Assembly (NCBI GenBank): GCA_016192455.1
Contig: JACPUC010000001.1
Coordinates: 124,001 to 188,000 of the forward strand
Source of the DNA: Candidatus Tectimicrobiota bacterium
GTDB lineage: Bacteria; JACPUC01
DNA length: 64,000 bases
Direction: 5' to 3'
The position numbers and the translations under genes are program-made. How positions within the stretch are numbered: the stretch's first letter is position 1; every line of letters begins with the position of its first letter. Positions 1 through 64,000 of the stretch are shown piece by piece. The notes under the pieces were generated by a model. It was given only the letters and a program-made list of their open reading frames with translations. It did no database searches and was not told the DNA's origin.

Positions 1-303
1 CAGGAGCGCGTCGAGCCCCTTCAGGGGGGAGGTGTCGAGCGGCACGCCGATGACCGGCAAAATCGTCTGCGCCGCCACACTGCCGGCCAAGTGCGCCGCC
101 GCACCCGCCCCGGCGATGATCACGGCGAAGCCGCTCTCCTCGGCCTTCCTGGCAAACGTCGCGGTCTCCTGCGGGGTGCGGTGGGCCGAGAGGACGAACG
201 TTTCATACGGCACGCCGCACTCCGCCAAGGCCTCCTCCGCGGCTGCCATGGTCTCCCGGTCCGACGGACTCCCCATGAGCACGGCCACCTTCTTCATCGT
301 CAT
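1..303 (-). CDS. purE: N5-carboxyaminoimidazole ribonucleotide mutase (runs off the window edge)
   Basis: Not in ORF track. Manual translation gives MTMKKVAVLMGSPSD...VLSAHRTP...IIAGAGAAAHLAG...PVIGVP, the PurE signature. Confidence 0.95.
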   Translation of the reverse strand, partial: MTMKKVAVLMGSPSDRETMAAAEEALAECGVPYETFVLSAHRTPQETATFARKAEESGFAVIIAGAGAAAHLAGSVAAQTILPVIGVPLDTSPLKGLDALL

Positions 304-319
304 CACGGTTCTCCGCTGC

Positions 320-1315
320 CTACGCGCCGAAGCTGAGGAGCAGGCCATACTTGGTTTCCTGCTCGGCGATGAGGTGCTCGGCGCGCCGCCGGTTCTCCTT
401 GTGCGCGCCGCTGATCGAGGCGACGATGTTCCCAGAGTACCAGCCGGCCTCAAAGAGGAGGAGGAGCACCGCCAGGGCATAGTTGGCGCCATGCAAGGCT
501 GCCAGCGCCGCCACGAGGAAGCCCGCGTTGACGATGAAGGCGAAGCTTGCATCGCGGTAGCGCCCCAGGTACCAGAACCCGGCCCCGGGCAGGAGGGCGC
601 CGAGCACGCCCGCGGCGCTCGCCGACCTCTTGGGCTGGCGGCGGAACTCCGCCAGGGCGCGCACCAGCTCAACCGCGGAGGCGCCGTAGACCTCATCGGC
701 GCGGGCCGCGAGCCAGGCGGCGGCAGCCCTGTCGAAGTGCTGCAGCTTCAACCAGCTCCAGCCGGTGAAGTAGTCGGCCTGGCGGCGCTGCGCCGGGGTT
801 CCCTCCTGGCGGAGAGCCCGGACGCGGCGCAGGGCGAGCCGATACGAGCCCGCCTGATACCGGCTCACCGCCGCCAGGAAGCCGGCGTTCCAGCGCTCCT
901 CGGGGGAGAGCCGCGGCTCCTGGCTGAGCTGCTCGAAGGCGTACGCCGCCTCCTGCCACTGCCTGCCGCGGTACAAGGCGCGGGCGATTTGCCGCCGGGC
1001 GCGCTGTCGCGCCGCATCGGCGTCGGGAGCAAGCCCGGCAAAGAAGAGGAAACGCCGATACTCCGTGATGGAACGGTAGTAGTCGCCCTCGGCGAAGAGG
1101 TGATCCGCAAAGGCGAGGGAAGCGGCGAGGTCGACGCCTACCGCCGGGGGGGCTGGAGCAAGCCCCTGGGACCAGGCGCTCGGCGCCTCGCCGAGCAAGG
1201 CCAGCGTCAGGAGGCAGCAGAGGACGCGGCGCCCGCGAGGTCGCTCTCCCAGGCCTGTCCCGCCGCCGCCCCGCGCGAGCGCCGGCAAAGGTTGGCAGCA
1301 CGTGGGGGTGCTCAC
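320..1315 (-). CDS. Tetratricopeptide-repeat protein with C-terminal membrane segment (TM2-like)
   Basis: Helical repeats (FADHLFAEGDYYRSITEYRRF) and a C-terminal SAxxAGVLGALLPGAGFWYLG hydrophobic motif. Confidence 0.75.
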   Translation of the reverse strand: MSTPTCCQPLPALARGGGGTGLGERPRGRRVLCCLLTLALLGEAPSAWSQGLAPAPPAVGVDLAASLAFADHLFAEGDYYRSITEYRRFLFFAGLAPDADAARQRARRQIARALYRGRQWQEAAYAFEQLSQEPRLSPEERWNAGFLAAVSRYQAGSYRLALRRVRALRQEGTPAQRRQADYFTGWSWLKLQHFDRAAAAWLAARADEVYGASAVELVRALAEFRRQPKRSASAAGVLGALLPGAGFWYLGRYRDASFAFIVNAGFLVAALAALHGANYALAVLLLLFEAGWYSGNIVASISGAHKENRRRAEHLIAEQETKYGLLLSFGA

Positions 1316-1322
1316 AGGCGGG

Positions 1323-1352
1323 ATTATAGGCGCGGCGGGCGGTGAGGGTCAA
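1323..1352 (-). promoter_or_regulatory. sigma70-type promoter for TPR gene and purE
   Basis: Minus strand reads TTGACC-N18-TATAAT. Confidence 0.6.
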
Positions 1353-1828
1353 CGCAGCCCGGCGGCTGGGCTGGCGGCGACGGCGGATGCGTCCCGCGCG
1401 GCGTCGATCGAGTTTTCGAGCGCCTGCTCCAGTGTTTCGTGCAGGATATACTTGACGAGGAGATCCTGCTCGGCTTGCTTGATGAGCCGGAACGCGCAGG
1501 CGAGATGCCAGCCTTCGCCGCCGCGGGCGGGGTCCTGCTTGAGGCGTATGACTTCGGCCACGGCGCAAACCAGGTGTTCACGGTCGGGGACTCTGATCCG
1601 CAGGAAGAGGTAGTCGCCCGGCTGGTGCCGCTTCGGAGAGACGAGGACCACGCCGTTGCCGCTGACGTTCAGGCAGCGCGACCAGGTCGGCTTGCCGAGG
1701 CTGACGTACTCCTCCCCACCCTCCGCGACGCTCGAGAGCACCAGCGGCAGGAGGAGGTCGGCGCGGAAGAACCGACGTTGTTCCGGACTATCGGCGAGAA
1801 GTGGGTGTGGCGCAGTCTCAGGAATCAC
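1349..1828 (-). CDS. PilZ domain c-di-GMP-binding protein
   Basis: RRFFR (RxxxR) and NVSGNG (D/NxSxxG) motifs; 4-bp overlap with the motB stop. Confidence 0.85.
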   Translation of the reverse strand: MIPETAPHPLLADSPEQRRFFRADLLLPLVLSSVAEGGEEYVSLGKPTWSRCLNVSGNGVVLVSPKRHQPGDYLFLRIRVPDREHLVCAVAEVIRLKQDPARGGEGWHLACAFRLIKQAEQDLLVKYILHETLEQALENSIDAARDASAVAASPAAGLR

Positions 1829-2679
1829 CGCTTCGTCTCCACATCGAGCACCGTCTCGAAATCTTCCTCCAGCGGCCGGGTGCGTTCGCGCAGCACAATG
1901 ATCTCCACGCGCCGGTTCTTGGCGCGGTATTCCGGGCGCAACGGATAGCGCGGCTTGTAGTGGGAGTAGCCAACCGCCGACAGGCGCTCCGGCAGCAGAC
2001 CTGTCACCTCAATGAAGTAGCGCACCACGCTGGCGGCGCGGCCGGTGGAGAGCTCCCAGTTGGTCGGATAATGAGCGGTGCTAATGGGGGCCTCATCGGT
2101 GTGCCCCTCCACCAGCACCTTGTAAGGCACCTGACGGATGAGCGCGCTCACCTTGTCGAGGAACGGCCTGGCCTGCGGCAGCACCTGGGCCTCCCCGGAG
2201 TTGAAGAAGGCATTTCCGGCGGCGTAGATGACCACACCCCGGTGGTCGAGCTTGATTTCGATCTGTGGCTCCAGCTTCTCTTTCGAGATGAGGTCCTCGA
2301 TGCGGCTGGCAAGTTTGCTCAAATCTTCGAGCTGGCTGCTGGGGTCCTCCACGAGCTTACGCACCGACTCCGCTGGCTCGACGCTCACCACTTGGTCGCC
2401 GCCGTTCGCGCTGTCGCTGATGAGGGAGTTCCCCGACATGTCGGCCACGAAGGAGCGCCCCCCCATCGATTGCGCCAGGGCCTTTCCCATGGCGGCGAAC
2501 TTTCCGGCGTCCACCGTGGAGATGCCGAACAACAGGATGAAAAAGACGAGCAGCACCGACATGAGGTCACCGTACGTGGTGACCCAGGCCATCTCATCCT
2601 CCGTGCTCGCCCCAGCGGCGGCCATGAGGTTGTCTGAGGATGACCTCGCAGGCAGCTTCTCAACCATCGCCGGCGCCAC
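1825..2679 (-). CDS. motB: Flagellar stator B subunit (MotB/PomB/MotS), OmpA-like C-terminal domain
   Basis: WVTTYGDLMSVLLVFFILL transmembrane motif; VEGHTD, NWELSTGRA and NRRVEI motifs. Confidence 0.92.
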   Translation of the reverse strand: MAPAMVEKLPARSSSDNLMAAAGASTEDEMAWVTTYGDLMSVLLVFFILLFGISTVDAGKFAAMGKALAQSMGGRSFVADMSGNSLISDSANGGDQVVSVEPAESVRKLVEDPSSQLEDLSKLASRIEDLISKEKLEPQIEIKLDHRGVVIYAAGNAFFNSGEAQVLPQARPFLDKVSALIRQVPYKVLVEGHTDEAPISTAHYPTNWELSTGRAASVVRYFIEVTGLLPERLSAVGYSHYKPRYPLRPEYRAKNRRVEIIVLRERTRPLEEDFETVLDVETKR

Positions 2680-2682
2680 TCC

Positions 2683-3477
2683 TTACCAGTCATCCTGCTC
2701 GCGGGTCTGATACTTTTGGACGTGGGAAGCGCGGACCTCGGGCGGCAGGAAGGCGTTGAGCTTGGTTTCGACGAGGCGCGGGTTGATGCCCGCTTGCAAC
2801 ATCAGCACCCCTTCGGTGATGATGCTGATTTGCAGCAGCTCTTCGTTCGTGCGCGAGCGCAGTTTCTCGGCCAGGGGGAAGAGCACGAGGTTGGTCAGCA
2901 AGGCTCCGTAGAAGGTGGTGACGAGAGCGACCGCCATGGCCGGCCCCATCTTCTCCACCCCGGCGGTGCCGAGATTGCGCAGCATGGCGATGAGGCCGAT
3001 GAGCGTGCCGATCAGTCCGAAGGCCGGCGCATACTTGCCGGCGGTGCGGAAAATCTGCTCGCCGGAGAGGTGGCGCGCCTGCAGGAACTGCTGCTCCGTG
3101 GACAACATCTCACGGATGAGATCCGGCGGATGCCCATCCACCACCAACTGCAGACCGAGGCGCAGAAACCGATTCGACGTCTTCGCGGCCTCCTCGTCGA
3201 GTGCCAGGAGCGATTGCTGACGCGCTTTCACGGCCAGGCGCACGACCGTTCCAATGACGCTGGAGGGGTTCTTGAAATCGCGCCGGAACGCGTTCGTGAG
3301 CACCCCCAGAACCCGCAAAACGCGCGGCAGCGGGAAGCTGATGAAGGTGGCGGTGACCGTGCCGCCAATGGTGATCATGAAGGAACTCAGGTCCAGGAAG
3401 ACACTGATTCCACCCTGCCCGATGATGGCGATAAAGAAGAGCGCGCAGCCGCTCAGAATGGCTAGTAAGGTTGACAC
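2683..3477 (-). CDS. motA: Flagellar stator A subunit (MotA/PomA/MotP)
   Basis: GLQLVVDG, APAFGLIGTLIGL, ALVTTFYG and GINPR motifs. Confidence 0.92.
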   Translation of the reverse strand: MSTLLAILSGCALFFIAIIGQGGISVFLDLSSFMITIGGTVTATFISFPLPRVLRVLGVLTNAFRRDFKNPSSVIGTVVRLAVKARQQSLLALDEEAAKTSNRFLRLGLQLVVDGHPPDLIREMLSTEQQFLQARHLSGEQIFRTAGKYAPAFGLIGTLIGLIAMLRNLGTAGVEKMGPAMAVALVTTFYGALLTNLVLFPLAEKLRSRTNEELLQISIITEGVLMLQAGINPRLVETKLNAFLPPEVRASHVQKYQTREQDDW

Positions 3478-3615
3478 CCGGACAACCTCATCGCGACGCC
3501 GCGATGCCGCGCGCGGCGCCGCATCGGCGCCGCGTTCTCAGCTTGCGGTGCGGTCCCGATCATGGCGGAAGTGCCTCCGCATAAGGCAGGCGGGGGCGTT
3601 CCCTCGTCCTCGATC

Positions 3616-4728
3616 TTAGCTGTCGAGGACGATCCCCTCGCTGCTGTACGAGAAGGTGACGTCGAAGTACTCTTGCTCGCTTCGCCAGGTCGCGTCCTTG
3701 ATCCGCAGCTCCACGCCGGGGTAGAGGCTTCCCTGGACGCGCACCTCCGCCCGCGGCTCCAGGCGCACCGCGCGCTTCGCCTCCTCGAGGCATGCCGCCG
3801 CGGTCTCGATCTCGTGCTCCATCCCCCAGGTGGTGAGGAGGTGGAGGGCTTCCCGGTGCAGGAGGGAGCGTTGATTACGCGGGCACTCCGGCAAGGCAAG
3901 CTGCCGCAGGCGATAGACGATCCTCGCCTCGATGCTGCGCACGTGGTCCGGAAAGGTCATGCCATGCGCGGCGGCCAGGTACCTGGCATTCTCGTCCTCC
4001 AGGGCCTGCTGCTGACGGAGATCATGGAGCTGCTCCTGCAGGCGATCACAGCGCATCTGGGCGATCGGGTCCAGCCCCACCTGCACCTGCGTCGGCACGC
4101 GGTGGCTTGAGCCGAGGTCGTAGAAGGTTGCGCCGCCGCCGGCCCGCACCGAGCCGCCCATCGTGGCGCCCGGCCCCTGGCAGATGAACCGACCACCACA
4201 GACGACCTGGCAGTAGGCCAGCGCCCCCGCCACGACCACGTCGCCGGGCGTCGTGATGGTGGTGTGCTGGGCAAACTTGAGGCTGACGGTATCTCGCGCC
4301 ACGATGCGGCTGGCGCCGTTCCCTTGCATGCCTCCCAGCACCGTCACCCGCCGGTGGGCCGTCAACTCCGCCGCCTCGACCGACCCTTCAACGTAGAGGC
4401 TCATGCCGGAGTGCACCGAGCATCCCTGCTGCACGTCCCCCCGGATGAGGATCGATCCCGCGCTCTCGACATTCCCAGAGACGTGGTTCACATTGCCGTC
4501 GATCACCAGGATCGGCAGCACGTTGACCACCCCCTCCGCCTCGCTGACGATTTCGCCGCTGGTCTGCGCCACGAGGTGCCGGCCGTCTGGATGGAGGCTG
4601 ACGTTCTGCCCCGGCTTCTCGCCGGCGAGAACGCTCCCCACGATCTCCCCCTCCGCTACGACCTGCGGCAGGGAGTGTCGTGGCAGGAGGCCGGTGGGAG
4701 GCGTGAGCTGCGTGGTAGCGGAGGTCAC
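3616..4728 (-). CDS. FapA/DUF342 family flagellar assembly protein (beta-solenoid part)
   Basis: IDGNVNHVSGNVESAGSILIRGDV repeats and C-terminal GSLYPGVEL; lies upstream of motA. Confidence 0.8.
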   Translation of the reverse strand: MTSATTQLTPPTGLLPRHSLPQVVAEGEIVGSVLAGEKPGQNVSLHPDGRHLVAQTSGEIVSEAEGVVNVLPILVIDGNVNHVSGNVESAGSILIRGDVQQGCSVHSGMSLYVEGSVEAAELTAHRRVTVLGGMQGNGASRIVARDTVSLKFAQHTTITTPGDVVVAGALAYCQVVCGGRFICQGPGATMGGSVRAGGGATFYDLGSSHRVPTQVQVGLDPIAQMRCDRLQEQLHDLRQQQALEDENARYLAAAHGMTFPDHVRSIEARIVYRLRQLALPECPRNQRSLLHREALHLLTTWGMEHEIETAAACLEEAKRAVRLEPRAEVRVQGSLYPGVELRIKDATWRSEQEYFDVTFSYSSEGIVLDS

Positions 4729-4848
4729 GGCAGATGCCCTGCTGAAGCTGCTCTGGCTGCCGCCGAAATGAGTGGCGGAGGAAGCGAAACGCTCTCGTCA
4801 TCTCTCTTCGGACGCGGATGCCGAAGACTTGAGCCGGAATCTTCAGGA

Positions 4849-5376
4849 ATGCGCAAGGAGCACGTGGCTGCGGGGGCGCCGCGCGATACCCCGCCGGGGT
4901 TCCCTCGCGGGGTCGGGGGGAAGGGCGAAGGGGAGCCACCGGCCGGGGGGACGCGCCGACGCTCGGCTGAACGCGGCCTCTACCAGCTTCTCATCGAGCT
5001 GCCGCGCCCGCGCCGCCTGCGGATCGGGGCGCTGGGCCGGTGCAGCCTGCCGGCGGGGTACTACGTTTACACCGGCCCGGCCCAGGGCGGCCTTGCCGGG
5101 CGCGTGGGGCGGCACCTGCGAGGAGGCGGGAAACGCCACTGGCACATTGATTACCTCCTGGCGGCGGCCACCGTGCGCTGCGCCATCACCCTGCCGGGCG
5201 GCCGCGTCGGCGAGTGCGCTTGGCACGCCAGGGCCCGCACCTTGATGGCGGACGTGGCGGGCGCGCGCGAGCCGGTGCGGGGCTTCGGCGCCTCCGATTG
5301 CCGCTGCACCAGCCACCTCCTCTACGCGCCGCGCTGGCCGTTGGGCGCCCTGCTGACCCTGTTGCCCGGCGGCTAA
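4849..5376 (+). CDS. GIY-YIG (Uri) superfamily nuclease, DUF123-like; start uncertain
   Basis: GLYQL...GYYVYTG...RHWHIDYLL...ECA...GFGASDCRCTSHL. Confidence 0.85.
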   Translation: MRKEHVAAGAPRDTPPGFPRGVGGKGEGEPPAGGTRRRSAERGLYQLLIELPRPRRLRIGALGRCSLPAGYYVYTGPAQGGLAGRVGRHLRGGGKRHWHIDYLLAAATVRCAITLPGGRVGECAWHARARTLMADVAGAREPVRGFGASDCRCTSHLLYAPRWPLGALLTLLPGG

Positions 5377-5474
5377 CCGGAGAAGCAAGCCCACCCGCCT
5401 GCGTCAGCGCCGGCGAAGTTGCTGGAAGCTCGGCGGCGGCGCGCGGGGAGCCTGAGGTGAGGCGTGCCCAGGGG

Positions 5475-6443
5475 TCAGCAATACTTCGCCTCGGTGCGCT
5501 CGGCGACCAGGCGCAACGCCTCCTCGAGGCGCGGGATGCCCTCCCTGGCGCCGAGGGCCGTGCAGCTCAGCGCCGCGCAGGCGTTGGCGAAGTCGAGACG
5601 GAAGCCCAGCCCGCGCTCGGGCATGACGAGGGTTGCGTAGAGGAACCCGGCGTGGAAGACGTCGCCGGCGCCGGTCGTATCGACGGCGGTCACCGCGAAG
5701 CCGGGGCTGGAGAAGAAGCGCTCGCCATCGAAGAGGAGCGCCCCATCCGGCCCCAGCGTGCAGCCGGCCAGGCCGCCGCGGGGCAGGGAGGCATGCAGGC
5801 GGCGCAGGGCGGCCCGCCGCTCCCGCAGGCCGGTGAAGCGCTGGGGAAAATCGGCGCAGCCGATGACGACGTCGCAGAGGCTGACGAGCTCGGCTACGCG
5901 CGGCGTTCCGGCCACCTCCTCGGCATCGAGCATGACGATCGCGCCGCCGCGGCGGGCGGTGCGGGCCGCCTCGATGGCGGCATCGACCTCATAGCCGTCG
6001 AGGATGAGGGCCTGCGCCGATTCGGTGAGCTGTGGCTGCAACTCTTGCGGCCGCAGGATGACCTCAGGGGCCCGTTGCCACAGAATGGTGCGCTCGCCGC
6101 TGCCGGCGTGCACCAGGATGATGGCGCTCTGCGAGGGCGCACCCGCCACGGTGATCGCCCCTGCCAGCTCGACCCCCGCCGCCGCCAGCTCGGCCCGCCC
6201 GAATTCACCCTCCGCATCGTCGCCGAACTTGCCGCTGTAGACGGTGCGCAGTCCCCAGCGCGACAACGCCGTCAAGGCGGTTCCCACCTGCCCACCGGGG
6301 CGCCGGCTGATGGCGCTCACCTGCAGCTTCTCGCCCACGACGGGGAGGCGCTCGACGCGGCAAAGGTAGTCCACCGCGCAGAGCCCCACGCCGTGCGCGT
6401 GGTAGCGTTTCCCGCCGGCTAACGTCGGCGCCGCGGGCGGCAT
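5475..6443 (-). CDS. PfkB/ribokinase family carbohydrate kinase; start uncertain
   Basis: PGGQVG motif and the DTTGAGDVFHAG PfkB signature. Confidence 0.9.
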   Translation of the reverse strand: MPPAAPTLAGGKRYHAHGVGLCAVDYLCRVERLPVVGEKLQVSAISRRPGGQVGTALTALSRWGLRTVYSGKFGDDAEGEFGRAELAAAGVELAGAITVAGAPSQSAIILVHAGSGERTILWQRAPEVILRPQELQPQLTESAQALILDGYEVDAAIEAARTARRGGAIVMLDAEEVAGTPRVAELVSLCDVVIGCADFPQRFTGLRERRAALRRLHASLPRGGLAGCTLGPDGALLFDGERFFSSPGFAVTAVDTTGAGDVFHAGFLYATLVMPERGLGFRLDFANACAALSCTALGAREGIPRLEEALRLVAERTEAKYC

Positions 6444-6564
6444 CTCAGCCGCCCTGGGACTCTCCTCAGGGGAACGCCGGGAACCCATTCCCACTCCTTG
6501 ACTTAGCATGGGCTCGTGCGCACATTGTGAACATCAGCCCTCAGGTTCCCAAGGAGCGCAGCGC

Positions 6565-9063
6565 ATGCAGCGGTTTCTTCGCCATTGTACGGAAAAGGTT
6601 CTCGATGCCGTCAACATCGGTTCCGTCGAGCTGGTGAACTTGGGTCAGAATGAGTACTCGACCGAGTTCGTTCTCCTTGGCCTGCTCGAACAGGACGACT
6701 CCATCGTCTTGCGGTTGCTGGCGGAGGCCGACCCCGACGCCGATCGCCTGAAGGAGCAGATCCTCGACCGCATCTACGCCGCGCAGGAGAGCAAGCCGAA
6801 GCTGCACAAGCCGACCCCGACGCAGATCATGCTCACGAAAGAGATGGACGATCTCTTCCGCCGCGCCAAGGAGGAGGCCGACGCCCTGGGGGATCGCTTC
6901 ATCGGCGCGGAGGCGCTCTTCCTGGCCATGTTCACTCCCGAGTCCGGCGTCGTGCAGGAGATCCTGGACGGCGTGGGGCTGCGCTACGAGCGCATCAAGG
7001 AGGCGGTGCGCCGCCTGCGCCAGGGACGGCATATCGAGGACAAGAAGTCCGAAGAGAAATTCAGCATCCTCGATCAGTACACCATCGACCTCACGGAGAA
7101 GGCGCGCAAGGGGGAGCTTGACCCGGTGATCGGGCGCGAGCGGGAGATCAAGCGGGTAATCCAGATTTTGTCGCGCCGCAAGAAGAACAACCCCGTGCTC
7201 ATCGGCGAGCCCGGCGTGGGCAAGTCGGTGATCGTGGAAGGCCTGGCGCAGCAGATCGCCGCCGCCGAGGTTCCCGAGAGCCTGGTGAACAAGACGCTCT
7301 TGCAGCTTTCCATGGCCGACGTGGTGGCCGGCTCGAAGTTCCGCGGCGAGTTCGAGGAGCGCCTGAAGCTCATCAAGCAGGAGATCATCAACGCCTCCGG
7401 TCAGATCATCCTGTTCATTGATGAGCTGCACACCGTGGCGGGCGCCGGCGCCGTGGAGGGGGGCCTCGACGCCTCGAACATGCTGAAACCGGCGCTGGCC
7501 TCGGGGCAGCTCCAGTGCATCGGCGCCACCACCCTCGACGACTACCGCAAGCACATCGAGAAGGACAAGGCCCTCGAGCGGCGCTTCCAGACCGTCATGG
7601 TCGGAGAACCCACCACCGCGGACACCTACCAGATCCTCCAGGGCCTCCGGCCTCACTACGAGGCGCACCACGAGATCACCTACAGCGACGTGGCGCTGCG
7701 GGCGGCCGCCAGCCTTTCGGAGCGCTACATCACCGACCGCTTTCTGCCCGATAAAGCCATTGACCTCATCGACGAGGCCGGGGCGCGCAAGCACCTCGAT
7801 CTCATCTACCTGCCGCCGGAGCTGCGCCAGCTTAAGAAGCAGAAGGAGTCCCTCCTGCAGAAGCAGAGCCAGGCGTACCGGGATGAGGATTACGAAGCGG
7901 CGGCGCGCTTCCGCCAGCAAGTCCTGCAGGTTGACAAGGAGCTGAAAGAGAAGACGCAGGAGTGGCGCAGGGCCTTCACCACCACCGACACCGAGGTGAC
8001 CGAGGAAGAGATCGCCCAGGTGGTGGCGAGCTGGACGAACATCCCGGTGATGCGCATGCTGGAGAGCGAGGCCGAGAAGCTGAAGAAGATGGAAGAGAAC
8101 CTGCACCGGCGGATCATCGGCCAGGATCAGGCCATCGGCGCCATCAGCGATGCGATCCGCCGCAACCGCGCCGGCCTGAAGCCGAAGAACCGCCCCATCG
8201 GCAGCTTCCTCTTCCTCGGTCCCACCGGCGTGGGCAAGACCGAGGTGGCCAAGGCCCTGGCGGAGTTCCTCTTCGACGACGAGGAGCGCCTAGTGCGCGT
8301 CGACATGTCGGAGTACATGGAGCGGCACACGGTGTCGCGGCTTATCGGCTCGCCTCCGGGCTACGTCGGCTACGGCGAGGGGGGCCAGCTCACGGAGAAG
8401 GTGCGGCGCAACCCCTACTCCATCGTCCTCTTCGATGAGATCGAGAAGGCGCACCCGGACGTCTTCAACATGCTGCTGCAGATCCTTGACGACGGCCGCC
8501 TGACGGACGGCCAGGGGCGCACGGTGAGCTTCAAGAACACCGTCATCATCGGCACCTCGAACCTGGGCAGCAGCGTCATCGTGCGCGATACGGTGGAGAT
8601 CGGCTTCGGCCGCGCGCCGTCAGCCGCCGCCGCCTACGCCGAGATCAGGAAGCGGGTCCTCCAGGAGGTGCGCAAGAACTTCAAGCCGGAGTTCCTGAAC
8701 CGCATCGACGACCTCATCGTCTTCCACCGCCTCGACGAGGGGCACATCCGCTCCATCGTGGACCTCATGTTCCGCCAGCTCAACGAACGCCTGCGGGAGC
8801 ACCAGCTCAGCCTCGCGGTGACCAGCGCCGTGAAGGACCTCCTGGTGCGCGAGGGGTTCGACCCCGCCTACGGCGCGCGCCCCATGCGGCGCACCATCGA
8901 GAGCCTGATCGAAAACCCGCTCGCCATGCGCATCATCAGCGGCGACTTCCCGGAGGGCGCCGTGATCACCGCCGACCTGCGCGACGGGGAGGTGGTCTTC
9001 CACGCCGAAGCCGCGGCAGCGGTTGCGACCGGCGCGCCCGACGCCGCCGGCGAGGGGGGGTAA
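6565..9063 (+). CDS. clpC: ATP-dependent Clp protease ATP-binding subunit (ClpC-type)
   Basis: Clp N-domain, two AAA+ modules ([16 protein letters not shown]), short UVR-like middle domain, IGF loop, AAGGAG RBS. Confidence 0.9.
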
Positions 9064-9082
9064 GCGGGTTCCCCGCGGGCTC

Positions 9083-9154
9083 ACACCCCCATCCCCCGCG
9101 AGCTGCGCAGCAGCTCGCGTAAACGGGGTGCGCGAGGGGGCAATGCTCCCTCGC
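9083..9154 (-). repeat. Dispersed double-hairpin REP-like element, family A copy 1
   Basis: Reverse complement matches 54994-55053 and 62042-62115 (CCCCTCGCGCACCCC...CGCGAGCTGC-N-GCGCAGCTCGCG). Confidence 0.85.
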
Positions 9155-9198
9155 CTCAAACCGATGAGCCGACTACGTGCCCGAGGGCGACAGGTAGG

Positions 9199-11430
<2,232 letters not shown>

Positions 11431-11675
11431 TCAGGGTGCGATGGCGCAGCGAAACTCTAGCAGAGCCGCCGAGAACGCCGCAAGCGCCTGACCTTCGCCG
11501 CCGGCAGGAAGGACCCCTGCGCCAGGTGTTCCTCTCTCCCCTTGCGGCCCCATCGGCAATAGCTTATTCGTAGAAGCGGGACAGGGAGCGGCGTGCCGCC
11601 TCGCTGCCCGATCGTCGGGGAGGGGCAGAGGGGCGCGTTCCGTCGCTCGCTTGCCGCGGGGACGCCGCAGGCGCC

Positions 11676-12722
11676 ATGAAACTCCAAGAGCTCTCCCAGA
11701 AGGCGATGATGCGCGAGGCCATGCTCTACGAGCCGCTGGCGTCGGGCAAGGTGCGCTGCGAGCTCTGCCGCCATTACTGTGTCATCGCCGACGGCCGCGA
11801 CGGCATCTGCCGGGTGCGCGCGAACGTCGGCGGCACGCTCTACACCCTCGTCTATGGCCGCGCCATCGCCGCCAACGTCGATCCCATCGAGAAGAAGCCG
11901 CTCTTCCACTTCCACCCCGGCAGCCGCAGCTACTCCATCGCCACGGCCGGCTGCAACTTCCAGTGCGCCTTCTGCCAGAACTGGGACATCTCCCAGATGC
12001 CGAAAGGGGGGCGTCGCCTCGCCGGGCGCTGGTTCCCGCCCGAGGCGGTGGTGGCGGCGGCGCTGGCAACGGGCTGCGCCTCCATCGCCTACACCTACAC
12101 CGAGCCGACGATCTTCTTCGAGTACGCTTACGACACCGCGCAGCTCGCGCATGAGGCCGGGCTGAAGAACGTCTTCGTCAGCAACGGCTACATGACCGAG
12201 AAGGCGCTGCGGCGCATCGCGCCCTACCTCGACGCCATCAACGTCGATGTGAAGGGCTTCAGCGAGGCCCGCTATAAGCGCGTCATGAAAGCGCGCCTGC
12301 AGCCGGTGCTGGAGTCCCTGCACGTCATCAAGGCGCTGGGCATCTGGCTGGAGGTGACGACCCTGGTCATCCCCACCATCAGCGATGACGAGGCGGGGCT
12401 GCGCGGCATCGCGGCGGCGATTGTCGATCTCGACGCCGGGACGCCATGGCACGTCACGCAGTTCCATCCCGACTACCGGCTCACCGAGCTGCCGCGCACC
12501 CCCCTGGAGACGCTGCAACGCGCGCGTCACCTCGGCCTCGACGCGGGACTCCGTTACGTCTACTGTGGGAACGTGCCCGGGGAGGAAGGCGAGAACACCT
12601 TCTGCTGGGGCTGCGGCGCGCTGCTCATCGAGCGCTGGGGGTACCGGACGAAGGTGATCGGCCTGCGGGAAGGCGCCTGCGGCCGCTGCGGCAGCAAGAT
12701 TGACGGCGCGGGGCTGCCGTAG
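11676..12722 (+). CDS. amrS: AmmeMemoRadiSam system radical SAM enzyme
   Basis: N-terminal CELCRHYC...CRVR, DPIEKKPLFHF, GCNFQCAFCQNWDISQ, and C-terminal CxxC pairs. Confidence 0.9.
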   Translation: MKLQELSQKAMMREAMLYEPLASGKVRCELCRHYCVIADGRDGICRVRANVGGTLYTLVYGRAIAANVDPIEKKPLFHFHPGSRSYSIATAGCNFQCAFCQNWDISQMPKGGRRLAGRWFPPEAVVAAALATGCASIAYTYTEPTIFFEYAYDTAQLAHEAGLKNVFVSNGYMTEKALRRIAPYLDAINVDVKGFSEARYKRVMKARLQPVLESLHVIKALGIWLEVTTLVIPTISDDEAGLRGIAAAIVDLDAGTPWHVTQFHPDYRLTELPRTPLETLQRARHLGLDAGLRYVYCGNVPGEEGENTFCWGCGALLIERWGYRTKVIGLREGACGRCGSKIDGAGLP

Positions 12723-12787
12723 GGACACGGCAGGAGCGGGGGGAGCGGCTCGGCTTGGCGGTTCCTCAAGAAAAGGAGAGCCCGCAT

Positions 12788-13015
12788 ATGGGTGAAGGAA
12801 AGGTCTTGATCTTCGGGAAGGACACGTGACCCTACACGACGGATGCCCGTGAGGACTATTCCAAGCGAAAGGTTGCATTCACGTACGTCAATGTGAAGAA
12901 GAACCCCGATGACCTTGAGCGCATGCTCGACTACTCGGGGGGAAGCCGCGAAATCCCGGTGATCGTCGAGGACGGCAAGGTCACCATCGGCTTCGGCGGC
13001 TCGTGAGAGGTGTAG
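12788..13015 (+). CDS. UXX-star family glutaredoxin-like selenoprotein, 75 aa, two Sec (TGA 12827-12829 and 13004-13006)
   Basis: AGGAG RBS. Translation: MGEGKVLIFGKDT-U-PYTTDAREDYSKRKVAFTYVNVKKNPDDLERMLDYSGGSREIPVIVEDGKVTIGFGGS-U-EV-stop. Glutaredoxin/NrdH-like features (UPYT active site, IPVIV cis-Pro loop) continue through the first TGA. Confidence 0.88.
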
Positions 13016-13017
13016 CG

Positions 13018-13033
13018 GCGGGCAGGTGCCCGC
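13018..13033 (+). promoter_or_regulatory. SECIS-like hairpin for the second UGA of the UXX-star gene
   Basis: GCGGGC-AGGT-GCCCGC begins 11 nt after TGA 13004-13006. Confidence 0.7.
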
Positions 13034-13181
13034 ATGCCGCCGCGGCGGTCCCGCCGGTGAGCTGGACCGGCGAGGGCGCGGGCGTTCGCTGCCGAAGGAT
13101 GGCGCGGCTGCGCCTCGCGCGCCGCACCGTGGTCGAGAGCGCAGCGGTGGGCCGCTCGTGGGGTCCACCACGAGAAGAGCG

Positions 13182-14108
13182 ATGCCGACGCCTTGCTACC
13201 TGCGCACGTACAAGGAGGGCGGCTTCGCCGCCAAGCTGGCGCGCGCCTACGAGCTGCTGGCGCCTTGCGTCGCCTGTCCCCGGCGCTGCCAGGTGGACCG
13301 CCTCCATGACCAGCGCTCGGTCTGCCGGACAGGACGCTGGGCCAAGGTCGACTGCGCCTTCCCGCACCACGGCGAGGAGGACTGCCTGCGCGGCTGGAAC
13401 GGCTCCGGCACGATCTTCTTCAGCTTCTGCAACCTGCGCTGCGTCTTCTGCCAGAACTTCTCCATCAGTCAGCTTGGCTCCGGCACGGAGCGCACCCCCG
13501 CGGAGCTGGCGCGCATGATGCTCCGCCTCCAGGAGCACGGCTGCCACAACATCAACTTCGTCACCCCCGAGCACGTCGTGCCGCAGATCGTCGAGGCCCT
13601 GCCCCTGGCAATCGAGCAGGGGCTGCGCCTTCCCCTGGTCTACAACACCTCTGCCTACGACGACCTGGAGAGCTTGCGCCTGATGGAGGGGGTTATCGAC
13701 ATCTACATGCCGGACTTCAAGGTTTGGGATGCCGAAACGGCGCGCCGGCTCTTGAAGGCGCGCGACTACCCGGAGGTGGCGCGGGCGGCAATCAAGGAGA
13801 TGCACCGCCAGGTCGGCGACCTGCGGATCAGCGACGAGGGGCTGGCGACGCGGGGCGTGCTGGTGCGGCACCTCGTCATGCCGAACGACCTGGCCGGCAC
13901 GCGCCAGATCATGCGCTTCCTGGCGCGGGAGGTCTCTCCCGACAGCTACGTGAACGTCATGGGGCAGTACCGTCCCGCCTGGAAAGCCGCAAGGTACCCG
14001 GAGATCAACTGCCCCACCCTTCCCGAAGAGACGCAACGCGCGCTCGACATCGCGGAGGAGGAGGGCATCAGCCGCGTCGACCAGCGCCTGTGCCGGCTCC
14101 GGTATTGA
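13182..14108 (+). CDS. PflX-like radical SAM protein (putative activating-enzyme family)
   Basis: CVACPRRCQVDR, HHGEE, GSGTIFFSFCNLRCVFCQN, DIYMPDFK, VRHLVMP, MGQYRP. Confidence 0.88.
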   Translation: MPTPCYLRTYKEGGFAAKLARAYELLAPCVACPRRCQVDRLHDQRSVCRTGRWAKVDCAFPHHGEEDCLRGWNGSGTIFFSFCNLRCVFCQNFSISQLGSGTERTPAELARMMLRLQEHGCHNINFVTPEHVVPQIVEALPLAIEQGLRLPLVYNTSAYDDLESLRLMEGVIDIYMPDFKVWDAETARRLLKARDYPEVARAAIKEMHRQVGDLRISDEGLATRGVLVRHLVMPNDLAGTRQIMRFLAREVSPDSYVNVMGQYRPAWKAARYPEINCPTLPEETQRALDIAEEEGISRVDQRLCRLRY

Positions 14109-14369
14109 AAGGTCCCCGGCGCTCGTGGTTGGCTGCGAGGCGTGGGCAGCCTGCCGTGTCGAGCCAGCAGGGTGCGGCGAGGGGATACAGGCCGAGGCTC
14201 AGCGCTGCCACCTGGTGCAACTCAGGGGTCGGGCCACGCCGCCGCCCGGGCGCGGCGAGGCGTGGTGCGTTTTGCTTGACTGGGGGACGCTGGTGCAGGT
14301 ATGAGAGGGTGAATGGAACATCGTAGTCTGACAACCTCACTCGTGAGGTAGCAGGAGAGGACGAGCGTC

Positions 14370-14750
14370 ATGGCGCGGAGAACACGGGTAGTAAAGCGGC
14401 GGAGAGGCTTTACGGCGCAGAAGGCTCTCCTGATCCTCCTCTTCACGGCTGCCCTTGCGGTGCTAGCCTACGTAGCCACCGCGATGCGCGATCAGGGTGG
14501 CTCGCTTCTCGACGGGATCGTCGAGAACCGCATCAAGGCCGAAGCGCGGAGCAAGCTCGAGCAGTTGGCCCCCGGCGTCAAAGTGGATGACGCGAAGGTG
14601 CAGAAAGCGGTGCAGGAGTTCATGAAGAGCGGCAAGGCGCCGGCGAATATCCCCAGCGGCGTCTCGCAAGCCGATGCGAAGCGCGCGGTTGGGGAAGGGA
14701 AGGTGTCGAAGGAGGACGTTGAGCGCGTGAAGAAGCAGCTTGGCCGCTAG
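14370..14750 (+). CDS. Small membrane-anchored hypothetical protein
   Basis: GGAGAGG RBS, basic N-terminus followed by one hydrophobic helix, host-like codon usage. Confidence 0.7.
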   Translation: MARRTRVVKRRRGFTAQKALLILLFTAALAVLAYVATAMRDQGGSLLDGIVENRIKAEARSKLEQLAPGVKVDDAKVQKAVQEFMKSGKAPANIPSGVSQADAKRAVGEGKVSKEDVERVKKQLGR

Positions 14751-14848
14751 CCTCGCTGGCACCGCCCCGCCGCGCGGTCAGACGCCCCAGGGTGCGGAGC
14801 GGGGTGATCCCTTTGAGTGAACTTAGGGAATACTAATGCGTTGAGGTC

Positions 14849-14910
14849 GCCTAACAACGGCATGCAGCGGACGCAGCTTCGCGCTGCCGTTGATACGGAA
14901 ACCGTTAGAC
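14849..14910 (+). mobile_element. Integron attC site (62 bp)
   Basis: GCCTAAC (RYYYAAC) ... GTTAGAC (GTTRRRY); L-boxes AT(G)CAGCG/CGTTGAT with an extrahelical G; central GCAGC/GCTGC stem. Confidence 0.85.
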
Positions 14911-14929
14911 CGCAGAGGAAAAATGATTC

Positions 14930-16195
14930 ATGGTGAGTTACCGCTATCAAGAGGTCTTCGTTCCTGGCGGTTTCCCACAATTGACGTACAACCCTCGACG
15001 TAATCTTAATCTGGAGGCTCGGCTTGCTGAAGCAAAAATGAACCTGTGCAAGCTCGTGACAATCACCGGCCAGACGAAGTCAGGTAAGACGGTCCTGGCA
15101 AGAAGAGTGCTGCCACCGGAAGATTCCATATGGATTGATGGTGGCACAATCGGACATGAGGACGATTTCTGGCAAGTTCTTATCGAATGTCTGGAGTTGT
15201 TTCAGTCGACCAGGGAGTCCAGCTCGAAGGAGACAACCAGCACCATCGGCGCAAAGGGCACTGCAGAGGCTAACTTCCTCATTGCGAAGGGTTCCGGGGA
15301 GGTGGGCGCGAAGATGGCTCGGGCTCGGGGAAAAGAGATTACGACATCGCGGACCCTCTCCTCTCGCGTCGTTGGGTTGGGAGGCCTACGCGAGTCAGGC
15401 ACACCTCTCGTAATCGACGATTTCCATTATCTCCCTCGCGACCTGCAAGGAAGCGTTGTCCGTGCGCTTAAACCCTTAGTGTTCGACGGCCTTCCAGTCG
15501 TGATCATTGCGATCCCCCACCGCCGCTACGACGCCATCAAAGTTGAAAAAGAAATGACAGGTCGGATACTTCCGGTTGAGATACCAGTCTGGTCGGAGAC
15601 GGAGTTGCGTTTCATTCCCGAGACAGGGTTTGAGTTATTGGACCTCAAGCTTCCTGATAAACAGATAGATCGGCTTACAGTAGAAAGCATCGGGAGCCCG
15701 CACTTGATGCAGGATTTCTGCCGGAATCTATGTCGCTGTATGGATCTTTTGGAACCGACCGAGCAAAGGCATTCAACAATCAATGACGCTCAGATAGACC
15801 AAGTGTTTCGGGACGTTTCCGAAACTATTGGCCGACCAATTTTCGAGAAGCTAGCCCGCGGTCCTCGACAACGTACTGACCGAGTGCCACGTGAACTCAA
15901 GGATGGCCGCAAAGTTGATATTTACGAATTGGTTCTACACGGCCTTGCACATCTTCGACCCGGACTGGTCAGTATCGAGTACGAGGATCTTCGTGCCGCC
16001 ATTCGAGATGTGTCGGCGTCTCAGATTCCTCAGTTGCACGAGATTTCCCGCGTTCTCGGGCATATGGCTACAATCGCGGCGAGCGATCAGAGTTCAACTC
16101 CTGTCATTGATTTCGAGGAAGAGGAGAAGAAGCTTCACATTACCGATCCGTTTTTCGCCTTCTATTTGAGGTGGGGTGAGCTCGCTGCAGTCTAA
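14930..16195 (+). CDS. Uncharacterised P-loop ATPase (AAA+/STAND-like) carried as an integron cassette
   Basis: Walker A GQTKSGKT, Walker B PLVIDDFH, GSPHLMQ motif, possible C-terminal winged helix (HITDPFFAFYLRW); lower GC than flanks. Confidence 0.85.
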   Translation: MVSYRYQEVFVPGGFPQLTYNPRRNLNLEARLAEAKMNLCKLVTITGQTKSGKTVLARRVLPPEDSIWIDGGTIGHEDDFWQVLIECLELFQSTRESSSKETTSTIGAKGTAEANFLIAKGSGEVGAKMARARGKEITTSRTLSSRVVGLGGLRESGTPLVIDDFHYLPRDLQGSVVRALKPLVFDGLPVVIIAIPHRRYDAIKVEKEMTGRILPVEIPVWSETELRFIPETGFELLDLKLPDKQIDRLTVESIGSPHLMQDFCRNLCRCMDLLEPTEQRHSTINDAQIDQVFRDVSETIGRPIFEKLARGPRQRTDRVPRELKDGRKVDIYELVLHGLAHLRPGLVSIEYEDLRAAIRDVSASQIPQLHEISRVLGHMATIAASDQSSTPVIDFEEEEKKLHITDPFFAFYLRWGELAAV

Positions 16196-16261
16196 CAAGT
16201 GTTCCCAGCCTTCGGCGACTAGGCGTAAATCAGCCGCCTCAATGAGACCTGGCCGTTAGCT
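16190..16261 (+). mobile_element. Second, more degenerate attC site (72 bp)
   Basis: GTCTAAC overlaps the ATPase TAA stop and is the exact complement of the upstream GTTAGAC; the site ends GTTAGCT. Confidence 0.65.
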
Positions 16262-16388
16262 AGACTATTTTGCTTTCTGGCAATGACCCCCTCCCTTGAT
16301 ACTCGCGCAGCATCCCCTTACAAACCAAGCTCACGATGACCCATTTTGCGTCCGACCGGGGCCTTAACGTTATTGCCCCCCAGGAACG

Positions 16389-17810
16389 TCAGAAACGCCG
16401 GCTGATGACGATCGCCAGGTTCTCCTCTCCCACGCTGGCGGCGACCTCGCCTTCCATGTCGCCGGGCTGCGGGGGTCCCGCCATGCCATCGGCGTCCAGC
16501 CGCGCGATCACCCGCACCTTGCCTTGCAATGCGGCAGTGTGCAGCATGGCATCCGCTCCCGTGAAGAGGAAGCGCAGGGGGAGCTTCGGGGCGTCGATGC
16601 GCTTCACCGCCAGCGGCGGACCGCCCGCCTCGCCGCGCACAATGATGTAGAGCACCTCGCTGCCGCGCACCTGGGCGCGCAGTTCCGGCGCCACGCTGAT
16701 CTCGCCGCCGAGCTTGCCGCCCTCCTCCTTCTCGCCACCCGGCTGCATGCCCGCCAGCCCCTGAGCAGGCGACGCCGCCCCCGGCACCTCGTCCGGCCAC
16801 GGCGGCGCCATCCCCCCCGCCGCCGGCGGCATTCCGGGAGCAGTCGGGGAAGGGGCGGCGAGCGGCGGCATGGCTCCGCTCTCCCCTTCCGAGACCAGCT
16901 CGTTGATGGTGATCGTCACCTGCTGGTCGCCGACGGTCGCTTTCGCGCGCCCCTCCATATCACCCGGCTGGCGAGGGCCGGCGCGCCCATCGGCATCGAC
17001 CCTGGCAAGGAGCTCCATCTCCCCCTCGAAGGGGAGAGTGGCGATCATGCGGTCCGCTTCGCCGAGGCTGAAGGGAAGGGGGAACGAGGAGGCCGCCAGG
17101 CGCTTCACGGCCAGGGGTGGACCCGGCGTGCCGCGGCGGGCGATGAGGAAGACGACCTCGCCGCCGCGCAGGCGCTGCGCAAGTTCCGGCGCGACGGTGA
17201 TGACGCCGCGGATGGTGCGGGGCTCGCTCGCCGGCGCTGCCGCGGCTCCCCGCTGGGCTTCGTAGCCGGCCTGCGCCTCCGCCGGACGCTGCGCTTCCAG
17301 CGCCGGGGCGGCGGGCCTCGCCGCGGCCAACGGCGGCGCGGTCGGCTCACCCCCCGCCGGTTGCGTCAGCAGCCGGTTGATCGCGAAGTTGACGTTCTTC
17401 GCCCCGATCGTCACCGGATTACCTGGGTAAGCCCCTTCCATATCCCCAGCTTGAGGTGAGCCCATCATGCCGTCGAGGTCGAGGCGCGCGCTCACGTTCA
17501 CCTGCCCCGTAAACGTGGCGGAGGGAACGAGCTTGTCGGCCTCGGTCAGGTAGTAGCGCAAGGGAAACTCGACCGCGCGCAGCCGCTGCAGGGCCACCGG
17601 CGGCCCACCTCCCGGCGAGGCGGCGATGACGAAGAGAACCTCGTTCCCCCGCAGCCTGCCGGCCAGCTCCGGCGTGATGCTGATCTCGCCGCTGATCGAG
17701 GGCCCGCCGCCGCTGCAGCCGCCAAGGAGGGCTCCGAGGGCAGCGGCGACGAGGAGCGCGGCGGATCGTAGGGTGGCAAGCCAGGGGCGTCGCTGCATGG
17801 AAAACCTCAT
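16389..17810 (-). CDS. Lipoprotein with three tandem CcmI/CycH C-terminal-like Ig domains
   Basis: Lipobox LLGGC; three copies of GxIxVxPEL...VLF/YIIxR...GPPLAVKR...FPL...ARLDxDG...PGDMEG separated by Pro/Ala linkers. Confidence 0.75.
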   Translation of the reverse strand: MRFSMQRRPWLATLRSAALLVAAALGALLGGCSGGGPSISGEISITPELAGRLRGNEVLFVIAASPGGGPPVALQRLRAVEFPLRYYLTEADKLVPSATFTGQVNVSARLDLDGMMGSPQAGDMEGAYPGNPVTIGAKNVNFAINRLLTQPAGGEPTAPPLAAARPAAPALEAQRPAEAQAGYEAQRGAAAAPASEPRTIRGVITVAPELAQRLRGGEVVFLIARRGTPGPPLAVKRLAASSFPLPFSLGEADRMIATLPFEGEMELLARVDADGRAGPRQPGDMEGRAKATVGDQQVTITINELVSEGESGAMPPLAAPSPTAPGMPPAAGGMAPPWPDEVPGAASPAQGLAGMQPGGEKEEGGKLGGEISVAPELRAQVRGSEVLYIIVRGEAGGPPLAVKRIDAPKLPLRFLFTGADAMLHTAALQGKVRVIARLDADGMAGPPQPGDMEGEVAASVGEENLAIVISRRF

Positions 17811-18001
17811 CGGAGCGACCGAGATAGGATTTGGGTTTGCGGCGCGCGGTGGTGGGCGCCGACCGCCGGCGGAGCGAGCCTTGGCGCCTTCCTGGTCAGG
17901 CTCCCAGGGCCGAAGTATAATAGAGGCGGCTGAAGAAAACCAGCGCGCACCCCGCCGCGGCGTCATGACCCAGGCAGCCGCCCATCCGTACGAGGACTGT
18001 T

Positions 18002-19249
18002 ATGGTTCCCGACACCCGCCACGATCTGCCCGAGCAGACCGAGGAGAGCCTTGATCAGCCGCTGCTGGAGGGGATTCGTATCCTCGATCTGTCGCGCATG
18101 CTGGCCGGACCCTACGGTTCTCTTCTCCTCGCCGACATGGGGGCCGAGGTCCTGAAGATCGAAGACCCCGGCGTCGGCGACAAGACCCGCACGGGATTCC
18201 CCCTCCTCTATGAAGGGGAGAGCATCTACTTCCTCAGCTTGAACCGGAACAAAAAGAGCCTGACGCTGAACATGAAAGATGCGCGCGGCCGCGACCTCTT
18301 CGCCCAGCTCGTGAAGCAGGCCGATGTCGTCTACGACAACATGCGTCCCGATGCCTTGAAACGCCTGGGGGCGGACTACGAGACGCTGCGTCAGCTCAAC
18401 CCGCGCATCATCTCCTGCTCGGTGACCGGCTTCGGCCACACCGGCCCCTACCGCGACCATCCGGCTTTCGATCTCATCGTCCAGGGGATGGGCGGCGCCA
18501 TGAGTTATACCGGCCCCATCGACGGCGAGCCGGTGAAGATGGGCCTGCCGATGGGCGACCTGGCGGCCGGCATGTTCGGCGCCCTGGCGGTGTGCGCCGC
18601 GCTCTTCCGCCGCGAACGCAGCGGCTACGGGCAGCGCATCGACATCTCGATGCTCGACGGCCAGATGTCGCTGCACACCTACATCGGCGGAAGCTGGTTG
18701 CTGGCGCAGGACATCGCCCGCCCCTTCGGCTCGGCGCACCAGTACATGGTGCCCTACCAGGCGTTCAAGACCGCCGACAGCTACATCGTCGTCGTCACCT
18801 CCGTCGAGGAGCGTTTCTGGGCCAACTTCTGCCGGGCCGTGGGCCTCGAGGAGCTGGCGGAGGAGCCGCGCTTCCTCACCAACCAGCAGCGCGGCGCGCA
18901 CCGGGATGAGCTGATCCCCCTGCTCGAAGAGCGGTTCCTCGCGAAGACCTCCGAGGAGTGGCTGGCGCGCCTGAACGAGGCGGACGTGCCGTGCGGCCCC
19001 GTGAACACCATCGACCGCGCCTTCCAGGAGCCGCAGGTGCTGGCGCGCAACATGGTGGTGGACGTGCCGCACCCGCGCTCCGGCACCGTGATGAAGGTGA
19101 TCGGCAACCCGATCAAGGTATCGGCCCAGAAGACGGAGCGCTTCGTCTGCGCGCCCTCTCTCGGCGAGCATACCGAATCGATCCTCACCTCGCTCCTCGG
19201 CTATTCCGCCGAGCAGGTCGCCGCCTTGCGGCGGGAAGGGGTCGTCTGA
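18002..19249 (+). CDS. Family III CoA-transferase (CaiB/BaiF)
   Basis: ILDLSRMLAGP, LADMGAEVLKIE, LNRNKKS, GFGHTGPY, catalytic D in PMGDL. Confidence 0.95.
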   Translation: MVPDTRHDLPEQTEESLDQPLLEGIRILDLSRMLAGPYGSLLLADMGAEVLKIEDPGVGDKTRTGFPLLYEGESIYFLSLNRNKKSLTLNMKDARGRDLFAQLVKQADVVYDNMRPDALKRLGADYETLRQLNPRIISCSVTGFGHTGPYRDHPAFDLIVQGMGGAMSYTGPIDGEPVKMGLPMGDLAAGMFGALAVCAALFRRERSGYGQRIDISMLDGQMSLHTYIGGSWLLAQDIARPFGSAHQYMVPYQAFKTADSYIVVVTSVEERFWANFCRAVGLEELAEEPRFLTNQQRGAHRDELIPLLEERFLAKTSEEWLARLNEADVPCGPVNTIDRAFQEPQVLARNMVVDVPHPRSGTVMKVIGNPIKVSAQKTERFVCAPSLGEHTESILTSLLGYSAEQVAALRREGVV

Positions 19250-19371
19250 GGCGGCGGCGGGTGGGCGGACGGGGAGGCTTGCCCGGTTACGCGAGCGGGG
19301 TGCTACGTGTCGGCGCCCTAGCGCAGAGGTGGTGAGCGAGCCCCCATGTCCATGCGCAAGAGAGGGAACCT

Positions 19372-19617
19372 GTGAAGACCTACACGTTCAAAGTCGTCCT
19401 CGAATCTGACGGGGAGGGCTGGCATGTACGGTGCCCGGCTCTCGACCACTACGGTGCCGCCACCTGGGGCGAGACGAAAGAACAGGCGCTCGATCACATC
19501 CAGGAAGTCATTGAACTGATCCTGGAGGAACTTCGCGAAGAGGGACTGCCGATTCCAGATGGCCAGGCCGAGGAGGTGGCGGTTTCTGAAGAGCCGTCGG
19601 TGACCGTCACCCTATGA
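19372..19617 (+). CDS. hicB: HicB family antitoxin (short form, no DNA-binding domain)
   Basis: CPAL...ATWGETKEQALDHIQEVIELILEEL...GLPIP; ATGA overlap with hicA. Confidence 0.9.
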   Translation: MKTYTFKVVLESDGEGWHVRCPALDHYGAATWGETKEQALDHIQEVIELILEELREEGLPIPDGQAEEVAVSEEPSVTVTL

Positions 19618-19923
19618 CTGACTACGCGCGCCTTCGCACCCTTACGGCGCGGCAGCTCATCGGGGCGCTCACGCAAGACGGCTTTCGGTTTGTGCGGCAG
19701 AGGGGCAGCCACCACCGCTATCGGCACCCGGATGGGAGAAGGGTCACCGTCCCCTTCACGCGCAGGGGAGAAACGCGTGTGGCGTCTCTCCCTCGTTACC
19801 GCTCCCACCGTCCCCTTCACGCGCAGGGGAGAAACTTTCGCCCCGAAAACACTCCGCCACATCATCGAAAGCCAGGCACGCTGGACGGAAGAAGACCTCG
19901 CGCGCCTTGGCCTTGCTCCATAG
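19614..19923 (+). pseudogene. hicA: HicA toxin gene frameshifted by a 61-bp insertion
   Basis: GFRFVRQRGSHHRYRHPDGRRVTVP lies in one frame and ETFAPKTLRHIIESQARWT in another; removing one repeat plus spacer restores an 82-aa HicA. Confidence 0.9.
19745..19835 (+). repeat. 30-bp direct repeat x2 around a 31-bp unique spacer (CRISPR-like unit)
   Basis: CACCGTCCCCTTCACGCGCAGGGGAGAAAC at 19745-19774 and 19806-19835, identical copies. Confidence 0.95.
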
Positions 19924-19959
19924 CGAAGCAGGTACGCAAAGCGGTCAAAAGGGCAAAAC

Positions 19960-20583
19960 ATGGCCGAGATGCCGAACATATCACCTGATGAATTCAAGCG
20001 AGGGTACCTGGCTTTCCAGAAACACGTACACAGACCCTCCTGGTATAAGACGGCGACGGTCCTGGTTCGGCACTCTTGGGGCGATCCGAGAGAGATGGCA
20101 GATGGAATAGCCGTACTGCTTCTGACCTGGAACAAACGCTTTTATAAGTACGGGTCCTTCGACTTTGACCGATTAGAGGAGGCCCTGCGAAGGAACATGG
20201 GCGTGATCGAGGGGCTCCGGGCGCGCCACATTCAATCGCTTGTGGTGGCTGATGAACCCATCATCAGGCAGCTTTTCCTGGATTTCCTCGAGGCGCTGCG
20301 AATCAAGGAAGGGAAGAAGACGAAGGATCGCCCGATGGTCGCCGTGGCGAAGGCTCTACACCTTCTTGCACCGGACTTTCTCCCCATATGGGATCGCAAG
20401 ATTGCCAGAGCCTACACTGGCTCCTACTACTCCAATCCCGACCACAAGTACGTGGCCTTCGCCTACAAGATGCAGCACCTCGCGCGACAACTCCACGAGC
20501 ATGTCCCGCCGAACGGCGGGCGGACGTTCTTGAAACTGATCGACGAGTACAATTACTCCAGGTACACGAAGCGTTGGATTTAA
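19960..20583 (+). CDS. Hypothetical protein, possible HhH-type DNA glycosylase-like fold
   Basis: Lower-GC ORF with LLTWN and AVAKALHLLAPDFLPIWD motifs; fold assignment is inference. Confidence 0.6.
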   Translation: MAEMPNISPDEFKRGYLAFQKHVHRPSWYKTATVLVRHSWGDPREMADGIAVLLLTWNKRFYKYGSFDFDRLEEALRRNMGVIEGLRARHIQSLVVADEPIIRQLFLDFLEALRIKEGKKTKDRPMVAVAKALHLLAPDFLPIWDRKIARAYTGSYYSNPDHKYVAFAYKMQHLARQLHEHVPPNGGRTFLKLIDEYNYSRYTKRWI

Positions 20584-20800
20584 CTGATGCAGAGGACTTC
20601 GCAGGAACCGAAGAGCTGGCTTTCGGCGGCACTGGCTTTGCTGGTCCACGCCGCGCGATTCAATCCTGGCGACACCGTTGCGCCGCCGATGGCCATTCAC
20701 CTGGATCCTTGATGCTCAGCAGGTTCAGGAATTCTTCAAGGGACGGGACGATTCCTGAATGCATGAAGCGCCCAGGATAACCGTTTCACGAGGCCGCCGC

Positions 20801-21955
20801 ATGGACTTTACCTTCTCCCCTGAGCTCGAGCGCCTGCGCCAGACCATGCGCGCCTTCACCGAGCAGGAGGTGAAGCCGCTGGCCGGGCAGATCGATCGGC
20901 GGGGCGAAGTCCCCCGGGGCCTCATCGCGCGCCTGGCGGAGCTTGGGTGCTTCGGGCTCCCCTTCCCGACGGAGTATGGCGGCGGCGGCCTGGGAGAGCT
21001 GGGCTACTGCGTCATGATGGAGGAGCTGGGGCACGGCTGCGCCTCGGTCTCCGCTACCGTCGCGGCGCACGTCAGCATCGGCGTCACGGCGATCGCCCTG
21101 GATGGCGGCGAGGCGCTGAAGCGCGCCTACCTGCCGGCCCTCTGCCGCGGTGAGAAGCTGGCGGCGTACGCCCTCACCGAGGCAGGCGCCGGCTCCGACG
21201 CCGGGGCCATGCGCACCGCGGCGCGGGACGCGGGCGAGGCGTTCCTCCTGAACGGCGAGAAGATGTTCATCACCAACGGCGGCTTCGCCGACGTCATCAC
21301 CACCTTCGCCGTCACCGACGCCGCCAAGCGCAGCCGCGGCGGCATCACCTGCTTTGTCGTCGAGGCGGCCTGGCCGGGGGTCTCCACGGCGAGCGTCGGC
21401 GAGAAGATGGGGCTGCGCGGCTCGAGCACCACGTTCGTGCGTTACGACAACGTCCGCGTGCCGAAGGAAAACGTCGTCGGGCAGGTCGGCGCAGGCTTCC
21501 GCACCGCCATGCGCACCCAGGACATCGGCCGACTCAGCATCGCGGCTACCGCTCTCGGCGCGACGAAGGAAGTGCTCGCTTTGTGCCGCGCGCACGCCGC
21601 CCAGCAGCCGTACCGCGGTAAGCCCCTGGCTGAGCAGCAGATCATTCAATTCATGCTGGCGGACATCGCCGCGAACGTCTACGCCATCGAGAGCATGCTC
21701 TACCGCTGCGCCTGGATGGCGGATGCGGGGATGCCGTTCACGCGCGAAGCCTCCATCACCAAGATGCTCGCCTCCGACATGCAGGACCGCGTCATCGACC
21801 TGGGGCTGCAAATCCAGGGAGCGGCGGGAGTCCGCGTCGGGTCCACCCTGGAACGCTTCTATCGGGATGCTCGCATCAGCCGCATCTTCGAAGGGACGAA
21901 CGAGATTCAGCGGCTTGTCATCGCGCGCGACGTGCTGCAGCGCGGCGCTGGCTAG
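20801..21955 (+). CDS. Acyl-CoA dehydrogenase
   Basis: YALTEAGAGSD, LNGEKMFITNG, KMGLRGS, RIFEGTNEIQR. Confidence 0.95.
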   Translation: MDFTFSPELERLRQTMRAFTEQEVKPLAGQIDRRGEVPRGLIARLAELGCFGLPFPTEYGGGGLGELGYCVMMEELGHGCASVSATVAAHVSIGVTAIALDGGEALKRAYLPALCRGEKLAAYALTEAGAGSDAGAMRTAARDAGEAFLLNGEKMFITNGGFADVITTFAVTDAAKRSRGGITCFVVEAAWPGVSTASVGEKMGLRGSSTTFVRYDNVRVPKENVVGQVGAGFRTAMRTQDIGRLSIAATALGATKEVLALCRAHAAQQPYRGKPLAEQQIIQFMLADIAANVYAIESMLYRCAWMADAGMPFTREASITKMLASDMQDRVIDLGLQIQGAAGVRVGSTLERFYRDARISRIFEGTNEIQRLVIARDVLQRGAG

Positions 21956-22098
21956 CTCCGCCCAGGGAGCGGCGCGGCACCACAGCGGGGACAGGCGGGA
22001 ACGCTCGGCGCCCGTGCTGATCTCGTTCAACCGCGTTGTGACTTAAGGTGTGAAGCGAAGGGATGTAAGGCAAGGCGAGGAGCGCTGAGGAGGCGCAG

Positions 22099-25000
22099 GT
22101 GAAGAAACTGGCCATCAGCACGGGCATTGTCCTCCTCCTCCTCGTGGCCGCCGTGGCCCTTCTGCCGTTCCTCGTCAGCCTTGATGCCTATCGGGACTTC
22201 GTCGTCTCGCAAGCGGAGGAGTACCTCGGTCGCCCGCTCAGTGTGGGGGAGATGCGGCTGGCATTGTGGCGCGGCGCGGGGATCGAGCTGCGGGATGTGC
22301 GGATGGGAAATGCCGCCGGCTTCTCGGCGACGGACGCGCTGCGCCTGAAGCGCCTCCACCTCGGTTTCAAGCCTCTCCCCCTGCTGCGCGGTATCGTCAC
22401 CCTGCAGAGCGTCCTCATCGAGCGCCTGGTGCTCCTGATCGAGATTGCTCCGGACGGCCAGACGAACTTCTCCGACCTGCTGCGGCAGCTCTCCGCCGCG
22501 TCCTCCCAGAATCCCCGCTCGGCGGCTGTCCTGCCCGCCGCCGGTCGGGTCCTCACCTTCGCCGATCCCTCTCCCCAGAGCTCATTCCTCAGCAGCGTGA
22601 CGTTCGAGAAGCTGCGGCTGCGGAACGCCACCCTCGTGCTGCGCCAGTCCGCCCACTCTTGGGCCCCAACACTGGAGCGTCAGGTTCGCCGCATCGATCT
22701 CACCGCCGGCCCATTCGCCTTTGGAGCGACGCTGCCCGTCACGCTGGCCGCCCTGCTGGGGAGCCGCGGCAGCCAGAACCTGCGCCTGCAGGGCACGCTG
22801 AAAGGCCTGACCCCGGACTTCGCCCTCGCCCCTCTGGTGGTGGATGGAACGCTGAAGCTGGAGAAACTGCCGCTTCCCTGGCTGGCGGGGATGCTGGGCA
22901 AGCCCCTGCCCGTGAGCGCGGGCCTCCTGACGCTGAGCACAAAGTTCGAGGGGAGCGTGGCTCGACGCTTTCGCCTGCGCGGGTCGATGCGCGCGGAAGA
23001 CCTGGCCGGCAGCCTGGGTGCGTCCGGCGTGCAGTTCCCGCGCTCCGTGGGCCTTACCTACGATCTCCAGTACCTCGTCCCGGAGCAGCGCCTGCGCCTT
23101 GAGCCGTCCACCCTCAGCCTCGACAGTCAACGCCTCTCCCTCCGGGGCAGCGTGGAGCGTCTAGGCAGCGCGCCGCGCCTTGACCTCGCCATGAAGGGAG
23201 AGTCGATCGTGGTGGAGCGCCTCCTGGCGGAGAACCCTTCCTTTGCCCGGATGGTTCAGGGCTTTCTCGAGGTGCAGGGAGCAGCCCGCGTCGCCGCCAG
23301 TCTGCAAGGAGAGCTGCACGCATGGGCGGGGCGTGCCGAGGTGGACCTGCAGGCCGCCGAGCTGCGCTCCGGCTCGATCCTCAGCAAGCGACACGGCCAA
23401 CCCGCCAGGCTCGCGGTGCAGGTGAGCGGCGGAGGCGGCCGGGTGCAGATTCAGGAGTTGGCGCTCGCGCTGCCGCCGCTTGCCGTCCGCGCGCAGGGGA
23501 GCCTGCAGCCGGCGCACTGGGCGCTGCGCGGCACGGCCGCCGCGGGCGAGCCAGGCAGAGGGAAGAGCGGGGCGGTGCTGGAGGAGCTTGTCGCGCTGCT
23601 GCCGTTCCTCAAGGCCGTCCTCCCGCCGGGCCTGTCCCTCGATGGTCCGCTCGCCTTCCGCTTCGGCCTGCAGGGGAAACCGAGCCAGCTCAAGCTCTCG
23701 GCAACGTTCGATGGCACGCCCGCCTCGGTGCGGTACAAGGAAGTGCTCCACAAACCGGCGGGTCTCCCCGCCGCCATCTCCATGGAGGGCGAGGTCGGCG
23801 CCGACTCCCTCAGCCTCGCGCCTCTGCGGGTTGCATTCGGCGCTTTCGAGATGGAGGGATCGGGCCGCCTCGAGAACTTTGCCTCCCCCTTCCTGAAGCT
23901 CACCCTGCGCAGCAACCGCCTCGAGGTGATGCGTCTCACCCCCATGTTGCCGGGCCTCGGGGACCGCCACCTCACCGGCGCCGTGCACCTGCGGCTCTCC
24001 GCGCAGGGGCCGCTCGATGCCGCGGCCTGGGGGACCGAGGCGCCGCAGCTCGATGGCCGCCTGGAGCTGCTCGGCATCGGCCCGCTCGAGGAGAGCCGGG
24101 CGCTGTTGCATGGCTTCGGCCTGACCTTGCCGCCGCACCTGCGGCTTGCCGGCAAATTGAGCGGCAACCTGAGCGCCGCAACCCAGCCGAGCGGCCTGCA
24201 GGTGCGCAGCGATCTGGACCTCCGCGATGCGGCGCTCAGCTACGCGGAGCTCTTCGCCAAGCCCGCGGGTCTCGCCGGCGGGCTGCGCTTCGCGGGCGCC
24301 CTGAAGGGGCCGGACCTTGCCGTCGAGGCGCTGCGTCTCGATCTCGGGGCGGCCGAGGTCGAGGGCAAGGGGGTGGTGCGCAACCTTGGCAATCCGGAGC
24401 TTGACCTCTCTTTCACGGTGACGCTGCGCCCCCCTGCCGCGCGCCCTCCTTCGCCCCCTCCCTCGCCGCTGAAGAAGTCGGCCCTGTCGGGGCGCGGCAC
24501 GCTGAAGGCCCGGCTGCAAGGCCCACTGAACGACCTGTCGCGACTGCGCGGCTCGGGACGGCTGGAGGCTCCCGAGCTCATCGTCTCCGGCGGGCGGTTC
24601 CAGGAGGTGAACGGCGCCGTGGCGCTGGCAGAGGGCATCCTGGAGCTGCGGCCATTCACCTTCCGCGCCTTCGGAGGACGCCAGGAGGGAGAGGTCTCCC
24701 TGCGCCTCACGGAGGCGGAGCCGCAGGTGCGCCTCCGCACCGAGGTTGCCGACATGCGCCTGGGGGAGGTCCTGCGCTCGATGACCAGCCTCGGCGAGCT
24801 GCTGACCGGCACGATGTCGGGGCGCTTCAGTGGCGCCGGCCGCGGCGCTGAGGTCGAGCGCCTGCTGGCCACCCTGAACGGCGCCGGCCAGATCAGCGTG
24901 CGCGATGGGGAGTTGACGAGGTTGAACGTGCTGGAGCAGGCCGCCAAGCTCGCCCAGGCGCTCGGCCTCAAGAGCGGCCCGCAGGCCTCCGGCGGCACGC

Positions 25001-25869
25001 CGTTCCGCGAGCTCAGCACCCCGATCCAGGTGCAGGAGGGCAGGGTGATCACGCCCGCGGTCGTGCTCCGCAGCCGCGACCTCGATGCCGCCGCCAGCGG
25101 CTCCTTTGCTTTCGACCTGACAGGGCAGTATGAGATTGACGTCCTCCTGTCAGCGGAGCTGAGCCGGCGCTTCGGTGGCAAGCTGACGCGCGCCTTGCGC
25201 AACCAGCAGGGCCGCCTCTCCCTTCCCCTCCGCATCAGCGGCGATCTGACGCGCCCGACGATCCGGCCGGGTGAGAAGCTCGCCGAGGCGCTCGCCTCCG
25301 CGATCGCCAGCTCCATTCTCGGCGGCGGCAGCGAAGGGAGTATCTCCGCGCCGGCCGCGGAGTCGGTGAGCAAGCTCGTTGGCTCCCTCCTCGGTGGTAG
25401 CTCGAAGCGAAGTCAGGAGCGCGCCGCCGCTCCCGCCGCCGCCCCGGAGGAAGCCCCGCGGGCGGAACCTCCCCCTTCCGAGGCCAGGCGGGCGGCAACG
25501 GTGGAGCCGCCGGCCCTCGCCATCGCGGCAAGCCCCACGCGCCTGCGGCGCGGCGTCCGCCTCGATCTGACGCTCAGCATCACCCCGGGAGCCACGCCGC
25601 GGCCGGTGGACGGCTACGTCCTCATCGAGCTGCCAAATCAGCAGCGCCTCTTCATCGGGAGTGACGGACGCCTGAGCGAGCAGCCGGTGGCGTTGCGGGC
25701 GCGCTTCCAGCCGCGCTCCTTCTCCGGCTCCATCTTCAGTCACACCATCAGCCAGGAGCCGCCAGGTACGTACAACGTCTACGCCGTCCTCGTCGAGCCT
25801 GGCGGCGATCCCCTGCGGCAAGGGGATTGGGTCTCTCCCCTGGCGACCGCCTCATTTGTCGTCGAGTGA
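22099..25869 (+). CDS. AsmA family (bridge-like lipid transfer) protein with an extra C-terminal domain
   Basis: N-terminal TM helix followed by AsmA_N (LGRPLSVG...DGQTNFSDL); C-terminal LPLRISGDLTRP motif. Confidence 0.85.
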   Translation: MKKLAISTGIVLLLLVAAVALLPFLVSLDAYRDFVVSQAEEYLGRPLSVGEMRLALWRGAGIELRDVRMGNAAGFSATDALRLKRLHLGFKPLPLLRGIVTLQSVLIERLVLLIEIAPDGQTNFSDLLRQLSAASSQNPRSAAVLPAAGRVLTFADPSPQSSFLSSVTFEKLRLRNATLVLRQSAHSWAPTLERQVRRIDLTAGPFAFGATLPVTLAALLGSRGSQNLRLQGTLKGLTPDFALAPLVVDGTLKLEKLPLPWLAGMLGKPLPVSAGLLTLSTKFEGSVARRFRLRGSMRAEDLAGSLGASGVQFPRSVGLTYDLQYLVPEQRLRLEPSTLSLDSQRLSLRGSVERLGSAPRLDLAMKGESIVVERLLAENPSFARMVQGFLEVQGAARVAASLQGELHAWAGRAEVDLQAAELRSGSILSKRHGQPARLAVQVSGGGGRVQIQELALALPPLAVRAQGSLQPAHWALRGTAAAGEPGRGKSGAVLEELVALLPFLKAVLPPGLSLDGPLAFRFGLQGKPSQLKLSATFDGTPASVRYKEVLHKPAGLPAAISMEGEVGADSLSLAPLRVAFGAFEMEGSGRLENFASPFLKLTLRSNRLEVMRLTPMLPGLGDRHLTGAVHLRLSAQGPLDAAAWGTEAPQLDGRLELLGIGPLEESRALLHGFGLTLPPHLRLAGKLSGNLSAATQPSGLQVRSDLDLRDAALSYAELFAKPAGLAGGLRFAGALKGPDLAVEALRLDLGAAEVEGKGVVRNLGNPELDLSFTVTLRPPAARPPSPPPSPLKKSALSGRGTLKARLQGPLNDLSRLRGSGRLEAPELIVSGGRFQEVNGAVALAEGILELRPFTFRAFGGRQEGEVSLRLTEAEPQVRLRTEVADMRLGEVLRSMTSLGELLTGTMSGRFSGAGRGAEVERLLATLNGAGQISVRDGELTRLNVLEQAAKLAQALGLKSGPQASGGTPFRELSTPIQVQEGRVITPAVVLRSRDLDAAASGSFAFDLTGQYEIDVLLSAELSRRFGGKLTRALRNQQGRLSLPLRISGDLTRPTIRPGEKLAEALASAIASSILGGGSEGSISAPAAESVSKLVGSLLGGSSKRSQERAAAPAAAPEEAPRAEPPPSEARRAATVEPPALAIAASPTRLRRGVRLDLTLSITPGATPRPVDGYVLIELPNQQRLFIGSDGRLSEQPVALRARFQPRSFSGSIFSHTISQEPPGTYNVYAVLVEPGGDPLRQGDWVSPLATASFVVE

Positions 25870-25922
25870 AGCGTCGCTGCATGAGCCGGCATCCCGCGCC
25901 GGCAGATGGTGAGGGAGGCATC

Positions 25923-26231
25923 ATGTTCGTGGTGGAGTTCAGCATTGCGCCCTTCGGCAAAGGTGAGAGCGTCAGCCCGTGGGTGGCGAAGGCCGTGGAG
26001 ATCGTGGAAGCCAGCGGCCTCGACTACCGCTTGAACCCGATGGGGACGATCCTGGAAGGCGACTGGGAGGAGGTCTTCGACACCATCCGCAAGTGCTGGG
26101 AGGCGCTCGAACAGGACTGCGACCGGGTGCAGCTCATCATCAAGGCCGACTGGCGGCGCGGCGCCGCGGGCCGCCTGCTGAGCAAGATCGCCGCGGTCGA
26201 AGAGAAGCTGGGACACAAGGTGAAGACGTAG
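25923..26231 (+). CDS. MTH1187/YqgV family thiamine-binding protein
   Basis: EFSIAPFGKGESVSPWVA...YRLNPMGTILEGDWEEV; GGAGG RBS. Confidence 0.92.
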   Translation: MFVVEFSIAPFGKGESVSPWVAKAVEIVEASGLDYRLNPMGTILEGDWEEVFDTIRKCWEALEQDCDRVQLIIKADWRRGAAGRLLSKIAAVEEKLGHKVKT

Positions 26232-26322
26232 CGAGCAGCTCCCCGCCGGCGGCAGGAGGTTGAGGTGGCGACGCTCGACGTCGCTGGCTGAGCGCGGGCC
26301 GGGGCGCGCGTATTGCCCCCGC

Positions 26323-27420
26323 CTACGGCTGCGGAAGCGCCGCGCCGCGCTCTTCCCTGAGGCATTGCGCGAGTCGGCGCAGCCCCTCCTCGAGCATCGG
26401 GGTCTCGCCGCCGCAGCTCAGGCGGAACGCCGTCGGCTCGCCGAAGACGTCGCCGGGAACGACGCGCGTGTCGTAGGCGGCCGCCAGCCGCTGCACGAAG
26501 GGGCGCGCCGGGGCATTTCCCGGCAGGTATGGGAAGAAGATCGGCCCGGCTTCCGGGCGGTAGCAGGAGAGGCCCGGCTGCCGCGCCAGGAACTCAAGCG
26601 CTAGACGCCGGTTCCGCTCCAGGGCGCTCCGCGACCAGGCATCGAGGCGGTCCGCGTGCGCCAGGAGGGTGAGGGCAACCTCTTCCGTCGGTGCCGGGTT
26701 CGACACGTGGCAGACCATGGCCGCCTCGACGATGCTGCGGCAGAGCGGCGCGGCCGCCACCACCCAGCCGACTCGCAGGCTCGACAGCCCCCACACCTTG
26801 GTGAGCGTATCGACGCTGAGACAGTGCGGGCCGAACCGCGCCAGCGGCGGCAGCGCCGGTTGGAACCGCCGGTAGGCTTCATCGCAGAGGACCCACGCCC
26901 CTGCCCGCCGCGCGATCTCGGCGATGGCGGCCAGCCTGTCGCCGCCGAGCGCCGCGCCGGAAGGGTTGTGGAGGTTCGTCAAGACGATGAGCTTGCAGCC
27001 CGGGGCCGCGGCGGCGAGCGCCTCGAGGTCCGGCTGGTAGCCGGCGGCGCGGGGCCGAGGGAAGCGGCGCACCCCGGCGCCGAGGGCGCGCGGCACGGCG
27101 ACGAGCGGATCGTAGGCCGGCTCCTCGACGAGGGCCACGTCTCCCGGCTCGAGCAGCGCCGCGAAGACGAGGAAGTTCGTCATCGAGGCGCCGAGGCTCA
27201 CCACCACCTCCTCCGCTCCCACGCCGTAGCGCGCCCCGAGGGCGGCGCGCAGTTCCCCGGCGCCGCCGACCGCGCCGGGTCGGAGCCGCAGCGGCGGCGT
27301 CTCAATGCCGAGCTCCGCCAGGTTCGGGGTGGGCGCGTCACTCTTGGCCAGATCGTAGGAGACCGCCGCGGCCTGCTCGAAGCAGAACCAGCGCAGGATG
27401 TCGGGCGCCGCGAAACGCAT
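26323..27420 (-). CDS. PLP-dependent class I/II aminotransferase
   Basis: TNLHNPSG, LCDEAY, TLTKVWGLSSLRVGW. Confidence 0.9.
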   Translation of the reverse strand: MRFAAPDILRWFCFEQAAAVSYDLAKSDAPTPNLAELGIETPPLRLRPGAVGGAGELRAALGARYGVGAEEVVVSLGASMTNFLVFAALLEPGDVALVEEPAYDPLVAVPRALGAGVRRFPRPRAAGYQPDLEALAAAAPGCKLIVLTNLHNPSGAALGGDRLAAIAEIARRAGAWVLCDEAYRRFQPALPPLARFGPHCLSVDTLTKVWGLSSLRVGWVVAAAPLCRSIVEAAMVCHVSNPAPTEEVALTLLAHADRLDAWSRSALERNRRLALEFLARQPGLSCYRPEAGPIFFPYLPGNAPARPFVQRLAAAYDTRVVPGDVFGEPTAFRLSCGGETPMLEEGLRRLAQCLREERGAALPQP

Positions 27421-27603
27421 CGGTTCTCTCTCCCCACCTTGTCTTGCCTGCCTCGCTGCGCGGAGAGCCACCCCTCGCCGCCATGAAGCGCGGCTTGCCT
27501 GGCAGCCCCGTCTCGCGTAGAGTGCGGCGCGAAGGGATGAGATGCGCGCGGCGGCCCGCCGGGGGGGTCGTGCTCGCTCCGCGCCGCGCCCTCAGGTGCC
27601 GCG

Positions 27604-28356
27604 ATGCCTCCGTCCCACCGTCTCCTGCTGGTGAAAGCGCATCCCGACGATGAGTCCTACGGCCATGCCGGGCTCATCTTGCGGTGCCGCCAGCGTCGCA
27701 TCCCCGTGGCGCTCGTCTGCGCCACGCGGGGCGAAGCCGGCATCACCCCGGGCATGCTGCCGGCCGGCGAAGAGGCCGGCGCCCTGCGGCTGCGCGAGCT
27801 GGCGGCGGCGCGTCAGGTTCTTGGACTGCAGCGGGTTGAGGTCATCGGTGTGCCGGACGGGCAGAGCGAGCGCTGGGACCTGCCGCTGGTGCGCAACCAC
27901 GTCGCCCGCGCCATGCGCGCCTTCCGTCCGACGGTCGTCGCGACTTTTGGCCCCGAGGGTGTGACGGGGCATCCCGACCACATCACCATCGGCCGCGTCG
28001 CCACCGAGGTCTTCTTCGAGCTGCGGGCGCAGTGGCACACGGAGCACACGCTCGCGGACGGCTCCCTGGGCCGGCTCTACCACGTGGCGGTGCCGAAAGA
28101 GTTTGAACGTCGCCGCCCCGGGGAGTTGCGCGGCCGCGGCGACATCACCACCATCCTTGATGTCTCCGACCTCTGGGAGCAGAAACGCGACGCGCTGCGG
28201 TGTCACGCCAGTCAGACGCGGCACGTCGACCTGGAGGATCCTGCCCTGCGGGAGGCGCTCAGCCGGGAGCACCTCGTGCGCGTCTTCCCTCCCCCGCCTG
28301 CCGGTCTGCGCGAAACCGATCTTTTTTCCGAATCGGATCTCTCGCTCATCACTTGA
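27604..28356 (+). CDS. PIG-L/LmbE family deacetylase (MshB/BshB-like)
   Basis: AHPDDES, ATRGEAG, GHPDH, HASQ. Confidence 0.9.
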   Translation: MPPSHRLLLVKAHPDDESYGHAGLILRCRQRRIPVALVCATRGEAGITPGMLPAGEEAGALRLRELAAARQVLGLQRVEVIGVPDGQSERWDLPLVRNHVARAMRAFRPTVVATFGPEGVTGHPDHITIGRVATEVFFELRAQWHTEHTLADGSLGRLYHVAVPKEFERRRPGELRGRGDITTILDVSDLWEQKRDALRCHASQTRHVDLEDPALREALSREHLVRVFPPPPAGLRETDLFSESDLSLIT

Positions 28357-28597
28357 GCTGGGCGCCAGTCCGCTCGGCGCCGCCCGTTGCAGGGGGTGCC
28401 CGCCGGGTAAGGCAGCGGGGCGCCCCGCGCGGCGACCGGGCTCGTCCCGTGCTGGTTGGTGGCTTGGGAATCCCTCCTCGCGAGCAGGTGCGACAGCGGC
28501 GAAGTAGACCAGGGCGAAGGGGGCGATCGCGGCAGGGAAGCGGAGAGGAGGGGAGAGCGGCGGCGTACCGTGGCGCTCGTGACGGCGGAGCCGACGC

Positions 28598-29572
28598 TTA
28601 CTCTTGGCGCTCGATGACGTAGTTCGCCACGGCCATGAGCGGCTCGGAGTCGCCGTTCGCGTTGTACGGCTTGAGGGCCTCGCAGGCGGCGTCGGCATAG
28701 GCGCGGGCGCGTCCCAGGACCTCCTCGATGATATGGTAGCGCTCCATGTACTCGATGACGGTGGCCAAGTCACGCTTGTCAACCCGCTCCGCCTCCATCA
28801 GCCCGTTCAGGAAGGCTCGTTCCTGCGGGGAGGCCTGGGCATGGAGGAGGATGAGCGGCAGGGTCACGTTCGCCTCTTCCAGGTCTTTGCCGATGGATTT
28901 CCCCAGCCGGTCCTCATGCGCCACGTAATCGAGAGCGTCGTCGACGAGCTGGAAGGCGAGACCGATGTTGCGGCCGTAAGCTCGCAACGCCGCCGCGGCC
29001 CCCGCGTCGAGCTGGCCGAGGTAGGCGCCGATCTCGCAGCACGACTCGAACAGGGCGGCCGTCTTGCGGTAGACGACGTCGAGGTACTCCTCCTCGGCGA
29101 TCTGGAGGTTGCCGTGATTGACCAGCTCGAGCACCTCTCCTTCCGCCATGTGGCAGGAGGCCTGCGACAGGGAGGTGAGAACTTCGGGCACGTTCTCCTT
29201 CGCAAGCAGGGCGAACGACTTGGCAAAGAGGAAATCGCCCACCAACACGCTTGCCTCGTTGCCCCAGTTCGAGTTGGCGGAGGGGCCGCCGCGCCGCAGC
29301 TCAGCTTCATCGACCACGTCGTCGTGCAGGAGACTGGCAAGGTGGATGAACTCGACCACGCAGGAGTAAGTGATCGCGCGCGCCCCCGCGTACCCCGCGA
29401 ACCGCGAGCTCAGCAACACCATGATCGGGCGCAGGCGCTTCCCACCGTTATTGGAGAGGTAGTTCCCAATCGTGGGGATGAGGGCCACGTCGGACTCGAA
29501 GTTTGCCCGGATGGCTTCGCTCACTCGCTCCAGATCGTCCCGTACAAGCTCGAGCACATCGTTGAACTGCAT
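28598..29572 (-). CDS. ispB: Polyprenyl (octaprenyl-like) diphosphate synthase
   Basis: GGKRLRP, LLHDDVVD and FQLVDDALD aspartate-rich motifs. Confidence 0.88.
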   Translation of the reverse strand: MQFNDVLELVRDDLERVSEAIRANFESDVALIPTIGNYLSNNGGKRLRPIMVLLSSRFAGYAGARAITYSCVVEFIHLASLLHDDVVDEAELRRGGPSANSNWGNEASVLVGDFLFAKSFALLAKENVPEVLTSLSQASCHMAEGEVLELVNHGNLQIAEEEYLDVVYRKTAALFESCCEIGAYLGQLDAGAAAALRAYGRNIGLAFQLVDDALDYVAHEDRLGKSIGKDLEEANVTLPLILLHAQASPQERAFLNGLMEAERVDKRDLATVIEYMERYHIIEEVLGRARAYADAACEALKPYNANGDSEPLMAVANYVIERQE

Positions 29573-29847
29573 GAAGGCTCCGCTCTCACCGTCCCGGGAT
29601 ACGCCATGCGGGGAGTGGCTGTGAGGGTATTCGCTCAATTGTCAGAGATATGAGGGAAATAGCCCGCAAAGTCAAGGAGCTTCTCTGCTCGTCCGATACG
29701 CCGCGCCGGCGCCGGGGGCTTCGCCGTCCATGGCGAGGCGGCGAGCCGGAAGCCGCGTTTCCGCCTCGCCCCGACAACCCATGCCGCCCGGGGCTGCGGC
29801 CGCCTCCGCTGCCTGGCTCGGCCGCGGCGCCGCGTGCCGCCCTCGGC

Positions 29848-30834
29848 TCAGCCCGAGCCCGCGGTCATCTCCGCAACCATGGCGCAGATCAAGCCCTCGC
29901 GCAGGCCGTAGTCGCTCACCAGCAACTCGGGGAACTCGAATCGTTCCATGATGCGCGCCACGATGGCGGCGCCGCTCACGATGATGTCCTCGCGCCCGGC
30001 CTCCAAGGCCGCGATGGCCTGCCGTTCGGGAAGGCTGAGGCTCTTCAACCAGACGAGGATCTCCTGCACGCGCGCCAGCGTCAGGCGCGTCGCGTTGATG
30101 GTCGCCGCGTCGTAGGCGACGAGCCCCAGGTGCAGCGCCGCCAGGGTGGTGATGGTGCCCGCCGTGCCGATGAGCCGCGCCGCCCGACGGGGCGCTAGCG
30201 CTCGCGCCACAGCGTCGAGCTGCGCGTCGATGGCGGCCAGCAGGCCTGCGTACTCGCGGGCGTCGGTGGGGGCGGTGGTGAGGTGGGTCTCGGTCAGCCC
30301 CACCACGCCGAGCAGGCATGAGGTGGAGGCGACAAGGCGGTCCCCCTCCGTCAGGGTGAACTCCGTGCTGCCGCCGCCGATATCCACGATGAGGCTGAGA
30401 CCGGCGCGGAAGTCGACGGCGCGAGCCACTCCCGCCAGGGTCAGTCGCGCCTCCTCCGCGGCATCAATCACCCGCGGCGCAATTCCGGCCAAACGGCGAT
30501 CGCGGCGCGCCGCCTCCACGAAGTCGGCCTGGTTCACGGCCTCGCGCACCGCGCTCGTCGCCACGACGCGGATAACCCCCGCCTGCGCCCGACGAGCCCG
30601 CTCCGCGAACTCCCCGGCAGCGGCGATGGTACGTTGGATCGCCGCGGCTTGCAAGGTTCGCCCCGGCGTGGCCCCTTCGCCCAGGCGGGTGATGCGTCGC
30701 GCCTCATCCACGATCCGCCAGCTTCCGTCCGGCTGCGGCGCCACCGCCAGGAGGCGCACGGTGTTGGTGCCGATGTCGATGCCGGCAAGCACCCGTCCCG
30801 ATGCCGGCGCGCCAGCTCTCCTTGCCGCTGCCAT
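29848..30834 (-). CDS. Ppx/GppA family phosphatase
   Basis: IDIGTNTVRL, ATSAVREA, EEARL, DIGGGSTE, GLREG. Confidence 0.92.
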   Translation of the reverse strand: MAAARRAGAPASGRVLAGIDIGTNTVRLLAVAPQPDGSWRIVDEARRITRLGEGATPGRTLQAAAIQRTIAAAGEFAERARRAQAGVIRVVATSAVREAVNQADFVEAARRDRRLAGIAPRVIDAAEEARLTLAGVARAVDFRAGLSLIVDIGGGSTEFTLTEGDRLVASTSCLLGVVGLTETHLTTAPTDAREYAGLLAAIDAQLDAVARALAPRRAARLIGTAGTITTLAALHLGLVAYDAATINATRLTLARVQEILVWLKSLSLPERQAIAALEAGREDIIVSGAAIVARIMERFEFPELLVSDYGLREGLICAMVAEMTAGSG

Positions 30835-30932
30835 GCTCCGCCGCACCCCCTGCGCGTCAGCCGAGGAACCATGCTGGAGACGCCGCGAAGGGCGCTCTCC
30901 TGGACGACCTCCCGTCTCCGACGCGGCGGTTC

Positions 30933-31673
30933 TCAGGAGCCGCTCGGATCGCGCCCAGACGGCCTTTTCCGCCCCAGCAGCCGCAGCTTGCCCCAACGCA
31001 CCGAGCGGTGCTCCACCTCGATGCAGCGCTCGAACAACGGCGCCAGCGCGTCGGCAGCGGCAAGCCACTGGTCGTAGGTGGGCTGCTCGTAGTGAATCAT
31101 CGTCGCCAGGGCCGCCAGCTTCGGCCACAGGCGCCGCGCCAGCCGCCGCCGGCAGAGCCAATGGACGAGGGCCAGGAAGGGCGTGCGCCACGGCTCGATG
31201 GCCAGCAGCCAGCCGTCCCGCCGCAGCACCCGGCGCACCTCCGCGAGCGTCGCCGCCACGTCAACCGGGAGACCGGGAAGGTGGTGCAAGCCTCCCAGCA
31301 CGATGACCACATCCACCGATTCAGCCGCGAAGGGGAGCGTGCGGCAGTCACACCGCACGAGCCGCGCCGGGCCGCGGTACCTGCGCAGCAGGGTGGCGGA
31401 GAGGTCGGCGCCGGTGAGATTGGTGAAGCCGAGCTCACGCAGGGCGTGCAGGCCGTTGCCGCGCCCGCAGAAGAGCTCGACGATGGCGGCGTCGCGGCGC
31501 CACCGGCCGACCCCCAGGTTGCGCAGGCGGCGCTTGTAGCGGCGAATCTCCGCCCGCGGCGACTCCAGACTCGTGTAGGCCGCCTCCCAGAGCTCGTCCT
31601 TGCGCCCGCCGTGAGGCTCCGGCGCACGCCCGCCCTCTCCGGAACGGCGGTTGCCGTCACTGCCCGCGATCAT
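30933..31673 (-). CDS. Class I SAM-dependent methyltransferase
   Basis: VELFCGRG, GADLS, LPFAAESVDVV, LHH, EVRRVLR. Confidence 0.85.
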   Translation of the reverse strand: MIAGSDGNRRSGEGGRAPEPHGGRKDELWEAAYTSLESPRAEIRRYKRRLRNLGVGRWRRDAAIVELFCGRGNGLHALRELGFTNLTGADLSATLLRRYRGPARLVRCDCRTLPFAAESVDVVIVLGGLHHLPGLPVDVAATLAEVRRVLRRDGWLLAIEPWRTPFLALVHWLCRRRLARRLWPKLAALATMIHYEQPTYDQWLAAADALAPLFERCIEVEHRSVRWGKLRLLGRKRPSGRDPSGS

Positions 31674-31783
31674 CCCACGAGCCTCGCTGCCTCGGGCGCC
31701 GAACGCCGGGGCGGGAGAAACGCCTTCATTGCCGCGCGCGCTCTCTTTGCCGTATCCGGGCTCGGCGCTCCATCTGCGCTGCG

Positions 31784-32446
31784 TCATGCTCCCGACGACC
31801 TCCCGAATCCGCGGGATGCGCAGGCGGCGGAGGCTGCCGCGGTGGACGGCGCCTCGAGGCGGGCCAGGAAATGCAGGGACCGATCGAACACCCACGCCGC
31901 CGGCCACGGGTAGAGGCCGACGTCGGAGACCCAGGCGGCGACGCCGAGGTCGAGCTGGGCGAACGCTGCCTGCCACTGCCGGCGCGTCCAGTAGGTGTAG
32001 GGGAGGTCAACGCCATGGCGCGCATTGCCGAGGCGATCCATGAACCGCAGGGTGGGTGCGGCGAGCCAGCCGGCGCAAGTATGATCCTTCAGGACGATGG
32101 CCCGGCGCGCCACACGCCGCGCCTCGCGGAGCAAGGCCAGGGGCTGGCGCGCATGGTGCAGGACGTCGACGCACATGACGACATCGAAGCTCGCCGCGGC
32201 GTAGGGGAGCGTGCGGCCGTCGAAGCGCTGCACGGCGATGTGGGTGGGCTGGCGCGGCCGCACCTCGACCCCCTGGATGCGCAGGGCAGGCCGCCGGCGC
32301 ATCAGGAGCGCCGCCAGGAGGCCATCGCCGCAGCCGACGTCCAGCACCGTGCCGCGGCTGGGGAGGAGGTCCATGAGGCGACGACAGAGGACCTGCCGCC
32401 GTCGCCGCGTCACGTAGCCTTCGTGGATGCGCTCGCTGAGTTTCAT
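31784..32446 (-). CDS. Class I SAM-dependent methyltransferase
   Basis: VLDVGCGDG, FDVVMCVDVLHH; ATGA overlap with the upstream GT2 gene. Confidence 0.88.
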   Translation of the reverse strand: MKLSERIHEGYVTRRRRQVLCRRLMDLLPSRGTVLDVGCGDGLLAALLMRRRPALRIQGVEVRPRQPTHIAVQRFDGRTLPYAAASFDVVMCVDVLHHARQPLALLREARRVARRAIVLKDHTCAGWLAAPTLRFMDRLGNARHGVDLPYTYWTRRQWQAAFAQLDLGVAAWVSDVGLYPWPAAWVFDRSLHFLARLEAPSTAAASAACASRGFGRSSGA

Positions 32447-33642
32447 GTGCGGCGCATCCCAAGGATACTCACGAAGAAGCTGCCGAGCACGGTCTGCACG
32501 CCCAGAGCGGTCAGGGTGACGCCGGGGATGACCCAGCGCATCGTGGCGCCGTAGTCGAGCTCGCCGAAGCCGCGCAGCCGCCACGCATTCGCCGCCACCA
32601 GGATGAGGAGGAGGCCGCAGAGCGCGGCGGCCGCCCCCACGATCAGGCCGGTCTCGAGGCGGACGATCTCGAAGAAGCGGGTCAGCCGGTGGTCTTCGGG
32701 CAACAGTCCCTCGCTGATGGCGAACGTCTTGGCGAAGATGGCGAAAAGCACCGATTGGTAGCCGACGAGCACGGCGAGGCTGGCGACGAGCAGGGTGTGG
32801 GCATCGAAGGTGACGCCCAGGAGCGTGATGCCGGGCATCGCCAGCCCGTAGCCGATCATCCCCAGGACCACCAGGAGGAAGCCGGGGATCAGGAACAGCC
32901 AGCGCGGGCTGCAGAGGAGGAAGAAGCGCACCGTGCGCCAGCCGTCGCGGAAGGTCTTGAGGTGCGGAGCGTGCCGGGTGCGCCCATCCGGGTGCAGGCA
33001 GATCGGCACCTCGGCGATCTTCGCGCCATAGAGGCTCGCTTTCAGGATCATCTCGGTGGCGAACTCCATGCCGGTGCAGCGTTGGTCGAGGCGCTCGAAC
33101 AGGTCCTTCGTGAAGCCCCGCAGGCCACAGTAAACATCGTGGATGGGGGCGCGAAACATGGCGCGCGCGAGCATCGACAGGAGGGGGTTCCCCACCCAGC
33201 GATGCAGCCAGGGCATGGCGCCGGGCAGGATGGCGCCCCCGCCGGCCGGCAGACGGCACCCCTGCACCAGATCATAGCCTTCGCGCAGCTTTCCAACCAG
33301 CTTGGGGATGTCGAGGAAATCGTAGCTGTCGTCGGCATCACCCATGATGACGAACCGGCCGCGCGCCGCGGCGATGCCGCCCATCAGCGCGCTCCCGTAC
33401 CCCCGCGCGGCGACGGTGACGAGGCGAGCGCCGGCGGCGATTGTGATAGCCTGGGAGCCGTCAGTGCTGCCGTTGTCGGCCACGATGACCTCGCCGCGAA
33501 TGGCATGCTCGGTGAAGGCGCGGCGGGCTTTCTCAATACAGCTTCGCAGCGTCTCCGCTTCATTGAGGCAGGGCATGACGACGGAGACCTCCACAGCGTC
33601 CGTGTCGTCCCTCGCCTGAGGTTCCGGCTGCTGCGCATCCAT
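32443..33642 (-). CDS. GT2 polyprenol-phosphate glycosyltransferase (DPM1-like) with C-terminal TM helices
   Basis: SVVMPCLNE, ADNGSTDGS, GYGSA, MGDADDSYD. Confidence 0.9.
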   Translation of the reverse strand: MDAQQPEPQARDDTDAVEVSVVMPCLNEAETLRSCIEKARRAFTEHAIRGEVIVADNGSTDGSQAITIAAGARLVTVAARGYGSALMGGIAAARGRFVIMGDADDSYDFLDIPKLVGKLREGYDLVQGCRLPAGGGAILPGAMPWLHRWVGNPLLSMLARAMFRAPIHDVYCGLRGFTKDLFERLDQRCTGMEFATEMILKASLYGAKIAEVPICLHPDGRTRHAPHLKTFRDGWRTVRFFLLCSPRWLFLIPGFLLVVLGMIGYGLAMPGITLLGVTFDAHTLLVASLAVLVGYQSVLFAIFAKTFAISEGLLPEDHRLTRFFEIVRLETGLIVGAAAALCGLLLILVAANAWRLRGFGELDYGATMRWVIPGVTLTALGVQTVLGSFFVSILGMRRT

Positions 33643-33770
33643 GGGCGATGCCTCTCCTGCCCGCTCCGCTCTTCTCCGCGCCGCCGCATGGTCCACCCGA
33701 AGCGCCGCGCCAGGCTGCGAGCCCGCGCCGCAGCGTCGCCCCCCAGGCGTTCGCCATGCAGCGGACGGGC

Positions 33771-35456
33771 TCATTCTAGCAGAAAGATCAGGATGGCGCG
33801 CTGGGGGTGCTCTGGCGAGGGGCGCGGGAAGTGCCGCAGCAGCGGCAGCTTCGCCGCCGCGGCGGCCGCGAACTCCGTCTCGCGCATCGCCTGCTCGGCC
33901 GTGTCCACCACCAGGAGCCGGGCGCCCGCGGCCCGCGCCGCCTGCACCACCTCGCCATAGGAGGCGAGGGGCAGCCGCAGCGATGGCCGCCCCGCATAGA
34001 AGGCGATGCGAGGCATGTTCGTCATCACCGACCCCGGCGGCAGCGGCTGCGCCCGCAGCCAGCGGCCCGCCTCTTTCAGCACCACCTTCTCCTCCCGCCG
34101 CAAGTGGAGGGCAGCCGGCAGGGAACTCGCGATGACAAATCCCGCCATGATCGCCGCGGCCCAGGGCAGGGCGGCGCCGCGCCGCTGCAGCCAGGCGCGC
34201 CGCGCCAGCCAGTCGCGCGCCGCGATCCAGCCGCGTCCCGCCCAGGGAAGCGCCAGCATCGCCAGGGGCACCATGTAGCGGCGGTGGGTGAGGAGGAAGG
34301 AGAACGCCAGGAGATAGAAGGCGAGCAGGAGGAGCATGAACAGGCTGGCATTCCTTTCTCGCCACGGGACCGATAAGAGTGCGGCCTCCGCTGCCCCGCC
34401 CGGCGCCGCCGCGCCGGCCGTCCGCACCGCGTCGCCGCGCGAGGGGCTGGCGCGCCACTGCGCCAGAACGCCGAGGGCGGCCAGGAGGACGAACGGCGCG
34501 TACAGGGCCTCGAGGAAGTAGCGCAGGAGGACGACGATGTCACTGGCGGCCTTCTTGAGGAATAACGGCAGGTTCCGCAGCACGAACCGCGCCGTGTTGA
34601 AGCCGCGGATTTCTTCCCGCTGCATCAGCGTCGCCGCGCGCTCATGCAGGAGGGCGCCGCTGGAGCCGCGCTGTTTCATGAGGCCCACGGCCACCGTGGC
34701 GCCGAGCTTCTGGCTGAGAGTCCAGCCGCCGCTGAGGGAGCGCAGGTAGAGGAGGTACGGCCCGGCCACGACGAGGAAGCTGATGAGAACGCACGAGGCG
34801 GCGGCAAGCCGCCGAGGCATCGCCGCGCGCCGCCGGCCGCCCCAGGGCAGGAGCGCGCCCAGCACCCCCATGACGACGAGGCCCAGCCCTTCCGGCCTCA
34901 CTAGGTAGGCCGCCGCCGCCACGCCTCCGAGCAGCAGCGCCGCCGGTCGCCGCGCCTCGAGCACGGCGGCAAGCGCCGCGACGCACCCCGTGAGCAGCAA
35001 GGTGATGTAGGTGGCCTCGGACAGCACCTCACCCCCGTAACGCACGGCTGCTGGGTGCACGGCATACGCCAGGCAGGCGGCCAGGGCCGCGGCCGACCCG
35101 GCGAGCCTCCTGGTGAGGAGGTAGAGCGGCAGAAGGCCGAGCGTCCCCAGCAGGAGCGAAACGACTTTCCCGGCGGCTTCCGGGCTGGGGGCGACGAAGG
35201 AGGCCAGGGCAATGAAGATGGGATAGCCAGGGGGGAAGAACGAGGCAAGCCCCTCGCTGAACCGGCCGGCGGCGAGGTGCGCTCCGTTCGTGGCGTAGAC
35301 GGTGCCGTCCTTGCTGATCACCTCGACGAGGAGGCCGGCAAGGGCGCGCAGCGCGAACGCCAGGCCGAGGAGGCCCACGAGGGTCCAGGCTCGGCGTGCA
35401 ACCGCGGCAGAGAGGACGCGAGGGACCACCAGTGCCACTCCGCGGGGGCCCCGCAT
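33771..35456 (-). CDS. GT-C fold membrane glycosyltransferase (ArnT/PMT, GT39-like)
   Basis: Multiple TM segments; DGTVY, PPGYP, VLSE, YLVRPEG, RYMVP motifs. Confidence 0.8.
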   Translation of the reverse strand: MRGPRGVALVVPRVLSAAVARRAWTLVGLLGLAFALRALAGLLVEVISKDGTVYATNGAHLAAGRFSEGLASFFPPGYPIFIALASFVAPSPEAAGKVVSLLLGTLGLLPLYLLTRRLAGSAAALAACLAYAVHPAAVRYGGEVLSEATYITLLLTGCVAALAAVLEARRPAALLLGGVAAAAYLVRPEGLGLVVMGVLGALLPWGGRRRAAMPRRLAAASCVLISFLVVAGPYLLYLRSLSGGWTLSQKLGATVAVGLMKQRGSSGALLHERAATLMQREEIRGFNTARFVLRNLPLFLKKAASDIVVLLRYFLEALYAPFVLLAALGVLAQWRASPSRGDAVRTAGAAAPGGAAEAALLSVPWRERNASLFMLLLLAFYLLAFSFLLTHRRYMVPLAMLALPWAGRGWIAARDWLARRAWLQRRGAALPWAAAIMAGFVIASSLPAALHLRREEKVVLKEAGRWLRAQPLPPGSVMTNMPRIAFYAGRPSLRLPLASYGEVVQAARAAGARLLVVDTAEQAMRETEFAAAAAAKLPLLRHFPRPSPEHPQRAILIFLLE

Positions 35457-35628
35457 GAGTTCCTCATGCGGGGGCGAGGGCCTTGCGTGCCGGTGTGCCG
35501 GTGTGCCGCAGCCAGCGCCGCCCAGATCTCCTGACAGCGGGGAAGAGCCGATCGTGGGCGGCGACGGCAGGGAACGCCTCGGAGGAGGCACATCCGCCGC
35601 GTTCGCCGCAACCCTTGGCCGGCGCGCC

Positions 35629-36237
35629 TTACAGTCGGCCGAGCACCCAGTAGTACAGCAACCCGGCATACTCGTGCAGAACGGCCTCCACCCAGTTGAA
35701 CGAGTAGGCCCTGCGGGTGCGGAACCAGCTCTGCCGCGCCGGCCGGACAATGAGGTCGATCCCCGTGCCGCGGAGCTGTTTCAGGAAGGTGAGATTGGCC
35801 CGCCGCGTGTGGTAGGGGCTGCTGACCAAGATGAGGCGTTTCCACGGCTGCTCTCTGCTGAGGCGCGCCACCGCCCGCGCCTCAGCGTAGGTCGTGCCGG
35901 TGAACTCGAGGAGGATGATGGCCTCCGCCGGCACCCCAAGCCCTTGCAGGAAAACCTTCGAGAAGTTGGCTTCCGTGAACGGCCGGCCATTCAGCGTGAA
36001 GTCGTGGAGCCGGGCGCCGGAGACGACGAGGCGCGGGGCATAGCCATCGCGGTAGAGCTCGTACCCATGCAGGGCGCGCTCGTAGTTGCCCCCCAGAACC
36101 ACGATCGCATCGGCGGGCTGGAGGGGTTCGGAGACCACCAACCACGCCGCCAGATAGGGACTCAGCAGGTAGAGGAGCAGCAGGATGCCGATCCCCGCCG
36201 ACAGGACGACCCGCCACCGTTTCCATTGCTTCGGCAT
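35629..36237 (-). CDS. YdcF/ElyC (DUF218) family protein
   Basis: ADAIVVLGG, TYAEA, LVSSPYHTRRA, HEY. Confidence 0.88.
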   Translation of the reverse strand: MPKQWKRWRVVLSAGIGILLLLYLLSPYLAAWLVVSEPLQPADAIVVLGGNYERALHGYELYRDGYAPRLVVSGARLHDFTLNGRPFTEANFSKVFLQGLGVPAEAIILLEFTGTTYAEARAVARLSREQPWKRLILVSSPYHTRRANLTFLKQLRGTGIDLIVRPARQSWFRTRRAYSFNWVEAVLHEYAGLLYYWVLGRL

Positions 36238-36393
36238 GGTCGGCTCCCCCTCCTTCGAGCGGGCAGGACATGGCGTCACCGCGGCGGCGGTCTAGGCGCC
36301 AACGAGGACCCATCCAGGCCGTGGCAGGCGGCGCGGGGATTTCCGGCTCGGCATGGCCGCGAACCCATGCCGGGGCGGCCTCTGCCGCCGCGC

Positions 36394-37035
36394 TCAGACG
36401 CGGCCGCGCAGCCAGTAGTACCCGAGGCCGAGGTACTCGTGGGCCACCGTCCGCAGCCAGGGCGCATCATGCGGCTGGCTGTCGCTGAACCAACTCTGCG
36501 GGGCGGGGCGGGCGATGAGCTTGCGGTCGGAGGCGCTGAGCTGCTTTCGCACCGTCAGCACGGCGCGCCGCATGTGGTACGGACTGGAGACGAGGATGAG
36601 GCGCCGCCAGTTCCGGCGCCGCATCCAGGTGGCGGCGGCGCATGCCTCCTCATACGTGCTGCGGGCCTCCCGGAGGACGATCAGCGCGCTCTCGGGAACC
36701 CCAAGCTGGTGCAGGATGCGCGGCGCCGAGTGGCACGCCGGGTAGACCTGGCCGTTGAACTCGCAGCGTCCCACACCTTGATTCGCGACGAGGAGCCGCG
36801 GCGCATACCCCCAGCGGTAGAGCTCATACCCAGCGACGAGGCGTTCCACGTGGCCGGAGAGGACGAGAATGGCGTCGGCGCCCTGGAGGGGATCAGCCAC
36901 CACCAGCCAATCGGCGAGAAGCTGCGTCATCCCCGCCAACCCCGGCACGTTCGCAAGACAGCTCCGCCACAGCGCCAGGCGCAGGCGTCCCGGGTACAGC
37001 CGCGAGGTTCCTCCTCGACACTCCGCGTGGCACAT
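36394..37035 (-). CDS. YdcF/ElyC (DUF218) family protein, tandem paralog
   Basis: ADAILVLSG, STYEEA, LVSSPYHMRRA, HEY; GGAGG RBS; N-terminal TM poorly conserved. Confidence 0.8.
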   Translation of the reverse strand: MCHAECRGGTSRLYPGRLRLALWRSCLANVPGLAGMTQLLADWLVVADPLQGADAILVLSGHVERLVAGYELYRWGYAPRLLVANQGVGRCEFNGQVYPACHSAPRILHQLGVPESALIVLREARSTYEEACAAATWMRRRNWRRLILVSSPYHMRRAVLTVRKQLSASDRKLIARPAPQSWFSDSQPHDAPWLRTVAHEYLGLGYYWLRGRV

Positions 37036-37345
37036 GCTCTCAGCTCCTCCTACCTCACGGCGACATCCCAGGCCGTTCACCTCTCCTCTCCGCCTACCTG
37101 GCGGCAGCCACGGCGAGGGCGCGAAACGCGGCAGACGCGCAGATGGTGCCCGGAGAAGGGTCCCCAGGTCAAGGCGCGCAGGGGCGGGGCACGATCCCGC
37201 GGCGTTCCCTGGCAGGCTCACGGCGCGCCGCGTCGCCGTCGGGGGCTGCCGCGGGGCTGTCTTGTGCATCCCCGGAGCTTATGGTGTAATACGAGATCGG
37301 CAGAGGTTCCGGCAAGCGGCGCCGCACCGCGGAGTCAGCCCCACC

Positions 37346-38920
37346 ATGAACGTTGCGAGCCTCATCGAAGGGAGTTGCGAGCGCAACGCTCAGCGGCCGG
37401 CGCTGCACCTGGGCGAGCAGACCCTCGCCTACGATGAGCTGGGACGGCGCATCTCGCGCCTGGCGAGCAGCCTGCGGCGCTTGGGGGTGCAGCCGGGGGA
37501 GCGCCTCGCCCTGCTGCTGCCGAACAGCGTCGAGTACCTCGTCAGCTACTACGCCGCGGTCAGGATCGGCGCCGTCGCTGTCCCCCTGAACCCGCTCCTG
37601 CGCGCCCCGGAGGTGCGGTACATCCTGGAGGACTGCCAGGCGGGCGGCCTCATCGTCGATCAGACGTTCGCGCCCACGATGCAGGCGCTGGAAGGGGAGC
37701 TGCCGTTCCTCCGGCACGAGATCGTGGTCGGGCCGCCGGGCTGGGCGGGGATCTCCTTCGAGGCGCTGCTCGAGGCCGGCGACGAGAGCTGCCCCGTCGT
37801 CGACCGCGACGACAGCGATCTGGGAACCCTCATCTACACCTCCGGCATGACGGGGAACCCGAAGGGAGCCATGCTCTGCCACCGCGGCCTCATCGCCGCG
37901 GCGCAGGCGGCCGTCGCCAGCTTCCACGTCACGCCGCCGGACTGCATCGTCGGCGTCCTGCCTTACGCCCATATCTTCGGCACGAACATCATCGTGCAGG
38001 CCCCGCTGGTGGCCGGAGCCTCCGTCGTGGTCATTTCGCGCTTCGAGCCGGCGGGCGTCCTGGCGGCCATGGAACGCCGGCGGGCCAGCAAGTTTGCCGG
38101 CGTGCCGCTCATGCTCATCGCCTTGAGCAACGTGCAGGAAGCCGCGCCGCGCGACGTTCGTTCCTTGCGACAGTGCATGGTGGGCGGCACCACCGTGCCG
38201 ATGGAGGTGGTGCGCCGGTTCGAGTCGCTCTTTCCCAACTGCGAGGTCGTGGAGGCCTACGGCATCTCCGAGAACACCGGCATCGTCACGCAGAACCCGT
38301 TCGGCGGCGGCCAGCGGGAGCACTCGGCGGGCGTGCCGGTGGGGCGCAACGAGGTGCGCATCGTCGATGACGCGGGGGACGAGGCGCCGCGCGGCCAGGC
38401 CGGCGAGGTGGCGGTGCGCGGGCCGCAGCTCCTCCTCGGCTACTGGGGGAAGCGGGAGGCCACGGCGGCCGCCCTGCGCGATGGCTGGCTCCTCACCGGC
38501 GACGTCGGCCGCCTCGACGAGGAGGGCTACCTCTACCTCATCGACCGCAAGAAGGACCTCATCATCACCGCCGGCTACAACGTCTACCCGCGGGAGGTGG
38601 AGAACGTTCTCTACACTCTGGACGGCGTGCAGGAGGCGGCGGTCATCGGCATGCCCGACGCCGAGCGCGGCGAGCTCGTCAAGGCCGTCATCGTGCCGAA
38701 GCCGGGCGCCGTGCTCAGCGCCGCGGCCGTCACCGCGTTCTGCGCGGAGCGCCTCGCCGCCTACAAGCTGCCGCGCCGCATCGAGTTTGCGGAGGACCTG
38801 CCGCGCACCGCCTCGGGCAAGATCCTGAAGCGCGCCCTGCGCGCCGCGACACCAGGGGCGAGCCCTTCTGAGCGCGGTTCCCAGCCGGGATTCCCCTCAC
38901 CATCGCAGGACCCCGACTGA
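37346..38920 (+). CDS. Long-chain-fatty-acid/aryl CoA ligase (AMP-binding)
   Basis: IYTSGMTGNPKG, AYGISE, TGDVG, DRKKDLI, SGKILK. Confidence 0.93.
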   Translation: MNVASLIEGSCERNAQRPALHLGEQTLAYDELGRRISRLASSLRRLGVQPGERLALLLPNSVEYLVSYYAAVRIGAVAVPLNPLLRAPEVRYILEDCQAGGLIVDQTFAPTMQALEGELPFLRHEIVVGPPGWAGISFEALLEAGDESCPVVDRDDSDLGTLIYTSGMTGNPKGAMLCHRGLIAAAQAAVASFHVTPPDCIVGVLPYAHIFGTNIIVQAPLVAGASVVVISRFEPAGVLAAMERRRASKFAGVPLMLIALSNVQEAAPRDVRSLRQCMVGGTTVPMEVVRRFESLFPNCEVVEAYGISENTGIVTQNPFGGGQREHSAGVPVGRNEVRIVDDAGDEAPRGQAGEVAVRGPQLLLGYWGKREATAAALRDGWLLTGDVGRLDEEGYLYLIDRKKDLIITAGYNVYPREVENVLYTLDGVQEAAVIGMPDAERGELVKAVIVPKPGAVLSAAAVTAFCAERLAAYKLPRRIEFAEDLPRTASGKILKRALRAATPGASPSERGSQPGFPSPSQDPD

Positions 38921-38936
38921 AGGCTAATCGACCCCG

Positions 38937-39728
38937 ATGATTGAACTCCGGAACATTTCGAAAATCTTTGCCGAGAAGGGGAAACCCAGCGTCACGGCCC
39001 TTCGCGACGTCAGCCTGCGCGTGGAGAAAGGGGAGTTCCTGACCCTGATCGGCCCCAGCGGCTGCGGCAAGAGCACGCTCCTCTACATCCTGGCCGGTCT
39101 CGAGAAGGCGACGGCGGGAGACCTCACCCTGCACGACCGAGCCATTGCGGGGCCGGGGCCGGACCGCACCATCGTCTTCCAGGATTTCGTCCTCTACCCC
39201 TGGTTGACGGTGCGCAAGAACGTCGCCTTCGGCATGAAGCTGGGCGCCTCGCGCGGCAAACATCGCCCGCCGGAGATCGAGGCCCGGGTGCAGCAGCTCC
39301 TCAAGGTCGTCGGCCTCAGCCGCTTCGAAAACCATTACCCCTACGAGCTCTCCGGCGGCATGAAGCAGCGCGTCGCCATCGCCCGGGCGTTGGCGCTCGA
39401 CCCGGAGGTCCTCCTCATGGATGAGCCCTTCGGCGCCCTCGACGCGCAGACGCGGCGCATCATGCAGGAGGAACTCCTGCGCATCTGGGAGGCGACGCGG
39501 AAGACGATCATCTTCGTCACCCACAGTATCGAGGAGGCCGTCTTCCTAAGCAACCGCGTCCTCATCATCACCGCCCGGCCGGGCCAGATCAAGCAGCAGG
39601 TGCGCATCGACCTGCCGCGCCCGCGGGATTTCGACGCCCTGCGCAACGACGCCCGCTTCATCACTCACTGCGGCGACATGTGGGCTTCCATCAAGGAGGA
39701 GGTGCAGAAGAGCATCGAGACGGAGTAG
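38937..39728 (+). CDS. NitT/TauT family ABC transporter ATP-binding subunit
   Basis: GPSGCGKST, LSGGMKQR, LLMDEPFGALD. Confidence 0.95.
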   Translation: MIELRNISKIFAEKGKPSVTALRDVSLRVEKGEFLTLIGPSGCGKSTLLYILAGLEKATAGDLTLHDRAIAGPGPDRTIVFQDFVLYPWLTVRKNVAFGMKLGASRGKHRPPEIEARVQQLLKVVGLSRFENHYPYELSGGMKQRVAIARALALDPEVLLMDEPFGALDAQTRRIMQEELLRIWEATRKTIIFVTHSIEEAVFLSNRVLIITARPGQIKQQVRIDLPRPRDFDALRNDARFITHCGDMWASIKEEVQKSIETE

Positions 39729-39760
39729 GCAAGAGGGGTGCGGTGCAGTCGCTGGGGATG

Positions 39761-39990
39761 ACAAGCAGGCTTCCGGCCCGTCGAAGGCAGAACCACGGAT
39801 GAACACAGATGAGCACGGATGATCGCGTGAGTTCGTAACCAGCGGTGGTTCACTCCCCTCCCTTCCTCTGCGTCTCCGCGGTCAATCCCCCTGCACCGCC
39901 GCGGCGCAGGGGGCGCCGAGGTTTCAACAGGCAAGATGCCTGCGCTGCGGGAAGGGGTGCGGGGGATGGAGGATTCCCCGCGGAACGTTT
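39761..39990. repeat. Composite intergenic repeat cluster (REP-like plus ACCACGGATGAACAC-type repeat)
   Basis: About 45 bp shared with 62609-62655 (CAGGCTTCC.GCC.GTCGA..GGCAGAACCACGGATGAAC); CCTCTGCGTCTC.GCGGT is also shared; CAGGCAAGATGCCTG palindrome. Confidence 0.75.
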
Positions 39991-40010
39991 TCTCGCCGAT
40001 TCCGCCTGGC

Positions 40011-41258
40011 CTACCCCGGCGCGCCGACCGCGGCAACAAGCCCGGCATCCCGGCGGAGCGCCTCGTCCTGGGGCACGCCGAGGGCGTTGGCGATGCGCAG
40101 GAAGCAGTTGAGGGCCGCCGTCTCGACAATCATGTCGAGGATGAGGGCGTCCTCGAAGCCGTGCGAGCGCAGGCCGTCGAGCCAGTTCTGGGTGATCTGG
40201 CTGCAGTCCAGGGTCATCTGCTCCACGAAGGCGAGGATCGCCTTGTCCGCCTCGGCGAGCGCCGCGTCCCGCCAGTTCACCGCGTCCCGCACAGCCCGCA
40301 GCGATCCCGCCTGTCGCCGCAGGTGCTCGCCATAGAGGAGCGCCAGGGAGGGGCAGCGCGCCAGGCCGCAGATGAGCACGGCGATCATCCCCTCGCGGCG
40401 CCCGCCCAACCCCGAGGCGCCGAAGCTCACGCCGCGCAGGAAGTGGTGCGCCGTGACGAGGGCCTTCGGGTGCAGGGAGAGCGCCGGAAACAGCGCCGGC
40501 ACGAAGCCCGCCTCAGAGCGCCAGGTCGCGTAGACCTCACGGACCTCATCCGGCAGCTCCCTCTCCGGCACGGTGGGGCGCCACGGGCCATCGCCGCGCG
40601 GACCCGAGCCGCTCGGCTTCGCCTCAAGCACGGCGCGCTGCGCGTCGGTCACGTCCGCGGCATGGCGCCCTGCCGCGCGCACATACGAGTAGGTCGCGGT
40701 GATCTCGTCGTCCTGGAGGAGATCCTCGTCCAGCTCGGCTCCGGTGGCGTCCGCTATGCGGGTGATGTAGTGCCGGTAGCCGCTTGCCAGAACGATGTCG
40801 AGGACCTGTTTCTCAGTGAAGCCGACCTCCCGCAGCGCTTGCAAGTTGCCGGCGGTGAGGCTGCTCGAGTCGATGGTGAACGCCTCGGCGAACTCGAGCA
40901 TCTGGCGGTCGCGCCCATCGAAGAGGCTGGAGCCGCGCCAGTCCTTCAGCGCCAGGACCTCGCCGCGGTTGTTCTCATTGGCCCGACGGAGGAACTCTCC
41001 GTGCTCGGCCGCTCAGAACGTGCAGCGCACGAGATCGGAGATGAGGGTGGCGATCATCTCCTCGCGCCGGCGGCCGAGATCGCTGCTGCCGAAGATGACC
41101 GCGTTGCGGAAATCGTCCGAGACCTTCAGGGCGCGCGGCCGCAGGCTGACGGCCCGGATGATGTTCGGCACGAAGCCGAGCTTGGCGTGCCAGCTCTCGT
41201 AGACGCGGGCGATCTCGCCGTCGGCGCGCTCGGGCGCCACGGTGGCGATGAATGACAT
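40011..41258 (-). CDS. AhpD/CMD-like peroxidase-related selenoprotein, two tandem domains, CxxU motif (TGA 41013-41015)
   Basis: AAGGAG RBS. MSFIATV...LGRRREEMIATLISDLVRCTF-U-AAEHG continues in frame (114 bp) into the 40011-40901 ORF and matches AhpD ExI...CxxCxxxH. Confidence 0.9.
40986..41002 (-). promoter_or_regulatory. SECIS-like hairpin
   Basis: ACGGAG-AGTTC-CTCCGT begins 10 nt after the UGA; an outer GGCC/GGCC pairing is also possible. Confidence 0.7.
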
Positions 41259-41432
41259 AGGCGTACTCTCCTTCTCATGGAGGACATCCCGCCACAGTTC
41301 CAGAACGATACCACATGGGCAGCGGCTTCTGCACGCCGCAGGGGAACAGACAGAGATCACCCGGAAGATTACAGCTTGTTCTTGGCATGCCGCCGCAGCG
41401 ACCCCAACGGGGGGCCTCAAGGGGAGGAGCGC

Positions 41433-42983
41433 ATGTTCTACGACCAGCGGCAGTTTCTCGATGAGCTCGAGCGGCAGGGGGAGATCACCCGGCTCGACGT
41501 GCCCATCCGGGTGACGCGCGGCGACAACGAGATGATGGCCTTGAGCCGCCACCTCTCCCTTGAAGACGGGCCGTGTGTCTGGCTGGAGCAGTGCGAGGGG
41601 CTGAACACGCCCGGCGTGCCCGTGCTTGTCGGCAACATCGGCACGCGCCGCCGGCTGCAGCTTGCGCTGGAGGCGGAGAGCTGGGTGGCGGCCAAGGAGC
41701 GCCTCGTCCGCATGCTCAACACGCCAGCCAGCGCGTGGCCCGAGCCGCAAATCGTCGATGCCGCCCAGGCGCCTTGCAAGGAGGTCATCATCACGGGTGA
41801 GGACGTCGACCTCGAGACCCAGGTGCCGAAGGTCTGGTTCGGGGAAGAGTGGTCGGCCATGCTCTCCGACACCATTTGCGCCACGACGCACCCCGAGACG
41901 GGCCTGTTGAACGCGAGTTGCCTGCTGCACTCCTTCATCGACCAGAAGCCGGACGGCACGCTTTTCGACGACGCCCTGCGCAAGCGCCACCTCATGTCCT
42001 ACATCTTCTGGAACCCCCACGCCGGCAACCATGTGGGGATGAACTACGCCGCCGCGGTGGAGCGCGGCGAGCCGCTGCCGGTGGCGATCGCCTGCTGCAT
42101 CGACCCGCAGCTCCTCATCGTCGGGGGCGGGCCGCGCTGCCCGCAGGGGGCGCATCCGTGGGATAAGTACGCCATGACCGGCGCCTTGCGGGGGGCGCCC
42201 ATCCAGCTTGTGAAGTGCGAGACCCTCGACCTCTATGTGCCGGCCAGCGCCGAATTCGTGCTTGAGGGGGAGGTGCTCCCCGATGTGCACCTGATGGACT
42301 ACAAGCATGGCAACTTCCTCGGCTACTACAACGAGGAGCAGCTCCTGCCGGTCACCCGCATCCACTGCATCACGCACCGGCGCGATCCGATCTGGCACCC
42401 CACGCGCAGCTTCCTGCCGCCGTACGACCACTCCTTCCTGCAGATCATGACCATCGAGGCGGAGACCCTGCGCTCCCTGCGCGGCGCCTTCCCGCAGGTG
42501 CAGGATGTCGTCGCTTTCCCATCGTTCGGGGGACGGGCGCTCTTCCTCGTGGTGCAGCTCAACGTCGATGCCGAGCAGAAGCCAAGCTCCTGGTTCGGCC
42601 ACCAGATCATCCACGCCGTGTGGGGCTCCCCCGGCCGCTACGGCGCCTCGGCGAAGTACGTCGTGGTAGTGGGGCCGGACATCAATCCCTATTCCGCCGA
42701 TGACGTGATCTGGGCGCTGAACACCCGCGTGCAGCCGAAGAGCGACAGCATCTTCAACGAGCACGGGCAGGCCCTCTACTTCGACCCCTCCCTGAGCGCC
42801 GGCGAGCAGGGGAGCACCTGGAACAGCGAGCAGCTCGGCATCGACGCCACCTTCAAGGTGCCCGAGCGCCTGAGCCGGCTCCATGCCGTGCCGGCCCGGC
42901 CGCCCGCCGCGGCCATGGAGGCGATCCGCGCCAAGCTCGCCGGGCGGCTGCCGCGGCGCGGCACCGGGCGCGCGACAGGCTGA
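41433..42983 (+). CDS. UbiD family protein (divergent active-site motifs)
   Basis: APCKEV, LPVAIA, LVKCETLDLYVPASAEFVLEG, KYVVVVGPDINP, WALNTRVQP, GIDAT. Confidence 0.88.
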   Translation: MFYDQRQFLDELERQGEITRLDVPIRVTRGDNEMMALSRHLSLEDGPCVWLEQCEGLNTPGVPVLVGNIGTRRRLQLALEAESWVAAKERLVRMLNTPASAWPEPQIVDAAQAPCKEVIITGEDVDLETQVPKVWFGEEWSAMLSDTICATTHPETGLLNASCLLHSFIDQKPDGTLFDDALRKRHLMSYIFWNPHAGNHVGMNYAAAVERGEPLPVAIACCIDPQLLIVGGGPRCPQGAHPWDKYAMTGALRGAPIQLVKCETLDLYVPASAEFVLEGEVLPDVHLMDYKHGNFLGYYNEEQLLPVTRIHCITHRRDPIWHPTRSFLPPYDHSFLQIMTIEAETLRSLRGAFPQVQDVVAFPSFGGRALFLVVQLNVDAEQKPSSWFGHQIIHAVWGSPGRYGASAKYVVVVGPDINPYSADDVIWALNTRVQPKSDSIFNEHGQALYFDPSLSAGEQGSTWNSEQLGIDATFKVPERLSRLHAVPARPPAAAMEAIRAKLAGRLPRRGTGRATG

Positions 42984-43313
42984 GGCTCACCGCGCCGAGA
43001 TGAGGGTGAGCTGGCGCCGGCCAAGGGTGGACCTTCGAGGTGGAAGCACGGCGCCATCGCTCAAAGCATGGATGGTCGCAGTTGTTTTTTGAAAGTTCTC
43101 AGCATAACCACAGTGGGCGCTTCCAGCATCCCCATCCGCCCGCGCGCGGAACGCATCTTCCTGGGAGTGATGCTGGATTCTTACCCCCCCCCACCCTGAG
43201 CGCGGCAGAGGCGCGGAGAGGCGCCCTCATGCTTGAGTTAGGCGACGTGGTTCCCGTGGGGCATGCTCCGTCTTGACCAACAGGGGGGTGCTTGCGCCTC
43301 TTGAGATTCGTCG

Positions 43314-43342
43314 TTGACTTCACCGCCTGAACCTCCTAAGGT
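43314..43342 (+). promoter_or_regulatory. sigma70-type promoter
   Basis: TTGACT-N17-TAAGGT. Confidence 0.45.
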
Positions 43343-43715
43343 AGAGATACAGTCGCCCAGGCTGCACGGTGCTCATTTCATTGCGATTGATTGCTGCCCC
43401 GAACGCTGCTACGTGCTGGTCGTCGCTTTGTCAGGCTCGGTTCTTTGCTCGACCCGAACGTGGACGTGCTCGCTTCCAGCTCCCCAGGTGGTCGCTTCCG
43501 CCTCCCAGGCAGAGGCGCGGGTGAGTTTGCGGGGGAGGCCGTTCAGGCCGATCTCACCGCGGCGGGCGAGGTGGCGTTGCGGAGAGAGGGTTGGCGGGTT
43601 CCACCCCGCGCCTGCTCAGGGCAGGGGGTGGATCGTGGGGTTTGGATGGTGGCGTGCTGCATGCGGCCCGTTGGTGAACGACGCGCGGTGTCGCGCCTTG
43701 TTGATTGGAGAAGAT

Positions 43716-44159
43716 ATGGAAGTTCGTGTTTTTGAACTTGCTGGAGGGAAGCTTAGCGTCCGTGAGCTCATCTGGAATGAGGAGGTGAAAGCGCACTTTC
43801 GGATCATCAATGACAAGATCGGGCGCTCGGAGGTGACGGAGTTCCAGGTGAGCACCAAGCAGCGCTTCAACCGCCCCTCGGCGCTGGAGGAGCTCATCAA
43901 TCACCTGAAGAGCATCCAGAAACGCGCCGATACTCGCCAGCCGACGGACGCCGAGGGCGAGGGCACGCCGCCGAGCCGCCCCCCTGACTCATACAACAGC
44001 GGCAGTCACCACCAGGCCTTTCCAAGCCGCGCGCGCCAGCAGTACACCAGTCGGGGCAGCTACCCGAGTCGGAACTTCCTGCGGGAGCGCTCCAGTTCCC
44101 CCCCTGCCGAGACGAGCGAGTTGGGGGACAACGCCGACGAACCTAACTTCAACCAGTAA
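43716..44159 (+). CDS. Hypothetical protein (small folded N-domain plus disordered tail)
   Basis: GGAGAAG RBS before the ATG; plausible codon usage. Confidence 0.7.
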   Translation: MEVRVFELAGGKLSVRELIWNEEVKAHFRIINDKIGRSEVTEFQVSTKQRFNRPSALEELINHLKSIQKRADTRQPTDAEGEGTPPSRPPDSYNSGSHHQAFPSRARQQYTSRGSYPSRNFLRERSSSPPAETSELGDNADEPNFNQ

Positions 44160-44422
44160 ACTGGATCACGAAGAGGGCCGCGCCACCGCAAGGGTGGGCG
44201 CGCCCTCCTTGCTCCAGGCTTCGGCGCACGGGCGCGGCACGATCTCCCGCCGCTCCCCGCGGCCAGCCAGGCGCCCGGCACGACGAGGAGGAGCGGCCTC
44301 CATGTCGCCCCTCCACTCCGCTCCCCGGCGCTGCCGCGGCAACCGCGGCGATTCTTCCCCCGTCTCCAGGCTCCCCCGCCCCCCCATGCGCCTCGTGGTC
44401 AATACGCGGCTCGGGCCGTGTC

Positions 44423-45439
44423 TTAGGATTTGGGCAGGAAGCTCTCATCGACGATCGTGCGCGCGTCGATGGGTTTCTCCAAGTTTCCGACCATCACGTT
44501 CCAGTCGATCTGTTGCTGGATGCTCTTGATGTTGACGCGTCCGTTGTTGTCCAGGTACATCGGGATCGCCTTGGCAAGGACCTCCCTGCCGACCTTCGTA
44601 TATTTTTGCAGCATCTGCACGATGGTGTCGTCGAGCATCCCCCTCTCGTTGTAGAAGCGGACCCCCTTGAGGTAGGCGCTCATCCAGCGCTGGGCCAGGT
44701 CGCGCTGCTTGGTCATGAAGTCGCCGCCGTACATGACGACGGCAACCTGCATCTCGGCAATCTCGGGGACATCAGCGGCCATCACGTAGCGCACCCCAAT
44801 CCCTTCGACCTCCACACGGGCGCCCCAGGGTTCCGCCACGGAGCCGCCCACGATGGCGCCACTGATCATGGCCTGGTAGAGCTTCGGAGGCGACAGCCGC
44901 ACGATGCGCACCTCCTTCCAGTCCAAACCAGCGTGCTTCATTTCATAGTAGAACCCAAAATCAGAGATGCCTCCTTGGGCGAAGAGGGCGAACGTTTCGC
45001 CCTTGAGCGCCTTCAGGCCGCCGGCCTTGACGCGGTCCAGCACGGCGTTCCTGAGGACGAGCTGGTTGCTGTAGGACTTCCCCGCGCGGTTCTGCCCCTT
45101 GTCGGCAACGATCTTGAAGTTGCTGCCGCTGGCGATGGCGTTGAAGAGGCCGGCGGAGGCGCCGCCGGCCGCCACGTCGAGGCTGCCCGCGGCAAGGGGG
45201 GCCATCTGCTTGGCTCCGGAAGCGAAGGGCAAGAGCTCGATCTCGATGTTCTGTTCCTTGAAGTAGCCCAAATCGACGGCCGCGAAGATCGGCACGTAGG
45301 AGATGACCGGCATGGAGCCGGTGCGCACCTTCGTCTGCGCCTCGGCAGGCATGCTCCAGGCGCTGATCATCAGGAGGACACTCAGCAGCAGCGCCACGCC
45401 GCCACCCGCGGCTCCGAGTCTCATCTTCACGCTTGCCAT
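44423..45439 (-). CDS. NitT/TauT (SsuA/THI5-like) ABC substrate-binding protein
   Basis: Signal peptide; PIFAAVDLGYFKEQNIEIEL; EPW motif. Confidence 0.92.
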   Translation of the reverse strand: MASVKMRLGAAGGGVALLLSVLLMISAWSMPAEAQTKVRTGSMPVISYVPIFAAVDLGYFKEQNIEIELLPFASGAKQMAPLAAGSLDVAAGGASAGLFNAIASGSNFKIVADKGQNRAGKSYSNQLVLRNAVLDRVKAGGLKALKGETFALFAQGGISDFGFYYEMKHAGLDWKEVRIVRLSPPKLYQAMISGAIVGGSVAEPWGARVEVEGIGVRYVMAADVPEIAEMQVAVVMYGGDFMTKQRDLAQRWMSAYLKGVRFYNERGMLDDTIVQMLQKYTKVGREVLAKAIPMYLDNNGRVNIKSIQQQIDWNVMVGNLEKPIDARTIVDESFLPKS

Positions 45440-45514
45440 GGTTTCTCCTCCCCCGCAGGCGCAGAGATCGACTCAGTGCGCCGCACGCTTGGACCGGCGC
45501 GCGGCGCGCCTCTC

Positions 45515-46522
45515 CTACGATTTGGGCAGGAAGCTCTCATCGACAATCGTGCGCGCATCGATGGGCGTCTTCAGGTTCCCAACCTTCACGTTCCAGTCGA
45601 TCTGGTGCTGGATGCTCTTGACGTTCACGCGGCCGTTGTTGTCGAGGTAGACCGGGATCGCCTTGGCGAGGACCTTGCTGTCAACCTTCGTGTAGTTCTG
45701 CAGGATCTTCACCACCGTGTCGTGCATCATGCCGGTCTTGTTGTAATAGCGGATGCCCTTGATGTACGCGTCCATCCAGCGCTGGGCCAGGTCGCGCTGC
45801 TTGGTCATGAAGTCGCCGCCGTACATGATGACGGCAATTTGCGTCTCGGCGATCTCCGGGATATCGGCGGCCGTCAGGTAGCGCACGCCGACCCCCTCGA
45901 CCTCGACGATGGCGCTCCAGGGCTCCGCCGTCGAGGCGCCGACGATGGCGCCACTCTTCAGGGCCTGGTAGGTCTTCGGCGGCTCGAGGTTGACGATCCG
46001 CACCTCGCTCCAGTCGAGGCCGCCGTGCTTCAGCTCGTGGTAGAGGCCGTAGTCCGCCACGCTCCCCTTGCCGAAGGTGGCGAAGGTCTCCCCCTTGAGG
46101 GCCTTCAGTCCGCCGGCCTTCACCCGGTCCATCACGGCCTTGCTGAGGATGAGCTGGGTGCCATACGCCTTGCCGTCGCGATTCTGCCCCTTGTCCGCCA
46201 CGATCTTGAAGTTGCTGCCGCTGGCGATGGCGTTGAAGAGCCCGGCGGAAGCGCCGCCGGCCGCCACGTCGATGCTCCCCGAGGCCAGCGGGGCCATCTG
46301 CTTCGACCCGGAAGCAAAGCGCAGCAGCTCGATCTCGATCTTCTGTTCCTTGAAGTAGCCCAAATCGACGGCCACGAAGATCGGCACGTAGGAGATGACC
46401 GGCAGGTAGCCGATGCGCACCTTGGTCTGACCCAACGCCGGCGCGGCGGCGAGGGTGAGCGTCAGCAGACCGATCAGCACCGCGCCGAGTAGCGACACCC
46501 ATGTTCTCTTCGACGACAGCAT
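45515..46522 (-). CDS. NitT/TauT ABC substrate-binding protein, tandem paralog
   Basis: Highly similar to the adjacent SBP; GGAGG RBS. Confidence 0.92.
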   Translation of the reverse strand: MLSSKRTWVSLLGAVLIGLLTLTLAAAPALGQTKVRIGYLPVISYVPIFVAVDLGYFKEQKIEIELLRFASGSKQMAPLASGSIDVAAGGASAGLFNAIASGSNFKIVADKGQNRDGKAYGTQLILSKAVMDRVKAGGLKALKGETFATFGKGSVADYGLYHELKHGGLDWSEVRIVNLEPPKTYQALKSGAIVGASTAEPWSAIVEVEGVGVRYLTAADIPEIAETQIAVIMYGGDFMTKQRDLAQRWMDAYIKGIRYYNKTGMMHDTVVKILQNYTKVDSKVLAKAIPVYLDNNGRVNVKSIQHQIDWNVKVGNLKTPIDARTIVDESFLPKS

Positions 46523-46916
46523 GATTACCTCCTCCCTGTCTCGCCCCACCGTCCAGCACCCTGTGCTGACGGCAACGTTGCCGCGAGGGCGCCGCAACCC
46601 ACGCCGTGCCGCCGCGCCTCCGCAAGCGCCACGGGTCCGCCCGCGCCGCGCCGACGGCCCTCGCCTCAGCTCCTCCTCCCGCCCGCCGGCGCCTGCCGGG
46701 ATGCCACGACGCACAACGCCTTGCCGCTTGGCGGACAGCGCCTCGGTGAATGGACCACGCAGCCTGGGGTGAAGGGAGCTGAGGACTCTAGACTACGTCG
46801 CGGCGCCTCCGAACGTCAAACCTTAAAATGTGTCAAGCGCGAGGCAAAGGTCGCGCTCCTTTCGTCATCCCTCCAGCCACTGGTCCAGGCCCGCTCCGTC
46901 GCGGCGACCCTCCCGT

Positions 46917-47297
46917 CTACAGGCCCACGGCGTTGTTCCACATGCCGAGGCCCTGCCAGAATGCGATGACGGCGAAGAGCTCGGTGAGCTCCGCATCGTC
47001 GGCTCCCAGCGCCCGCAGCCGGCGGGTTTGCGCGTTCAGCCCGTACTGGCAGTTGGTGGCGGCGAAGATGGCGATGGCGAGCATCACCTTCGTTTTCGCG
47101 TCGATGCGCTTTGGCTCACTCACCGCCTTCATGTGCTGCCAGAACCCCTTGAAGAAGTCGGGATGATTTGCCATCATTCGGAAGGAATCGGGGATGAAGC
47201 CGAGCGCCGCGCGAACCTCAGCGAAGGCTGCCTTCAGATCGTCGGGGGCTGTCTCTTCCGGAACTGGTTGAAGCCGAGGAGCCGTAGTCACCGTCAT
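46917..47297 (-). CDS. Carboxymuconolactone decarboxylase/AhpD family protein
   Basis: LGFIPDSFRMMANHP, IDAKTKVMLAIA...NCQYG; AAGGAG RBS. Confidence 0.85.
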   Translation of the reverse strand: MTVTTAPRLQPVPEETAPDDLKAAFAEVRAALGFIPDSFRMMANHPDFFKGFWQHMKAVSEPKRIDAKTKVMLAIAIFAATNCQYGLNAQTRRLRALGADDAELTELFAVIAFWQGLGMWNNAVGL

Positions 47298-47508
47298 CTC
47301 CTTCTTCAGAGTTCGAGTTTCAGCATGACGCTCCGCGGGGCGCAGCCCTGGAGGACCTCCAAGCGGTTGCGCCCGCGTCCGCCGCTCCCTCATCGTTCTC
47401 CCGAGGGGGGTGCGCCGAGCCTGGCCCGATCCCGCCGCTGGGGCGCGGCGCCATCAGCCGAGCAGGCCCTCACTTCCCAACCACGCCGTAGAACCACTGG
47501 AGACTCCC

Positions 47509-48420
47509 GTGCGCTTCGTTGACGCCCATGCCCATCTCTTGCCGGCCAAGCGGCTGGCCTCGCTCCTGCGCTGGGTCGAGCGCCGGCAACCGAGGCACCC
47601 CTACCCCGAGAGTACGCCGCTCGATCACCTGCTGCGGGAGTACCAGGAACTCGGCGTCGAGCTCGTCTTCAACATGATCTATCCGATCTTCGAGCGCACC
47701 ACCGAGGAGCTCAACCGCTTCAACTTCGAACTGGCCCGCAGCCGCGCCCCCAGAATCCTCGCCGTCGGCTCGCTGCATGTCAGCGATGCCGACAAGCTGG
47801 CCATCGTCGATACCTGCATGCAGACCTACGGCTTCCTGGGCCTCAAGTTCCACCCCTTCATCCAGCGCTTCCTGCCCTGGGACGAACGTCTCTTCCCGGT
47901 GTACGAGCGCATGAGCGAGCTGCGCCGACCGGTCTTCCTGCATACCGGCTTCGAGAAGTTCTATGACGCGGAGCTGCCCATTGAGAAGCTGGAGCGGGAG
48001 ATCCTGCAGCGCTTCCCCGAGCTGCCGCTCGTCTTCCTGCACGCCCTCTTCCCGCACTTTGACGAGGCGTTTCGACTCGTGGAGAGCTATCCGCACCTCT
48101 ACCTCGACCTGGCGAATGTTTACGGCAGCCTCGTCGCCCCGCCCTCCCCGGGTCTCCACGGGGAACCTCAGCCGGCTGCGCCCCGGCGGAAGCTCGAGCG
48201 CGCCGCGGAGCGCCTCTTCCAGGGCCTCGAGGTGTGGCACCATCGGGTGCTCTTCGGCACCGACCACCCGGCCGGCACCGGCACCTTACGGCAGATTTAC
48301 GCGTCCGCCTTGGCGATGCCTATCAGCGAGGCCGCCAAGGAGAGCATCTTCGGCGGAGCCGCCCTGGCACTCGTGGAGAAGTACTATGGAGCGTCCGGCC
48401 CCGCCGGCGCCGGGGAGTAA
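47509..48420 (+). CDS. Amidohydrolase family protein (Amidohydro_2)
   Basis: VDAHAH, GLKFHP, FLHTG, LFGTDHP. Confidence 0.88.
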   Translation: MRFVDAHAHLLPAKRLASLLRWVERRQPRHPYPESTPLDHLLREYQELGVELVFNMIYPIFERTTEELNRFNFELARSRAPRILAVGSLHVSDADKLAIVDTCMQTYGFLGLKFHPFIQRFLPWDERLFPVYERMSELRRPVFLHTGFEKFYDAELPIEKLEREILQRFPELPLVFLHALFPHFDEAFRLVESYPHLYLDLANVYGSLVAPPSPGLHGEPQPAAPRRKLERAAERLFQGLEVWHHRVLFGTDHPAGTGTLRQIYASALAMPISEAAKESIFGGAALALVEKYYGASGPAGAGE

Positions 48421-48484
48421 GCCACCCCTCGCCGAGGCTGACGGTCTCCTGACGGCTTCGTGACGCGCGTCGCCCACCGGTTCC

Positions 48485-49807
48485 TTACAGACCCACCCGC
48501 ACGCGCTCCGGCGACACGTGCTCGCGCAACGGAACATTGAGACGGGCGCTGTATCGCCGCGCCTCCGCCGTGACCGCTCCGGTGCACCAAATGGCCACCG
48601 CCGTGAGGGCGTCCTGCCGCAGCGCCGCCGCCAGGCGGTTGACGGTGCTGATGAAGGCGGCGTCCTTGGGCAGCAAGTCCGCCGCCTGGACGATGATCCC
48701 TTCCTGCCGCTCACGCAGGAAATCGAGCGCCACCTCCCCTTGCGACGTCGCCACGGCGCGGTTCAAGGCATAGATGGAGCCACGCGCTAGGTTCTCGGCC
48801 CGCATGATCTCGACGGCCTGCAAGGCGACCTCCACGGTGGCTTGATCCGGCAGGCCGGCGAGATGTTCGAGGCGCAGCGCCAGGCCGTCGACGTAGGAGA
48901 GGTTGCGCACTGTGTCGCGCAGACGAAGGAGCTGCGCGGTGCTGAAAGCCGGGCTGCGCGCCAGGCGCGCGGCAAGGGCGGTGTCGACGCCCAGGCGCAG
49001 GAGGTCCTCCCCCGCCTGCGCCCGCGCTGCTGGTGGGTCTTCAAGGTTCGCATACGCCGCGAGCTTGTAGGGCGAGTCGGCAAGCACGGGAACGGCGGGC
49101 TCGGCGCCGCGGAACGGAGTCAGGAGGTAGCCGCCGCGGAAGGTAAGCTTCTCCTCCTGGTAGGCGAGCGCCGTGTCGTCGATGAGGCGCTGCACGTAGG
49201 GGTTCGGGCTGTCGACTTCGAGGGTGAGCGAGGCGGCGGTGCGCGCCCGCAAGGAGCGGGAGAAGACGGGGGGCGGAGGGGTCGCGGCTGGCTGGGGGGG
49301 CTCGGGCGGTCGGCCGCCGCTCGCCGTGAACGTCTCTTTCAGCTTGCCACCCAGGCGCTGCAGGCCCCGCCCGACGTCCCGACCAACCTCCTTCGTCGTT
49401 TCCAGCGGGTGGAGCACCGCGCTTCTCGCCCCCTCCACCGTCGATTTCAGGACGGCGCCGCCCGAACGATCCGACGGGGAGCGCCCGAGCAAGCGGTCGA
49501 GCATCGGCCGGGCGGCCTCGATGACGCGGACTTCGTGCAGCGTGCGGAGAAGCTCGCCCATGCCGTAGATGTGGTAGACCGCATGGGGGGCATCGATGGT
49601 GAAGCGGTAGAAGCGGTTGACCAGGAGCACCTCGGGGAGGATGGTGTAGACCTTCGTCTGCGCTGCGATGCCGGGCGGCAGCCGCACCTCCGCCAGAGGG
49701 ACCTTGGTGAGTTCCTCAACCGGCTCCTGCGCCGGCGTGCGGGGCGCTCCGGTCGTCCAGATGGCAACAGCCACCGCGCCGGCGGCCGCCCACCGCATCC
49801 AGCCCAT
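48485..49807 (-). CDS. Hypothetical exported protein
   Basis: Signal peptide, GAGGAG RBS, host-like codon bias. Confidence 0.65.
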   Translation of the reverse strand: MGWMRWAAAGAVAVAIWTTGAPRTPAQEPVEELTKVPLAEVRLPPGIAAQTKVYTILPEVLLVNRFYRFTIDAPHAVYHIYGMGELLRTLHEVRVIEAARPMLDRLLGRSPSDRSGGAVLKSTVEGARSAVLHPLETTKEVGRDVGRGLQRLGGKLKETFTASGGRPPEPPQPAATPPPPVFSRSLRARTAASLTLEVDSPNPYVQRLIDDTALAYQEEKLTFRGGYLLTPFRGAEPAVPVLADSPYKLAAYANLEDPPAARAQAGEDLLRLGVDTALAARLARSPAFSTAQLLRLRDTVRNLSYVDGLALRLEHLAGLPDQATVEVALQAVEIMRAENLARGSIYALNRAVATSQGEVALDFLRERQEGIIVQAADLLPKDAAFISTVNRLAAALRQDALTAVAIWCTGAVTAEARRYSARLNVPLREHVSPERVRVGL

Positions 49808-49903
49808 GCTTCGACTCCTCGAACCTGTCGGGCGCGCCGCGCCGGCGGCGGCAGGGGCGCGCTCCCCGCCCCGCCCGCGTGCCGTCCCGGCGCCCGCGGC
49901 CGC

Positions 49904-50707
49904 TCACGCCGTTGCGGCCAGGCCAGCCTTCACCGCCGCGACGACCAGCCTTACCATGGCGTCGTAGAAGTACTCTCCCTCCTCAGGCGTGGCGGCCGCC
50001 GGGTCGCCGAAGTAGCCATCCACGCCGCCGGCCTCGCGCAGCGTCTTCGCTCCGAACTGGCGCCCCGCGGCGATGCTTTTCCACACCGGCTGCAGCGTGC
50101 GGGCGCGGTCGAGGTGCACGAGCTCCGGTTGCGCCTGCAGCACGAGCGAGGTCTCAAAGGAGCCGCCGTGAATGGCCCCTTCCTTGAACTCGCGCGTTGG
50201 CTCGCCGGCGAAGGCAGGCTTGCGCATGTTCGGCACGGCAACCCGCGCCCGGTGCTCGGCTTCGAGCTCCGCCTTCACTTTGAAGAGGGTGCCCAGGTGC
50301 TCCGGGGCCAGGTGGTGATTGGTGATGCAGAGATTGGTGAACCCCTGCGCGATGACGCTGGCGAGGACATCCTTCACCAGGGCCGCAAGGGTCGCTTCGC
50401 TGATTGTCACGGTGCCGGGGTAATCGGCGGTGCTCCTGGTGACGCCATAGAGGATCGGCGGCAGGAGGAGCACTTCGATCCCCTCGGCCAGCAGGGCCTG
50501 GGCGGCGCGCTGGGCCGTCTCCACGCCGATCACCCAGTCCGTGCTCAGCGGCAGGTGCGGCCCATGCCCCTCCGTCGCGCCGACCGGCAGGATGGCCGAC
50601 CTGCAGCGCCGCGCCAGAGCCGCGAACTCGGTCGAGGTCATGTTCGACAGGATGTGCAGCGCCGCGCCCTTGGCTGCGGGCGCCTCGAGTTTTCCTTCGT
50701 GCCTCAT
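49904..50707 (-). CDS. Creatininase family amidohydrolase (MftE-like)
   Basis: LPVGATEGHGPHLPLSTD, HGGSFETS, GYFGDP. Confidence 0.9.
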   Translation of the reverse strand: MRHEGKLEAPAAKGAALHILSNMTSTEFAALARRCRSAILPVGATEGHGPHLPLSTDWVIGVETAQRAAQALLAEGIEVLLLPPILYGVTRSTADYPGTVTISEATLAALVKDVLASVIAQGFTNLCITNHHLAPEHLGTLFKVKAELEAEHRARVAVPNMRKPAFAGEPTREFKEGAIHGGSFETSLVLQAQPELVHLDRARTLQPVWKSIAAGRQFGAKTLREAGGVDGYFGDPAAATPEEGEYFYDAMVRLVVAAVKAGLAATA

Positions 50708-50932
50708 TGCTGCCTCATTGCCGGGACCCCCGGCGTCCCCGGCTTTGCAGGGAACGTGAGAGGGGTGCCCAACGCTCAGGGGTCGGCCTCCTTGGCAATC
50801 CGCGGCGGGTCCCGAGGAACGACTGCGGAGAGAGCTCTCTTCCCCCTCACGCGCGCCTGGGACGGGGACCACTGCCGGCCACGCACGGCGGCGCCATGCG
50901 GACTACGGTCCGCGGCCGCCGGGAGTCCTCAG

Positions 50933-51346
50933 CTACCAGCAGGCGATTGCCTCAACCTCGATGAGCAGGTCCGGCCAGACCAGGCTGTCGATCACCAGCA
51001 GCGTGTTGGGAGGGTAGTTCCCGTTCGGGAACCACTTGGGATACGTCTCCTTGCGAATCTCGAAGAACTTATGGATGTTCTCGTAGTTCGTTAGGAAGGT
51101 GCGCAGTTGCACGATGTTGGCGAACGAGGCGCCCTCCGAGACGAGCAGGTTGCGGAGGTTCTCGTACGCCAGCATGTACTGGGCGCGGAAATCCCCCTTG
51201 CCCACCAGGTTGCCTTTGATATCGTTGGCAACCTGCCCTGAGATGAAGCTGATCTTGGAAAAACTCTTCGTATCGAGGGTGAATGCATGGGAGTATGCGC
51301 CAATCGGCGTAGCAATGGTGGACGGCTTGACGACCTTGACGTTCAT
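50933..51346 (-). CDS. RidA/YjgF family protein
   Basis: YSHA, ISGQV, PPNTLL, LIEVEAIA; GAGGAGG RBS. Confidence 0.9.
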   Translation of the reverse strand: MNVKVVKPSTIATPIGAYSHAFTLDTKSFSKISFISGQVANDIKGNLVGKGDFRAQYMLAYENLRNLLVSEGASFANIVQLRTFLTNYENIHKFFEIRKETYPKWFPNGNYPPNTLLVIDSLVWPDLLIEVEAIACW

Positions 51347-51624
51347 GCGATGCCTCCTCAGATTCCGCGATGATTGCACGCCCCATTGCCCCGAATTGTG
51401 CGCCAGGTGGGAAGTGAAACGCAAGTCTTCCGCTGACGCCTGGGGAGCGGCACGCGGCTCCCCCGGGCAGGGAGGGCCCGCGACCAGAGGGCTTGCGGGC
51501 GCGAGGGGAGCGCCGTATCTTTCTGCATGCCCCGCTGGGCGCGTTCCCCCAGCCGGGGCGGATCGCTCCGAAGCTCGGCAGGTGCGCGCCGGCGTCAGGC
51601 ATGGGGCTTCAAAGGATGTTGGAG

Positions 51625-52740
51625 ATGGCCTTCGTGAGACGCACCCTCCTCATTGCCCTGGTGATCATCGCGGCGGCGCTGGCCCTTGCCGCCTACGCCG
51701 CGGTGGACCGCTTCGAGCTGGCCCTGCCGGGCAAGGTCTTCTCCTTCCCGGAGGACCACGCCTCGCATCCCAGCTTTCAGACGGAGTGGTGGTACCACAC
51801 CGGCCACCTGAAGACGAAGGAGGGCCGCAGCTTCGGCTTCGAGATCACCTTCTTCCGCCGCCGCACCGACAGCGGCGCGCTCTCGACCGACCCCTCGAGC
51901 TGGTCCGCCAAGCACCTCTACCTGGCGCACTTCGCGGTGACCGATGAGACCGCCCGCCGCTTCCGCTACGCCGAGAAGATCAACCGGCCCGGCCTCGGCG
52001 TGGCCGGGGCTGACGAGCTGCGCTACCACGTCTGGAACGAGGACTGGCTGGTCGAGCGCCTCGGCGGCGTCTTCCACCTGAAGGCGAGCATGGAGGGCTA
52101 CGCCGTCAACCTCATCCTGACGCCGGAGAAGCCGCCGGTCATCCACGGCGTGCCAGGGGAGGGCATGCACCGCAAGGGACCGGGGAAGGGCAACGCCTCG
52201 CACTACTACAGCATGACGCGCCTGCGCACCGAGGGCTTCCTGACGCTCGAGGGGCGTGCCCTCGAGGTGAGCGGCCACACCTGGATGGATCACGAATTCG
52301 GCAGCAACCAGTTGCGGCCGGAGGTGGCGGGCTGGGACTGGTTCAGCATGCAGCTTGACGACGGCACCGACCTCATGGTCTACCACCTGCGGCGCAAGGA
52401 CGGCGGCATCGACCCCTACTCCACCGGCAGCGTGGTTGGGGCCGACGGCTCCTCGCGTCATCTGCCGTTCGGCAGCTTCACCATCGCCGCCACGGGAAGC
52501 TGGACCAGCCCGCAGAGCGCCGCGCGCTACCCCATGGGCTGGCGGGTGGAAGTCCCCTCGGAGAAGCTGGCCGTGACCCTCGAGCCGGCGCTGGAAGACC
52601 AGGAGCTGGTCACCAAGGCCTCGACGCGCGTCACCTACTGGGAAGGAAGCGTCCGCATTCGCGGCACGAAAGCCGGCAAGCCGATCAGCGGCCTGGGCTA
52701 CGTGGAGATGGTCGGGTACGCCAAGCCGATCGAGCTGTGA
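51625..52740 (+). CDS. Lipocalin-like AttH/CrtC family protein
   Basis: FPEDHASHP, TEWWY, YYSMTR, WMDHEF, GWDWF, YWEG, GYVEM. Confidence 0.88.
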   Translation: MAFVRRTLLIALVIIAAALALAAYAAVDRFELALPGKVFSFPEDHASHPSFQTEWWYHTGHLKTKEGRSFGFEITFFRRRTDSGALSTDPSSWSAKHLYLAHFAVTDETARRFRYAEKINRPGLGVAGADELRYHVWNEDWLVERLGGVFHLKASMEGYAVNLILTPEKPPVIHGVPGEGMHRKGPGKGNASHYYSMTRLRTEGFLTLEGRALEVSGHTWMDHEFGSNQLRPEVAGWDWFSMQLDDGTDLMVYHLRRKDGGIDPYSTGSVVGADGSSRHLPFGSFTIAATGSWTSPQSAARYPMGWRVEVPSEKLAVTLEPALEDQELVTKASTRVTYWEGSVRIRGTKAGKPISGLGYVEMVGYAKPIEL

Positions 52741-52891
52741 GAGGGGGCCGGTGGTGGGCGCGAGCCTGGGTGGCTAGTGATTTCATTCACCCTCAACGCC
52801 CCCGCTCTGACGGCCTAATTGTTGCTTGTAATATAAGCTGCAGTGTGCTACCAGGGACTTGGTAAGTACCAAGCGGAGAAGGGAGAGGGCC

Positions 52892-53449
52892 ATGAGACTC
52901 GTATTCAACGAACGCAAGGCAGCCCAAGCGGCCGCGTTTCTACTTCGCCTCCATGGTGGAAGCATGAATTACATGGCCCTCATTAAATTACTCTATTTGG
53001 CGGACCGCCAAGCATTGGTGGAGACAGGATTACCTATTACGGGAGACAAAATGGTATCAATGCCGCATGGTCCTGTACTAAGCTTAATCTATGACAGAAT
53101 TAACCTCGGGAATCCCCATGATTCAACTGCCTGGTTTGAATATATCACGGAGCCAACCCATTACGAGGTAGAATTAGCCAAACAAGGTGAAGAAACGGAC
53201 GAGTTGTCTCGATATGAGATGAACGTGCTTCAACTCATCTACAATCAATATGGTAGCTTGGATAAATGGCTTCTGCGAGACGTAACGCATACCTTGCCAG
53301 AATGGGAAGATCCCCACGGGTCGTCAATGCCGATAGACCCTGCTGACATCCTCCGAGCTGCCGGGAAGTCACCGAAGGAGATTGAAAGAATCGTCGCCGA
53401 TGCGGAAGAACTCTGCTTCTTCAATTCTCTCGATCGGCCTACCAAATGA
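52892..53449 (+). CDS. Panacea domain (DUF4065/SocA-like) antitoxin
   Basis: LIKLLYLADR...GLPITGD...MPHGPV...H..PEW; AT-rich islet. Confidence 0.85.
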   Translation: MRLVFNERKAAQAAAFLLRLHGGSMNYMALIKLLYLADRQALVETGLPITGDKMVSMPHGPVLSLIYDRINLGNPHDSTAWFEYITEPTHYEVELAKQGEETDELSRYEMNVLQLIYNQYGSLDKWLLRDVTHTLPEWEDPHGSSMPIDPADILRAAGKSPKEIERIVADAEELCFFNSLDRPTK

Positions 53450-53832
53450 ATCTCCGCGATTCATTCCTCAACCATAATCCGGGTAGCTACACGCACCTGT
53501 GGATTGTAGCTTCTAATCCGAGTTTGGACGGCTCCAGGGTTATTTTCAATGTAACAACCTGGCATGACGGATGCGATGAGAGCTGCATTCTTCAGGCGGG
53601 AGATCATCCCTTTGTGCATCATAAGTCCTTTATTGCCTACCGGAGAGGACAATTACTTCTTTCACAGGCCTTAGAAATTATGCAGAAGATGGGGTACTAT
53701 CAGCAGATGCCGCCTGTCTCTAGGGAACTGCTGTATAGAATTCAATCTGGTGCGCTAAAATCCGACTTTACCGCCCAACGCCTCCAGAAGCTTGTGAGGG
53801 AGTCAATGATTGAGCCACCGGAGCTTTCTTAG
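53446..53832 (+). CDS. Hypothetical protein, candidate toxin partner of Panacea (PemK/MazF-like pattern)
   Basis: ATGA overlap with the Panacea gene; HLWIV...NVTT...DESCIL..GDHPF....S.I.Y. Confidence 0.7.
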   Translation: MNLRDSFLNHNPGSYTHLWIVASNPSLDGSRVIFNVTTWHDGCDESCILQAGDHPFVHHKSFIAYRRGQLLLSQALEIMQKMGYYQQMPPVSRELLYRIQSGALKSDFTAQRLQKLVRESMIEPPELS

Positions 53833-54010
53833 TCAATGTGCTAGCTGTTTCCTTTAGCAACCTTATCACACAGTTGGTGGGATAACTTTACAAGATGGCA
53901 AGCAAGAAGATACTATACTCACAAAACGTATGGCGATTGCCTTCTCACGATGGTACGATAGAACAACTGTGGCATCCCTACGTCAGGACCCCAGCAATGA
54001 GTACCGCGGT

Positions 54011-54928
54011 ATGAAAATCTGCGTCCTCGGCGGCGGCGGCACCCTCGGCTCGGCGGCGGCGTACACCCTTGCAGAGCATGAGCTGGCCGAGGAGATCGTC
54101 CTCCTCGACACCAGTGAGAACCTGGCGCGCTGTCACGCCATCGACATCAACCATGCCATGGCCTGGCACAGCACCACTCAGGTGCGCGTTGGTGGGCAGG
54201 CGGACCTGGCGGGGGCGGGCATCGTCCTCTGCTGCGCCGGCGCGCCGCGGGTGGCGGCGGCGTCGCGTCTCCAGTACCTGAACGCCGGCGCGGCGATCAT
54301 CCGCGAGCTGGTGGCCGACCTCGACCGTTACTGCCCCGACGCCGTCATCATCACGGCCACCAACCCGATCGACACCATGAACGCCCTCCTGCACCGGCAC
54401 TCGCGGCGGCCGCGCGAGCGCCTCCTGGGCTACAACCGCAACGACACGTCGCGCTTCCGCTGGCTGGTGGCGCGCGATTTCGGCGTGCCGGTCACGGAGG
54501 TGGAGGCGTTCGTGATGGGCGAGCACGGCGATTCCCAGGTGCCGATCTTCTCGCGGGTGCGCATCAACGGCAAGCCGCTGGAGATCAGCCCGGAGCAGAA
54601 GGATTCCATGCGGGCAGGCATCGACTACTTCTGGAGGGAATGGCAGGAGCTGCGCGTGCCCCGCACCCCCGGCTGGACCTCGGCGCAGGGCTTCCGCGAT
54701 CTCGTCGAGGCGATCGTCACCGACAGCGGCCGCCTGCAACCCGCTTCGATCAACCTCGAAGGGGAGTACGGCCACACGGGCATCAGCATCGGCGTGCCCT
54801 GCCGCCTCGGCGCCGGGGGGATGAAGGAGGTCGCGAGGTGGGAATTGGCGCCGGATGAGCGGGCGGCGTTCGACGCCTCGGTGGAGAAGATGCGGGAGGT
54901 GCTGGCCAGCCTGGAGGAGGGGAGCTAG
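54011..54928 (+). CDS. Malate/lactate dehydrogenase family protein
   Basis: GGGGTLG Rossmann loop, AGAPR, TNPID, DTSR, GEHGD. Confidence 0.9.
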   Translation: MKICVLGGGGTLGSAAAYTLAEHELAEEIVLLDTSENLARCHAIDINHAMAWHSTTQVRVGGQADLAGAGIVLCCAGAPRVAAASRLQYLNAGAAIIRELVADLDRYCPDAVIITATNPIDTMNALLHRHSRRPRERLLGYNRNDTSRFRWLVARDFGVPVTEVEAFVMGEHGDSQVPIFSRVRINGKPLEISPEQKDSMRAGIDYFWREWQELRVPRTPGWTSAQGFRDLVEAIVTDSGRLQPASINLEGEYGHTGISIGVPCRLGAGGMKEVARWELAPDERAAFDASVEKMREVLASLEEGS

Positions 54929-54993
54929 CGTCGCGTCGCCAACGCTCGTTCGCTGGAAAGCCAGCGTTATTTCCAATCCAAGGCAGGTGCTCT

Positions 54994-55053
54994 GCGAGGA
55001 AGCCTCGCCCCCTCGCGCACCCCATTCGCGCGAGCTGCCGCGCAGCTCGCGGG
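54994..55053 (+). repeat. REP-like element family A copy 2
   Basis: GCGAGG...CCCCTCGCGCACCCC...GCGAGCTGCCGCGCAGCTCGC. Confidence 0.8.
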
Positions 55054-55111
55054 CCGCAGACATCCGCCAGGAAGAGCGGAGCCGCCTGCAAGCGCCTAGA
55101 AGGAGGGGAGG

Positions 55112-55606
55112 ATGGCCGAATTGCGCGACGAGATCAAGCCGGTTGCTGGTGGGTCGTACGATTACACCGACTTGCGCGGGGTGAACTGCGCCGGCGCCAA
55201 CCTCGAGGAGGCGCGCTTCTACCGCAGCCGCTTGGTGGATGCCGCCCTGCAGGGCGCCAACCTGCGGCGCGCCTACCTCTTCGAGGCGGACCTCGAAGGG
55301 GCGGACCTCAGCAACGCCGACCTGCGCGGCGCCTTCCTCACCGAGGCGAACCTCAAATATTGCAACTTCAGCGGCGCTAACCTGGCCGGCGCCAATCTCT
55401 CCGGCAGCAAGCTCACCGGCGCCAACTTTCGGGGCGCCAACCTCAGCAAGGCGATCCTCGCCCGCATCAACTTCAATGGCGCGGACCTGCGGGAGGCCAC
55501 GCTCGACGGCGCGTTCATGTATGAGTCCACCTTCAAGGGCGCCCTGCTGGACGACCTGAGCAAGGCGGTCTACATGCAGCGCCCGCCGTTCACCAACGCG
55601 CCGTAG
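55112..55606 (+). CDS. Pentapeptide repeat protein
   Basis: A(D/N)Lxx repeats throughout; strong RBS. Confidence 0.93.
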   Translation: MAELRDEIKPVAGGSYDYTDLRGVNCAGANLEEARFYRSRLVDAALQGANLRRAYLFEADLEGADLSNADLRGAFLTEANLKYCNFSGANLAGANLSGSKLTGANFRGANLSKAILARINFNGADLREATLDGAFMYESTFKGALLDDLSKAVYMQRPPFTNAP

Positions 55607-55645
55607 CCTGCCGCGGAGGTTGCACCTCGGCCCCCATCCAGCCGT

Positions 55646-56881
55646 TCACCGTGGGCGCCTTTCCGCCTCTCCGAGGCCGCACTGCGTGACGCCCCCCGTG
55701 GCGTGGAGCCGCGTCCGGCGCCAGAGGCGCAGGCCGTGTGCGGCGTGGTAGAGCGGCCCCGGCGCGGCGTGCTCCACGACGCTCCGCAGGATGCGCCGGG
55801 CCAGGCCTCCTGCCGTCTCCCCAAGCCAGTCTTCCCGGCACGGCGGGCTGCCGCAGGCGAGCGTCAGCCATTCGAGCATGTGCCCCGTCTTCAGCAGCAC
55901 GTCATCATCCCCATCCGGTCCCTCTCCCTGCCGCGCCTCGGCCGCCCACCACGCCCCGGCGTAGAGCCCGTCGGCGCGGCGCCACGCCTCCGCGGCGCGA
56001 ATCCGCTGCCGCAGCACCGCCCGGAGCGCCGGCTGGCGCTCGAGGACGGAACGCCGCGCCTGCTCCTCCGCAGGGAGTCCCCCCGGCTCCTTCGCCTCGG
56101 CTTCCCGCAGACGGCAAAGGGCGTAGGCCAGCCCGTAGAGGCGATGCGTTCCCCCCTCGATGTCATCCTCGTAGCTCAGCAGGATGTCCAGCAGGTCGGC
56201 TGTCGAGTAGCGCTCTCCCAGAGCGTTGCGCCAGGTGGCGAAGGGTCCGAGGTAGTGCAGGAAGGCGACGCTGGTCCAGGCCGGGTGCTGCCGGCGGTGG
56301 AAGACGGCGGTGGCCTGGCCCAGCAGGTCGGTCAGCCGCACCTGCCGCCCGGCGCCGGTCCGCAGGGGGAACGAGGCGGGCACGCCGGCCTCGGCGAAGA
56401 TCATCAGAAACTGGTTTTCGTGCCCTTGCGCCGCGCGGTCGAAAAGGAAGTGAGGGTAGCCGCTGGTCTCGGTAAGCAGCGCCACCTCCCTGCCCTCGCG
56501 GCGGATCGTGGCGCGCTGGGCGATGAATTCGAGGGCGCTGGTCATCTCCCCGCTGCCGCGCTCGAGGATGCGGAGGTCGGCGCCAAAAGCCAGGATGCCG
56601 TGCATGATCACCCACGGGTCGTCCGCGGTGGTCAAGCGCCGCGCCCGCACGCGCTCGAGCGCGTGCGCCACCATGGGTTCGAGCGCAGGCTGGGAACGGA
56701 CCGCCGCCCCCATCGTGCCCGCCGGCGCTCGGGGCACGGCGGGGTCCTGCCACGGCGAGGCGGCCGGGGGCTCGGTGGAGTGGGAGTGCGGCAACGCTGG
56801 GGCGGAGCAAAGGAAGAGGCTTAGGAGTGCGAGGACACCCGACCTCATCAGCCGGCGGCAGGACCGAGAGGGGCTGTGCAT
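55646..56881 (-). CDS. Hypothetical exported protein with several His-containing motifs
   Basis: Signal peptide; PWVIMHG, QGHENQF, GGTHRLY, TGHMLEW, LYHAAHGL. Confidence 0.7.
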   Translation of the reverse strand: MHSPSRSCRRLMRSGVLALLSLFLCSAPALPHSHSTEPPAASPWQDPAVPRAPAGTMGAAVRSQPALEPMVAHALERVRARRLTTADDPWVIMHGILAFGADLRILERGSGEMTSALEFIAQRATIRREGREVALLTETSGYPHFLFDRAAQGHENQFLMIFAEAGVPASFPLRTGAGRQVRLTDLLGQATAVFHRRQHPAWTSVAFLHYLGPFATWRNALGERYSTADLLDILLSYEDDIEGGTHRLYGLAYALCRLREAEAKEPGGLPAEEQARRSVLERQPALRAVLRQRIRAAEAWRRADGLYAGAWWAAEARQGEGPDGDDDVLLKTGHMLEWLTLACGSPPCREDWLGETAGGLARRILRSVVEHAAPGPLYHAAHGLRLWRRTRLHATGGVTQCGLGEAERRPR

Positions 56882-56895
56882 GGGCTGGGGGGGGA

Positions 56896-58098
56896 CTACG
56901 GCTGGGGGACAAGGTAGAGCAGGCGCTTCAGACCAGCCACCTCACCGACGACGCGGCGCGAACCAAGACTGGGGCGGGAGGCCACGATGCGCCCCATCTC
57001 CTCGTCGCCCCCCTGACCGTCCGCGGCGATGGCGAAGAACTCGTCATTGTCAGCCGACCAGATGGGCGAGCGCAGGCCAAACCCCTCCGCCGGGGACATG
57101 ATGATGCGCTGCCGCTCGAAGTCGTAGACGCCGATTCCCGGCGGCGCGGTGAAGGCGAGCAGGCGGCCGTCCGGCGACCAGCGCTCCTGGGCCCGCAGCG
57201 CATCGCTGAATCGCCACCGCACCCTCTTCGCCTCGACATCGACGACGAGGAGGTCGTCCTGTTGCCTCAGCAGGTTGCTGCGGTAGAGAACGACGGACCG
57301 TCCGCTCGGAGACCAGGTCGCCGTCGAATGATAAAGGAGGCGGTCGCTGAGGAGCATCGTGCGCGTGCCATTGCGCAAGCTGAGGAGATAGGCGCCACCG
57401 CGATTGCCGTCGATGTAGAGGGCCCGCTGTCCATCGGGCGAGGGGAAGAAGCCGTGCGCCTGGACATCGTAGACCTTCTGCAGACGCTCGCTCTCCTGCT
57501 CGACGAGGCTGTAGCGCTGCTGGCGCTGCGACCACACCGCCGGCCCGATGTCCACCAGCGGGCCGCTGAGCTTCATCGCATACCACTGGTTGACCGGATA
57601 GGCGAAGGAGAGGTAGATACGGCTGCCATCGACCGACCAAGGCAGACGCCGGAGGAGGGGATTGAGATTGATGAACTGCTGCGAGTTCATGCTGGCCGAG
57701 GTGCTGAGGACGGCGCGCGACTGGCCGAGCCGGGTGTCCGCCAGGTAGACCGTGTCAATCGGATCGCCGAGGTAGACGAAGTTGCGCCCATTCGGGGCCA
57801 GCGTCACGGCGCGCTCGCGGAAGCCATTTGTGGTGAGGCGCCGCGGCGCCTCGCCCTTGGTGTTGAAGAGGTAGACCTCTTCATCCTCGTTGTTCAAGAT
57901 GCCGTCGCCGTTGGTGTCGCCCTGGGCGAGTGAGGTGAAGAGGATGTGCTGTTCCGCTTCCTCCCCCGCGAAAAGGGGCGCCGGAAGGAGCAGCAGCACG
58001 GCAACGGCTGGCACAAGCCAGAACCAGAAGAACAACCGGGAAGCACCCGTACCGCATCGCTGCGTCTGCCCACTCGCCGAGTGCACGTCCTGCGCCAT
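56896..58098 (-). CDS. TolB-like (PD40) beta-propeller exported protein
   Basis: Repeated WSPDG/SPDG/WSPSG; DTNGDG EF-hand-like motif. Confidence 0.8.
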   Translation of the reverse strand: MAQDVHSASGQTQRCGTGASRLFFWFWLVPAVAVLLLLPAPLFAGEEAEQHILFTSLAQGDTNGDGILNNEDEEVYLFNTKGEAPRRLTTNGFRERAVTLAPNGRNFVYLGDPIDTVYLADTRLGQSRAVLSTSASMNSQQFINLNPLLRRLPWSVDGSRIYLSFAYPVNQWYAMKLSGPLVDIGPAVWSQRQQRYSLVEQESERLQKVYDVQAHGFFPSPDGQRALYIDGNRGGAYLLSLRNGTRTMLLSDRLLYHSTATWSPSGRSVVLYRSNLLRQQDDLLVVDVEAKRVRWRFSDALRAQERWSPDGRLLAFTAPPGIGVYDFERQRIIMSPAEGFGLRSPIWSADNDEFFAIAADGQGGDEEMGRIVASRPSLGSRRVVGEVAGLKRLLYLVPQP

Positions 58099-58174
58099 GG
58101 GAGATGCCCTTCCAGTTACGGCGCGCGCACTGCCCCACCCTGGTGCCGGCGCGCGCCTCCGCCTCGGCTGCCGC

Positions 58175-59152
58175 TTACTTCAGCTCGAACTCGACGCGCC
58201 GGTTCAAGGCGCGCCCTTCCCGGGTCTGATTCGTCGCCACCGGCTGGGACTCGCCGCGTCCCACCGCGTCGATGCGTTGACGAGCGATCCCCTTGCTTTC
58301 GAGATACCTGCGAACGCTGTTGGCGCGCCGCTCCGAGAGGGCCTGATTGTACGCGTTGGTGCCGGTCCAATCGGTGTGGCCCACCACGAGCACGCGCACC
58401 TCATCGTACTCCTTCAGGTATTCCGCCACCTCGTTCAGGATGGGCTGGGAATCGGCACGCAGGTCGAACTTATCGAAATCGAAGTGCACGTTGCGCAGGA
58501 CGATGCGGCGGCGCGCCCGCGGCCGGATGGCGATGCGGTGCGTGGCCTCGCCCGCGGCGCCTTTCGGATCGCGGACCACCAGGGTGACGGTGTACTCGCC
58601 CTCGGCGTCGTAAGTGACCTGCGGCTTCGGCTCCTGCGAGCGCATCCCGTTACCGAAATCCCAGGCATAGGTAAGGGGGTCGCCATCCGGATCGGAGGAG
58701 GCCGTGCCGTCAAACGCCGCGGGTTGCTTCGCCTGCCCCAGGGTCGGCCCATTGATCACCGCCCCGGGCGGCCGATTCGGCGGCGGCATGGGCGCCGGCG
58801 CCGGCTTCGGGGGCTCCGGCTTCGGCGGCGGTGGCGGCGGCGGCGGCGGCTTCATCGCCTCGGTCTTCGCCATCATGGCCTTTTCCTGGGCCTCGAGGGA
58901 CAGCCGCTCGGCCTCATCGAGCCGGCACTCCTTCTCGTACACGTCACGGGCCTGCTTGTCGAGCTGCTCCGCCACACGCATCAACTCCGGGGCTTTCGCC
59001 GGCGCGTTCGCCTTGCGGGCCTCCTGGATTGCGGCGGCGGTTTGATCGAACTGTTCGAGGGTCCTCACGTTGGCGCATCCGGCCAGGAACACGGCCGCCG
59101 CAACCAGGCCAAGACGGACACCCCATCGCTCGTTCCAGAATTTCTGCCGCAT
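58175..59152 (-). CDS. OmpA-family lipoprotein with DUF4398-like helical, Pro-rich and PKD domains
   Basis: Lipobox LAGC; SSDPDGDPLTYAWDFG (PKD); VHFDFDK, GHTD, LSERRA, NRRVE. Confidence 0.9.
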   Translation of the reverse strand: MRQKFWNERWGVRLGLVAAAVFLAGCANVRTLEQFDQTAAAIQEARKANAPAKAPELMRVAEQLDKQARDVYEKECRLDEAERLSLEAQEKAMMAKTEAMKPPPPPPPPPKPEPPKPAPAPMPPPNRPPGAVINGPTLGQAKQPAAFDGTASSDPDGDPLTYAWDFGNGMRSQEPKPQVTYDAEGEYTVTLVVRDPKGAAGEATHRIAIRPRARRRIVLRNVHFDFDKFDLRADSQPILNEVAEYLKEYDEVRVLVVGHTDWTGTNAYNQALSERRANSVRRYLESKGIARQRIDAVGRGESQPVATNQTREGRALNRRVEFELK

Positions 59153-59426
59153 CGTCACTACCTCCGCCTTGGTCCCGCTGCTCCGCACCAGACAGAGCTG
59201 GAAACCATGGGTCTGGAGCTCGATGGGGGTAGCATGTCGCAGGGCGTGCAACCTTGTCAATCGCATTTTCACTTCCCTTGCCGCCGTCCTTCCAAGTCTC
59301 TGGTTTCACGCGCCGAAGGCGAAAGCGCGGAAAAGCCCCGGGGGGCCCCGGCGGGATGGCGCCAAGCAGCCGGTCGCCACACCTCACGCCGCGGGGGCCG
59401 TCCGAGCGGCTGCCGCGCCGGTCGCC

Positions 59427-59455
59427 TTGACCGAAAGGCGGTCGAAGGATACACT
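59427..59455 (+). promoter_or_regulatory. sigma70-type promoter of the second ubiD-like gene
   Basis: TTGACC-N17-TACACT, about 50 bp before the ATG. Confidence 0.6.
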
Positions 59456-59505
59456 GCGGCGGTCTGTAAGCACGTGTCGCCGTCTTCGTAGCGGGGAGAG
59501 ACTCG

Positions 59506-60939
59506 ATGGCCAAGGATATGCGCTCATGGATTGCTCAGTTGGATGAGGCGGGGTTGCTGGCGCGAATAACGAAAGCGGTTGATCCGCGCACGCAGATGGG
59601 GGCGTTGCTCTGGCAGGCGCGCGACCGAGCGCTCTTCTTCGAGAACCTGACGGGGTTTCCAGGCTGGCGTTGCCTTGGCCAGGCGCCGGGGGACATCGAC
59701 TACGCGGCCCTGGCGTTCGAGTGCGAGCGCGATGAGATGGTGCCCGAGTTCGTGCGGCGTTCGGATGTCCTCGGCGCCACGCGCATGGTGAGCAGCGGCC
59801 CGGTGAAGGAGAGGGTGCTGATCGGCGATGCGATTGACATCACGACATGGCCGATCCACCAGGCCGGCATTCGGGACGGCGGCCCCTTCATCGCCTCGGG
59901 TCTGATGATCGCCAAGAACCCCAAGAACAACCGCCGCAACATGAGCTTCCACCGCCTGCAGTTGAAAGGGCCGCGGAAGACCGGCGCGCTCCTCTATCCC
60001 CGGCACAACTGGCTCAACTTCCAGGCCTACGAGACCAACGGCAAGGCGATGCCGGTGGCCATCATGATCGGCCACCACCCGATGTACTACTTCGCCGCGG
60101 CCACCACCACGGAATATGGCGTCGATGAACTCGAGATCGCCTCCTCCCTCCTCGAGGAAGAGGTGGAACTGGTGAAGTGCGAGACGGTGGACATCGAGGT
60201 GCCGGCGCACGCCGAGATCGTCATCGAGGGGGAGATTCTGGCGCACGTGCGCGAGGAGGAGGGCCCCTTCAGCGAGTTCCAGGATTACTACCTGGCCGGA
60301 GCGGGGAAGCACCCGGTGCTGCAGATTTCCGCCGTCACCATGCGCAAGGACGCCATCTTCAAGAACATCCAGAACGGCGCCGAAGTGGAGGGCTGCGTCT
60401 ACCACAAGGTGCCGATGTCGGGGCAGATTCTGCGCCGCATCCGCACCGTGGGCGGCTATGCCGACATCAAGAACGTTCTGGTGCTGCCGGGCATCTTCGG
60501 CGTGGTGATCCAGATGACGCCGCGCTACCACGGCGAGGCGAAGAACGTCATGATGGCCGCCCTCTCCGGCGAGTACCACCATCCCAAGGTCGTCATTGCC
60601 GTCGATGAGGACGTGGACATCTTCAACTACGCCGATGTCCTCTGGGCGCTGTCGACGCGGGTGAACGCGCAGGAAGACGTGGTGGTGATCCCGGGCACCA
60701 AGGTCCACGCCATGGATCCCGCCTGTCCCCAGTTCGGCACCCCAGGCTCGCCGGGTTGGCATCGCGTCGGCGGCAAGATGATGATCGACGCCACCAAGCC
60801 ACCCACCTGCGACCCGGATCGCCGCTTCGAGTTCGAGCGCCTCTACCCGATGGGCGGCGAGACGGTGCGCCTGGAAGATTACTTGCCCGCCGGCTCGCCG
60901 CCGATGCGCAAACGCGGCACGGTGCCGGCGCGCCCGTGA
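59506..60939 (+). CDS. UbiD family prFMN-dependent (de)carboxylase
   Basis: DGGPFI, RNMSFHRLQ, EEGPFSEF, VDEDVD, WALSTR, IDATKP. Confidence 0.93.
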   Translation: MAKDMRSWIAQLDEAGLLARITKAVDPRTQMGALLWQARDRALFFENLTGFPGWRCLGQAPGDIDYAALAFECERDEMVPEFVRRSDVLGATRMVSSGPVKERVLIGDAIDITTWPIHQAGIRDGGPFIASGLMIAKNPKNNRRNMSFHRLQLKGPRKTGALLYPRHNWLNFQAYETNGKAMPVAIMIGHHPMYYFAAATTTEYGVDELEIASSLLEEEVELVKCETVDIEVPAHAEIVIEGEILAHVREEEGPFSEFQDYYLAGAGKHPVLQISAVTMRKDAIFKNIQNGAEVEGCVYHKVPMSGQILRRIRTVGGYADIKNVLVLPGIFGVVIQMTPRYHGEAKNVMMAALSGEYHHPKVVIAVDEDVDIFNYADVLWALSTRVNAQEDVVVIPGTKVHAMDPACPQFGTPGSPGWHRVGGKMMIDATKPPTCDPDRRFEFERLYPMGGETVRLEDYLPAGSPPMRKRGTVPARP

Positions 60940-61119
60940 GGGTGCGCGGTTCTTACCCTGCCGAGCGCAGGGAGCGGCTGCCGGCACGAGGTCGGCAGCC
61001 GCTCGATTTTCGGCGCCCCCTTGCAGCCATTCCTCTTCCTGCAACGGCTTGCGGCCGGCGAAAAAAAGCCGCGGCTCAAGGCTGTTGACGTAGGGCAGCG
61101 ACTGTTCCAAAATCGGCGA

Positions 61120-61435
61120 GGGCTGCCTGGTCCCCCACCTGCGATGCACCAGCCCAGCCGTTTCTTCTGAAGTCGGGTTGCCTCCCGAGCCTCACTCCCC
61201 CGGCGAAATCAGGTACGGAACGAGGTGCTGATGATGGGCCTTCTCCCCGCTGCCGGCACTCCACCCAGGGAAGTCCCCCGCCGTCGTCACGATCGGGGTG
61301 ACGACGGCCGCCAGAAGATCCCTGGGGCCGCCGCTGGGGTTCTTGAACGGCGCGGCGTCGTGAGAACGCCCGCCTTCTCGCGGCGCGGGGGACAGAGCGG
61401 GGAAGGGCGTGACGATAAAGCGGTGGCTGGGCCGC
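61120..61435 (+). ncRNA. Candidate structured RNA or leader (family not recognised)
   Basis: Upstream TTGACG-N17-CAAAAT; five nested stems and a 7-bp pseudoknot; no convincing ORF. Confidence 0.35.
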
Positions 61436-61523
61436 GGCGGTTTTCCCATAATGTACAGGCGTTACTGGCAATGCCTGCGCGGCGGTGCCCGTGCGGGAAA
61501 CGATAGACGTTGAAAGGTGGTCG

Positions 61524-61988
61524 ATGAAAGTCTACGAGATTAAGAAGCAGCACCGCGTCGAATGGTGGGAGACCGATGCCGCCGGCATCATTTTCTTCGC
61601 CAACTACTACCGCATGATGGACACGGCGATGATGGACTTCTTCGAGTCCCTGCCGGTCTCCATGCCGCTGAAGGAGTACTGGGGCGGGCAGGGCTCGCAA
61701 GGCTACGACTGGGTGATGCTCGAGTCCGGCTGCAGGTTCTTCAAGACCGCGACCTTCGGGGACGTGCTGGAGATGCACCTGTGGGTCACCCGGCAGACGA
61801 GCCGCACCGTGCGCTTCGCCTGCTCATTCTCGAAGGAGGGGGAGGAGGTGGCCCGCGGCTTCATCATCACCTGCTCGACGCAGGGGCTCGCCGGCGCCCA
61901 GCGGGCGGTGCTGCCGCCCGCCGAAGTGGCGCGCAGTATCGCCGTCGCCCCGTGGGAGAATGGCAAGGCGAGCGAAGTCGCCGCCTGA
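61524..61988 (+). CDS. 4-hydroxybenzoyl-CoA thioesterase-like (hotdog) acyl-CoA thioesterase
   Basis: VEWWETDAAGIIFFANYYRMMD motif. Confidence 0.88.
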   Translation: MKVYEIKKQHRVEWWETDAAGIIFFANYYRMMDTAMMDFFESLPVSMPLKEYWGGQGSQGYDWVMLESGCRFFKTATFGDVLEMHLWVTRQTSRTVRFACSFSKEGEEVARGFIITCSTQGLAGAQRAVLPPAEVARSIAVAPWENGKASEVAA

Positions 61989-62041
61989 ATGACGGCGCAC
62001 GGAAATAGGGTGGTATTTCACAATTTAGATCGCCTACATTT

Positions 62042-62115
62042 GCGAGGGAACCGTGTCCCCTCGCGCACCCCACATACGCGAGCTGCTGCGCAGCTCGCGG
62101 GGATTGGGGGCGTGG
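62042..62115 (+). repeat. REP-like element family A copy 3
   Basis: Near-identical to the reverse complement of 9083-9154. Confidence 0.85.
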
Positions 62116-62161
62116 GGGAGCAAGGGTCCACAAGAACTTCTTCCCGGGGGAGCGGTGTTCC

Positions 62162-62653
62162 GTGCCGTGCTTCGAGATCAGGAAGGACCATCGCGTGGAG
62201 TTCTGGGAGACCGACGCCGCCGGGGTCGTCTACTTCGCCAATTTTCATCGCCTGATGGACACGGCGATGATGGAGTTCTTCGCCTCGCTGCCGGTCTCCC
62301 TCCCCCTCAGGGAGTACTGGGGCGGTCTTGGCTCGCAAGGGTACGACTGGGTGGTCATCGACAACGGCTGCCGCTTCCTGGGCAATTGCGGCTTCGGCGA
62401 CACGCTGCGGATGCACCTCTGGGTGACGAAGAGGACGCAGCGCACCCTCCACTTCGCCTGCGCCTTCCGCAAGAACGACCGCCCCGAGGAGATCGCGCGA
62501 GGCTACCTGGTTGCCTGCTCGACGCAGCGCCGCGATGGAGCGACGCGGGCCGTGCCGCCCCTGCCGGAGGTGGCGGCGCAGATCGGCGTGGCGCCCTGGG
62601 AGGTGGGACAGGCTTCCAGCCTGTCGAGAGGCAGAACCACGGATGAACGCTGA
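62162..62653 (+). CDS. Acyl-CoA thioesterase, tandem paralog
   Basis: VEFWETDAAGVVYFANFHRLMD; shares YWGGxGSQGYDWV with the neighbouring gene. Confidence 0.85.
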   Translation: MPCFEIRKDHRVEFWETDAAGVVYFANFHRLMDTAMMEFFASLPVSLPLREYWGGLGSQGYDWVVIDNGCRFLGNCGFGDTLRMHLWVTKRTQRTLHFACAFRKNDRPEEIARGYLVACSTQRRDGATRAVPPLPEVAAQIGVAPWEVGQASSLSRGRTTDER

Positions 62654-62804
62654 TGTTCCTGTGAAACCGCCTGTCTGCGTGCGACGCACAGGCAGGTGTC
62701 CATCAGCGGTTCACGCTTCCTCCGCGCCCTCTGCGTCTCTGCGGTGCAATCCATTTGACCGCCGAAGCGCAGAGGACGCAAAGTAGACAGGCTTCCAGCC
62801 TGTC
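62603..62804. repeat. Composite repeat cluster bounded by GTRG-type REPs
   Basis: GACAGGCTTCCAGCCTGTC at 62607-62625 and 62786-62804 (with GTGG and GTAG heads); internal palindrome CCTGTCTGCGTGCGACGCACAGGCAGG at 62670-62696. Confidence 0.85.
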
Positions 62805-62973
62805 GAAACCTTGGGAGCGCGACCGGCAACCGCGACGTGCCGCGGCCGACCGCGCTCCTGGAATGCGTAGCCCGCCGCGTGCTGCGGGACTCGACGTTCG
62901 TGACACGACACGGAGGCCGCCCTCGCGCGCGGCAGCATGACCCGCGCACAGGTTGCCATCAGGAGCTAAGGCC

Positions 62974-63792
62974 ATGGGAGACATCATCGCTGGGTTTTGC
63001 GCCACCCACACGCCGCGGATCGCCGACGAAGCCAATGCGCCGGAGTTCACGCGCGAGCTGATCGCGGGCATGCACGAGCTGGGGGACCTCGTCGATACGC
63101 TGCGCCCCGATGCCATCGTCATGATCTCCACCCACTGGTTCACCACGTTCGTGCACTACGTCGCCTGCCACCCGCGGCACAAGGGCTACGTCACCGCCCT
63201 CGAGTGCCCGGACATGATCAACAGCCTCCCCTACGATTTCCCCGGCGACCCCGAACTGGGACGTCTGATGGTGAAGAAGGGGGACGAGCGGGGCGTACCG
63301 GTCTTCGTGGCGGATCAACCGAACTTCGTCTTCGACTACGGCTCGGTGGTGCCGGTGCGCTACCTGACGCCGCGCAACGACGTGCCGTTCGTCATCGTCT
63401 CATTGACCGCCGTCTGCCCGCTGGAGGAGTACTACACTTGGGGCGAAGCGGTCGCCGCGGCCATCCGCGAGCTGCGGCGGCGCGTTCTCGTGGTGACCAG
63501 CGGCAGCTTCTCCCACACCCTGGTGCGCGGCCCGGAGCGCTGGCCTCTCGAGGAACACCAGAAGCTCGACCGCGAGCTGGTGGGCCTCCTCTGCGAGGGA
63601 CGCCTCGACGAGGCGCGCGCCATGCTCCCCTGGTTTGTCGAGACCACCAGGGCCGAGGGCTGGGGCAAACATATCGCCTTCCTCCTCAGCCTCCTCGGCG
63701 CCAGCGGCCACGCCCTCAAGGGCAAACTCCACGCCTACGGCCCCTCCTCCGGCAGCGGCAACCCCGTGGTCTCCTTGCTGCCGGTGGGGTGA
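62974..63792 (+). CDS. LigB/HpaD-like (class III) extradiol ring-cleavage dioxygenase
   Basis: ATHTP, ISTHW, FPGDPELG, DYGSVVP, SGSFSH; AGGAG RBS. Confidence 0.88.
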   Translation: MGDIIAGFCATHTPRIADEANAPEFTRELIAGMHELGDLVDTLRPDAIVMISTHWFTTFVHYVACHPRHKGYVTALECPDMINSLPYDFPGDPELGRLMVKKGDERGVPVFVADQPNFVFDYGSVVPVRYLTPRNDVPFVIVSLTAVCPLEEYYTWGEAVAAAIRELRRRVLVVTSGSFSHTLVRGPERWPLEEHQKLDRELVGLLCEGRLDEARAMLPWFVETTRAEGWGKHIAFLLSLLGASGHALKGKLHAYGPSSGSGNPVVSLLPVG

Positions 63793-64000
63793 GGTTCCAG
63801 GACCAAGCGGGAAAGATGCCGAAGGGCGAGAGCAGCCTGCTCCCGCCCTTCGACGTGCCGCTGCATGCCGGCTTGAATCATGACTAAGAGGTCGTTCGAT
63901 GCGGGCGAGCCTCGCCCCCTCGCCGGTCTGCCGCCAGGCAGGCGCAGCCATTCCGCGCAAGCCGCGGCGCGACGAATCCGGCGTGCTCCACGCCGTGACC

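Follow-up and report, generated by a model that had tools for sequence, protein, structure and literature searches.

In an uncultured bacterium from groundwater, the hicA toxin gene is interrupted by a 61-bp unit, made up of a duplicated stretch of coding sequence and a short unique insert. This unit is probably the mark of misdirected CRISPR spacer integration, of which natural examples are rare. On balance, we favour off-target integration of the Cas1-Cas2 type, with type I-E-like geometry, as the process that made the unit. This reading is supported by the repeat-insert-repeat structure at period 61, its recurrence in the genome, the existence of an empty site and the repeat-like character of the targets; against it stand the lack of type I-E cas genes in the assembly, the lack of a protospacer, the palindromic cargo of several units and the variable splits among units of period 52–68.

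A 61-bp unit interrupts hicA

The window analyzed here, a stretch of 64,000 nucleotides corresponding to C23:124001-188000, belongs to a metagenome bin of 31 contigs (4.46 Mb, 67% G+C, 88% complete). Within it, the sequence CACCGTCCCCTTCACGCGCAGGGGAGAAAC occurs on the forward strand at positions 19745–19774 and again at 19806–19835. The two copies are 100% identical, with a start-to-start distance of 61, and enclose a unique 31-bp insert at 19775–19805 (68% G+C; 33 bp if the duplication is taken as 28 bp). Since the bases just outside both copies differ, the exact identity extends over 30 bp and no further. Sequence comparison therefore confirmed the 30-bp exact duplication, 31-bp insert and period of 61 reported in the preliminary description of this locus, and the 91-nt stretch as a whole matches nothing but itself across the 4.46-Mb genome. 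The duplicated target was also correctly described as palindromic, as it can form a hairpin (TCCCCT..AGGGGA) with a best stem of 6 bp. The parsing of the unit into 28 + 33 bp, proposed at the same time, agrees with the period of 61, whereas the exact repeat of 30 bp requires that two positions match by chance; the unit is probably a 28-bp duplication with a 33-bp insert in which 2 bp match in this way.

The gene upstream, an intact hicB-like antitoxin gene of 81 aa (19372..19617, forward strand), overlaps the start of hicA by 4 nt and was identified as an open reading frame (ORF) with a weak match to the Pfam family HicB_lk_antitox (E 9.2e-5, 23 bits, under the 27-bit cut-off). The 5′ part of hicA (19614..19774, forward strand) consists of codons 1–53 plus 2 nt and ends with the first target copy, while the 3′ part (19807..19923, forward strand) retains 38 codons and the stop in the original frame, now out of register with the 5′ part. 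The insertion after codon 53 plus 2 nt shifts the frame, and the present ORF (19614..19988, forward strand) encodes 124 aa, namely 54 HicA residues and then a tail read in the wrong frame. When one 61-nt unit was removed in silico, ORF prediction returned an 82-aa HicA, bearing out the earlier claim that deletion of the unit restores the toxin. Residues 1–54 match the Pfam family HicA_toxin PF07927 (E 9.8e-14, profile positions 2–39 of 58) and, together with the length of 82 aa without the unit, this match assigns the presently frameshifted gene to the HicA family on the basis of its sequence. The closest HicA homologues are all 81–84 aa long and are uninterrupted across the conserved motif TVPFTRxGxTF, the stretch that is duplicated here.

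As a result of the insertion, the toxin lacks its C-terminal third, with hicB left intact, and the truncated HicA has most likely lost its fold. Selection may plausibly have favoured the knock-out; alternatively, it was simply tolerated. That the unit is instead a tolerated functional element, acting through ribosomes that bypass the 61 nt by taking off from and landing on identical sequences, or through hairpins regulating hicBA, is scarcely credible. The identical 30-nt flanks would indeed provide matching codons on both sides, but the frame after the first target copy contains no stop and continues for 70 codons, the gene of a relative (see below) has no such gap, and the other units found in the genome are intergenic or have no annotated neighbor.

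An empty site in a relative

Groundwater metagenome runs contain the hicBA stretch, and the insertion was checked at the level of their assembled contigs. Contigs from another assembler in runs X1 and X3, both from one study, span positions 18800–20800 with 0 differences; as they come from a single study, possibly that of the source samples, they only rule out a peculiarity of a single assembly. Run X5, which belongs to a different study, contains one 2698-nt contig of a relative (depth 11.7) that covers 18800–19744 and 19806–20552 and joins 19744 to 19806, so that exactly 61 nt (19745–19805) are absent and 30 letters fit either side of the gap. This contig diverges from the window at 73/945 letters in its first part and at 111/747 letters in its second part. 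The relative’s HicA (P0001) has 82 aa, 78 of which are identical to the restored HicA, the 5′ part of hicA being 93% identical to it and the 3′ part 100% identical to its residues 45–82; judged from their equal length, the 2698-nt contig of P0001 and the X5 contig with the empty site appear to be the same. In run X4, the contig pieces listed end at 19774 and resume at 19806, none of them lying over the insert and none showing a 61-nt skip. Relative to the empty site, the hicA unit is a precise insertion with target duplication, and the filled and empty states are documented as a pair for this unit alone.

The preliminary description had named an assembly artefact and comparison with uninterrupted hicA orthologs among the checks on its reading. 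An assembly or binning artefact, with the 61-bp unit absent from the cells, could be suspected in a genome that is a 31-contig metagenome bin and was compared by contigs, and is nonetheless highly improbable: the unit is reproduced by another assembler, the relative has a clean empty site and an intact ortholog that skips exactly 61 nt, and collapse or expansion of repeats does not produce a unique 31-nt insert.

The wider locus was also compared. In L025, a metagenome contig of a more distant relative with a CoA-transferase 79% identical to that of the hicBA locus, hicB, hicA and a 207-aa ORF are missing and an acyl-CoA dehydrogenase gene lies within ~80 bp 3′ of the CoA-transferase gene. Their absence from L025 indicates that hicB, hicA and the 207-aa ORF form an accessory insertion, and comparison of L025, the X5 relative and this genome gives three states of the locus, i.e. 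no module, intact module, and module plus unit. Among species representatives, the CoA-transferase beside hicBA had no relative above 46% identity. The 207-aa ORF (19960–20583), which forms a small block with hicB and hicA (window 19300–20700), showed no Pfam or NCBIfam match.

Sister units in the genome

All periods between 40 and 110 were scanned across the genome for direct repeats in two copies, with at least 21/24 matches between the copies. Seven solo repeat-insert-repeat units were found at period 61, against 0–3 at each other period that is not a multiple of three; the 47 other such periods gave 14 units in total, 8 of which lie within true CRISPR arrays (periods 74, 76 and 77). With looser thresholds there were 10 units at period 61 and 0–4 at each of the other non-multiple-of-three periods between 50 and 73. 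The hicA unit (C23:143745; 30 + 31, exact) is one of a series of recurrent events, with at least six more period-61 scars in the genome. Two of these, at C20:292348 and C24:55094, are exact and split as 28 + 33, and four, at C1:276758, C2:247407, C4:27754 and C20:57142, have 2–4 mismatches between copies. Further units were present at periods 52, 58, 60, 66 (two) and 68. The two exact units of period 66, at C7:11408 and C31:93725, are split differently (38 + 28 and 32 + 34, respectively), which is unexpected from one fixed-ruler integrase.

The context of the units was read from the Pfam families of flanking ORFs, in a genome whose 67% G+C makes it rich in spurious long frames. Besides hicA, 9 of the 12 units examined are intergenic between Pfam-annotated genes and 3 have no annotated neighbor, hicA being the one clear case of an interrupted gene. 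This intergenic bias fits the view that insertions into genes were eliminated unless, as with the toxin gene, the gene was dispensable. The unit at C1:276758 sits between jag and mnmE, which we take to be origin-proximal genes.

Targets compared with the type I-E repeat

The type I-E array of Escherichia coli K-12, located by cas2-cas1-casE, has a 29-nt repeat and a spacing of 61 in 10 of its 12 intervals and of 62 in the other 2. The period-61 targets are GC-rich hairpins, and a perfect stem of at least 5 bp was found in 5/7 of them as compared to 20% of random 28-mers from this genome. The word CGCGC was present in 6/7 targets (17% background) and CCCGCG in 4/7 (4% background), many words having been tried and the figures being uncorrected. 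Scores of at least 9 against the E. coli repeat were reached by 4/7 targets versus 7.8% of random 30-mers. The likeness to the E. coli repeat end that the preliminary description noted for the hicA target is not significant when this target is taken alone, its score of 9 being reached by those 7.8% of random 30-mers. The C24 target, on the other hand, scored 13, a value reached by 0.07% of random sequences. Its hairpin is 2 bp shorter than that of E. coli and the duplication is nonetheless 28 bp, which fits a fixed cut distance and favours the division of the hicA unit into 28 + 33. Read on the reverse strand, each of the three exact inserts starts with G, as a PAM-derived base would have it; with the hicA boundary ambiguous and a chance level of a few percent, no weight was given to this feature.

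Cas genes and CRISPR arrays

Type I-E Cas1, Cas2, Cse1 and Cas7e were not found in the 88%-complete assembly, as judged from the lack of matches to TIGR03638, PF09344, PF09481 and PF09707, two of these searches being silent in the E. coli control as well. The sole Cas1, encoded on C9 together with a Cas2, scores as a generic Cas1 and, at levels under the respective cut-offs, as type I-D, I-G or I-C, and gives 27 bits on the I-E model, the cut-off of which is 215.6 bits. This locus (L001, C9:120778-124611) comprises Cas1-Cas2 and an array of 7 repeats of 37 bp with periods of 74–81 and adjoins a truncated DDE transposase; effector genes were absent from the 3.8 kb read. A second CRISPR array, with 36–37-bp repeats and periods of 69–74, is located at C20:317065-317284 and runs off the contig end. 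Neither array of the assembly fits a 28 + 33 geometry.

The preliminary description held that a lineage without type I-E Cas1-Cas2 would speak against off-target adaptation, and this is how matters stand in the 88%-complete assembly, where the only Cas1-Cas2 is the one associated with 37-bp repeats. CRISPR-cas loci are often left unbinned in metagenomes and 12% of the marker genes are missing here, so that the non-detection of I-E cas genes concerns the assembly and not the organism. The phylum is represented by this genome only in the taxonomic comparison set.

Source of the inserts

The 31-nt insert of hicA had no exact match in viral, genome or metagenome contig collections, gave only chance-level blastn matches against phages and plasmids (E 0.1 or worse), and found a longest match of 14 nt in its own assembly. 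The PAM-flanked source anticipated for it was thus missing from the own genome and from all the phage, plasmid, viral, genome and metagenome collections searched and, with no protospacer found there, the PAM cannot be read. Likewise, the 33-nt inserts of C20:292348 and C24:55094 had no viral match and no significant plasmid match. On the spacer-integration reading, the hicA insert would be foreign in origin.

These searches also bear on a replication or repair error in which the nascent strand leaves after the palindrome, copies 31–33 nt elsewhere and returns 28–30 nt upstream. The targets form hairpins that are able to stall polymerases, but the insert has no template in its vicinity or elsewhere in the assembly, where nothing longer than those 14 nt matches, and slippage would not yield the identical sum of 61 nt at seven or more loci. 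We regard a template switch as very unlikely.

A model for the hicA unit and its relation to known systems

Under off-target spacer integration, a Cas1-Cas2 complex of I-E-like geometry would act on the repeat-like, GC-rich palindrome within hicA, making staggered cuts ~28 bp apart, and a ~33-bp prespacer would be joined into the cut target. Gap repair would then duplicate 28 bp, giving a repeat-spacer-repeat structure and a gain of 61 bp that looks like 30 + 31 owing to the two chance matches. The enzyme itself may be encoded in the 12% of the genome missing from the assembly or on a mobile element, or may since have been lost. Of the natural off-target adaptation event put forward in the preliminary description, the precise insertion of 61 bp, the I-E unit length and the hairpin-forming target are borne out by the present analysis, which adds the sister units; the I-E cas genes and the protospacer were not found.

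In a 2018 study (Nat Microbiol 3:310), Nivala, Shipman and Church reportedly showed that off-target integration by type I-E Cas1-Cas2 produces “neo-CRISPR” units. The hicA unit is like these in being a repeat-spacer-repeat structure outside an array with a duplicated target and the I-E unit length of 61; in addition, the targets resemble repeats and several loci are affected in one genome. Unlike the neo-CRISPR work, which relied on over-production in E. coli, the events described here are natural, fixed in the population and have broken one gene; they also occur in an assembly without matching cas genes, and many of the inserts carry parS or REP palindromes. Off-target spacer integration is described in E. 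coli over-producing Cas1-Cas2 by sources that present natural cases as circumstantial (10.1101/148544; PMC6698737), and work on off-target integration is also cited in PMC7054753 and PMC11788318. Cas1-Cas2 of Pyrococcus furiosus is further described as integrating off-target in vitro at repeat-like sites in plasmid DNA (PMC6698737). The hicA unit shares with this case the integration into non-CRISPR DNA with sequence features of the repeat, but the P. furiosus system is of another CRISPR type with other dimensions and the observation concerns plasmid DNA in vitro only.

With type I-E arrays, the units have in common a palindromic GC-rich repeat of 28/29 bp, a spacer of 32/33 bp and a period of 61, from which they differ in having two copies only, no leader and no adjacent cas genes, the “repeat” being local sequence that is different at every locus. 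A canonical CRISPR array was rejected on the grounds that there are two copies only and that every one of the 7 loci has a repeat of its own. As with miniature inverted-repeat transposable elements (MITEs) or insertion sequences (IS), a short insertion lies between direct repeats of the target, but the duplications here are 25–38 bp long, there are no common insert ends and the inserts are mostly unrelated. DDE transposons produce far shorter target duplications, of 2–15 bp. A MITE or transposon was rejected given the lack of shared ends or terminal inverted repeats and the varying position of parS within inserts.

So far, evidence for off-target integration in nature, and for a role in shaping genomes, has been thin. 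The empty site, the broken gene and at least six sister scars of equal dimensions make this a well-documented natural case. It suggests that the adaptation machinery is able to knock out genes, here disarming a toxin-antitoxin module, and that the scars may outlive the cas genes or arise from cas genes on mobile DNA.

parS and REP-like palindromes in the inserts

The palindrome ATGTTCCACGTGGAACAT, an odd cargo for spacers, is found in six units, comprising 3 of the 7 units of period 61, two of period 66 and one of period 68. The palindromes are located at C2:247445, C7:11447, C20:57184, C24:55139, C31:51605 and C31:93759, within inserts of 25–36 bp flanked by duplications of 22–38 bp. The 16-bp core of ATGTTCCACGTGGAACAT is identical to parS2/parS3 of Pseudomonas aeruginosa as given in Table 1 of PMC4368675, where the chromosomal parS sites of this species are reported to be bound by ParB. 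Unlike P. aeruginosa parS, which is ordinary chromosomal sequence, 6 of the 15 copies here lie in inserts with target duplications. The count of 15, on 11 contigs, refers to the 14-nt core; the 18-mer is present in 12 copies, four times the number in any of 400 other genomes, 20 of which contain it in 1–3 copies each. None of the 22 parS sites in these 20 genomes is flanked by a repeat that reaches 10 nt.

The offset of parS varies among the inserts, the palindrome being at the edge or no more than 2 nt from it in 4/6 cases and truncated there in C24, and the sequences flanking it match no other genomic parS locus past 20–25 nt. The unmatched flanks indicate that the inserts are pieces of differing parS-bearing DNA from outside the assembly and not copies of a single element. 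REP-like hairpins were found in the inserts of C1:215310, C4:27754, C6:57170 and C14:72033, and a hairpin with the AATCTGCG motif is common to the inserts of C1:276758 and C1:40066. No palindrome is contained in the inserts of hicA and C20:292348.

The main rival to the Cas1-Cas2 reading is an undescribed process, not involving Cas proteins, that adds a nearly fixed length of ~61 nt at GC-rich hairpins by combining an extended target duplication with a small piece of DNA that is often palindromic, the hicA unit being one of its products. Such a process would account for the failure to find matching cas genes in the assembly, for the fact that units contain 6 of the 15 copies of parS as well as some REP-like hairpins when none of the 22 parS sites in the other 20 genomes is flanked in this way, and for the varying division between duplication and insert in units of period 52–68. 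On the other side, we know of no enzyme besides Cas1-Cas2 that makes 28-bp staggered duplications with a ~33-bp insert of fixed length, the exact period-61 units (28 + 33, 28 + 33 and 30 + 31) have the numbers of type I-E, the inserts lack common ends or terminal inverted repeats, and palindromes are absent from two of the exact inserts, including that of hicA. We therefore consider this explanation rather unlikely, although it deserves to be taken seriously.

Returning to spacer integration, a more speculative version, which we would hold to be doubtful, is that an activity of the spacer-integrase type has a preference for DNA that is palindromic, bound by protein or able to self-anneal, such as parS sites and REP hairpins, and pastes it at repeat-like hairpins, thereby creating new perfect ParB-binding sites. 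Were this so, integration of the CRISPR-adaptation type would be a source both of centromere-site dispersal and of gene knock-outs, in a genome where matching cas genes are no longer seen and with hicA as by-catch; should ParB bind to the parS-bearing units, chromosome segregation signals would be remodelled as well. A substrate pool that is possibly biased towards palindromes bears on how prespacers form. As guesses at the origin of such a bias, palindromic single strands might self-anneal to the splayed duplex bound by Cas1-Cas2, hairpins might resist exonucleases, or ParB-bound DNA might be a hot spot. The titles and opening parts of abstracts in the literature searched report neither parS nor other palindromes as preferred spacer cargo.

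The period-61 inserts at C1:276784-276818 and C1:40098-40126 share AATCTGCG(T), a motif also occurring near C1:320252 and C1:326053. A REP-like family, AGGGGCGGTTCGCGAACCGCCCCT, has 91 exact copies genome-wide and 102 copies of its 22-nt core (e.g. at C1:215342). Ordinary REP mobility was rejected as an explanation for the units because only 1 of these 102 sites is flanked by a duplication. A second palindrome family, centered on GGGGCAAGCCCC, comprises 62 sites, and few copies of either family are duplication-flanked.
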